From: Pocillopora damicornis | Taxonomy: Eukaryota | NCBI RefSeq assembly: GCF_003704095.1 | Contig: NW_020846701.1 | Coordinates: 1-64,000 of the forward strand | Direction of reading: 5' to 3' | Length of the DNA stretch: 64,000 nt | Part shown: positions 1 through 64,000 of the stretch, piece after piece | How the letters are laid out: the number at the start of each line of letters is the position of its first letter | Numbering within the stretch: the stretch's first letter is position 1 | The notes under the pieces: generated by a model | Database searches by the model: none | Told to the model about the DNA's origin: nothing | The model's input: only the letters and a program-made list of their open reading frames with translations | Program-made: the position numbers and the translations under genes

Positions 1-136
1 GACTGGAATCCAGTCTTCACGGCTCACTGAACGCAAATAGAAACCACGTGACAAACACTTCTCTCTTGTGGACAAATAAATAAAGAAATAAAGAAATAAA
101 TTTCGCGGGCCTTGACAAAGTGTGGGAAATCCCACA

Positions 137-370
137 CAAAAAAGAGGGTCAGTTTCTATAGAAACTGTGGTACTGCTTAGGTGGAAAGTATAACAAGATA
201 ATTTAGTATTATCAACTGACTGTAAATGATGTAAATTGGCCACTGTTAAAGAGTTTCCAAGTGATGTTTTGAGTGTACGCCCATCAACTTTTGCTCTGAT
301 GACAGGCTAACACTCAAAACATCAGTTTAGAAGCTCTTTGAGGTGGCCAATTTACATTGAACATTATCAA
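137..370. repeat. Palindromic interspersed repeat with degenerate hammerhead-like motif (Penelope-associated family)
   Basis: Inverted arms (gtaaattggccac ... gtggccaatttac) around ctctgatgacaggctaacactcaaaacatcag; related copies at ~4525-4695, ~15490-15675 and ~63825-63900. Confidence 0.55.
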
Positions 371-973
371 CATGTTATGCAAAATAGTCAAGTAAAGAAG
401 TAACATAAATCTACGTCCAATACTTAGACCCTGTAATATATTCTCTATATTGTTAGATCTATACATTTCCTAAGGTGCTGATAAGAGAATTTGTTTACAA
501 ATTAAGAGCTTCTTTAGTAAGTGATCATTTCTTTAATTCTTGTGACCTTAATGTTTGATTCAGGGGTGGTACTATAGAGAAAATTATTTGCTAGTCACTC
601 TAGGGGTCAAATATTTATATCACACACTCTTGATAATAAGTTATTCAAAGGGCGTGATGATTTCCATAGATAAATAGGAGCACCTGTAAGATATACAAAA
701 TAATACATGGGCACACATAGATATGGAATTTCCCTTTGGGTGTTCAACCTGATAGCTCATGAGTGAGCGCAGTGAACAAGTGAGATGTCTAGTTGAACAC
801 TAGCCTGCAGTGTAGGATTAGGGAGAGCTAATGTTATAATCTATTGAGCATTTATCTGACTGAAGGGGGCAGGGAGTGGGCAAGGGTGAGAAGATGCCTG
901 CCCAAAGAGGCTGATGAAAAGCAAAACACCCCCTGATTAGCTGCCCCTCAATGCATTTCCAGAAAAGAGCAAG

Positions 974-1343
974 TTACCAATCAAAAGTGAGGTAAATTTT
1001 TCGGCCCTTGTCACCGACAAAGCTCATCAGGTTGCATATTTTCTCTTTTTCTGTGCACTTGCTGAGCGGTCCTCCGAAAGCAAATTCGCAGTGTCGATAA
1101 AATCTTTCCCACTCTTTACTCAGGTCCGAAGCAGCCCAGTTCATCTTTGGCCAGTTATACGACAAGTTAGCGTATCCTTCTGCCATATCTTTGAGCTAAG
1201 TTTCCTTCGGTGGCGCTCGAAATCCCACTATTTTGACACCATGTTACTTAATTGGACTTGCGAGCACCAGTTGTATCTATAACAACACACTGCTGTGCCT
1301 ACAAGTGGTCAGCGGTATACTAACACCCAGTTTCCCACGGACA
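974..1343 (-). mobile_element. Truncated Gypsy-like LTR retrotransposon 5' end: short LTR, PBS and gag N-terminus
   Basis: Putative TG...CA LTR at 1343-1242, immediately followed by PBS-like TGGTGTCAAAATAGTGGGAT (resembles the complement of a tRNA-Leu 3' end), then ORF 1186-974 MAEGY...EWERFYRHCEFAFGGPL...LMSFVGDKGRKIY, typical of gag N-termini. Confidence 0.7.
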
Positions 1344-1440
1344 AGTTGAGATTCAACACTTTACCTTCTTAAATCTGCATGACAGTCTGCACATTGTCGT
1401 TCCAAGGTTTATTATCTTGTTGTATAGAGCTATTCTAGTA

Positions 1441-3551
1441 ATGAATGAAGAAGAATGGGAGGAAGAGGTACCTTAAGTTCTTTTTAACAATCTTTAAAGC
1501 TCAGGTATAGAAATAAGGTTATGTCTTGAATACCTGAATCTTGTGTGTTTTAACTATAGGAACATCTTGTTGTAGTCAAGCTTCAAGGAGTGATAGATAA
1601 TGAGTTCTTGTACAGGTGCGAGTCTTCAAACTGCCGACTCCTGGTGAGTGTTGACTGAACTTAACGATATCCCACTGTGGCCAATGCACTGTTAGAACTC
1701 AACATAGGACAACATTAGGTAAAATTTTCGCACAGCCCCATACTACTGTAAAACAGATCTGTGTTCCCAATGGCAATGTATTGTTTTGTCATTGTTTTCT
1801 CTATCCAAGAACTGAATGCATAATGTAGGATGGGGCTGTGTGGAAATTTTTCCCAACATTACTTGGAAGTCCTGTGTAAATCCCTGCTAACGGTTAATGC
1901 TTGGCGCACAGTTCTGATGGCAACTCGTAATTCGTTTTTTATGGGTAGCTCATGGTACTTGGGGTTTAACTCTTTACAACCTAACATCAGTATGCATATT
2001 CTCCTTGCTGTCATCTATGTATTTCCTAAGGTGCTGACAAGGAGAATTTGTATGAAGAGCTTCCTTAGTTGTTGATCATTTCCTTTACTCTTATGACCAT
2101 AATGTGTGATTCAGCAGTGATATGGTAGGGAGAATTCAGATACTATTCATTCATAAGGGTCAAAAGGTTATTAATTAAATGTCCAAGACCTCATCAAGAT
2201 CTGCGATTTTTTATTCTGAGTGGCAATTGTTCAAATGCAATGTGTGATCATGACACTAAAATCTGATTCCTAGGGCATTGATACAGATGAACCTGTGTTA
2301 CAAATTGGGAATTACACTTTTCTTGGAGAGTTTAAAGGTAGGACAATCTTAGTGTTTATTTAGCTTAATCCTTCAAATTGCTCCGAGGTTTGAGCAAAAC
2401 AGAAACTGAACTGTCAACTACAATATACATCAGTGTATGATTTTCATATATTTACAGTCATTTATTCATCACTTCAAGGCTGTATTTGGAACCAACATAA
2501 TGACCAGCTCCCAGTTGGCTTGTTAGCTCAGTTGGTAGAGCACTGCACCAGTATCACAGAGGTCATGGGTTAAAATCCCATAAGGGTCTGAATCTTTTTC
2601 AGGCATTATTTTCACTACTATTTAAGTAGTGTTCATTACTGTGAGGATTGCTTTTATATTAATCTTCATACAATTCTCACTATTGGCATCTTTTTGCAGA
2701 ATCCCTTGGAACACATGTACTGTTTGAGGAGCTTGGTAATGTTACATGGTCCTTTTTAGAGTTATTTTTATAATTAAATAACCACTGTATTTACATGCCC
2801 ATAACTTGATCCTAGCTATGAGTCAAGACCCTAAACTAATGAAAAATAAACCATAAACTTTCAGTACTTGGAGTTAGAGCAGGACCAACAACCTTGTTCA
2901 TTGTTTTAGCATCAGAAAATTTGGCTCTAACTCCTAAGTGGTTAGCATGTAGCTGATCCTTACATGCAAGGTCAACATATTGTTAGCAAGATACAAAGTC
3001 AACATATTATCAGCAAGCAAGACTAAAATTTTGTTTTGATTAAAATACCAAATTCTCTCAACCTATTTACAAGGAAATGTATGTCAGCCAGAAGGGTGTA
3101 TTTACCAATCAGATGTAGGTAGCCTAAGGCTAACAATGAATATATTTTTCTGTCTTCTTTGTTTCCTTTTGTTTGTAACTTTGAGTCTACCTAAAGAGGT
3201 GACTATTTAAATAACTGTTTCCCATCTTTTCACTTCCTAGAATCAAATGATAGCAGTGAATCAAAACAGTTAAAGTACAGGTACAAGACTACAAAAACAT
3301 TAGAAATGACGCGGGCATTTTTGGTTGAAAAAGGAGAGGAAAAAGAGAAGAAAAACGAACAGGTAATAACAGCTTGTTTGACAATAGAATATAAGCCTGT
3401 ATATGCCTTTGAGATGTAATTATTGTTAAAATATTAAGGATGATAATTTTTTTGTAATGCGTAATTGTAAACATGGCTGTTAAATTTGTAGACTCCTGGT
3501 CCTTCAAGTGATGCACAGGAGCACCAAGAGCAAGAACATATCGAGGAATAA
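1441..3551 (+). CDS. GTF3C6: General transcription factor IIIC subunit 6 (TFIIIC35-like), 6 coding exons
   Basis: Exons 1441-1467, 1560-1643, 2274-2337, 2700-2735, 3241-3362 and 3492-3551 are GT-AG and phase-consistent: MNEEEWEEEEHLVVVKLQGVIDNEFLYRCESSNCRLLGIDTDEPVLQIGNYTFLGEFKESLGTHVLFEEL...LKYRYKTTKTLEMTRAFLVEK, matching the GTF3C6 pattern (LVLVELSGIID...GIDTERPILQV...GTCVIFEE...LKYKCHTMKKLSMTR). The true start could lie further upstream. Confidence 0.9.
1965..2172. mobile_element. ~200-bp MITE with TTAA-like ends (piggyBac-type non-autonomous family)
   Basis: Ends ttaactcttt.../...aaaaggtta; homologous copies at ~425-612, ~2925-3135, ~4696-4923 (inverted), ~6676-6865, 10491-10701 and ~50010-50170. 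Confidence 0.6.
2405..2670 (+). mobile_element. tRNA-derived SINE-like repeat in GTF3C6 intron 3
   Basis: tRNA-like core at ~2517-2589 with A-box tagctcagttggtagagc and a degenerate B-box ggttaaaatccc, embedded in repeat-like flanks. Confidence 0.65.
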
Positions 3552-4364
3552 ATTAGGTGAAGAGAAATAATTGACCATGCTGTGACTCAAGTTAAGGTTG
3601 TCACTGCTCAACTTTGACCTGATAGAGAAGTAGACATCGGCACATGATTGGTTGGAAATCAGTGATCAATGGAGCAAGATGTGCATACATCTTTTATTGC
3701 TATCACTGAGACTTATTCTACATGTGCTACAACAATCTTACAACAGAACCTACATCCCACAGACATGCTTACAGCTCGGTAAAGTCTCTCTTCTACAGAG
3801 ATATCTTGTTGAAGGAGAGATATCTCCTAAATACAGAAGTCTTGAGGATAGTTGTAGAAGCATTATTTCCAGACTGGGCCACAATTTGTGTCCCTTGAAT
3901 AAGTGTCCCAAAAGGGAGATTACAAATTAAATGTATTTGACATAGGCTCTCATACTCAAAGAAATTATTTTCCAAAACTTTTCATGTTAGAATGCCTCAA
4001 AGCACTTGAAATTATTTGAAAGTTGAATTTTAACATTTATATATGGTGCCTCAAAAAATAAATTTAGTTATTATTGGAACTCAAAAATTAAGTTATTACA
4101 TTTAAATTCGTCATACATTAATATTCTTAACATATGTGTGTTAAGAAACACTCTAAGAAACCTCCATTTGAAAAGCTTAGTCTTGGTTGAATTCTCTTTT
4201 GTTGTGGACAGATGTAGCTTTATTTGAAGTACACCAGTCCTGTGATTTCCATTTAACAAGCTGTCATTTTGGCTATGAACACACCACAAATAAAATCAAT
4301 AAACTATAAAAAGCAAATTTTCCTTGTTCGAATTGGTGCCATTTATATTAATTATTAATGTCTT

Positions 4365-6061
4365 TTAGTGTAGAGTGTGACTCCAGTTGATTGGGCTCTG
4401 TTGTAGAAGGTCCCTTTCCTCCAAATGTCTTTTCTCTGTGTTTCTCTTTTGTTGTTCTGCACGCAGTTCCATCAACTGAAGCAAAAAGAACAACATAACT
4501 TTTAAAGGGATTAAAACATAATTAAGTTTCTAAAGAAATTTTGGTGCTGCTTCGGTGGGACAGAATAAGGTTTCAAGCGTTAGCCATTTGTCAGAGTAAA
4601 TAGTGAAGGGCTAACACTTGAAACATCAGCTTTGAAACTCTTTATGATGGCCAATTTATGTTATGAATGCAGTTGATAATACTAAATTACCCTGGTAACA
4701 CTTTGACCCCTAAGGGCAATTAGCATCTTATTTCTCCTTTCAATATCACCCCTAAATCACACAGTAAGGTCAAGAGAATCAAGAAAATCATCACCAACTA
4801 AAAGAAGTGATTGATTGTTAAACAAATTCTCCCTGTCAGCACCTTAGGAAATGTATAAAGAACAGTATGAAGAATATGAAGTATGAAGAATATGCATACT
4901 GATGTTAGGGTGTAAAGGGTTAAAATGTAATCACTTTGCTCATTAAGGGAGACACAGGCACCTAAAGATTGTTGCGCTAGACTCCAGGCCTTTGCTCTGA
5001 TCTGGGAATGAAGTTGAGGCAGTTACGCAGGTTGGCCAACTACAAAAAAACTATCAAGGGGAAAATTAAATATGCTTACCCGCTTGTTTTCATTCCGAAA
5101 CTGTTGCAGATATTTCTCTTTACTGATTCGTTCTTCCTTGTCCTGCTGTAAGCAGATCCTGTCATAGTTTATAGCAAAGTCACTTTCCTTTATCCTTTCA
5201 GTTAGGTGTGTTTGGTGGGCCTCATCTTTTTCTTTCATTTGTTGCAACAGTGCTCTACGACTCTCTTGCCTAGAAATATTATTTTTAGAAGAAGTTATGA
5301 ATGAATGAATGAATGAATGAAGAATAAGTCGTTAAATTTTAATAACTCGCGATAAAGAAAGGCATGATTGAGGTTCAAAAGCCACCGCGGTGATATACTC
5401 GCAGGCGTTGTCAGGCTCACTCACGTTCAAAATTGTTGGACTTGTAACTAATCGGGAGCGCAATATTGAGGTATAATCATACTCTTTTCACTACGACCGT
5501 GGAACAGTCCATTTGTTGTTCCTTTTAGAATTGTCGATCATTGAAGGGTTTTGATCTGCGCAATAGATTGTTCCAACCCCCTTGAAATGCAACAGACACG
5601 ATCAGCGCAGTAAAACTAAAAGAAATCCTCAAAAATTTCCGCTCTGCTGTTATTTTATTAAAATCTATGTATAACAGTAGCATTAGATAATAGGGAGAAC
5701 CCCCAACATCAGGATCTTAACACAGGAAGTTGTTACCAACATTAAACCAGACAACTGTTCTTTACAGGTGACGGAGGTTCATTAAAATTTACTGTTTGAT
5801 TCGCTGCCACTTCAACTGGAGTGGTTAACAACATGTTTACAACCTTTAAAAAGTTAACTTGATTTTAATAACGACTTACTTGACTCTTTCTTTCTCCATC
5901 GAATTTCCGTACATCGGCTTCGCGTATGCATCGTTGCGCAGTTTGTAAATCTCCCTTTTTCCGCGAAGTTTGTGTTCATGATTAACATGGTGCGGTTGAA
6001 CTGTTTCAAGGCTCACTGTTCTTCGACATGTTTCAGGTTTAAGAGGATTTAAACGACTCAT
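4365..6061 (-). CDS. Uncharacterised 160-aa coiled-coil protein, possibly ciliary
   Basis: Exons 6061-5880, 5269-5080 and 4475-4365 are phase-consistent with GT-AG introns; E/K/R/Q-rich helical protein ending ...ERDLLQQSPINWSHTLH*. Confidence 0.8.
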
Positions 6062-6302
6062 CGTACTAAACCCTCCTCTTTCCCTTTAAATAAAAAATTG
6101 AAGATTGAATAACAAAATTTCAAGCTCTCTTTTTGGAGACAGAGAGAAACATTCGAGCACACTGAGCCTCTGGAATCCGTTTCTATGGCAATATGTCCGC
6201 TGCCCAGAAATTATTTCGGGCACCATCCGTAATCCAACATGGCTGCTTCATAGGCAGAAGACCTTGAGTACATACTTGAATACCTTTGGATGAGAATACG
6301 CC
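6062..6302. promoter_or_regulatory. Bidirectional promoter with RFX X-box-like motif
   Basis: Only 241 bp separate two divergent ATGs; GTTTCTATGGCAAT at 6179-6192 nearly matches the X-box consensus GTTNCCATGGNAAC. Confidence 0.6.
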
Positions 6303-9300
6303 ATGGGAAACAGTGAATCAACAAAGAGATTGACTGTTGAGAGATCAGAAGAGGAAGGAACCCCAGGAATTGTTAAGGTAAGAAACAGTTTAAAGGTGAC
6401 ACAGGTGATTGCGAACTGGGTTTCATCAGCCTCGTTTCAATATTGCAGCGCCTTTCAATATTCTTGAACTTTAAAAACTTATAATATATTCTAAAATGGT
6501 TCAAGATTTAATTTACTTTCACGGATTTCTTGCTATGTAAGTAGCACATGTCTCTTGAAAAAACTTTTCAATTAAATTAGTGCCTCCAATATTGTCACCC
6601 ACTATAAAAGTGCATCTGTTCAACAAGTTTGTAATGAGCTACATCCCCAACATGTGGCTCTTTCACTCGGTTTTATTCCCTTTCACTCCCCAGACTCTAT
6701 ACCCTTCTCTGATAGATTTCTTATAATTATATTTCTGAGAATTTAGTATTAAACTAAGCCTTATTGATGTTTTCAATCTTCTCATAACCTCTCTGCATCA
6801 CAGAAAATGTATAGATGATGTAAGGAGAAATTCCTTGTTGGTCACTTGCAGGAGTGAAAGGGTTACTGTGCTCACATAGTATGTGGGCACAGGTACAATC
6901 CTTGTCAAAGTTTCAATTCTGCTTTCAAGATTTACTTTCTGCAATTGCTTTGATTGCAGCAAATTTTACCCCTGAGTGAAGTTCACCTATCACCTGATTT
7001 TGGCGATTGAGAAACAACCAGACTGAAAGTTGGATAAGTTTTGACATGCTCTGTGACATATTGAAATAAATCCATCTTTTGTGTTCACTAAACATGTAGA
7101 TTTCTGAACGGGTCATACGACGTCTCAGAGGAGAAATTGACTTACCCTTGAAAGGTGATGAGGATGTTACCCAAGGTAGGATATTTTTGTTTCACATCTC
7201 ATCCAAGGAGGAAGATTTCAGTATTGAGAATGGATGCTGTAGTGACAGTGTGATGATTTAATCTTTAATTACTGGGCTTCCTGTGTAGTTTAGTGTCTGC
7301 AAACATGTCAGCAAAGTTGTTAATCTGTACATGTTAGCTGAATATTTTTGTTAGGCCACCACGTTTATGTTGTACAGTATGTAAGCAGGAGGTTTTGTTG
7401 AATAAAGCTTCGATTTTCCAAGGATCAAGCTTCTCTTTCATAACAGATGCCCATTGTGTACATTATGGTGTCTGTTAAGGATGACAATGGCTGGCGATAG
7501 CTGTTTAAAGTGAAGTCAATCTTCTAAAATACTCTGTGTTATATCATTCTGTATAATGTTGAACTTAATAGATGACATCAATACGATTTGGAAGGAATTG
7601 CAGCATGAGAAAGTCAGGATGAAACATCAGGAAGAACATTTACAAGAGATTTTGCAGAATGCTTTTGATGAGGTGAGTTGTATTACTGGGAAATTACTTC
7701 AACCTTAAACATTATGGGAACATTATAACATCCAGGACTCTACACACTGGGACTCTGTTGTGTAGGATCTAGAGGTTGATTGTGCTCACCAAAAGGTACA
7801 TATCTTGGATCAATATCAGTATCTGGGCAACTGCCCACCTACCCCTCCCCTAACCCAACATTAACCCTAACTTGTCATCAATTGACTGTTGTTGGGTTAG
7901 GGGAGGGGTAGGTGGGCAGTTGCCCAGATACTGATATTTATCCCATATCTTTATGTGTTGAATAATATGTAAATTGTAATTACAGTTATTTATATTTTTG
8001 TTTTGTTTTCAGGGAAGACAGGTTGAAGCTAAAAGGGTTAGAGAAAACAGAGGTAGATTAGGAGACAAAGATGTACAAGAGATTGACAACCATTGGAGAA
8101 AACTGTTAGAAGAGAAAGAAGCTGAGTCAAAAACAAAAGAACACAGGCTTTTGGAAAAACTTACTACTTTAGAGAAACAGGTAATGGTGGTAAAAATTTC
8201 ATTTTTACAAGCTCTAGTGTCCTCTTTCCAAGTCGTATAAAAGTGAACTACCAGTAATGTTATAAACTTAAGGAACTTTGAAAAAAACCCTCCTTTAAGA
8301 CATAACTTCAAAAAATAACTTTCTTTGCTGGCTTTGACATAAAAATTAAAACATGCAGTTATCTTATTGATGTTAGATTTCAGAAAAGGAAGAAGTGACA
8401 TTAGAAAACTTTAATCAAGCTGTAGAAGAGGCAAAACAAAAATTCAGGTATGTATTTGTGAAGTGATTAGTATGTTTCACAAGAAATGCCACTAAAACTG
8501 ACATGAACTCTCACATGATTGGCTATTTAGTTTTAAAGTTGATCTTACCATTTGTGCTGGGTGAGTCAATCGTGTTTTAGTCAAGTTATATCCAACTTGA
8601 TTCTTTTTTTCAATCACAGCGTACCAACAAAGGTCATAGCTTGCCAACACCTGAAGAATGAGGTACTTAATTGCTACAAACAGAATCCCAATCAGGCATT
8701 GAAGTGTTCACAGAAAGTTAGAGATTTCATCAACTGTGTGGAACAATCTCAGTTAGTAAGTGTGTGATAAATCCTCTATTCTTTCAAAATTCAAGTGTAC
8801 ATCATTCTTATCATCAATCCTCTCTTGTGCCCCTGGGGTGTAAGGTTATGACCAGAGACTAACACTGCCTCTTTTCTTTAGCTTCTCTGTTGCAATCCTT
8901 ACCTGTGTAGGCAAAATTTTCAAGAGACAAATCTTTCTGATTACCAGTACTTATAGTTGGACATTTGTCAATTTGTGGATTGTCCACTTAGGGTTTATAT
9001 TCCTATGATCTAGACTTTTTGTTAGTTAGCAAGGATTTGGCTTTGAAAAGGGATGTGGTATGTGTCTCTGTGTGTTCCTTTTGCCAGTTGGTAACTTGGA
9101 GAATATGTTACTTTGTGTTAAACTCTTTCTGTTTTGTTTTTTGGATGACGTAAATTGTAAATGCACCTTATGTGCATGAATTATTATCATTATTTTTGTT
9201 ATTCTCTTTTAATGTGATGCTACTGTAAGGGCTTGTGATTCATATATTCACAAACAAATATATATAGATTATTTTTTAATTAAGTTTTACACATACCCTT

Positions 9301-9393
9301 TTATAAATAAATTTATTATTATCACAGGAAAATACTCAATCAAGGAAACCAGTAGCCATAGCACCACATGATGCAAAGCCTTGCTTTGAATGA
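6303..9393 (+). CDS. CHCHD3: MICOS complex subunit MIC19/MIC25 (CHCHD3/CHCHD6-like), 7 exons
   Basis: Exons 6303-6377, 7100-7175, 7572-7672, 8013-8180, 8377-8447, 8620-8755 and 9328-9393; myristoylation-type start MGNSES, VKISERVIRRL motif, coiled coil, and a C-terminal twin CX9C (CQHLKNEVLNC...CSQKVRDFINC). Confidence 0.88.
7807..7943. mobile_element. Fold-back MITE with ~54-bp near-perfect inverted arms
   Basis: ggatcaatatcagtatctgggcaactgcccacctacccctcccctaacccaaca ... tgttgggttaggggaggggtaggtgggcagttgcccagatactgatatttatcc; a diverged copy lies at ~31768-31916. Confidence 0.85.
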
Positions 9394-9733
9394 GTGGCTG
9401 TCAACTATACAAGATGAACACTACCTCAAAGAAATATTTCAACATAAAATAAAGAAGGATCAACCTTTAATATGCTTTCTGAGTTGAAAAAGACTCAACT
9501 GACAGTGCAAAGTGTTGAAGAACAAAACACTCAAAGTTTATTTTGCATGTGTTAAGATTTCAAAATAAGATTGTGTTTTTGGTATTTTGTGCAATAAGAG
9601 GAAGAATAAATGGTCTGGTTAGTTTTAAGCTGAGTTTAATTAGACATTTATAAAATGTTAGAGATCAGTGCCCCAGTTTCCAGCCTAGGCAGGGAAATCA
9701 ATCTGCTCCAATAGCATAGCTCAGGATTTTTTT

Positions 9734-9743
9734 NNNNNNNNNN
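9734..9743. other. Assembly gap (10 N)
   Basis: Run of n characters. Confidence 0.99.
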
Positions 9744-10490
9744 TCCTAATGATTGGGTGCTCTTTGGTAAAAGGATACCAGAATCTTGCCTTATAGGCGT
9801 GACCCATTTCCCTCTAACCCCCAATAAGAACAAACAGGAACGCATAAACTATATGCAATTGGCACAGACAACGTTTTTAGTAGTCAATAGTGTCGAAGAC
9901 CTCTATTCTATTCCTTCTTAAAATTTTTTGCTTGAAAGTCTACCATATTTAGTCAACTTATTCTAATAAATATAAATTCAGAAAAAAAAAGCATTTGCGT
10001 GACAAATGTGGCAATGGTTCTCATGAATTTTTTGAGATGGGAAACCTATAGCCTGCCCTAGGCGTTCACCTTGTAAGACGGAACGAAATAGTCAACGGCG
10101 CCGTTTACTATCGAGCTTCGTCGTACTTACTGAAATTGAACATGCTAGAAAACCTAGTTGAACTCCGTAAAGATACTTTGACAACTTCTGAAGTTGCCAG
10201 TTTAACTTTTATCACCTTCAGCGTTAGCAGTCAGCCATATCTTACCCCTCTAAGGAACGACGAACATTCCAGATATTTCTAAAGGAAAGCCTTTATTCAA
10301 CCCTTCGAAACGGGGCCCAAAAGAGCTATCATATACAGAGTGATACTGGGCTTTCGTATTTTTCAGATAATAGCATATACGATTCAGGCTGAAAATTGCA
10401 ATACGTATTGATCTTGTCCGTTTTTAACCATCCTCTGCCCATCTTGGTTTTCTAATGACTCTTTTTTTGTCTTTCTCCGGGCAAACTATT

Positions 10491-10701
10491 TTAACCCTAA
10501 AACTCCAAAGATCTCGTCCATAATTCCTCCTCCTAGCTTCTTCAGATTTCCTTGTAATTTAGTTGAGAGAATTTGGAGTTAGATTAAGGGGACATCTTCT
10601 ACCTGATAAGTTTGAGTATTCTCATAACCTGTTTGCCGGATAATGTATGGATATTATTGGGAGAAGTTTCATTTTCATCACTTATGGGAGTTAAGGGTTA
10701 A
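10491..10701. mobile_element. TTAA-flanked MITE, best-preserved copy
   Basis: TTAA-ccctaaaactccaaag ... cttatgggagttaaggg-TTAA: terminal inverted repeats with a TTAA target site. Confidence 0.75.
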
Positions 10702-10944
10702 GACTATTGGCTTTCCTCCAAGTTGTGACGAATATCTGAAGAGAAGTGAAAGCTTGGTAATAATGAATAGATCGTCCCGCATGAGAATTGTTTGTGTTTA
10801 TCCTCTTTTCTTTTTCTTACTGAGTTTTTAAAAATTAAAATTATAGATGCAAGAGCAATAATCGTGGAAAAAAGCCAATAAGTCCCTTGCCCCACTCCCC
10901 ACGGTTTATCATTTGTCGCAGCGAAGTGGCATCCCGTGCACGCT

Positions 10945-10957
10945 TTTTCCCGCCAAA
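10945..10957 (+). promoter_or_regulatory. E2F-type site in the HFM1 promoter region
   Basis: TTTTCCCGCCAAA upstream of a probable non-coding first exon whose donor is ag|gtaaga at 11122/11123. Confidence 0.5.
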
Positions 10958-11310
10958 ACTGAAACTTGTCCAGGCGCAAAACAAATTTTGTTACAAATAC
11001 AAACTGAACTACGGTAGTTTTTTCTGTGCTTCTTTCCGCTCTATAATCTCAAATAGCCATCATGAGAAGGAAACCGTGCACTTGCCTTCCTTAGAAATCT
11101 AACTGCTCGTTATTATACCAAGGTAAGATATTGTTTCAAACTTGAATTCAATTTTTAATTATCCGCATCTCGGAAGTCGTTTCTAATTTGCCGAAGTTGA
11201 GTCTGAGTGCAATGGTTTGTGTCCGATATTAACATGATATTTGTACTTTGTCTTTCAGGGGATATGTTAAAAGGAAAATAAAGTTTACGCAGCTCGGTCC
11301 ACCTTGACCC

Positions 11311-14300
11311 ATGGAACTACCACAGAATTCTCAAGCTCGACATATCAAACAAGGCTTTGTGTAAGTATTTTACTTCAAGTAACAAATTACGTTCGCATCT
11401 TTTTCTCGCAGTTTAAGAATTTTTTCCTATAAACTCCTTTTCAAACGTTTTTATCTGGAGGTTACATGTTCTAATCTTTCGATGTTCATCTTCATCGATA
11501 TATATCATGCATGCATAGATGAAATAATTAGCTTTTGTAATTAATCGAAATTAGCGTTATTTAAACTTGTTTTTCATGCATTAAATTGCGGTAGAAAACG
11601 CCTAAATAATCTGTGCTGGACTTTCGTATTACCTGTAAATGACTGATGATAGAGGTGAAATATTCCCAGGCTAAAGTTAAAAAAAACCAATTAGTCCTTC
11701 AGCAGAATTTTTGCAGTCACTGTTGTTAATATTCATCAGACCAAGAAAGCCTTTTGTCCTTCCCAGGTTTATGTTTATGACTGTGAATGGCTTCCAAAAC
11801 TCAAACTTACCTAAACATTTAATGGCTTCTCTCGTTATTCACGCTATCAAAATATCAAGCTCTGTGTGTTTGGAAAATGGAACAAATTAACCCTTACTAT
11901 AACCATGTACACGTATTTGGATGGTTGAGAATCCAATCACTCTTTGTTTACTTGGTAAATAATCTACCTGGTATGTTGGTAGAACATACGGAAATAATCG
12001 ATTGTAAGTCACAGCAGCTCGAAGCAAAAGGGACTGTTTTACAAACTTTTTGAGTGCATTAGTGGAAAGAGTGCGGTCTACTGCTTTTAAAAATTTAAAA
12101 GTAATGTTCTCTTCTATATTTCATTTATTTGTTCATTCACTTTTTTGGACGAAGCAGGAGTTCTTTTGACAGTATTCACTGATGTCGAAAGAGTTCTATT
12201 TTGTAATGTTTTAATTCATTTTGACAGTTTTTCTCGGCCGTGTCTCTGGTTAAAATTAAACAAGGAAAGATTTTTGTAACAAGCTGTAACATTTGTCTTA
12301 CAGGCCTCCTTTTAAAGCAACACGTCGAACTGTCCAAATACTGCCTCCGTCCCCGCCAATGTTAGACGACATACAGTCACAAATGTCCCAAAACAATCTC
12401 TCTTCCACACAACTTTTCCGTTCAAACGCCGACTATTTCAACAACAGGAGATTTAAAACTTCGTCCAACTCTATGGACTCATCATCGTTTGTTACACAAG
12501 CATCAACTCCAAACAGCTTTGCTAGCCAATGGAACCAGAAAGAAAGCGAGTGGTTTGTAAGCAGCTCGCAGCGCACCCAATCCAGGTATTTACAACCATC
12601 GTTGTTATACGATGAAGAAGAAGCTGATAATGCGCATGAAGTAGTGGCACAAGATTCACCAGAGCTCTTTACTCAACACAGTGACTTTCATTTACGTGGT
12701 GCTCCGTTCAATGCGTCTGAACTGGACATGGAAGATTCAGAAGGTACAATAGCTCTCTTATGTTGTGCTCTTAAGATGTCGTACAACAGGCAAAGGCTCT
12801 TAGGCTTTCCTGAATTAGTGCTACTACATTGTATTGCATGGTGTTAAAATATTTCGAGAAGTAATATTAATATAATAAGTAAAAAAAAATTGGTCACTTT
12901 TACCCATGATTTCTGAACCTTTCTGTCCTGTTAGTTCCGAAGATGACTTGCTAAAGAACACTTTTGATGTTTGGTTACAGGTTTTACGATATTACCAAAA
13001 CGCAAAATTGGGCTCAGAATCACCTGTAGTTCACTTATTTGGAAAACTGAAGCATGTAGTAACCTTAACTGATCAGGTTTGAAAACGAACACTCAAACAA
13101 ATATTATTTTCCCAGCATTTTAAGCTTAATCCGTAATGCTAGATGAATCTTGATCAGGAATGAGTGCACACATAGCAACGTTTTTCGAATAAACCATATC
13201 AAGTTTCATTTCTTCTTAAATTATTTTTTGTCAGGTTTTGCTTTTCAAGATGATGTCCCTGAAGAAGAAAATAATCAAAGCTTTTATTTGGCCTCAGTCC
13301 CACGGCATAACTTTGACACTCCAGCTCAACTTTTTATACCAGGTGAAACGCCATGTTTTTTGTTACTCTTGTCTTAGTGTGTTGTTGAATGTTGTCATAC
13401 ATAATGGCTTTAGAAATTCAGACAATTTTGCAAATTAATAGATGTCAAACACAGGTCTACACTATTGGCATAGCTTTCAGAGGTGTGTTTTCTACCGAGA
13501 GCCACGCATTACTCACGCGTGACGGGAGTATATTGCACCTGCCTTCACTTGCCTGAAAAACGTGAAAACGACAAAAACAGGACTTGGTTTGTAGGCTTCG
13601 ATCTCGGTGGATCAATAGTGACAGACGCATTGGTAGTTTAATTTCAATAAATATTTATCTCACCTTGTCTTTTATCTCAAGCAAACTTGTAATTTATTTG
13701 CTCCTTAGACTATGGAGATCAACCTGAGAACCCGAATGCAGGGATAGGGCTTCGCTCTGTCAATGAGATACGTATCCTCTCTAAAAATAGGAAAACTTTC
13801 AATAGTTAAGTAAGAAAACAATTTTCAACGAGTTAAAGTTACAATGATGAGATCAGAATAGCGTTTACTATACTGCTCGCAGGTAAATGTAAACGGTCGG
13901 AATACTAGAGTCGGTACCAGAGGAAAGAGAATCGCGGTTTGTTTCGAAAGAAAGTTTCGTAGTTGAAAATGATCGATCTTTCCGATGGAAAACTTTAAAA
14001 GAATATCCCAGTCCGCTTAAACTTCGGATAAAAGGTTTATCTTGGTAACTCATAACATAAATTGATATTATCCAGTTGAAGTTCTGAAAAGTATATATGT
14101 TGAGCATCTGTAGCTTTCCTTGATCATACAAAGCCAACCCATTTCGTTCAGTATTTAGCAAATTTCCCTACTTTAACATCGTGCAGTCAAAAGTATTTGA
14201 CGAGGTAAGCCTTGCTCTAACATTGCGGTAATTAACATGAGAGTCTTAACATGGCAAATCTGATAGGGAGGAGAAATGATGTATAAGAGCTTCAAAGAGG

Positions 14301-17300
14301 GGCCAGGCCATGAACTCAGCGAAGAGCCTCCTTATAGTCATATTAAAGTGATGCCAATATATGAGAAGAATGGTAACAACTGGTATTGATTTGAATGAAC
14401 ATTCTCAAAGATTCCAATCTACTCTTCATGACACAGCAATCCTTGGCTTTTAAGGCCTAATAAGGCCGAAACAGCCGTACATGGCAGCTGACAGGATCGC
14501 ATCATTTTCCCTTGTTTCTTCTCCTTTTCTTCCCTCCTTCTCAATTTCTTGTTTGTTTATTCTTTTGTTTGTTTTCGATACTGGAGGCATAGTGTCATTA
14601 TCATTGTTGCCTTGATGGGCATTCTGTGTTGCACCACTTGTACCTGTCATCAAGGCAATAGGTAGTTTTTGATATATCAGAAGCAATGCTTGAAACATAA
14701 AAATCGGAGCTTGTCAATCTATTTGTAGTGGAAGTCTGTTAAAGTAGTATATGTAGGTAAGGATGCTACTGCCTGTGTCGTTTCACTAAGTTCTGAGGCT
14801 TTACCTTTTAATAACAGGTGATGTACACTGATAGACCACTTGTGGTGTGCGCTCCAACAGGTTCTGGCAAAACAGTAATTTTTGAGCTTGCTGTTATTCG
14901 TCTTCTTATGAGCTGTGAGGGAGGACTAAGTACAGCTAAAGTAGTTTATAGTAAGTGTCTATGTAGATACAACAATAAAATCTCAAAAAGCTGATAATTT
15001 AGCTTTATAAGGCTTGTCTTCCGGCCATTCACTAAATAAATTCAACATGAATTTGAAACGATTGCGTTCGTAAATAGAGGATGATGCAGTCACGGCGTAA
15101 GCGTTGCTAACCGCATCACGTTTCTTATATTATTTCCAACGTCATTTTCGTGTTAATTTTTTAACGCTCAGTTAAGATATAAATTAAGTCTTTCCGCCTG
15201 ATTTTGCTCATGCACAGTGGCCCCTATGAAGGCATTATGCAGTGAACGCTTCACTGACTGGTCGACTAAATTTGGACCGTTTGGCTTAAGATGCAAAGAA
15301 GTAACAGGCGATAGTGAGTTGGATGACCTTTATGAACTGCAGAGCGTCCATGTGATAATGACCACTCCTGTAAGTCCAACTATCGATCGTACTATAAGCA
15401 TACATGGACATTGGTCGCCTGACGAGCCAGTTAACCATTCATTTGTTTACTGAGTCAAAACTTCAGTAGGTAGTTGAGTCAATCAGCGAATTACTGTAAA
15501 GAGTTTCTGAAGCTCGCATTTCGAGCGTTAGCCCTTCGTCAGAGCAACTAGAAGGGGGCTTTGGAAAATCTTTACGGTGGTCAGTTTACATTATCAACTC
15601 AGTTGATAAAACCAATTATCTTAAATACCCCCCACTGACGTAGTACTGTAGTTTCTTTAGAAACTTACCCCCTTTCGACAGTCAGTAGTTTAGTTCGTGT
15701 GTCAGCCAGTCAGTAAGTTATTAGTTAGTTTTTCGATAACTTAGCCGGCCAGTCACTCAGTCAGTTGGTCTGTCAGCCAGTCAGTCAGTTAGTCATTAGA
15801 TCATTCAGCTGGCTAGCCATTCAGTCCGTTGGTTTGTCAGCCACTCAGTCAGTTATCAGTTAGTTATTCGATCAGTCAGTCAGGTAAAGTCTCAGCATCA
15901 TTGAAGTCTTTTTTTTCCCTTTCGATCAACAGGAAAAATGGGACAGCATGACAAGAAAGTGGAGAGACAACAGATCCCTCGTGCAGTCAGTCAAGCTTTT
16001 TCTCATTGATGAGGTACCTGACTTTGAACTGCAACAGGGTTATGACTGGACGCAATGAACGCGCAAATCCTACTGATCCAACATGATTAACATAATTTGT
16101 TTGATAGTAACCGGATTATTCATTACTTTATATCTAACTTCGAGAAAGGCTTGAACTTTTAACTTAACTAAAGGGCTTTATCGAGTTAAAACTTGAGAAA
16201 ATTCAAAATAGGAAGCAATTTGCTGTCCATACTCCCTAATATTTTAGGTTCATCTTATTAACGATGACGCAAGAGGAGCCACTGTTGAAGCTGTCATCAG
16301 CCGTATGAAGACCGTTCAATCCACTATGACCCGCTGCAGCACTTCAGGAAATACCAGCAGTCTTGGTAGAGCGGGCATGCGACTTTTGGCTATCTCAGCT
16401 ACCATACCAAACGTGGAAGATGTAAGTTTCCTCAGTACAGTCACTGGCCAAAATAGTTACATTTAGGTCTCTTCACACCCGAGGGCTTGATTTGGGAGAG
16501 AAACATGAATCGAGCTGAAGGAAAAACTTAACACAAGCAGATCACTCACTAAACAGAGGTAATAACGCTGTTTAGCAATTCTTCGATGGAAAAAAAGCTT
16601 CGACCATTATTTTTTCGGATAGATCAGGAAAATGACTGCTTTTTCGGGGAAACTTAGAGCTGAACTACGCTTCCTTGTGGGGTAAAATATGAGGTTAAGT
16701 GTTTATATTTTCGTTTAAAACAGATTTCAGCCTGGCTTGGAGGGATTGATTCTCCTGCATCTCACTACAGGTAAGAAATAATTTTCCTAAATTTTTTACG
16801 TTTAGTATTCTTCGTACACAAGAATTACGAAATGAAAGTTTTGTTCCAATTATGTAAAACTATTTGCTTTCTATAAGATGTAAAATAAAACAAAGAAAAA
16901 AGTATACAGGAGGGGAGGTTGTTTTCAATTCCATCCCTTCTTGCCCCTTCCAATGGGACTCTAGGACTGGGTGGAAAGTATATCACAAATATTATGGCGA
17001 AAGCCTAATTTCTTCTCCCTTTCCACCCCTTTCCCCACCTCTACCTCACCAAGCCATTCCCGTTTAGAATGATCTAAAAGCTCATTGAACACCTTCTTTT
17101 GCAGTATGGACGATTCACACCGACCAGTGAAACTACGTAAAGTTGTTCTTGGTTTTCCTAAGGGGAATAATTTCTCTGACTTCCGATTTGACTTGTCTCT
17201 GAATTATAAGTTGAGTGGCATCATTCAAACTTACTCAGATCGGAAACCTACTCTTGTGGTGAGCAAAATATACCGGATGGTTACAAATAAAAAGGTTGAG

Positions 17301-20300
17301 GTTTATCTTGTTTAAGGAAGGAGTTATTCGTGATAATGCATAAATATGTTTAGTGGTATGTATTCCTGCGTTGAAAAAATAATATTGCGGTTTATTCTAA
17401 ACCAGTTTTGTTCAACACGCAAGAGTGCTCAGCAAGCAGCACAGACGCTTATGAAAGACGCACGCTTTATCATGAACTCAGAACACAGACAGAGGTAAAC
17501 CGATTGAATTTTAATTGCTAGGACTGTAGAGTTTGGCCTGTTCCGTTTAGCAATTAGCTGCATAACTGAATGAGAAATGTATCAAAAAGTAAGTGTGGCT
17601 GTTTGTAATAGATCGCGAGTTAAACAACACTCGTTTATCATTAAGTCACTAACACCACAATTAGCCTTACATGTAACAGTGTCAGAGCCATGTTACATTT
17701 ACGACAGTGAAACAGTTATGTTACGACCCATTGAAGGTGAAGAAGAAATTTATTTACATCTACTACAACATTAATTATCTTATAGGCTTCAGAGGATTGC
17801 TAACTCTCTTCATGATTCTAAACTGAGAGGTGAGTGACATGCATTGAGCGAAACACTTTGCTTGTGATGAAAAGCCAATGAACAGGGGGTGAAGTTATTT
17901 TCAACAAAGCGGGGTCGAAACTTAATCAGTGAATTTGTGATTTGAATTAGTTTTCACACTATGTATCCGAGGTAGGAAAACACCTCGATGTCAGTCCTTT
18001 GAGTACTTGGACAATTTAATCGTGGTCTTGGTATTGTCTTTTGTCTTTTTTTTTCACATACGACTTTACTTTGCAGAGTTAGTGATGTGTGGGATTGGGT
18101 ACCACCATGCAGGACTCGATCCCACGGATCGAAGAAACATTGAAACAATGTTCATCAAAGGCGACTTGCCTGTACTGTGTAAGTATACACGGAGACTATC
18201 GGGTAGTCTTTGACCCTGAATAGTTTTTACTCATTCTTGCCTATCCATGTAGTAATCAGGGAGTTTGTCTCATATGAACCAAGTATACATCATAGCTCAT
18301 CAATCGGAGTTCTCTTAAAACAGCTTGGTTCGTTGACCATCAGCCCGCACGATCGGAAATTCTCTAGCTCAAAGAAACTCTGACTTCATTTTGGTCCCCT
18401 ACTCTAGCCAAATGTTTCACTTATGTCTTCCTTTACTTAGTGAAGAAGTTGTTACCTGAGTATTATAGTACTTTTGCTTTCCTTATTTTTCAGTTGCAAC
18501 TAGTACTCTGGCTGTAGGAGTAAGTTTTGTTTCTTTGTGTCTTTTTTATCGATTTCCCAATAAAAATACGATAGCATCTATAACATTTCATAGAGTGGAT
18601 CTTCAGAAGAAACCCATCTTTATTTGTCACTAAAAAAAGTAATATTCGTCAAAGATTAATTTGAACAAGAGTTTCATTGTCAGGTAAATCTTCCCGCTCA
18701 TCTGGTCATCATCAAGTCAACATCTCACTACGTCATGGGCGTGTTTCAAGAGTACTCAGAAACACAAATACTTCAGATGATTGGAAGGGCAGGAAGACCA
18801 CAGGTATTTTCACCGATACTAAACGTAGCAAGACTGTCATTTGTGGGAAAATCCTAAACATTCGTGAAACATGGCTGACTTCACCGTTGGCGTTTTGTTT
18901 GTTTGATTATTGCAAGGGTTTAATCATTTACCTGATAGGAAATGTTTACATCTCACAAACCAGTCTCATTGAATACGAATTTTCTTTTTCTTAGTTTGAT
19001 TCCTTCGCCACTGCAGTCATTTTGACAACAATTGCAAACAAGGTATGTTATACTGTGAAAGTTTTGTACGTTCCTCTCTCATTGAGGATTTTAATTTTAC
19101 ACATGAATCCAAATCAGAGCCGGAGGTCCTTTCCTCATTTTAAAGCTGTTAAGATTTCACAAATACCCTAACAAATAAGTAAGACTCTCAACAATCCACG
19201 ATTTATAATTGCCCGTATCTCCATACGGGCCGAGAAAGGGCATCTTATGTGACATAGTTTTAAGAGAGGAACAGATTATCCTCTCTTGGCAGAAATTAAA
19301 ACTTAAGTACGATTATGTGCGTTAACCTTAGTGAAAGAAACTGTGCAGTCTACCTTTTTTTATCATCCCTATTATTTTCTTAACTTGTAAGATTTTGAAC
19401 TCCTTATTTCTGCCTTGTGAGTCATTCGTTAAGGAAACAGGTTCAATTAACGAGGATGAACCGTGGTTTGTTGCAGGGGGTTTTGAAATAATTTTTGTCT
19501 CAGTCGCTCCAAAGGCAGAGAAGTGTAGACCACCAACTTCATTTCAGCGAAAACTGTTGCGAAAGCAATTTACTCGAGGAAAAAAAGAACAAGACAACTG
19601 AATCTAATGTTTCCGATCATTTTAATAACATATTTCTTTCAAATTCACAATTGACGTACGTGAAAGCATTACAAGCGATTGCAAAGAGCGCATACGACTT
19701 CCACATTCATAAATATCTTTAACAACACTTTTTCATATATATAAAAAAAAAGGAAATCAGTCTTAGAAGAAAAATGCTGGCACCTCGCGTCATGTAAATC
19801 ACCTGTTAGTAAAAGAACAATAACAAGAATAGGTAGTGAAAACCTTGAAAATAATGCGAATCACGGTTCAAGATTCTGTCTTTAAACCAAGGCTATCAAT
19901 ACCTCAACAATTCCAAGGCATAGTCGACTACTTCCTCCGTATGGATAAGTTTTAATGTATCACCCGACGCGCGTAGGGCAATCAGTTACTACAGCCTAGG
20001 CTGCATGAGATTTTGTACAGCTCAATCAGAAGAGAGCGTAGCTTGTTGCACTTTCGCTCTTAATTCTGCAAAGGGTCTCTTGTTTCTACATCTCCTGGGA
20101 GCTGATCGTGAAGTCTTAAGAATGATAACGCAACGAAGAATTATTTTAAGATGAGCATTCAAATGAATATTTATACAAACCTGCTGGGTCTGATTCAGCA
20201 CTTTGCATGGTAATCAAGGATTCACAGTTTCTGATGGATTAGTATCATATGCATGAGACTGCTCCACATAGGGTACTTGATAGGATTAGATGAGAAACTC

Positions 20301-23300
20301 TATGTAAGTGTCAAGTGTAATAACACTAAATTTCTAAACCACTAATTGTAGCTACAATGACATAATCATCTAAATTCCTAAGATTATGAATACCCCATTC
20401 GCAGACTATGCCTAATCATTTGATTTCTCAAAATGTAATTTTATTTACTCAAATAGTTGGCGTCCAAAGATTACTTAAACGGATAGAGAGAATATTTTCC
20501 TGACATACACGGTTATAAAGAGTAGAAAAGATTAGGTTGCTTATCAACGAACGCTCTAGGTATCTCATGCTTGGGTGTTAAGAGGAACTAGAATGTAAAT
20601 TACAAACCTGTTGGGTATGGTGATAATTGTTGGACTTGCATCGGGCCAGATCCAACGTAGTTATGAGGAAACGGATTCTGTTCCGCAGGTATCCAAAATC
20701 CCTGATCCATGTCAGGCATGTTGTTATTTGCCCATTTGTTTGGTCTAACGTTCATAGTTAACGGAGTGTTGGAAGACGAGGGCAGTGGACATGGTGCTAC
20801 TCCTGGTATAGTCCCCACAGGATTAACAGCACTTGGATTCTGTTCTGCAGAAATGTTTATCGGTGGGGGTGTTGGCCAATTGTTGGGGAGAAAAGGCCTT
20901 AACCGTGGTGCTTCTCCTGGAAACCGCCCCACAAGATTACAAGGATGTCGATTCTGTTTCGTAGGCACACCGTTTCCGTGGTCTGTATAAGCCATGTTGG
21001 TTGGCCATGCGTTGGGCACAAGGTTCATCGGTGTGGGAGTTGGCCAATTGTTGGGAAGAAAAGGCCTTGGCCATGGTGCTACTCCTGGAAACGGCCCTAC
21101 ATGTCTTCTAGGATGTGGATTCTGTCTAGTAGAGAAACTGTTTCCTCGGTCTGTGTAGGCCATATTCGTATTTGGCCATGCGTTGGGCGCAGTGTTAATC
21201 GGTGGCTGAGTTTGACGAGAGTGAGAGGCAGGATACAGTACCCTTGGTGTTTCCACCCTGCAGTGTCTCCCTATAAAAGAGAAAAAATATATTATCTATT
21301 TATTATGATGGCAACCGGTATCACGTATACGTTGCTCGACTTTGTATTTAACTGCTCTCCATCTCCTTACATTCCGTTGAATCGTGTTGCACTGACTCAG
21401 TTTTGTTAAGGGGTATGCATAGACATGTGCTCTATTGCCATACCCTCGTATTCCGTTGTGTTATAACTGTAGTAAATTGCGACCTGATGCAGCACTCTCC
21501 TGGGTAGCTTTGTTGGCTTTCTGGCGTTCTTTTTAACAGATTTCGCCGTGCCTGGTTGAGAGTTATTTGTTCTGTTGCATTCAATTTGTGCAGTCCTCTG
21601 CACTACGTTTTGGCCTAGTAGCCTCTGTTGCGTTGAATGAGCAAGTTGCATTATGCTGCATTCACCCCGGTAAAAATCTTACATCGTAATGAAGCGAGAA
21701 AAGTCACGTAATAACAGTTACGTGGCATTACTTCGCACGCTGCTGAGTTATATTGAATAATACATTTGTGTTGTGTCCCTCCCATCTGAGCTGGGTGGCG
21801 TTTTGTTGCATTCCTCTGCATCGTGCTGCGCTTAAAAGTTCTCCGTTGCGCTGAGTCACCGAGTTCCATTAAGCTGAATTTTACCCTAGACTATACTTAG
21901 TGTGTATGATCTTAAGCTGCTTCGCTTAGTCTGTGCTCTTACTTGATCTCTCCTACTTACCTGGTGGGCCGGGACAGATCCTTGGCGGGAGATAACTTGG
22001 TTTGGGATGGCTCCACGGAGGTGCCTCCAACCCAAGCATTTGTGGAGGACCGCATGAACGCATTCGCCGCCGCTCTTGGGCTATCGGCTTGTCGTAACGT
22101 CTGCCTATCGATGCTTTTTTCTTGGGTTGCACCTCTTTATTTGGATAAAAATTCTGTAGATAAATTATGCCACAGGAAGCCCGTTAGCATAAATTCCTCG
22201 TCAATCACATCTAGAATTAGATTATTTAAAGGAATTTTGAACCTTTTTTTTTAGGAAGACTGCTTTAATATCAATTAAACATTTTAGGCTCTGGGTAGAG
22301 ATTGTGGAAGATAACGATATTCGTTTTCTATAGTTAGATAAAGAAATGACTAGCTCCAAAAGAAGAAGAGGTTAATTTCAAAAGATTCACACAATCTGCT
22401 GAAAAAAAAATTCTAGACCTTAGTTGCTGGTCGAAATTCTCTTGCTAGAGGGTTCAATGTGGTCCCGTTGACACCACTGTAAAAGTAAACAAAACGAAGA
22501 GTATGTTAAGTTGAATCGTGACTTTGTAATCTAGTATTTTGAAAGACAGAACTATTCTCGACACCCTTCTCCGCTGTACTCTTACCCTCCAACCTAAAAC
22601 TCAATCACCGTCTAACATCTCCGTTAATTTTTCAGAACATAATCTGAGTAAGGATTGTTTGCCACTAAGCATTTGCAGGTCCTACTCCTTGAACAGACCA
22701 GCTTCACAGTATAATCAGTGAAAATTTCGGCCGTGAAATCTCTTACCTTTCAGAACTGGTGTGCGCAATATATTCACCGTGGCTGTTATGTTGGGAAACA
22801 CCAGAGTTCTGCGTCAAAATTTGTAAAAAAAAAAAAACCATAAAATGACTATGATTAAGTAATTTGATCCTAAGTTGTTGTTTTTCCATTATTCTGTCAA
22901 ATCTCACGTATTAGATTGTTTCCTAAAAAAGCAAAAATTTATTGCCTGAAAAACGAATGGAGGCCATATCTACCTTTCTAGAAAAATAGCAAATTGTCAA
23001 ACTTGATAAAACGTCTTTCACGTCACCTGTAGGAGGCTCAATTTTTTCTTCAGAAAAGTGAGAAAATGTTTAACTCAATAATAACTCTTTCTTGCGACCT
23101 GTAACTTGCCTCAATTCAGGTTTACAACCACTGTTATTACCTTTTTCACACGAACAAATTCATGGGTTGGTACCCGTTCAGCTGTCTTTCTGCTGCACTC
23201 TGCATCTTTTTCGTTCCCTCTTTCGGGGTCACACACGTGAACCACCTGTGTAGAACGTGGAAACAAACGTGTCATGGTGATTTTTCCCATAACAAACATT

Positions 23301-26300
23301 GTCTTCTAATTTGAATTATGGATCTCTTACTCAAGAACGAAATGGAGGCTTAATTCACCCTTATAGAAAAGTAAGAAAATGTGAACTTAACGATACCTCT
23401 TTCCTGTCATCTGTATCCCTGCTCGACACAGGTTCAAAACCATTGTCATCAATTTTTTCCTCACGAGAGCAATCGGGGAATGGTACCTGTTCAGCTATCT
23501 CTTTGCTGCACTCCGCATCTTTCTCGTTCCCCATTTCGGAGTCATGCATCTGAACCACCTGTGTGGAACGTGGAAAAAAATGTGTCATGTTGATCTGTCC
23601 CAAACCAAACATTGCCTTCCAATTTGAATTATGGATCCCTTACTTAAGAAAGAAATGTAGATTCAATTTATCCTTTTAAAAAAGAAGGAAAATGTGAAAC
23701 TTCTTAATACCTCTCTCCTGTCGCATGTATCTCGGCTGAATTCAGGTTTACACCCACTGTTAGTTGCCTTTTGCGCAAGAGCGGACTCAGGAGACTGTAC
23801 TCGTTCAGCCTTCTCTCTGCTGCACTCTGTATCTTTCTCATTTCCTCTTTCGGGATCTTGCTCCTGAGCCACCTGTGTGGAACATGGAAACAAGTGTGTC
23901 GTAGTGATTTTTCTCTTAACAAATATTGTCTTCCAATATGAATTATGGATCCCTTACTTCAGAACGAAATGGAGGCTCAATTATCCCTGTAGCAATATAG
24001 GAAAACGTTAAACTTAATGATATCTCTTTCCTGTCATCTGTATCCCATGTCAACTCAGGTTCACAACCTTTGTTATTTACTTTTTCAAAAAGTTAATGAC
24101 AGTGGTTGTGAACCTGCGTGCATTCGGGGTATGGTACTCGTTCAGCTTAACCGCCTGTGTGGAAGTGGAAACAAACGTCTCATAGTGATCTGTCCCACGT
24201 CAAACATCGTCTTCCAATTTGAATTATGTATATCCTTCTGCTAAGAATGAAAAGTAGGCCCAATCTACCCTTTTAAAAAAGAAGATGACGTTAAACCTGG
24301 TAATACCTCTTTCTTATCACATGTATCCCGGCTAAACTCAGGTTCACAACCATTGCTATTGACGTTTTCCACACGAGTGCACTCTGGGGTTGGTACTCTT
24401 TCAGCCTTCTCCCCGCACTCTGCATCTTTCTCGTTTCCTCTTTTGGTATCTTGCACCTGAACCGCCTGTGTCGAATGTGGAAACAAACGCGTGGTAATGA
24501 TTTTCCCCATGGATCCCTTACTTCAGAACGAAATGGATGCTCAATTTACCGTTTTAGAAAGACCGAAATGTTAAACTTGATAATACCTCTTTCCTGTCAT
24601 CTATATCCCGGTTCAACTTAGGTTTACAACCACTTTTATCAGTGTCTTCCCCTCGGGCCCCTTCGGGGAATGGCACTCGTTCAGCCATCACTTTGCTGCA
24701 CCCTACATCTTTCTCGTTCTCTCTTTCGGGGTTATGCCCCTGGACCACCTGTGTTAAACGTAGAAAACAAACGTGTTGTAGTGATGTTTACTATAACAAA
24801 CATTGTCTACCAATCTGGACATGGATCCTTACTTCAGAATGGAATGGAGGATTCATTTAATTATTCAGAAAATTAGGAAAATATTAAACTTAATAACACC
24901 TCTTTCCTGTCAACTTTATCCCAACTCAACTTAGGATTACACCCATTGATATTTTTCTGGATCGATCGATCGCCCTATCTGTCAGACTAGTTGTCTGAAA
25001 GTGTGTATTTGGCTTCAATTTCTAAGTATCCATGTAAAGAGTACTAGTGTTGTGCACTTAATTTGATTTTTGGTCTAATGTGAAGAAAAAAGGGGGTTTT
25101 AGGTGGCTCTCGCACTGCCAGGGTCGGTGGTGATTTTGGTGCTCCTTTTCGAAAACTCTGATAATACGAAATTGAGATAAATTGTATACCTTTTCTACTA
25201 CGTCGCTTAAAGCATCCGTGTCATCACTTCCGATAAAACCCTTCATGATTTCACTGACGGCGAATAACGCCTGCCACAGTGTGACGAAAGGCATAGTCGC
25301 AGATAGTGAGAAAGGTTGAGAAAAGTTTGAATGTGTCTTTGTTAAGTGACGTCACAGAGGTAATTGATGCTGCGCGTGCGGTTTTCTAATCGTTAATTGG
25401 TGAAATTAGCTGGCTTTTCGTCACTGAAACTGTTACTAAGTTAACCAAAAAAGTTAGCCGATTGCATGAAAATAAACAATAACTGGGACTTCAGTCTATA
25501 TTACTCGCCCTTTATTAAGCGGTTACTGATTAAATTCCCCTAATTCACGTCCCATATGTCCTGTAATTAAATCTCTGTAATCTCCTCATCTCTATCAAGT
25601 GGATTCCGACATCCTTTCCTCTTCCTAAGTTTTACAATTATTTTGCTATGCATGTCTTTGAAACGGTGACCTTTAAAAATAACAAATTAATTTAATGGAT
25701 TCAAAACCACCGGGCTATCACATCTTACGCGGCTATGGTAGATTTGATTTGATTGATCAACTTTCATTCGAAATCCTTTACTTCTCTTTGATGCTATAAT
25801 TTATTTTGCAGGAAAAGTATACCGGCCTTCTTGAAGGCACTCAGAAATTGGAGAGCAGGTCTGTTTCGCATGTGAAGCTTACTAAATGTTTCGATTTGCT
25901 TTAGCTCTTTTGTTGTGCATAAAGAAAAGAAGTCCTTAGCGCGCACAGAATACTTACCTTATTTACAATAGACAGAGGGTCCAGAGAATGTCAACTCTCC
26001 TATTATTTCTCATTCGCAGACTTTGTTTTATTAGATTATTGGTCATTTGCTGTCTAATGTTCTAGCTGTCAAATGAATGGCTGTTTTTCATAGCCCTTAG
26101 CTCATGATATTTGTTTTAAGTCCTCTGTGAGGTGTGGTAAACTTATCCTTTTTACCTTTTTTACTGATTGAATAATGGTCAATTGTTTATTGCAGTTTGC
26201 ACCATCACCTAATCGAGCACTTGAACGCAGAAATAGTCCTTAACACTATCACAGACGTTTCTATTGCCATAGAGTGGTTGAAGTCCACCTTCTTGTATAT

Positions 26301-29300
26301 AAGAATATTAAAGAATCCCACACACTACGGTAAGTGTGGCATGTACGATAGGGATATTCCATTGTCATCCAGCATCTGGCGAAGTGGACAGAGCTGTAGG
26401 TTGATGGTTCTCCATAATAAAATTCTCCGGTTAAAACGGAGAATTGAGAATCCAGTCATTTAACGATTGCAACTCAAATTTAGAATAATTTGCAAGCCCA
26501 AAGGGGTATCTCATCGTTAAAGATGTTTCTCTATGTCAAAACCTTTTAATAAGTTTTGAAGTAAATGGCAAACACTGCTAAGAAGGAGGCAGATGGAAGT
26601 TCTATCTGTATTTTGATGACGTTAATTTCAGCAAAAATAGGCGGAGATTGCATTTGAAATAGACAACAAAATTCGCCTGTTGCCAGCTGTCATTGAATGC
26701 TGATTATTTTTGTTTTCTTGTTCACCTTATATAGGGATACCTGAGGGACTTGAGAAAGAGGGTTTGGAACAAAAGTTACAAGGTATTCACAACAGCATTC
26801 CTCGAATTAGTCTATAATACTGTTTGATTTTTAGTTTTTGTTTCTTTCTGCTAGTTTTTTTCTCTGCTTGTTCTTTTGTTTTGTTTTGCCTTGTTTTCCT
26901 AAGTTTTTATCGATCAATTCAAGTAATATTCTAAGCTAGTCTGGTGTGATATAGGCCTACATGGTACGAAAGAGGCTTCCGTGCTTCTACTTACGGTAAG
27001 TAAGTCCTAGTAATTTTAGCCCTTGCTACCTTAGGTCTGTCGAATCAGAAATAATATCATGTATGTTCTTCTTTTCTTTCTCAAAAATTCTCAACTATTG
27101 ATAATCCCAAACCATTCACTTCGAAGACAATCCAAGCTCCTTCGAGGAATATTTCGTCACTAAAATTTATTTATTTTGCAGATTTTTGTTTGAAGAGCCT
27201 CAACACACTGGAAAAGGCTGGGCTCATAAAAATGGACGACGGTTTTGATCTCAAGCCCACAGGTGCTGATGCAAACCATTCAGTCTTAATAGAATAGAGC
27301 ACAGTATGTGAATTTTAAAACACATCTTCAAAGTGAACCACAGCAAAAACGTTGGGTTAGGAATTGAGGCCGGAAGATAAACTAGTTTATGACAGAACTG
27401 GAGCTAAGAACGCTATCCACTTACTCGTAGAATTGATTCACATGTGACCTCATCGCACAATTTCAGAGCATAAGTAAGGAAACAGATGATCTTCGGTGGG
27501 TTAAATATAATATGAGACCAAATTAGATAAAACATTTACTAGAAGATATATATATATATATATATAAGTGTAGTTAACGGTTTACGTTAGAGGTAGAGGG
27601 TTTCATTGACCTCTACTCCTTTTTTCTTTTGAAAGTGAAATATTGATAATGATGATATAATCTTTCATTCAGAGCCAGGTCGCCTGATGGCCAGATACTG
27701 CATTGCTTACGACTCCATGAAACAGTTTCTTAACATCAAAGGAACGGAAAGTCTTAGTGATATGGTGAGTAGTATTCCTATTCTGTCTTCGTGCAGCGTT
27801 GATCGAGAAACTTGATATTATTCTTGAAGCACTAAAAATATGACGCAACGTAATGACTTTCAGGTTGATCTGGTGTCCAAGTGCAGAGAATTTTCCGATG
27901 TCAAGCTACGAATGAACGAAAAACGAGTACTAAATACTCTAAACAAGGACAAAAACAGCGAAAATGTAAGGTATAACTGTACTACTAGATGACCCTTTCG
28001 GAGCGTAAGTTTATATTTCATGCTCGAGCTGTCATTTACAATGGACAGCAAGCTTCAATGTTTGCTCTGTTTTATTTCGTTTTTTGTCGCTGTTGTTGTT
28101 GTTTTTTCTTCACGGGAAGGTTTCCAATCAGTGGAAGAATCAAGTCAACGGAACAAAAAGTTAATTGGTAAGAAACTGAATAATGCATTTTTAGTTCCTC
28201 TTAAACCTTTCATGTGATTAATTTTGTTAATGAAATTCTAATAACACTTTTTCAGCCTTATACAAGCCACGCTTGGTTCACTTCCAATAGCGGAATTCTC
28301 CCTAAGCCAAGATGTTGCGGTCAGTTTGCACATTAGCCTTTTAATTTCACTTCTAATATCTTAAAAATCAATCCTTCGCACTGTCGGCCAAATATCTCTT
28401 ATAATTTCATCTCTTATAGTTTGGTGTTCAATGGTCAATTTAATTTTCATTTCATTTTCTTTCTTCTCATCAATTTTTTTCCTGAAAATGTTTTGTTGTT
28501 GTGAGGTATAAAAAAAAATTATTTTCGGGCAATCCTGGGAGTGAAGGGTTGAATGGTCGTAGTGCATTTTTTTAACCGTAACTCAAGCATACAATCCGTT
28601 AGATGGCTTGGAAAAATCGTTTTGAATCAGAAATACTACAATTAAAAGACCTTTTGTCTGAAAATGAAATTGTTAGGCAGGTTAACGTTTCTTTAAATCT
28701 GATAGTAGGAAACCTTTCATTTTGTCGTACTAACTTACAGTTTTTGTTTTGAGCAGAAAATCTTTCGAGCCGGACAAAGAATTACTCGCTGTAAGTAACG
28801 AAACATTTGGAGAAAATTTGCATATGTTAACACCATTCTCCCATTCGGTCAACTTTTAATAAATACTCCTCTCTGTAATAACGGATTTCTGGAGCTCCGT
28901 ATCACGGAAAGTAACTTTCTGATGACTAATATCTCCACCACAAAAACGTTTCATAAAAACTCAATGACGGTTTTTCAATTTCCAGGTTTGACTGAGCTAC
29001 AAATGTTGAATAATAATTTTGTGTCACTTCAGAATTCAGTCATTCTCGCGAAGTGTATGAGAGCCAGGTAACTTTTGTTTGAAAGTTTGTGTTTTTGCTT
29101 TTCGTCTCACAACCGATTCTGTCGTTTGATTAGATTCAGTTTTCACAGAAAACTAATTTGTGCAGTAAACTTGAAAATTAAAAATCTGTTGTAGATTATG
29201 GGAGAATTCCAAGTTTGTCTCAAGGCAACTAGAGAAAGTTGGTATGTTATTCAGCTCTTGGTGCTTTGGTATCATTTTAAACATTGCCCTGTCCACACTA

Positions 29301-32300
29301 ATGATATGACACATCCTAAAAGGGTCTTGAGGGAAATTTTAATGAGATCTGATGGCTAAATCACTATATGAAAGCACTTTTGCTCTTCTTGTTTTTTTGT
29401 ATCGGATAATCCAAATATTTAGACAGGGTGCAAAATATTTCTAGTAGGCAGTTAACCCTCACGCTCTATATATTAAATTCTCTCTACTGGCCGCAGAATA
29501 TTTCTTTATTTATTCAACCATTTTTAAAACATTTGTGATCCTTGCAATCTGATTGGCTCTCACTGGTGTAATTTATTCATAAATCGCACTATTTTATGCT
29601 ATAAATTGGTTTTTTTTTTCTCAGCCAATCAGACAGCTTTACTAAAACACAACAACCAACCAATTACAAAGCTTGTTTAGAGAAATCAATTTAATTGCTG
29701 GAAAATAAAATACATCTTTTGCAACTTTTTACAAACCAGCTCAATATACTGGATCAATAAAATATATGTAGAGACTAACGAAATTTGACTGAATTTTGGG
29801 ATTTTAAAATAAATGTAATAAAGTGGCAAATGAACTTCGTGTCCTGCAAATTTGGTCTGAGATTATACTTGTGATTTCAAATAACGCGTATAATTCCAGA
29901 CCAAATTGCATTCCACTCAGTTCAATTACTGAACAATTGTAAATTGGTTTCGAAAATTTGGTTTCACATCAGGTGTCACCCTTCAACGGATAAGTTTGAC
30001 AATTCTCATCACTTTTTTAAAAGGATAATGATTTTAAAGGGTGAAACTCAGCTTCCACTGACATCCCCTGTGGCAGTCTTTGTTTTAAATTTTTGTGAAA
30101 ATTCTACTTTATTATTATTATTATTATTATTATTATTGTTATCATTATCGTATCATTGTTATTGTTATTTTATTATTAGGACCTTCTTTGTCGGCTATGA
30201 TGGTCAACGCTGGGTTGACAACCCTCAAGAAAATTGAGGAAACAAATCCGAGAGAAATAGAAATGGTATAAAAATGATTGCAAGTTATTTTGGCAATCTC
30301 CTTTCAGTCATTCACTGCGCATATATCAATCCTCAACAATTCAATATTACGTGTTATTAACTTTTCAGATCGTTAATCGTCATCCACCTTTCGGAAGTCA
30401 GGTAGGTATGGTCAGCTTAATATATCTGTGGTTTATGAATAAAACACTTGTGATATGCAATATATCTCTCCTTCATTACCTTTAGATTCGGGAAGCAGCT
30501 TCAACTTTACCAAAATATGAGGTTTCTGTTCAGCAGGTATATTATTTAGTCCATCATTACGGAATATATTTCTTGTGTTGTGTATTTTGTATTGTGTGTA
30601 GATGTGTGGGTTGACAATAGGCGTTTCTGGGGTTGATCAAACTAACTGACGATCGAGAGCTGGACAGATGCAGTAAAAAGAGTATTGGCTTTGAAATTAG
30701 TCGTGTAATGTAATGTAATTACGATATTTAGACAGGGTGGCCCAGTTCAGCTCAGAGCTGGTTTAAATGGGGGGCTGTATAAACAATGACATGGCAGACC
30801 ACAACACCGGGAGCCACGTTCCTTACTCTTTGCAAGAAGTGTGTTTGTTCTGTATTGTCCCCTGCTAACCAGTAAAGAGAAAAGACAGGAGACGGGACCT
30901 ACGGTTTATCGTCCTTATCCAAGAAGACTTAAATGTCTAACCATTTGATGATGTCAAATCAAAGGTAGTACATTCTCCTCAGTTATATGAAGACCCTGAG
31001 TGTTAATAGGGTCTAGTGGCAAATAAGACTTAACTAAAAGGAGGTTAAAAGACTTATCCTCTCAATATGCTGAGAATTATTTTAAAAAAACCGAGTAAAG
31101 GCTCAAAAAAAAAAATATTTTTAGGTTGCCTAGCCACGCCGACCATTCGTCAGACAGCTAATTTATGATTTGCCTCGACCGTCGTCACTGACAACCTAAA
31201 GCTAAAAATAACCTAGTCCTTGAAAACTCACTTTCCAAACAATGAGCATAACCTACTTGACTTTCGAAAATATCAAACAATGGTTTATTCACTTCAAAAT
31301 TTTCTATGTTAAAGACAGGGAAACATCAGCCAGATCGTTCCGAGATTGTAATTACAGTTACCATGATGAACTACATCAAGCGAAAAGATGCGATTGGGTC
31401 AGCAAGGAACAGCCACTTCTGCCTTCTGGTGATCGCTGATACTGAAAACAACGTGGTGTTCAAACAGAAATTAGGGTAACTAAAAATTTGTTACTCCTCA
31501 ACACCTGAAACTTTATCCTCTTTTAGTTTCTTCAACAGGAAAAGTAACAGTTGACTAAAGATGTTGATCATATATTTTGAGGTTGATGAGCTATCCACTG
31601 AACAAACCACTTTCATTGTTTTTACGACAGAGATTTTGTGTTTTTGAAAGAGGGATACTGGAGTAAGAGAGTTGAAGTACAGCGAACGGCTGCTCAGTCT
31701 TCAGATTTGAACATACACCTTATCAGTCAAGAATACGGTACTGATACAGGAATGTATATATCATTATTGGATCAATATAGGAACAATATCAGTACCTGGG
31801 CAATTGCGCACCTACCCCTCCCCCAACTCAACATTAACCCTAACTTGTTTAAGTGATTGTTGTTGCGTTAGGGAAGGGGTAGGTGCGTAGTTATTCAGAT
31901 GCTAAAATTGATCCAAAATGTAAATCATGTTCGTTCTTTGGTCAGTAATATTTCACAAAGTGCTTCATCTCAGTTTTATAATTTGTGGCTCAGCGACGTG
32001 CTCGATGTACTGTTTTCTCCTTCGCTTCCGATGATAAATGTTGCCGTAAAAATGCTTCTTGTGTTCGTCGTTTTTAATGTCATTGATCATTTTTTGTGAG
32101 CTGCATTGCCAGGTTTCAATCCTCTGCTAGCTATACTGTCTTAAATCGAGTCCTTTTTGAAAATTACACCAGATCTGTAAAACTCGATCAATGTTGCTGT
32201 TAGTGGTAACGTTCACTTTATAGAGAAAACTTACTCGGAATATAGGTAAAGAAATGATTTCCATTTTTTTGATGACTTGTAACTGGTACAAGCGCACAGT

Positions 32301-35300
32301 TTCATTTTATTTCTTTTCAGTTGGTGTGGACGTGAGTAAACGGTTCTCCCCTCAATACAGTGTTGGGCAGCCGTATCTTATCGTACGTATTAGTAAATTT
32401 TCAAATTATAGATCTGACTTTACTTTGATAAACCTACTCGAATTTACTAATCTTTAATCTTAGCTGAATTTTTGATCTAACTAGTTATTTAGTTGGTTAT
32501 AACGGTTAAACATTCTCAAAGCAGATTCACGACGTCGTATTCTAACTTTTATACCTAGTAAGAAATTGATAAGGTATTATACGTACTAATGCACCACAGT
32601 TTGTTTTTTTTCATACTCTTTTTTCTATATAGTAATTTATTTCTTGAGCAGAAATCGAGGAAACTTAAAAGCCTGAACACCCCCAGTTTGTTATGTGTTA
32701 TTTATCTACAAGATTTGTAATCGTCTGAATACAGATACTTTTTTCCATCAGACGAAGAATGAACCACAGGCATGTGCTCCCAAACTTGTGAAGAGCAATG
32801 CCTCTAATTCAGGTAAATTTTTGTCCTCGTTTTTCAAACTCTCTCCGTACTGTCGCGAGGAGGAAGTGAATGCAGCCTCGCACATCCGCAACGAAGCAAA
32901 ATATATGATGTGGCTTAGGTCGTCCTAAGGACAACTTCACCCATAATGACGATCCCATCATTTGATAACTTAATACCATTCGGATCGTTACACATCAGAT
33001 TTATTCACAAAATTAATCATTTCATTTTATTTACGATATGGCTGGACTTCATAAAAAGCACTGAAAAATTTAGATGCTTAGATAAAATTCGTTGAGATAG
33101 TGTGAATCGAAAAAAAAGAAAGAAAGAAAAAGGAAAGAAAAAAATTGACGATTGGAATCCACTTTAACTCTTTTTATGTCGGGCAGTCGTCTTGAATGAG
33201 CACATATAGATATGTTTTTGGAATAATTTGTACTACTGATGAAAACTCTACCTTTCATACTCTTCATAATCACCACAAAAATTTCAAATTCGTCGACCGG
33301 AATGCTAAATTTTTAGACTGGAACACTGAATTTCCAAACTATCGAACATCTCCTGCGTGTTCAGTTCTCACACATTGCATTTCTTCCACATAAGAGTCGA
33401 ATAGGAGCACCAGCACATCCAAGGCCGGAACGCCAAAGGTCGCTTGTAGTCATCGTTGCCTCAACAAGGAAGAATATCTTTTGAGAGTTAATCATACCTA
33501 TATTCCTCTTCACAGACGTTTAATTATTTGCAATTAAGGTATCGGTCGGTGTCAATCTGTATCCATCAGTCATTTCGTGGAAATAGTGAAAATTAGGCAT
33601 ATTAGTCCACCATCAGTAGCATTCTTTTGTAAAACTTTGTGATTAATTCTCTTCGGGTCATGCACATTTTGCGCATTGATAGGCTTATAATTTGATACAT
33701 TTACATTTCGTATCAATTAAAACTTCCTTGACAATACACACATGTGGCCATGAATGCTGCAAACAAGGCGTCAGCTCTAAGACAAGGAAAAGGAAGTCAC
33801 AGGTAAGTTGACTTGAATGACTCTATTTGTTTTGGGTCTTTTGTTTTTGTTGTTGTTGTTTTTAATTTTTTTCAATATTCTTTTCCAATCCAACAAGACT
33901 GGGCGTATCATTGCTTGCACCAACTATCTTGCTCCAGCCAGTCCTCGGCGTATATTTGCATGTGTGAATTTTGGCAATGGTTAGCGGTAGTTACATAGGG
34001 TCACTCTTTGCGCAGGTCTTCAATAGATAGTTCCATAGAAAGCGTAAGAACCTCTTACAAGTGAGAACAGCCTTAACGCCTTAACAACTTAAGCTGATGA
34101 AGTGATCATTAACCATCAGCTTGTATCATGACTTGTTTAGGTGGAACAGAATAAAGAACCAAATTGTTCACCATTGATGAGTACACCAACTATAGGTAAA
34201 CCGCTTTAAATTGATCCTTAATGATTTGATTAGTTGTGGACTCTCATTAAAAACATTCTTAAAAACGATTATTCATGGTCAAATAAATTACTTACTGCAC
34301 TTTGCTCTGTAGATAATCAAAGAAAAATTACCGAGGTGGATGAACACGGAAATATGAATTCCTTCCTGAAAAACCTTCACATAAGAGCGCAAGCCATTCC
34401 TGGCACGCCAGCCAAACGCTTAAAGGTAACTGCCTGTACTAGTTACCCACTGTTCGACGCATAATGAAACATACATGAGGGTTATTTTATAATATGAAGA
34501 TCCCCTTGCATTGTTGTCTGAGTTAACTCAAAAGTCTCATCATAATCATTGCTCTAAAGCCATCGGCGCCGGAGACCGTTGGAGCCAGCTATGTGGATTT
34601 AACACTGGACAAAAGATTTGGTTATACGCGCAGGATCCCTTTTCACATCTGTGAAGAGAGAAGCGAGGAGACTGTGGTGGGTGAGAAAGAACATACGGGA
34701 AGCCTTTGTTGGGAAGAAGTTGACTGGCATTTAAGAAAAAGAGAAGAAAAAAGGGATACCAGTAAAGATGAAGGTATCATTGTGTCTCATTGTCTCGTTT
34801 TGAGGACCAATATTCGCGTTTTTGTTTCTTTCCCTCCTAATGTAAGGCCATAGGATTTTTCTTAATCATTTTTAACTCGTGAATTGCGCGCATGCGCAAG
34901 AGCGAGTTATAGGTACGATGTGGGGAATGGCATTCGCTCGCTCGCTCGCTCGATTGGTCGATTCCTGTAAACTTTTTTTAGATTTTAGGCTTTTGAGTGC
35001 ATTTGATAGTTTTTGGCGAGCAATAAAAAGACGAAATGACGACCTTTGTTGCTAAGAATAGTGGTGGGGTGAAAAAGAAGCCAATTATAATCTTTAAAGA
35101 GTTTTTTTTACGTTTTAGTTTCAACAAGCGGCGCCAGCGACTGGCAGGCATGCAAGGATTCACACTGAAATAACAGAACAACCTTCGTTTTTCATAAAAT
35201 TGTAATTTACAATCCTTGAACTTGAAAATAATCCGAAGATTCATTGAAAATATCACTTACTGCGAAGCGCTCGGAGTTTACAGATGTTCAAAAGCTTTTT

Positions 35301-37688
35301 CTGTTATAGCGTGAGATTGAGGACAAAATTGATCATTACGTTTCGTCGCGTGTGTTTTTCCTGTGTGAAGCAACAAAAGATGCCGGCGACTGACGAAATA
35401 ACAAGTTAACACGAAAATCAAATAACACCTAAACAAACAGTTTTAGCTACCGATTTTCAGTGAATTTTAAAAGAACAATTTTCTTTTAAGTTTCAAGACA
35501 ATTTGAAGATTCAACATACATACAACGTACTAAAATGCGAAAGTTACACACCACAAAATTGGTAAATAGGCCTGAAATGAAATTCTATCTTGTTATTGAT
35601 TATACGTTGCCTAGCACGTGACTTAAATCTACCCAGGCGGAGATCGAGAATGACGGTGGCAGGCTTAGCTTAGTTATATCACTCAAAACTCGTTCCCGTT
35701 TGTCTCTTTTGATAAAGAGGGAATCGTTAATGTTTTCATTAAGACAGTATTGCCTTGATTTTCTAATATTTACAACGAAAGACAGTAAATCTCACTTTTC
35801 ACACACATTTACTTCCAACCTTTTCTCTTAAACCAGAAACAAAAATGATAGACGTTTAAAACACATGACATCATCCACCTTGTCAAATGTAATAGCATGA
35901 TCATTTCAATGGTAATGCCTTCTTATCCCAACGTTACTTTGTTTCTTTGCTACATTAGCGAACACTGAACTACTGCTCGTACTCTAGATATGACAATCAA
36001 CCACAAAATTCCCTAAACCAGATAACATTAAACATAATCTAAAAAATCATGTGTCAATTCACGAGTTTGCTCACAGAGCACTTTGATTTAATGTGATCTA
36101 ATACGTACGTTCTTTCTGACGCAAACTGAATTTCATAGGGGTGTAAAAACCAAGAATACTACACACCCTCCCTAAAATTTGGACGACCTCGTATACGGAC
36201 GTTATTGTGCTACGGAGTGTCATTATACCACAGGGTCCCCTGGTCAGTTGTAAAGACAACAATTCGCTTACTGGGGCCACTTTTAACACACGGATGTCTA
36301 ATGCAAAATCGTTGGGGAACAAATAATGTTATCTTAAAGGAAAAATTAAAATGTTTCACCATTTCTTTAGATCAGTTTGATGATGAGCTGCCTTGCTTTA
36401 GCTTGAATGAGCTATGGAATGACGATGAATTAGCCTTGACTTTAAATGTTGAAAGCGATCCTCACACCAGCCCACAGGAGCTGCACTTGCGGCAAAAGAG
36501 GAACAAGTCTTTGCACCCTCTTTTCTTCGACGTGGCTGCTCCAGAAAACCGCCAGAAGATATCAGTTGTCGAAAGGCCGATGCCAAGAAGCTCTCGATTC
36601 AAAGCAGAATCTAACGCGAGAGTAAACTCATGTGCTCCCTTATTTCTAGGCAGCAGTCAATCTAATAGGCACTTGAGGAGAATTCCCCTGCCTGTACTAC
36701 CACCCCCACCCACCCCTGAAGCAGAGGATTTTGATCTAACAGGTTACTCCGGGTCCGCAAGGGGTACATGTAGCAGTTATTGGAATAAAGGGCAACTAAA
36801 TCTCACTAGCACAGGAAGAATGAAACAGTGTTCTGGGCTGAGATCGCCATCGGAGGACCCCTATGATGTTCTAGAGGCAGAAGATTGGAATATCCTGCCT
36901 GTTGTTTCTAAGCCTGAAGGACAGACCAACGCTTTAAGCTCGAAAAAGAAGACAGAGAATGAAACTAATCTTTTAGGCTCTCAGAGTTCAACCACGTTGG
37001 ATACACCATCAATGCAAGGAAGCAGTTGTTTACAGAAAGAGAACGTGATAGCAGTCGAAGATGAGTGTACACAGCGATGTCAGCAAAGGTATCGTATTTG
37101 CATTGTACTGATTCGTTTGTGAGCCAAAACTAAAAGATGCGCGTAGAAAAATGAAGAAATTGTCTGAAAGCATGAACGCATTATTCTCGTGAAGGAGAAA
37201 ATATGAAATAAGGAAGCATCTATTACTCTAATCCGATGACATTTATATTTTATCATTGCCACACGTGAAGATGTTTGACGATTCTGTAAAATCAACTTTT
37301 AACATTTTTTCTTTTATTTTAGTCCCTGTTCTGCCTCCTTCTTCTGTTCTAAGTCTTCTGAGAGGTAGGTTTCCACTTGCAAAGGCATATAGTAAGCCAC
37401 ACGCTTCTGCAACGTCTGTATTCATTAAAGATCAAAGTTGTTAGGCCTAAGCTATTATGACAATCTTTGAAATATTAACTGGGTTTAATTTTATCAATAA
37501 CACGACTTCCGGTTACCGATTTTTTTGACCTAAAGAAATGAAGTTATACATAGCAAAATATTTGACTTCGCAATGGCGAGCAGTGTTGCTTTCCGACCCA
37601 TAACTACCCCGCTTTTACCCATTACAGCTGTGAACAAGACTTCGAAGAGAAAGACGCATTTGCAGGGATTTTCAATGGATTGTTATAG
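11311..37688 (+). CDS. HFM1: Meiotic DExH-box DNA helicase HFM1/MER3 (~40 exons)
   Basis: Spliced exons give FPYFNIVQS, Walker A APTGSGKT (14818-14951), DE|VH split over 16013/16248, SATIPN, GYHHAGL, QMIGRAGRPQ, a Sec63-like region, the Zn motif CSHRCLNKEECGHECCK, and a C-terminus ...AGIFNGLL* resembling the HFM1 GIFDGIF end. The start codon at 11311 is less certain. Confidence 0.95.
13772..14133 (+). other. U12-type (minor spliceosome) GT-AG intron in HFM1
   Basis: Donor GTATCCTC, branch TTTCCTTGAT at 14115-14124 just before the AG with no polypyrimidine tract; the frame is restored across it (EI-P-NPFRSVF). Confidence 0.8.
15490..15675 (-). repeat. Penelope-associated repeat with hammerhead-like core
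   Basis: Minus strand reads gct-CTGACGA-agggctaacgctc-GAAA-tgcg-agc at 15545-15512. Confidence 0.6.
15678..15882. repeat. Degenerate (TCAG)n microsatellite
   Basis: Repeated cagt/tcag units in an HFM1 intron. Confidence 0.8.
20600..25294 (-). CDS. Nested antisense gene in HFM1 intron 19043-25811: ~610-aa disordered protein with tandem acidic repeats, a PAM2 motif and a Pro/Asn-rich tail
   Basis: Phase-consistent GT-AG exons 25294-25190, 24748-24587, 24465-24307, 23872-23711, 23558-23397, 23245-23141, 22808-22747, 22476-22419, 22153-21961 and 21270-20600 total 1839 nt with an open frame. PAM2-like LNPLAREFRP; AATAAA on the minus strand at 20445-20440. The first exon and a partial exon at ~24900-24994 are uncertain. 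Confidence 0.7.
23040..24960 (-). repeat. Tandem array of ~6.5 exon+intron units (~310 bp)
   Basis: Each unit has an acceptor such as ttccacacag|, a 159-162-nt phase-0 exon (VVQxxDPERGNEKDAECS...GCxPExSRDxxDRKE) and a donor gag|gtat. Confidence 0.9.
25347..25354. promoter_or_regulatory. Perfect CRE palindrome upstream of the nested gene
   Basis: TGACGTCA about 50 bp upstream of the ATG at 25294 (minus strand). Confidence 0.45.
29515..29930. repeat. Interspersed repeat (non-autonomous element)
   Basis: Contains tctgattggctctc and tggtctgagattatacttgtgatttcaaat...cagaccaaattgca; a related fragment lies at ~50975-51090. Confidence 0.5.
30704..31005 (-). mobile_element. SINE fragment with (TTACA)n tail
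   Basis: Minus strand carries ggataaggacgataaaccgtaggtcccgtctc, resembling a conserved metazoan SINE central domain, and ends in attacattacattaca. Confidence 0.6.
31768..31916. mobile_element. Fold-back MITE, diverged copy of 7807-7943
   Basis: Same arms (cacctacccctccc...gggaaggggtaggtg) and ttggatcaat...attgatccaa ends. Confidence 0.8.
33474..33741 (+). other. U12-type AT-AC intron in the HFM1 zinc-binding motif
   Basis: Donor ATATCTTTT, branch TTCCTTGAC at 33724-33732, ends AC at 33740-33741; this splice yields CSHRCLNKEECGHECCK with the conserved spacing. Confidence 0.85.
34869..35445 (+). mobile_element. Helentron-associated (HINE/DINE-like) non-autonomous element
   Basis: T-run, subterminal repeat taactcg with nearby inverted copy cgagtta around a GC palindrome, (TCGC)n microsatellite, and a distal inverted copy acaagttaa at 35401-35409. 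Confidence 0.45.
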
Positions 37689-39500
37689 ACTGAAAATGGA
37701 AAATAAGACGGGGGAAGAAAAGGGTTCGTGTGAACTCTACTATCAAGACAATGAGAAAGTATTGCGAACATTTTGTCAACAAATAACCACAATTCAAAGT
37801 TATCTCGAAATTTTGAGTTGGACCGTGATAAAACAGTTAAATTGGATTTTTCAGTTTGATGTCAGTTTGTATTCTTTCGCAGACATCTACTAATTTAGCT
37901 TGATTAGATTGTAACCGGTTATCTTTCATTTTTTTTACTACTTTCACCAAATGTGTTTTATGCACCATAACAGCAACAGATCCTACGAGGTCTAACACGG
38001 TCCACCTGCAGCCTTGACAGTCACTGCCACTCGAGGAAATAAATATTTATTACTTTGTCTCTTCATATGGGTTTTAAGGGGCTGTAGCATCACTGTGTTA
38101 TCCACTCTTGTGCTGGAAATAATTCATTATCTACCTCTTCACCGGGTAACAGGGATTAACGAGTGCAAACCTTGAGTAGCTGTTCACATACGTAAAGCCC
38201 GCTTCTTAATCGGTCGCAAAGGAGCTCTCACGTTCTGGAGAAATTGTAACTACGCAAGAAAAACTCGAGAGCCCTCCCAGCCCGCGCTGAAAAAATGGAA
38301 AGCATTCAACTTAAAGAGCGAATGAACCAACCTAGCAAGTGTTGAAACAAATTATAGGTTTCACGGGTTACAGGTGCAAATATGCCAAAATAGGAATTTT
38401 CAAGGACACCAGAGAGCGACTAACACACATTCAATGACGACCGAAGTGAAATTCTGCAACAGAGCATGTTATATATGTTTTGTATGCAAGTAAGACTAAC
38501 GTATCTATGACCAATGCGTAATTCGCTATCTTATCGTTAAATATTAGCACCTTCTTTAAAAGGCCTGGAATTCTCTTAAATATCCATTAAATTAGAGCCT
38601 TACACTTTCTATACACTTTATAAAGATTTAGTAACCAGGGAACGGAACCGTTCTACACCTTTAAAAATATACTCATCTTACAATGAATTTGAATATTTTA
38701 CAGTTCCCATTGATGCAAGATGGTAATTATTCTACCCTTAGCTACGGTAACTCAAAATCTATAAATATTATTTGACGCCAGACAATTACATATTTGAGAA
38801 GATCCATAATAAAATGTTAACTTTCAATATCTGAAAGTGAACTCATAACAATACAAATTATGTTGGCTAGTCAGGAGAATTTGGAGTTACACACAAACAA
38901 AACAAAACCCCTAGTTGATCAGTTTCTAAATTCTCTTTGCCCGGCTGCTTGTTACTGGAGAATACAGGTACCGATCACTTCTAGGAGTATAAAGGTTATA
39001 ACAGTTACGCCTGGTATCAAAACTTTGAATACTTTCCATTACGTATTTCCCTTTCAAAAATGTACTTTTTCAAAAAATACAGTTACAGTTTATTATATTA
39101 TGTTATATAATTCTTATTTTTATTCAATGATTAAGTTATAATTATTATAAACTTTTGGTCAGCCATATTGCTCTTAAGACTGAGATTTATGTGAGCCAAA
39201 CGGGAAGATCATTTTCGCACGATGACTGAGACTTTCATACTGTCATAAAAAAAGGTCCGGTTTGCTGTCCAACCTTATCAGTAACAAAGAAGATTTAAAT
39301 AAGGGGGTTTTAATTAAAATTAAACGGTAGTTTTATATAAGGGTCTGTTCCCAGCCACTGCTATTCTCAAAATTTTCCACTCAACACATCGTTTTTGACA
39401 CTTTATAAATAAGGCAGTCTCCTTAGTACCTGTAATCCGGTCTACTCACGCGGCACACCAGTAGTTTCTTGAATACCGTTGTAAAAAGAGAGTTTAACGG

Positions 39501-42500
39501 CTAACTTCGTTTGCTATCCGAAGCACTATTAACAGCAAGTCCGTTGTTAAATCCCTGCCGAGTATCCTTCCTCCCTTGAAACGCGTCCATTCGCTTAGCG
39601 CCCTTTTCCGACATGTTTCCGTAGAGAATCCTGCTTCTACTCGGCTGCTTGTTTCGTTGAGGGAAAGGTCTGAAGTTCTCGGGATACTTGCACCTCTTGT
39701 CTTCCTCCAACAGCCAAGAACTGTTATTGGAGTTATAACCAGACCCGTGATACGAGCGGGTGTATACTCGTCCCGTGCCACCGAACGATACTGCGCCTGC
39801 GTCAAGAACAGCAGGGCTGTTTTTGTCCACTACCCTCACGGGTTTTGGCTTATCATTGTTCGCCGCAGTTACTTTTAATGATGAAGATTCAACCACCGTA
39901 ACTTTTGTGGATTTACGACTGGCATTCAAACCAGACAGAAGCGGTTTATTTTGCGTTGGTTTGTCAGTTTCTAACGACGATACTTCACCATTTAATCCAA
40001 CATGTTGAATTTTACGCGTGTTTGGAGTAATTCGCTTAACATTTTTGGCCGGTTTCTCCTCAGAAATTTGTTCTTTCTTCTCTTCTGGAATTTTCTTCAT
40101 AGAAATCTCCTTTGTCCTATCAGTTTTAACGTGTTTTTCACTCGCCTCTGGAGCCTTTTCCTCTTCTGAAGGCTGTTTGGTTTCTTTCTTTTCCTTCTGA
40201 TCACCTTTGAATAACTCATTCAAATGCTGCATGCTTTCCTTCTCATAAGCGTTTGGTTTCACTTCCACTTTGGTCTCAGTCTTAGAACTGACCACATCTC
40301 CTACTGATAACCGTTCACTAGCATTCGTTTCGTTCTCCTTCTTGACTCCGAAATGACTTCGAGCAGTCTTAGTCTTTTTCTTAGTTGCTGATACAAACAG
40401 ATGATTAATAGCAGCAGGAATGCTCTTGCGCTTTTCAGATTCCTGTATGTTCTGTACTGTGGCCTCTGAAAACACCACTACAGCATTCTGCTGCATCTGC
40501 CTCATCCTTGCATACTGCTTCTGTAAGAAGGTCATCTCCTGATGAACACGGCGTCCTCTTGAACCAAACTGCTTCGTGGTATATGGTAGGGGAGAGTAAC
40601 CATCAGTAGCAAACACGCCCGGACTAGCAGCTGCAATGTCATTCAAATCCTCGCCACCGGCACCTAGCGCTTTAGTGCTATTTCCAGGGGAAAATTCCGA
40701 GAACGGCAACAGAGCTCCTAAGCAACCGATCCCTTCCAAGTCATCGACGTCGTCTTCTTCATCGCTAGAACCGCGTCCTAGTGCTGATCGCTGACCTCGA
40801 TCGCCGGTAGCGTCTGAAAACGGGTTGATATTGTACGTGTACTGCTCTCGAAGTTCTGCTAACCCTGGTAAGGGAAACGGAGCCAAGGCGTACACCTCCT
40901 ACAAATAGCAATATAGTTTAATTTTAACCATTTTAACGCAACACTTCCGCGCTAAAAATTGGTATCATTTAGAATAGTGCACCACAAGGCGATTCTTTAC
41001 GACAATTTTTCAATCGACAACGTCTTGCAAGGTTTTGAATGCGATGTGAATCAGAAATCGATGGATCCAAATCCAACAATTGTCGATTTAAAAACTTCCA
41101 AAAGTGACATTTACTTCTTTCAAGGAAGAATACGGTGTTCTCCCTTATTTTAAACACAGAGTAGAAACCCAATTGTGGGCCACCGTAGTTTGACGCTTTT
41201 TCGCCGGAGAAAAAGTCTTCAAAAAAGTGAGAAACTTCAATGACGGTGAGTATACTCTTAAAAATTAAAATCGGACCGTAAGCTAAATGTTTATACCTGC
41301 ATTAACGTTTGACAATCAATGACATTTCCAGTCAGCACATCATGTATTAGTACCCCCATTGTGCTGTAAAAATCATCAGAAGTTTCCACGTGTTCAAGGC
41401 GCCTGATGGAAGAAAAAGTGTCCAATGTAATAAGCTGTATCAATATTTTGAGTCAGACAGCTAATATCGGAGGCGTTCGAGTGCGCAGCTGTTTTGGTTT
41501 AAAGTGCTGTGTTAACACAATGCTACATAACCTTTTAGAGGAGGAGAATTCATCTTGGTGGTTGTATGACATTTAGAAAAAAAATCATAGGGAAAGGAAG
41601 TATAACAAAACTGTATCCCTATCAAGTCACCATAACACTCCCTGAAAAGTCAAACTTTCCACCCGACATGTGGTTTGGAAAGTGCTCTCGGTATGGGACT
41701 TGTGCGCGTGCGATTCCTTTCATTCTTAACGCCCGTCAACCGGCAATAAATTATGTCTCTTAAACCTCCGCAAATACCCTCCCGTAAATGGAAATAACAG
41801 AGATCCCCTGTTCTTGCCTGAAAAGGGCAAATTAAAGTAGAATTTTACAGTTCATCTCAATATTATTTCAATTCGTTCTACATTTTGGTTTGCATGAAGG
41901 ATAATCGGAGATTCTTTGCCTTCTCTCTTTTTTTTTTTTTAGATAAATTCATATTAAATTATGACAGGAAACTTGAGGTTTCCGATAAATATTTTAGCTA
42001 ACAGGTACATGTTTACACATGCACCTTCTTTGTACTTGACTGACCGGTGGACGTGAGGGAGTGGGAGGGTGACTGAATTACAAACCTACACATAAATCTT
42101 TACTGAATACAAGTTAACCTAAATAAACCAAGAAATAGTTCGATACATACTCTCCAAGTTTACCCCAAATAGCAACAGCAACTCTAAGAAGCACCTCTGA
42201 GCCCTCTAACAAGATGGAGTCCCACACACGCAAAACAGTCTCCTCAGGCAAACAAGTGGCAAACAGTGTCAGAAACCACTGCATGGTGAAAACATTAATT
42301 AAAGGAGGCTCGTACATGGCATTGGAACCATTCTGTGACAAGGCTTGTGCTTGTAAGCTATCCAGGTGTTTTGATAGCCTCTCTAGCTTCTCCCTCATTA
42401 GGTCACGCAAGACAGCCATGTCGACAGAAAGTGCCCGCAGGTTATTTGCAAAGTAGTTTGTGGGAAGCACGTGGTCGATGACATAAACCATAACCTATAA

Positions 42501-45500
42501 AAAGAAATTGTGGATTGTAACATTTCACAACAATTTACTTTCTAAAATGCTAACTTTTTCAACCCTGTCACTCTTGTACAGGGACATCAAGTATTGGTCT
42601 CTCCCAGCAGTTAATGAAAAGGTTAATTTTTAAAGCTCTGGAAAAACTGATAGTTCATGTATCCTTACAAACATGTCAATAAAATTAAGACGGAAAAGGG
42701 TAAGGAAAACCTTAACAAAACAAAATAATAACTATTAGCAATTAATTATAGATGTACCTTCAGTGCATCTTCCTCATTTCTGTCCATTACTTGAAGAATT
42801 AATGCTGCAATGACATTGAATCCTTGACAGTAACCCACAGCCTTGTTGCGTCGGGCATAAGCTAAAAGAACGCGTTTTAGTGATGCTCTTTCCTCAGGAG
42901 TATCCTGACCACAAAACCAGCTGCAGCCAGTTCGATGAAGATCCTAAACAATATTGTGAGGTAGTTATCATTAAAGATACAATATGTGGGGTACATGTGT
43001 ACATGTGCATGTGACATCATCTATCAGCCACACTGATTTGTGGGCATACACTAACAATACTGCTTCACTCTGAATCATAGAGTGACACATTATTAGGACT
43101 GCAAAAAGTAATGATTGGGTAGACTTCTCAGTGGACCTCTACTAATTCTTCATTTCTCATACTTTATGAAGCAAAGCCAACTTGAATTGAACGCGGTTTA
43201 AAAATCTCTCATCAACCTCGAAAAATACAGATCACGGAAGACAACTTCATCTGCAGTGTGATACATGCATTTCTAGATAACTAGTAGAAATTCCATTCTA
43301 TGCAGAAATTAAAAGCTCAAAACTGTAGTAAACACTAGTAAACTGATGAACAATGCAAAAATTAGTTTTTGATAAAATCAAGACTTCCTTTATGCCTTGA
43401 TCATGAAATATTACCCTGTGCATGTCTGCCATACAATTCACATCTTGTCTTATTGACTGGCCATTTTAGATTTGTGAGAACGAGATCACTCCATGAACCA
43501 CAACACTTGCACTTAGCTAGCTCTAAGTTATTCGAATTTGAAATATGTTGTTCATTGAATGACAGAGGCAAACTTGGAGAAAAAGAACTCCAATTAGTCT
43601 CAACAGGAGTCAAACCTACATGTGCAACCTTCTGATTAGTGCTGCAGATGCTCTACCAGTGAGCTAAAGGAAACTCATTGCAGACTAAGCAGTTTAACTA
43701 GGTCAAGGGTGACAAACTTCCTGAATACTGCTAGGACAGGAATGTCAATATGTGAATTTGTTACAATGTGTTTCTCTGTCATAAATTCTTACCTTTACTA
43801 TTTGTGATCCTAGCTCATCATCATCAGGATTACTCCTCTCATTAAAGCAAAATTTAGCTGTCTTTTCCCAATCCAAATCTTTTATTTTACTCTCAGCAAG
43901 ACACAACCATAACTGACAATGAAAGTGTTACTCATTACAAAAAATACTACAAGTGTATCTTTAAATAGATTACTTCACTATCACCCCTGAAAAATGTTTC
44001 GGTCCTAACTATAACACAGATGCAGTTTAACAGTATGAGAGCAAAGAGAAGAGCAAAAGCAAGGCAAGAACAAGGGATTTGATATTCAATAAAATCACAT
44101 AATGTGTAAACACTGAAATCTGATGCACAGACAGATGGGAGTCATTGAAAAAATGGGTGAAACTTGAGTATACATGTAAGATGTGGGAAGTTCAATGGCA
44201 TCAATAGTTAGGATAAAATATAAAACATCACTTTTGAAACTGCCTTGTAAACACCTTTTGCTTCTCTGAGTGAACATTGGCTGCAAATTTGCTAGAATTT
44301 TTTTCACAAAACAAAGTGGGGGATTAACATAATGACAATAAAACTAACTCTATCAAAATTGATGCAAATGCACTAAAAAAATCGAGTTTACTTTTGTTGG
44401 ACAAAATAGAAGTAAGGATTCAGTTAATTTACTCTGGAGGGAAATAGGAAGTAAAGGTTAACTCACCCTCCTTCTCCACTGTGATGGGACACCTTCTTTA
44501 AGTCTGGCAATGGCTTTGAATGCAGCAAGCCACTATCAGGAAAAAAGGATCACTATTTGTAAAAGAAAACCACTGAAGGAAACTGTCACAAAAAAGTCAT
44601 CACTACTTACATGTTTAAATGCCTTCTTTCCAGACTGAGGGATGAAGGAAAACCTGATTTTAGTATCCACACCTAAAAAGAGACAAGCAATACTCCACTT
44701 TTTTAATTGTCAAAACTTTAATTTCTGTAGACCTCCATAGCATTAGACATTGTTTCATTCCATGTTCATGTTTCACTGTTTAATATCCAAATATCACAAA
44801 ATTGGTGCTCAGAAGAAATATCCATTTTCTTTCAAAGCAAAAATTTGTCTCATAAAACACCAAAAAATTGTCAATCCTCAAAATTGTAAACAATTTGCAA
44901 CAAAACATCACAAATGACATCAAGTCTGGAAAACCTTTGAGGACACCCCCAAAAGACATTTATCATTCAAATAAGTGAATCATACAACCAAGTCACAGTA
45001 AAGAAAAAAAAAATTAAAGGCATACATCTATGATGCAATGTGGGATTTTACAGAATCAAATACAACATTACTACTCATGTACATGTATGTGATATCACCT
45101 ATTATTAATAATAATAGTAATAATAATAATAGTAATAATAATAATAGTAATAACAATAATAATAACAATAGAAACCAGAGGAGGCTCAAATATTGTCATT
45201 AGCATAATTAATTTGATCATGATTATAGGTATGCTCTCCATTTTCTAAAATACGTTTGTTAAACATTATGTAATAGAGGTGGAGAGTGGATTAAAAAAGG
45301 CTCCAAATTTTGATTGTAGCTGCTCTCAAAAATTTCACTTTTTTGGCATAAAAATTTCAGAAAAATATCAGACCCCAGTCTGTTAGTTGTTTTAAAAACT
45401 TTGATTGGCTCACAGTCATAACCAGAGCATACAATCAATGCAAAACAAAAAAAATTACAGTTTATGACAAAATATAGCTTCATTCCAACCATAAATCACA

Positions 45501-48330
45501 AAATCACCATAAAAATTATTTTCCTGATACATTTTCTTCGTTTTTATGCCTGTGTCATATATTTTTTTGTGATCTTTAGAAACTGTGTGCTCAAAAGTTT
45601 GTTCTCCAGCCCAAGGTGTTACGCTCTGCATAACTATCTCCATTTCTTTTGTCACCAATTTCTATTCTAGCAGAGTCTGATTTAAGGCTGATTTATATGT
45701 GAATATGAACATTTCCACAAGAGAGGAAGTAGTTTCAACCATAAGATGTCGTCTGAAGCACCCACTTGAGCAGTCATTTTGATTTACCCATTTCAAACCA
45801 CATGACCACATACCTAAAAGGGTCTAGCAAAAACTGTCTGAAACAAGATAAGTACCATTATTAACTAATTTATGCATGAAACCAAAATTAAATATTGAAA
45901 TACCAAAATCATTTGGTATTTCCATATGAACCTGCATTGAGGGAAATCCCTCTACAACAAAAGATTTACAGAAAAACTTTCCAAACATGCATTGTTGTTA
46001 TCTGGTGCATTTTAAAAAAGTGGTGATTTTCAACAAACTTCTGAATAAAGTTTCTGTAATTCCACACCTTACTCTCAGTGGTAATTACTTAAAATCAAGA
46101 GGACCAATTGTTCTGACCACTGCTACATTTTGGATTTAGCCAAGTAAAACTCAAGGAGAAAATTGCACATTTAAAAGAGCACATCAAATTTTCTATGCGC
46201 AAAAAGCAAGATTTGCCAATATCATTTAAAAACCAAATGAAATTTCACTGAACTCAATACAGCTGTAGCATAGCAACTGTGATAGTAATATTCAAAGTAC
46301 AAGATAAATACAATATCACAGAGACATTCTCATAAAGCATATTTCTTAAATTCTTGAATATTCTGTGTCTGGTCTGCTCAGTGCAGATCTTCATTCAAAG
46401 AAAACCAACAGTACAGCAAAAATCAAACAAAGGTACTAACAGTGACATGCCTGTCTAAAATGTCTATGTCCTAAAAGCCTCTGGAAACTTGACTAAAAAG
46501 CTTGTCAATCTTATTCTGGTAACTTGATTACAGTTTAACAATTTTTTAAAATGTAGCTCTTTTCAAGAGGTGTAAATCTTAACAATTTGGCAAAATTTGC
46601 ATCTCAAAGAATGATGCTGAGATTGTTACCAAATGTGAAACGGAACAATTTGTTGGTTACTTGAGGCTGATTGGATAATTGGAATATTCATAATGATCTT
46701 CACAACACACAGTAGGAACTATTTGTTCTATTCACTTCAAAGTCACCAGGGACAAAGCCAGTATCTAAATATCTCCATCTAACAATAGAAATACAGAACC
46801 TGTAAAAATTTCAAGGGTTATCAACTGTGATGTAAAGAAATCATGATTGATCAATGAATAATTTTGCATTTTCAGGCCAAAAATACGACGTGTCAGGCAA
46901 TTTGCAATGCAATAGATTTCACAAGGTATCAATAGGTTATTTTTAACATAGCTCCATGCCATTGAAAACACCTAAGAAAAATCTTCATGGCTGTTTCTAG
47001 AACATCACGCTGTGTTCAGGTGTTAAGAATTTTGAAAAATTTGCCAAAAAAGATTTACCCATAATAAAAGCGATTGTAATACAAAATTCAACAGAATCCT
47101 AGCTTGGACTATTTAAAGCAAACAGCGACCTTTGTTATGAAAATTGAGCAGTTGTTAAATTTACGCAGAATACTATGATTGATATCTGCTCAGAAAAAAT
47201 CAGGAAAAAGTAGATAATTTACCACAAAGAGAGCTAGTTTTGGAAAATTTCGATTTCCTTGAGAAGTTTACTCTTGCCTGGATGAATATTTCCCAAAATT
47301 AAAGCGCTGCAAACAAGCAATTAATGATCATAAATCGATTAACAAAAATTCTCAGGCGTTGCGTGTGGGAAGGTCAAATACTTACGTCTTTTCAACGAAA
47401 CCGCTTGAAGAATAGCAGTTAAAACATCAAAGTTTCTTTGTAGTTTGTAAGCGTGCTTATCCCTCCGTTTAAGTTGTTTGACTAATTTTGTCGAAAGCAT
47501 GGATATTCGTGTTCGCATCTCCTTTGCCATGATTCGAAGCTCATCTGTATCTGTGAGCAGAAAAAAATTAAAACAGAAATATAAACAGCCAATTGAAAAC
47601 CATCACCTGTACAAATGCTTACCATTTAGAAAAATTCCCAATTCTGAGACTCAAATGGAAACCAAATTACGCTTTGATATTGATGTTGCGACCCTTGCTG
47701 GGTATTATCCTTCAAAAACAACTAGTACTAAACAGCATTAAACACAAGATAGTGTCCGATATTCGCCAATGTAAAATTAATAGGACAAGGATAAATTTCT
47801 GTCCTCATTTTCTAACTGGAAATTTTACTCTGACTTCTTGATTTCAATATTATACAGCAAAATAAAAATGGAAAACCAATGCAAATAGTCGAACTGCGTT
47901 CAAACTTAAGCTGGTAATTTTACAAGAGCAATTGAAGGTCTTGTTGCTAACCTTTCGCGGAAAGTTCGCTTTTCGTCCACCGTTCGCCGCGTTCTTCGAG
48001 GTCGAAAGAACCGCCGTAGAAACTCCCCGATGTCGTAGAACACTCAGTAACATTGTCACTATCCACTGAGTCTCTGCTGTGATACTGGTCGTAAATTTCA
48101 AACAAAAGACAGTCGACGATCGAAGCTTTTTTTATTAACTCGCTGCGTTGTTTTTCCGGGTCGAATCCATTTGTAAATACTGAGTTTTCATTTGCACCAA
48201 AACCCCAATCAGAATCTTCACTCCTTGGACTCAAAGGGCTTTCGTCGTAACTACTTTCAGTACTCAAACTTTCTCGTTCTGTACTTCCTTGTCGTTCAAA
48301 GTCTGACTCATCATCTTCTTGGTCCGCCAT
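39501..48330 (-). CDS. TBC1D30: TBC1 domain family member 30 (Rab-GAP), 9 exons
   Basis: Exons 48330-47952, 47550-47386, 44672-44611, 44532-44467, 43912-43793, 42943-42758, 42494-42151, 41402-41297 and 40898-39501 are phase-consistent; R-finger IVKDLHRT, Q-finger YCQGFN, and the TBC1D30-type motifs FNERSNPDDD, NNLRALSVDMAV, YEPPLINVFTMQWFLTLFATCLP and LAELREQYTYNI. Confidence 0.93.
43570..43745 (-). mobile_element. Degenerate tRNA-derived SINE-like repeat
   Basis: Minus strand tagctcactggtagagc ... ggtttgactcc (A/B-box-like). Confidence 0.5.
45107..45170. repeat. (AAT)n/(AGT) microsatellite
   Basis: aataataatagtaataataat... run. Confidence 0.9.
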
Positions 48331-61056: not shown

Positions 61057-62150
61057 TGTCTCGCTCCAGTTATTTGTGTCAGCATTCAGCGTCACACCTG
61101 TTGTGTTCGTTTTTTATCCCTATACACCCACCCTCGTATCTTTAGATTTGACCTCTTTTCTGACGCAAATTTTTTGTTCCAAAATATTTGCATGGCTGGC
61201 GATTACGTGAGTGAAAGCGATCTTTTGTTTGAACCATCTCCTGTTAATTACTTGAAATTTTAAAAATAAAAGCATTGTCATGGACATCACAAGACATCAT
61301 GTCATGGACATCACACGTCTCGCTGCTTTGCAATCTTGAGTTCAGTGTTTCTGTCGATGATTGCGGACCTTGATTAACTCCTTTTCTTCTGTTCAATGAA
61401 ACTGAGGAGCTCGACTCATCAGTTCTTGAAACTTTTTAAGCCGGTAAGTTTCATCAAGTCTCATTTTCTATCAAGAAATCGAAGGGAATACTCGGACGAT
61501 TTCGGAAAAGTAGTTCGCATTAATAGATTAGTCTGTTAAAGCCGAGAGATTCACTTATTTCTCAAATCTTCTCAATATTTTGTTCTTTATCAATTTTCAA
61601 GGACGAAAAATTGTTTCTTATGAAAAATAGGTCGAAAAAGTGAAATTGGTAATTTGTCGCTTTGAACTAAATATGCCCACTGCTCTCTTGTTGCAACTAA
61701 GTGCGTTGCAATAAAAAATTCTGTTTTTCGACCCAGTTGAGAAATCATGCATTACTTTCTTGTCACAGAAGAACCCCGCTGATGCGAACCCGGTTAACTC
61801 GAACCCCCGGCTAACACGAACAAGATCCGATTTCCCTTCGATTTGACTCCATATTCATAGCAGTATAATATTAAGAAACTAGATCTCGGTTAAATTGAAC
61901 TACTTTAACTTTCCCTCAGCCCAAATTTGCCCTGAGAACGATAAACTTCATATCAAAGGGGCAGAACATAGCTGATTGACATGTCCCAATCTTAATTTGA
62001 TCGCGATCGATATGAACGTGGTAACATTTATGAAAACGTTATACATCTATCTAAACTTACAAGGCTAAACTTTCTCATACTGAACAAACTAAATGTGTGA
62101 AAATGACTGTTGATTGTACAAGAATGGTATATGGTATATACCTGATTCGT
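61057..62150. repeat. Copy 3 of the triplicated module
   Basis: Homology to copies 1 and 2, including the MITE 5' part from ~61765. Confidence 0.75.
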
Positions 62151-63201
62151 ACATTTAAGCGTTCCTTGTTCGTTTTAATCCTACACAATCGGACGCCAAT
62201 AAAAGTGTGTGAAACAAAGGGCGTGAAATACTTTACATTTCGCAACAAAAAACTGAATATTGATAAGTGACGGCTGAAACAATTAGAATTTTGGTCACGT
62301 TACCATATTTTTGCGTAAATTCTGACGTCTTTTGCCAATACTTATTATGCACTGTTCTCACATACACACTGTTCGCTTCCATAGACAGCTTTTGAGGTCT
62401 TCCCGATCAAGGCAAATTTGCCACGGAACCGGTTATGTACGTAAATGATCCCAAATGCATCGACACAATTGATACACTGAGTGTTGCCATGGTTGCAAAC
62501 AACATAGGTCGCGCGGAGACTCAAATCGGAGCGGGAAATTCTAGGGGAGTTTTACATAGAGCAGTACCAAACCACAAATTCAACCAAATCTTTTTGAAAG
62601 GATGAACAATAGCAACGAATTTTCGCCCCGAATATTTGCCGCATAGAACGAATTTTCGCTCGAAATTTCGGGTCGCACTAACTCCATCAAGGAATATGTC
62701 GCCGAAAGTTCTGATGTTTCACATTTACATCAAAGTCAGAAGGATTCTTTTTGAGATGGGTGGAATTCAGAGTGAATGGCTCTTCCAGGTGACCCGAATT
62801 TCAGCCGGATACATAATAATTATGACACGCCATCGTTCAAACGAATATGCAGAATTTGGAATTTCACCAAGCGCGGACTTCCTATTCAAAGAAGGTGACG
62901 GTCACGGTCTCGCATCTGTTTCCGTTTATGTGTCATATGTTGGTCCGGAAGCAGATCATTCAACAGCTTATCTTGGAAGAAAAAAATTCAGCGATGAGGG
63001 TGGAAAAGCTATTGAAGAAGTTCTTTGGTTTTCACGGACATTACTTTTATCGATATTCTGTTACCTTTTACTCCATAATTTTTCTTTGTTTGTGTCATTC
63101 ATAAAGTTCTTTACCGTAAATTTTATTCATTCGGAACTACCGTTTAACTGCTTGAACCGCCTTACTGTTTCTACTCCCTTTATCAATCACTTTACGTCGC
63201 T

Positions 63202-63762
63202 TTACATCGTCTCTAATTTGCCATTTGGCCCGTATCTCGCACAACGTTTCAACCGCCTCAAATGTCCATTTCGCTTTAATACTTCAGTTAATTTCGTTTG
63301 TGCGTTGGACATATGCGAGTGATTTTGGCCGCAATACTTAATGAGCTCCACTTCATGAGAAACCTTGAAGATAATAGCTTCAACATACTCCTTTTTGCAT
63401 TTCCTAGAGAAAAAGTGTAAAAATATCAAATGCTGTTGGGAACACAGCGACTAAAACAAATAGGGTCAGTTTTTGGCGCCAAGTGCGCTACACTTTCCGG
63501 GGCAAAAGCCCAATGGAAAATTATAATAAACTACCACTGTCACGCTGAAACAAATTATATTGAAAAAATTAAAACTAGAGATTCTTCGAGCTCAAAGTTC
63601 ATTTAATTGCAGGTTTTCTTTTTACATCGTGTTTTAATTTTACAAAAAAAAAGTCTGGGCTCTTAACTTATAAGTGATTGGAAAGAACAACGATCACTCA
63701 CTAACCTTGGATAACCAAGTGAGGGCTTCCGATTTTTTTTAAGGTCGAACACCCTCCAAGAT
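63202..63762 (-). CDS. Possible 3' exons of a gene entering from beyond the window, CUB-domain-like, possibly degenerate
   Basis: Exons 63762-63706 and 63403-63202 splice in phase: SWRVFDL...KCKKEYVEAIIF...LIKYCG resembles the CUB pattern FDLE...C..DYVE...YCG; the sequence after YCG is divergent. Confidence 0.35.
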
Positions 63763-64000
63763 CTAAATTGTTGAGCTGTAAACAATATCATGATGTTCTA
63801 GTAAGACAATTCACAGTTAACCGCTGAGTTGATAATGTAAATTGACCACCGTAAAAGTTTCTTAAATCTGACTTTTCTACCATTAGCCCTTCGTCAGAGC
63901 TGGAGACATGTTACAGTAGTCTGATCTGAACGCTTTCAGCCCAACGGGGACCATCACCCGACTCAACTTATAATTAACGTTTCGTGTTTCAGGACTGTTT

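What the first reader, a model, noticed from the sequence alone, without database searches (positions are those of the whole stretch)
20440..25354. Antisense gene nested inside the meiotic helicase HFM1, encoding a PAM2-motif disordered protein
Seen in sequence: the 6.8-kb HFM1 intron 19043-25811, far longer than its neighbours, holds ten minus-strand exons that splice into an open ~612-aa frame with an upstream CRE and a downstream AATAAA. One 58-nt exon encodes TTLNPLAREFRP. Established: this fits the PAM2 consensus L-x-P-x-A-x-x-F-x-P that binds the MLLE domain of poly(A)-binding protein (as in ataxin-2, PAIP1/2, eRF3, Tob). Inference: a lineage-specific PABP-binding low-complexity protein, perhaps a germline translational regulator or RNP-granule component, either co-regulated or transcriptionally interfering with a meiosis-specific host.
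Basis: partly seen in the sequence, partly recalled or inferred. Interest (0 to 1): 0.8.

Follow-up and report, generated by a model that had tools for sequence, protein, structure and literature searches.

The report
Nested coral gene for PAM2 protein
A real, spliced and expressed gene lies backwards inside one long intron of a meiotic-type helicase gene of the coral Pocillopora damicornis; it encodes a disordered protein of a small family known only from pocilloporid corals, whose conserved short motif should dock it onto poly(A)-binding protein.

Summary
The 58-nt exon encodes TTLNPLAREFRP, and the CRE is at 25347-25354.

Corrections:
- The gene does not end at AATAAA 20440. That site lies in a spliced intron.
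- An eleventh coding exon (20275-20181) gives about 630 aa instead of 612, followed by a 3'UTR intron.

What it is: one of at least 3-4 intact paralogs in P. damicornis, plus decayed fragments. A Stylophora pistillata homolog (LOC111345291) has the same architecture and two PAM2 copies that pass Pfam's PAM2 threshold.

Evidence on the motif:
- Across homologs the PAM2-defining residues change only synonymously, while the flanks change freely.
- A PABPC-MLLE/peptide co-fold gave weak support: 0.39 against 0.04 for the best control.
- The protein is otherwise predicted disordered, apart from a conserved N-terminal helix.

Not supported: a germline role or co-regulation with the host. The gene is seen in adult-colony poly(A) libraries, and it shares a conserved CRE promoter with paralogs at other loci. 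The long intron is explained by insertion of a gene duplicate of at least 5.8 kb.

Verdict: a new member of a known kind, of moderate interest. The scan had already noted the exon array (s1-782974) and a six-MLLE protein (s1-765086).

The parts
19043..25811 (+). Host intron of the plus-strand Ski2/Brr2-type (HFM1-like) helicase gene. It lies between the RecA2 exon (QMIGRAGRPQ at 18774) and the exons for the winged-helix and Sec63 domains.
   Evidence: Read from the sequence; Pfam DEAD, SNRNP200_wHTH and Sec63 on flanking plus-strand exons; only one GxGKT on the plus strand. A Tara Pocillopora scaffold, L033, is colinear with window 22325-10739.
25347..25354 (.). Palindromic CRE TGACGTCA, 53-60 nt upstream of the ATG. 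It sits in a promoter block (about 25300-25400) conserved among four paralogs.
   Evidence: the CRE is invariant at -50/-60 in the window, C1114, C464 and C130 copies, although coding dS is 0.6-1.0 for the older pairs.
25190..25340 (-). Exon 1: short 5'UTR (RNA contigs reach about 25325-25340) and 35 codons from the ATG at 25294. It encodes the N-terminal helix MPFVTLWQALFAV...
   Evidence: Joint 24748|25190 in X1, X7 and X11. The first 13 residues are identical in Stylophora P0065. AF2 predicts a helix at residues 3-18 in paralog P0050.
24587..24748 (-). Exon 2, charged Cys-containing repeat copy (54 aa, phase 0-0).
24307..24465 (-). Exon 3, repeat copy (53 aa, phase 0-0).
24024..24154 (-). 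Dead repeat copy: 131 nt, with stops and an internal inversion at 24053-24119. The RNA skips it.
   Evidence: joint 23872|24307; inverted repeat I2.
23711..23872 (-). Exon 4, repeat copy (54 aa).
23397..23558 (-). Exon 5, repeat copy (54 aa).
23141..23245 (-). Exon 6, a shortened repeat copy (35 aa). An internal GT donor is used upstream of the frameshifted second half.
   Evidence: Joint 22808|23141 in X1 and X7.
22747..22808 (-). Exon 7 (62 nt), a Ser/His-rich linker.
   Evidence: 56% identical to Stylophora over 16 aa.
22419..22476 (-). Exon 8 (58 nt): the PAM2 exon, GVNGTTLNPLAREFRPATK. The motif core lies at 22463-22428.
   Evidence: Joints on both sides in X1 and X7; Pfam PAM2 is the only hit, 13.7 bits, E 0.054; conservation.
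21961..22153 (-). Exon 9 (193 nt): a basic/Pro-rich segment holding the most conserved motif of the family (RRRMRSCGPPQMLG.EAPPWSHP).
   Evidence: dN/dS is 0.21 against C1114; 70% identical to Stylophora.
20608..21270 (-). Exon 10 (663 nt): Pro/Asn/Trp-rich repeats of about 56 aa (168-nt period).
   Evidence: Indels among alleles are 3, 6 and 9 nt. dN/dS is 0.4-0.8.
20440..20445 (-). It lies inside intron 10 (20607-20276).
   Evidence: joints 20275|20608 in X7 and 20265|20608 in X1 and X7.
20181..20275 (-). Exon 11: the last 19 codons plus the split codon, stop TGA at 20216-20214, and the start of the 3'UTR.
   Evidence: The RefSeq model of the C1114 paralog (P0002) uses the same exon 10 to 11 splice and the same tail.
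19600..19811 (-). Probable terminal 3'UTR exon after the 3'UTR intron 20180-19812. There is an ATTAAA near 19625. The end was not mapped.
   Evidence: The X7 loose end at 20179 resembles the window sequence just below 19811. This part is inferred.

Best explanation
This is an independently transcribed, protein-coding gene of Pocillopora damicornis. It lies antisense inside one intron of an HFM1-like helicase gene.

Origin (inferred). A complete gene copy of at least 5.8 kb, with promoter, introns and 3' end, was inserted into what was an ordinary intron of about 1 kb.

Product. The protein has about 630 aa and is almost wholly disordered. It has three short conserved islands:
- an N-terminal amphipathic helix;
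- a canonical PAM2 motif, TLNPLAREFRP;
- a basic/proline motif in exon 9.
These islands are separated by two fast-evolving repeat modules whose copy number varies. One is a set of charged Cys/Glu/Lys exon repeats. The other is a set of Pro/Asn/Trp repeats.

Mechanism (inferred). The PAM2 docks into the MLLE domain of cytoplasmic poly(A)-binding protein, and possibly into the coral's other MLLE proteins. This places the protein on polyadenylated mRNPs, where it competes with other PAM2 factors. The other conserved islands would bring a second partner.

What is shown and what is not. The gene, its splicing, its coding constraint, its family and the selective conservation of the motif are shown. 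Binding, and whether the effect on mRNA is positive or negative, are inferred.
For: Transcription and splicing. Ten GT..AG introns on the minus strand are seen in RNA contigs. X1 (poly(A) library) has all of them. X7 has six (introns 1 and 6-10) and X11 has the first. In X1, intron bins and the host-intron flanks have zero depth.

Coding.
- The frame is open across 11 exons.
- All three exonic indels among alleles are multiples of 3, and none of the four intronic indels is.
- dN/dS is 0.21 for exon 9 and 0.27-0.63 for the older paralog pairs.

Family.
- Paralogs lie at C1114, C464 and C130, with decayed fragments elsewhere.
- Some paralogs are annotated as XP_027038615.1, RMX60288.1 and XP_027058786.1.
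- Stylophora LOC111345291 (P0065) has the same architecture.

PAM2.
- The motif fits LNxxAxEFxP, the consensus quoted in PMC7356810.
- PAM2 is the only Pfam hit for any exon.
- P0065 passes the PAM2 gathering score with 27.5 bits against a cut-off of 20, E 2e-6, in two copies.
- In the motif core, changes among three homologs are 6 synonymous and 1 nonsynonymous, and the one nonsynonymous change is at an x position. In the flanks they are 4 synonymous and 8 nonsynonymous. Fisher p = 0.04.
- TLNPLAREFRP is identical in Stylophora, while the repeats are only about 30% identical.

Partner. A canonical PABPC MLLE exon is present in the genome. The co-fold of that MLLE with the PAM2 exon scored ipSAE 0.39 against 0.04 for the best of 3 controls. 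The runs agree in at least 80% of contacts and the partner pLDDT is at least 53. The tool's verdict is 'weak support'.

Disorder. Every segment except exon 1 falls below the Uversky boundary. AF2 on paralog P0050 gives mean pLDDT 44.5 and only helix 3-18.

Own promoter. The CRE block is invariant in four paralogs.

Insertion. Homology to the C1114 copy spans window 25644-19884, within the intron 19043-25811.
Against: - The window exon alone is below Pfam's PAM2 threshold (13.7 bits against 20).
- The co-fold pass is in the weak band. The peptide chain carried 10 intron-coded residues at its N-terminus and one at its C-terminus. PAM2-MLLE complexes have been solved, so the pass may be memory of those structures.
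- The C130 paralog has no PAM2 exon, so the motif is not indispensable to the family.
- Introns flanking the PAM2 exon are also fairly conserved among copies.
- Exon 10 shows 10 nonsynonymous to 1 synonymous difference against a near-identical Pocillopora scaffold. Much of the protein is therefore barely constrained.
- There is no peptide or proteomic evidence.
- Contigs give no strand or level. Strand rests on the splice dinucleotides.
- The hydrophobic N-terminus could be a targeting or secretion signal, which would take the protein away from PABP.
Confidence: 0.6

Rival explanations
1. The gene and motif are as described, but the physiological partner is another MLLE protein of the coral and not PABPC. 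Candidates are the stand-alone protein with six tandem MLLE domains at C1208 and the UBR5-type MLLE at C2498. The family would then be clients or adaptors of an MLLE scaffold and not regulators at the poly(A) tail.
For: The genome scan with PF00658 finds a tandem array of at least 6 MLLE domains at C1208, four of them in one 369-aa open frame, and a UBR5-like MLLE. Stylophora carries two PAM2 copies in tandem, which suits a multivalent partner.
Against: The motif is a near-perfect match to the PABPC-type consensus. The only pair I could test was PABPC MLLE, and it gave a weak pass. PAM2 peptides generally bind several MLLE domains, so this rival is not exclusive of the main reading.
Confidence: 0.15
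2. The gene is real and coding, but the PAM2-like stretch is conserved for a reason unrelated to MLLE. For example, the N-terminal hydrophobic helix could be a signal or anchor, and the protein could be an extracellular or membrane low-complexity protein (matrix, mucus or skeleton-associated) with Cys-bearing acidic repeats.
For: The N-terminus MPFVTLWQALFAVS is hydrophobic, with an A-x-S pattern before a Glu. The repeat exons carry 13 Cys and are acidic. Automated names of the paralogs are those of proline-rich wall proteins. One paralog lacks the motif.
Against: Peak hydropathy is only 1.83 over 11 residues, with a Gln in the middle and no basic n-region. The first 13 residues are identical between genera, which is unusual for a signal peptide. 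The six consensus-defining PAM2 residues are held by purifying selection while Leu uses three different codons. The Stylophora protein passes the curated PAM2 threshold twice over. I could not run a signal-peptide predictor.
Confidence: 0.15
3. One reading: a germline translational regulator or RNP-granule component that is co-regulated with, or transcriptionally interferes with, the meiosis-specific host gene.
For: The gene lies antisense inside an HFM1-like gene. PAM2 proteins do include germline regulators (general knowledge).
Against: Spliced transcripts are seen in coral and marine poly(A) or oligo-dT libraries from several studies, while host-intron sequence around the gene is uncovered in X1. 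The promoter block with the CRE is shared with paralogs at other loci. The copy looks like a recent insertion of a duplicate, with dS 0.1-0.3 against C1114. No tissue-resolved or stage-resolved data were available.
Confidence: 0.05
4. Not a functional protein gene: a transcribed pseudogene, a long non-coding RNA, or part of a transposable element whose open frame is accidental.
For: The family has many decayed fragments (C2274, C224, C3619, C2729, C2865). Repeat exons evolve at dN/dS of about 1.7 and exon 10 shows 10:1 nonsynonymous changes against a close relative. No database held a full-length model of this copy.
Against: A 1,890-nt frame is kept open across 11 exons. The dead repeat copy is skipped and a damaged copy is rescued by an internal donor that keeps phase 0. 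Exonic indels are all multiples of three. dN/dS is below 1 for exons 1, 9 and 10 in the older comparisons. No exon has a transposon domain in Pfam. No terminal repeats flank the unit. The architecture is conserved in another genus.
Confidence: 0.03

Closest known systems
Stylophora pistillata uncharacterized protein LOC111345291 isoform X4 (P0065), and the P. damicornis paralogs XP_027038615.1 / RMX60288.1 (C1114) and XP_027058786.1 (C464)
   Same: Same architecture in the same order: MPFVTLWQALFAV helix, charged Cys-bearing repeats, PAM2, the RSCGPP..MLG.EAPPWSHP motif, then Pro/Asn/Trp repeats. Exon 9 is 70% identical and the PAM2 core 11 of 12 identical to Stylophora. The window gene is 80-86% identical in exons 1, 9 and 10 to the C1114 copy and 72% in exon 2.
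   Different: Stylophora has two PAM2 copies in tandem and different repeat numbers. The P. damicornis models carry composition-driven names and show no PAM2. In C1114 the exon falls in an assembly gap. In the C464 RefSeq model the 58-nt exon is read in another frame. The window copy is the one nested in the helicase intron, and I found no full-length model of it.
Canonical PAM2 proteins of animals (ataxin-2, PAIP1, PAIP2, eRF3/GSPT, Tob, PAN3, GW182/TNRC6, USP10, LARP4)
   Same: A 12-residue PAM2 in a disordered region that fits LNxxAxEFxP, with the Leu, Asn, Ala, Phe and Pro that contact MLLE pockets (consensus as quoted in PMC7356810). The expected mode of action is docking on the C-terminal MLLE of PABPC.
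   Different: There is no other domain of any of these families: no LSm, eRF3 GTPase, BTG, RRM or La module (Pfam). Position 6 is Leu where Asn is common, from my own knowledge of the motif. The family is restricted to pocilloporid corals as far as these databases show.
GW182/TNRC6 silencing domain
   Same: A disordered protein that combines a PAM2 with many Trp residues set in low-complexity repeats.
   Different: The Trp residues here sit in N-x-W-P or P-W-P contexts and not in G/S/T-W contexts. There is no Ago-binding GW region, UBA or RRM, and no sequence similarity was detected. This is a functional analogy only, and untested.
Fungal PAM2/PAM2L adaptors such as Ustilago maydis Upa1, with the multi-MLLE protein Rrm4 (PMC4466420, PMC11572963, seen)
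   Same: Lineage-specific disordered adaptors that use PAM2-type motifs to dock on MLLE domains, in an organism that also has a multi-MLLE protein.
   Different: There is no FYVE, ankyrin or RING domain here and no homology. A link to the coral six-MLLE protein is speculative.
Nested intronic genes of animals
   Same: A complete transcription unit with its own promoter, on the opposite strand, inside a host intron.
   Different: Here the origin can be read. The inserted duplicate accounts for at least 5.76 kb of the 6.77-kb intron.

Membership tests
PAM2 motif proteins (Pfam PF07145) | 12-residue motif fitting xxLNxxAxEFxP | tested here: met
   TTLNPLAREFRP at 22463-22428 on the minus strand. 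It is the only match to L[NS]xxAx[ED]FxP in six frames of the window. Consensus as quoted in PMC7356810.
PAM2 motif proteins (Pfam PF07145) | Score at or above Pfam's gathering threshold (20 bits) | tested here: inconclusive
   Window exon ORF: 13.7 bits, E 0.054, below the cut-off but the only family hit. The Stylophora homolog P0065 scores 27.5 bits, E 2e-6, in two stretches, above the cut-off. The joined window protein was not scanned.
PAM2 motif proteins (Pfam PF07145) | Motif-defining residues conserved among homologs while the flanks vary | tested here: met
   Window, C464, metagenome homolog L037 and Stylophora all keep LNPLAREF.P. Changes are 6 synonymous to 1 nonsynonymous in the core and 4 to 8 in the flanks, p = 0.04. 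A divergent transcript in X1 keeps the core, with one synonymous change.
PAM2 motif proteins (Pfam PF07145) | Motif lies in an accessible, disordered region | tested here: met
   Charge-hydropathy analysis puts exons 2-11 below the fold boundary. AF2 on paralog P0050 gives pLDDT 44.5 with no structure after residue 18 (single sequence, so weak).
PAM2 motif proteins (Pfam PF07145) | Direct binding to the MLLE domain of PABPC | not testable with these tools
   Only an in-silico co-fold was run: 0.39 against a best control of 0.04, 'weak support'. This needs ITC or pulldown.
Nested antisense intronic gene | Whole transcription unit, with its own promoter, inside one intron of a host gene on the other strand | tested here: met
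   The ATG at 25294 through the stop at 20216 lies within 19043-25811. Splice dinucleotides define the minus strand. The promoter block is shared with paralogs elsewhere. The poly(A) site was not mapped but is expected near 19600.
HFM1/Mer3 helicase (the host) | Single Ski2/Brr2-type cassette: DEAD, Helicase_C, winged helix, Sec63 | tested here: met
   Pfam DEAD, SNRNP200_wHTH and Sec63 on plus-strand exons. One GxGKT and one QxxGRxGR on the plus strand of the 64-kb window.
HFM1/Mer3 helicase (the host) | Orthology to HFM1 and not to ASCC3/SLH1 or SNRNP200/Brr2 | tested here: inconclusive
   One exon gives only 48, 38 and 25 bits to SLH1, ASCC3 and SNRNP200 chains, which is paralog-level similarity. 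No HFM1 sequence was at hand for a reciprocal test, and the atlas look-up was uninformative.
Transposable-element ORF | Transposase, reverse transcriptase, integrase or other TE domain; terminal repeats | tested here: not met
   No exon has such a Pfam domain. No terminal inverted or direct repeats flank the unit. Copies keep their introns, so they are DNA duplicates and not retrocopies.
GW182/TNRC6 | GW/WG repeats for Argonaute binding, UBA and RRM domains, silencing domain | tested here: not met
   No Pfam domain other than PAM2 in the window exons or P0065. The Trp contexts are NxWP or PWP.

The most novel reading that the evidence does not exclude
Pocilloporid corals have evolved their own MLLE-PAM2 docking system. 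In this reading a fast-evolving family of disordered PAM2 adaptors (this gene and its paralogs) links polyadenylated mRNPs, or the stand-alone six-MLLE scaffold, to a second partner. That partner would be bound by the invariant N-terminal helix or by the Trp-rich repeats. This would be functionally parallel to the fungal Rrm4/Upa1 mRNA-transport system, or to recruitment of deadenylases by GW182 through Trp motifs.
Probability: 0.12. Interest if true: 0.7.

Novelty: new member of a known kind. Interest (0 to 1): 0.4.

Why it matters
It adds a family of PAM2-bearing proteins, known so far only from pocilloporid corals, to the short list of factors that dock on poly(A)-binding protein. The family is effectively invisible in the current P. 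damicornis annotation. One paralog's motif exon lies in an assembly gap, another's is read in the wrong frame, and I found no full-length model of this copy. The locus also shows how a nested gene and an outsized intron can arise from a gene-sized duplication. It is also a clear example of a disordered protein in which three short islands are held fixed while repeat modules expand, die and are rescued. With the coral's six-MLLE protein, it gives a concrete and cheap binding experiment on post-transcriptional control in a reef-building coral. It is not a new kind of system.

Tried and rejected
Searches that gave nothing useful:
- Pfam on every exon found nothing but the weak PAM2 hit.
- The ESM atlas gave no usable hit for exon 10 and nothing discriminating for the host exon.
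- A profile search of exon 10 against 1.84 billion representatives returned only short family fragments, most of them Pocillopora-like. The large hits (P0013 and others) are bacterial Calx-like repeat proteins that match one low-complexity stretch, and I rejected them as spurious.
- The word search with exon 9 gave two fragments only.
- A literature search for the accessions, and for Pocillopora with PAM2, found nothing.
- A search of the own genome with a host helicase exon found only itself.

Readings rejected:
- The transposon reading: no TE domains and no terminal repeats.

Complex prediction returned 'weak support', not a clean pass.

Steps left out on purpose:
- The joined spliced protein has no reference, so it was never submitted to a search. 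Exons were searched one by one by reference, and the natural database proteins P0050, P0051 and P0065 stood in for full-length queries.
- I did not fill or look up the N gaps that hide the PAM2 exon of C1114 and exon 9 of C464. For that reason I did not analyse locus L036 and did not fetch the contig of P0034.

Full report
**The observation**

The minus strand of 19000-26000 holds an ATG at 25294. That ATG is preceded by TGACGTCA at 25354-25347. Downstream lie a tandem array of 313-bp exon-plus-intron units, a 58-nt exon encoding GVNGTTLNPLAREFRPATK, and a long Pro/Asn/Trp-rich exon.

Public RNA runs hold about a third of the sampled words of 20440-25354 at best, which is the share expected for exons only. 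Four runs of unrecorded library type, presumably DNA, hold 63-78%.

I laid contigs of four RNA runs from four studies on 19900-25800. They gave joints with CT..AC ends on the + strand, which is GT..AG on the minus strand, at every predicted intron:
- X1 (poly(A) library) shows all of them.
- X7 shows six (introns 1 and 6-10).
- X11 (oligo-dT) shows the first.
- X2 (random-primed) is mostly unspliced.

In X1, the bins over introns 1 and 9 and over the host intron upstream of 25415 have zero depth. The signal there is therefore mature mRNA of this gene and not host pre-mRNA or DNA.

Phase tracking of the RNA-defined exons gives one open frame.

The RNA instead splices 20608 to 20275. This adds exon 11 (20275-20181), with the stop at 20216-20214, for about 630 aa.

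A loose end in X7 shows a further 3'UTR intron (20180-19812). AATAAA at 20440 therefore lies in intron 10.

One repeat copy (24154-24024) is dead, contains an inversion, and is skipped. Another copy (23245-23141) is frameshifted in its second half, and is used through an internal donor that keeps phase 0.

**It is a coding gene**

- The frame stays open for 1,890 nt across 11 exons.
- The three exonic indels among alleles are 3, 6 and 9 nt. The four intronic ones are 1, 14, 8 and 1 nt.
- dN/dS is 0.21 for exon 9 against the closest paralog.
- dN/dS is 0.27-0.63 for exons 1, 9 and 10 against the older paralogs.
- Constraint is otherwise loose. dN/dS is about 1.7 in a repeat exon. Exon 10 shows 10 nonsynonymous to 1 synonymous difference against a 96-99% identical Tara Pocillopora scaffold, which is colinear with the window from 22325 to 10739.

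**Organism and family**

The genome is Pocillopora damicornis. Database proteins on contigs of exactly the lengths of C1114 and C464 are XP_027038615.1, RMX60288.1 and XP_027058786.1 of that species.

The gene has paralogs at three other loci:
- C1114, with 80-86% amino-acid identity.
- C464.
- C130.

Decayed fragments lie at C2274 (two), C224, C3619, C2729 and C2865. The copies keep their introns, so they are DNA duplicates.

The annotated paralogs carry names driven by composition ('vegetative cell wall protein gp1-like', 'SH3 domain-containing protein C23A1.17-like'), and neither model shows a PAM2:
- In C1114 the exon falls in a run of N.
- In the C464 RefSeq model the 58-nt exon is read in another frame, because the neighbouring exons fall in gaps.

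I did not fill those gaps. I found no full-length model of the window copy.

Outside Pocillopora, the only full-length relative is Stylophora pistillata LOC111345291 isoform X4 (P0065, 514 aa). It has the same order of parts and the same first 13 residues. Its exon-9 motif is 70% identical, its repeats are 30-40% identical, and it carries two PAM2 copies in tandem.

Three short metagenome or Logan contigs (L034, L035, L037) are further homologs. None of the three corresponds to a P. damicornis sequence:
- The proteins of L034 and L035 match the genome at only 61-68%.
- L037 is about 78% identical in DNA to the window.
- L035 matches the Stylophora protein.

Nothing was found outside Pocilloporidae. 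The caveat is that only exon 10 was searched without a length filter.

**The PAM2 motif**

The motif fits the canonical LNxxAxEFxP consensus (PMC7356810).

Pfam results:
- PAM2 is the only family hit for any exon, at 13.7 bits and E 0.054, below the 20-bit cut-off.
- Homolog L037 gives 14.8 bits.
- The Stylophora protein passes with 27.5 bits and E 2e-6.

The strict motif occurs once in six frames of the window. LNPLAREF-coding DNA occurs four times in the 234-Mb assembly, all in this family, and never in the reversed control.

Among the window, C464 and L037:
- The core shows 6 synonymous changes, with Leu using three different codons, and 1 nonsynonymous change at a free position.
- The nine flanking codons show 4 synonymous and 8 nonsynonymous changes.
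- Fisher p = 0.04.

A roughly 10% divergent transcript in X1 keeps the core, with one synonymous change. The C130 paralog lacks the exon.

None of them is met.

**Partner**

The genome encodes three kinds of MLLE:
- A canonical PABPC MLLE (C1056).
- A UBR5-like MLLE (C2498).
- A gene with at least six tandem MLLE domains (C1208). The scan had already noted this last one (s1-765086).

I co-folded the PABPC MLLE exon with the PAM2 exon ORF. That 30-aa window reference includes 10 intron-coded residues at its N-terminus and one at its C-terminus. The results:
- It scored 0.39, against 0.04 for the best of three controls.
- The runs agreed in at least 80% of contacts.
- Partner pLDDT was at least 53.
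- The tool calls this weak support and warns that solved look-alike complexes can be remembered.

**The rest of the protein**

All segments except exon 1 fall on the disordered side of the charge-hydropathy boundary. AF2 on paralog P0050 gives mean pLDDT 44.5, with a single helix at residues 3-18 (single sequence).

The conserved islands are the N-terminal helix, the PAM2 and the exon-9 motif. The repeat modules vary in number between paralogs and species.

**Regulation and origin**

A promoter block that includes the CRE is invariant in four paralogs, 50-60 nt upstream of the ATG. RNA contigs reach about 25325-25340, so the position of the CRE relative to the transcription start is unresolved.

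Homology to the C1114 copy runs from 25644 to 19884, where a gap in C1114 ends it. That covers at least 5.76 kb of the 6.77-kb intron. A gene-sized insertion therefore explains the long intron.

**The host**

The host shows the following features:
- DEAD, SNRNP200-type winged helix and Sec63 domains.
- A single GxGKT on the plus strand of the window.
- Only paralog-level similarity to SLH1, ASCC3 and Brr2.

It is HFM1-like, but orthology is not proven.

**Verdict**

This is a real nested gene and a new member of the PAM2 class. It belongs to a family known only from pocilloporid corals that the current annotation hides. PABP docking is likely but untested, and there is no support for a germline or host-coupled role.

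The joined spliced protein was not submitted to any search, because it has no reference. Exons were searched by reference.

Noticed in passing
window 23022-24962: Tandem array of about 313-bp exon-plus-intron units. It holds four intact phase-0 exons, one dead copy with an internal inversion (24053-24119), one copy rescued by an internal donor, and partial copies at both ends. Another finding of this scan covers the same thing (s1-782974).
   Followed up: partly
G000:C1208:804460-807484 (L028, L038), minus strand: A gene with at least six tandem MLLE domains, four of them in one 369-aa open frame. It is a possible alternative docking partner for this PAM2 family. The scan noted it earlier as s1-765086.
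   Followed up: partly
P0050 / P0051 (C1114 and C464 paralogs; L019, L020): Public gene models of the paralogs hide the PAM2. Skipping exons 7+8 (120 nt) or 7+9 (255 nt) keeps the frame, so models built across assembly gaps stay open. They lose the motif, or read the 58-nt exon in another frame (WRQREQAEPSSKRISSIIS).
   Followed up: partly
window about 25300-25400 and the paralog promoters (L019, L020, L021): A conserved block upstream of the CRE (TAACGAT.AGAAAAC.GC.CGCGCA.C.TCAATTA) is shared by all four paralogs. No factor has been assigned to it.
   Followed up: no
window 55697-55704: The second and only other TGACGTCA in the window. It is unrelated to this gene.
   Followed up: no
window 21271-21960 (intron 9): A-rich intron with long open stretches. 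It is conserved with the C1114 copy but is the most indel-rich part against the Tara scaffold (91% identity). It may hold a small repeat element.
   Followed up: no
window 15558-15675: A short element of about 115 bp in a host intron, with copies at two places on contig C1114 (about 151370 and 168650). Probably a small interspersed repeat.
   Followed up: no
L034 (metagenome scaffold, 614 bp): An exon-10 homolog that is at most 68% identical to any copy in the P. damicornis assembly carries an in-frame stop (PFPHN*IGSG). It is either a pseudogene copy or a sequencing error.
   Followed up: no
window 20180-19812: A 3'UTR intron begins only about 35 nt after the stop codon, which is too close to be expected to trigger nonsense-mediated decay. 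It was seen in one run (X7) through a loose end.
   Followed up: partly
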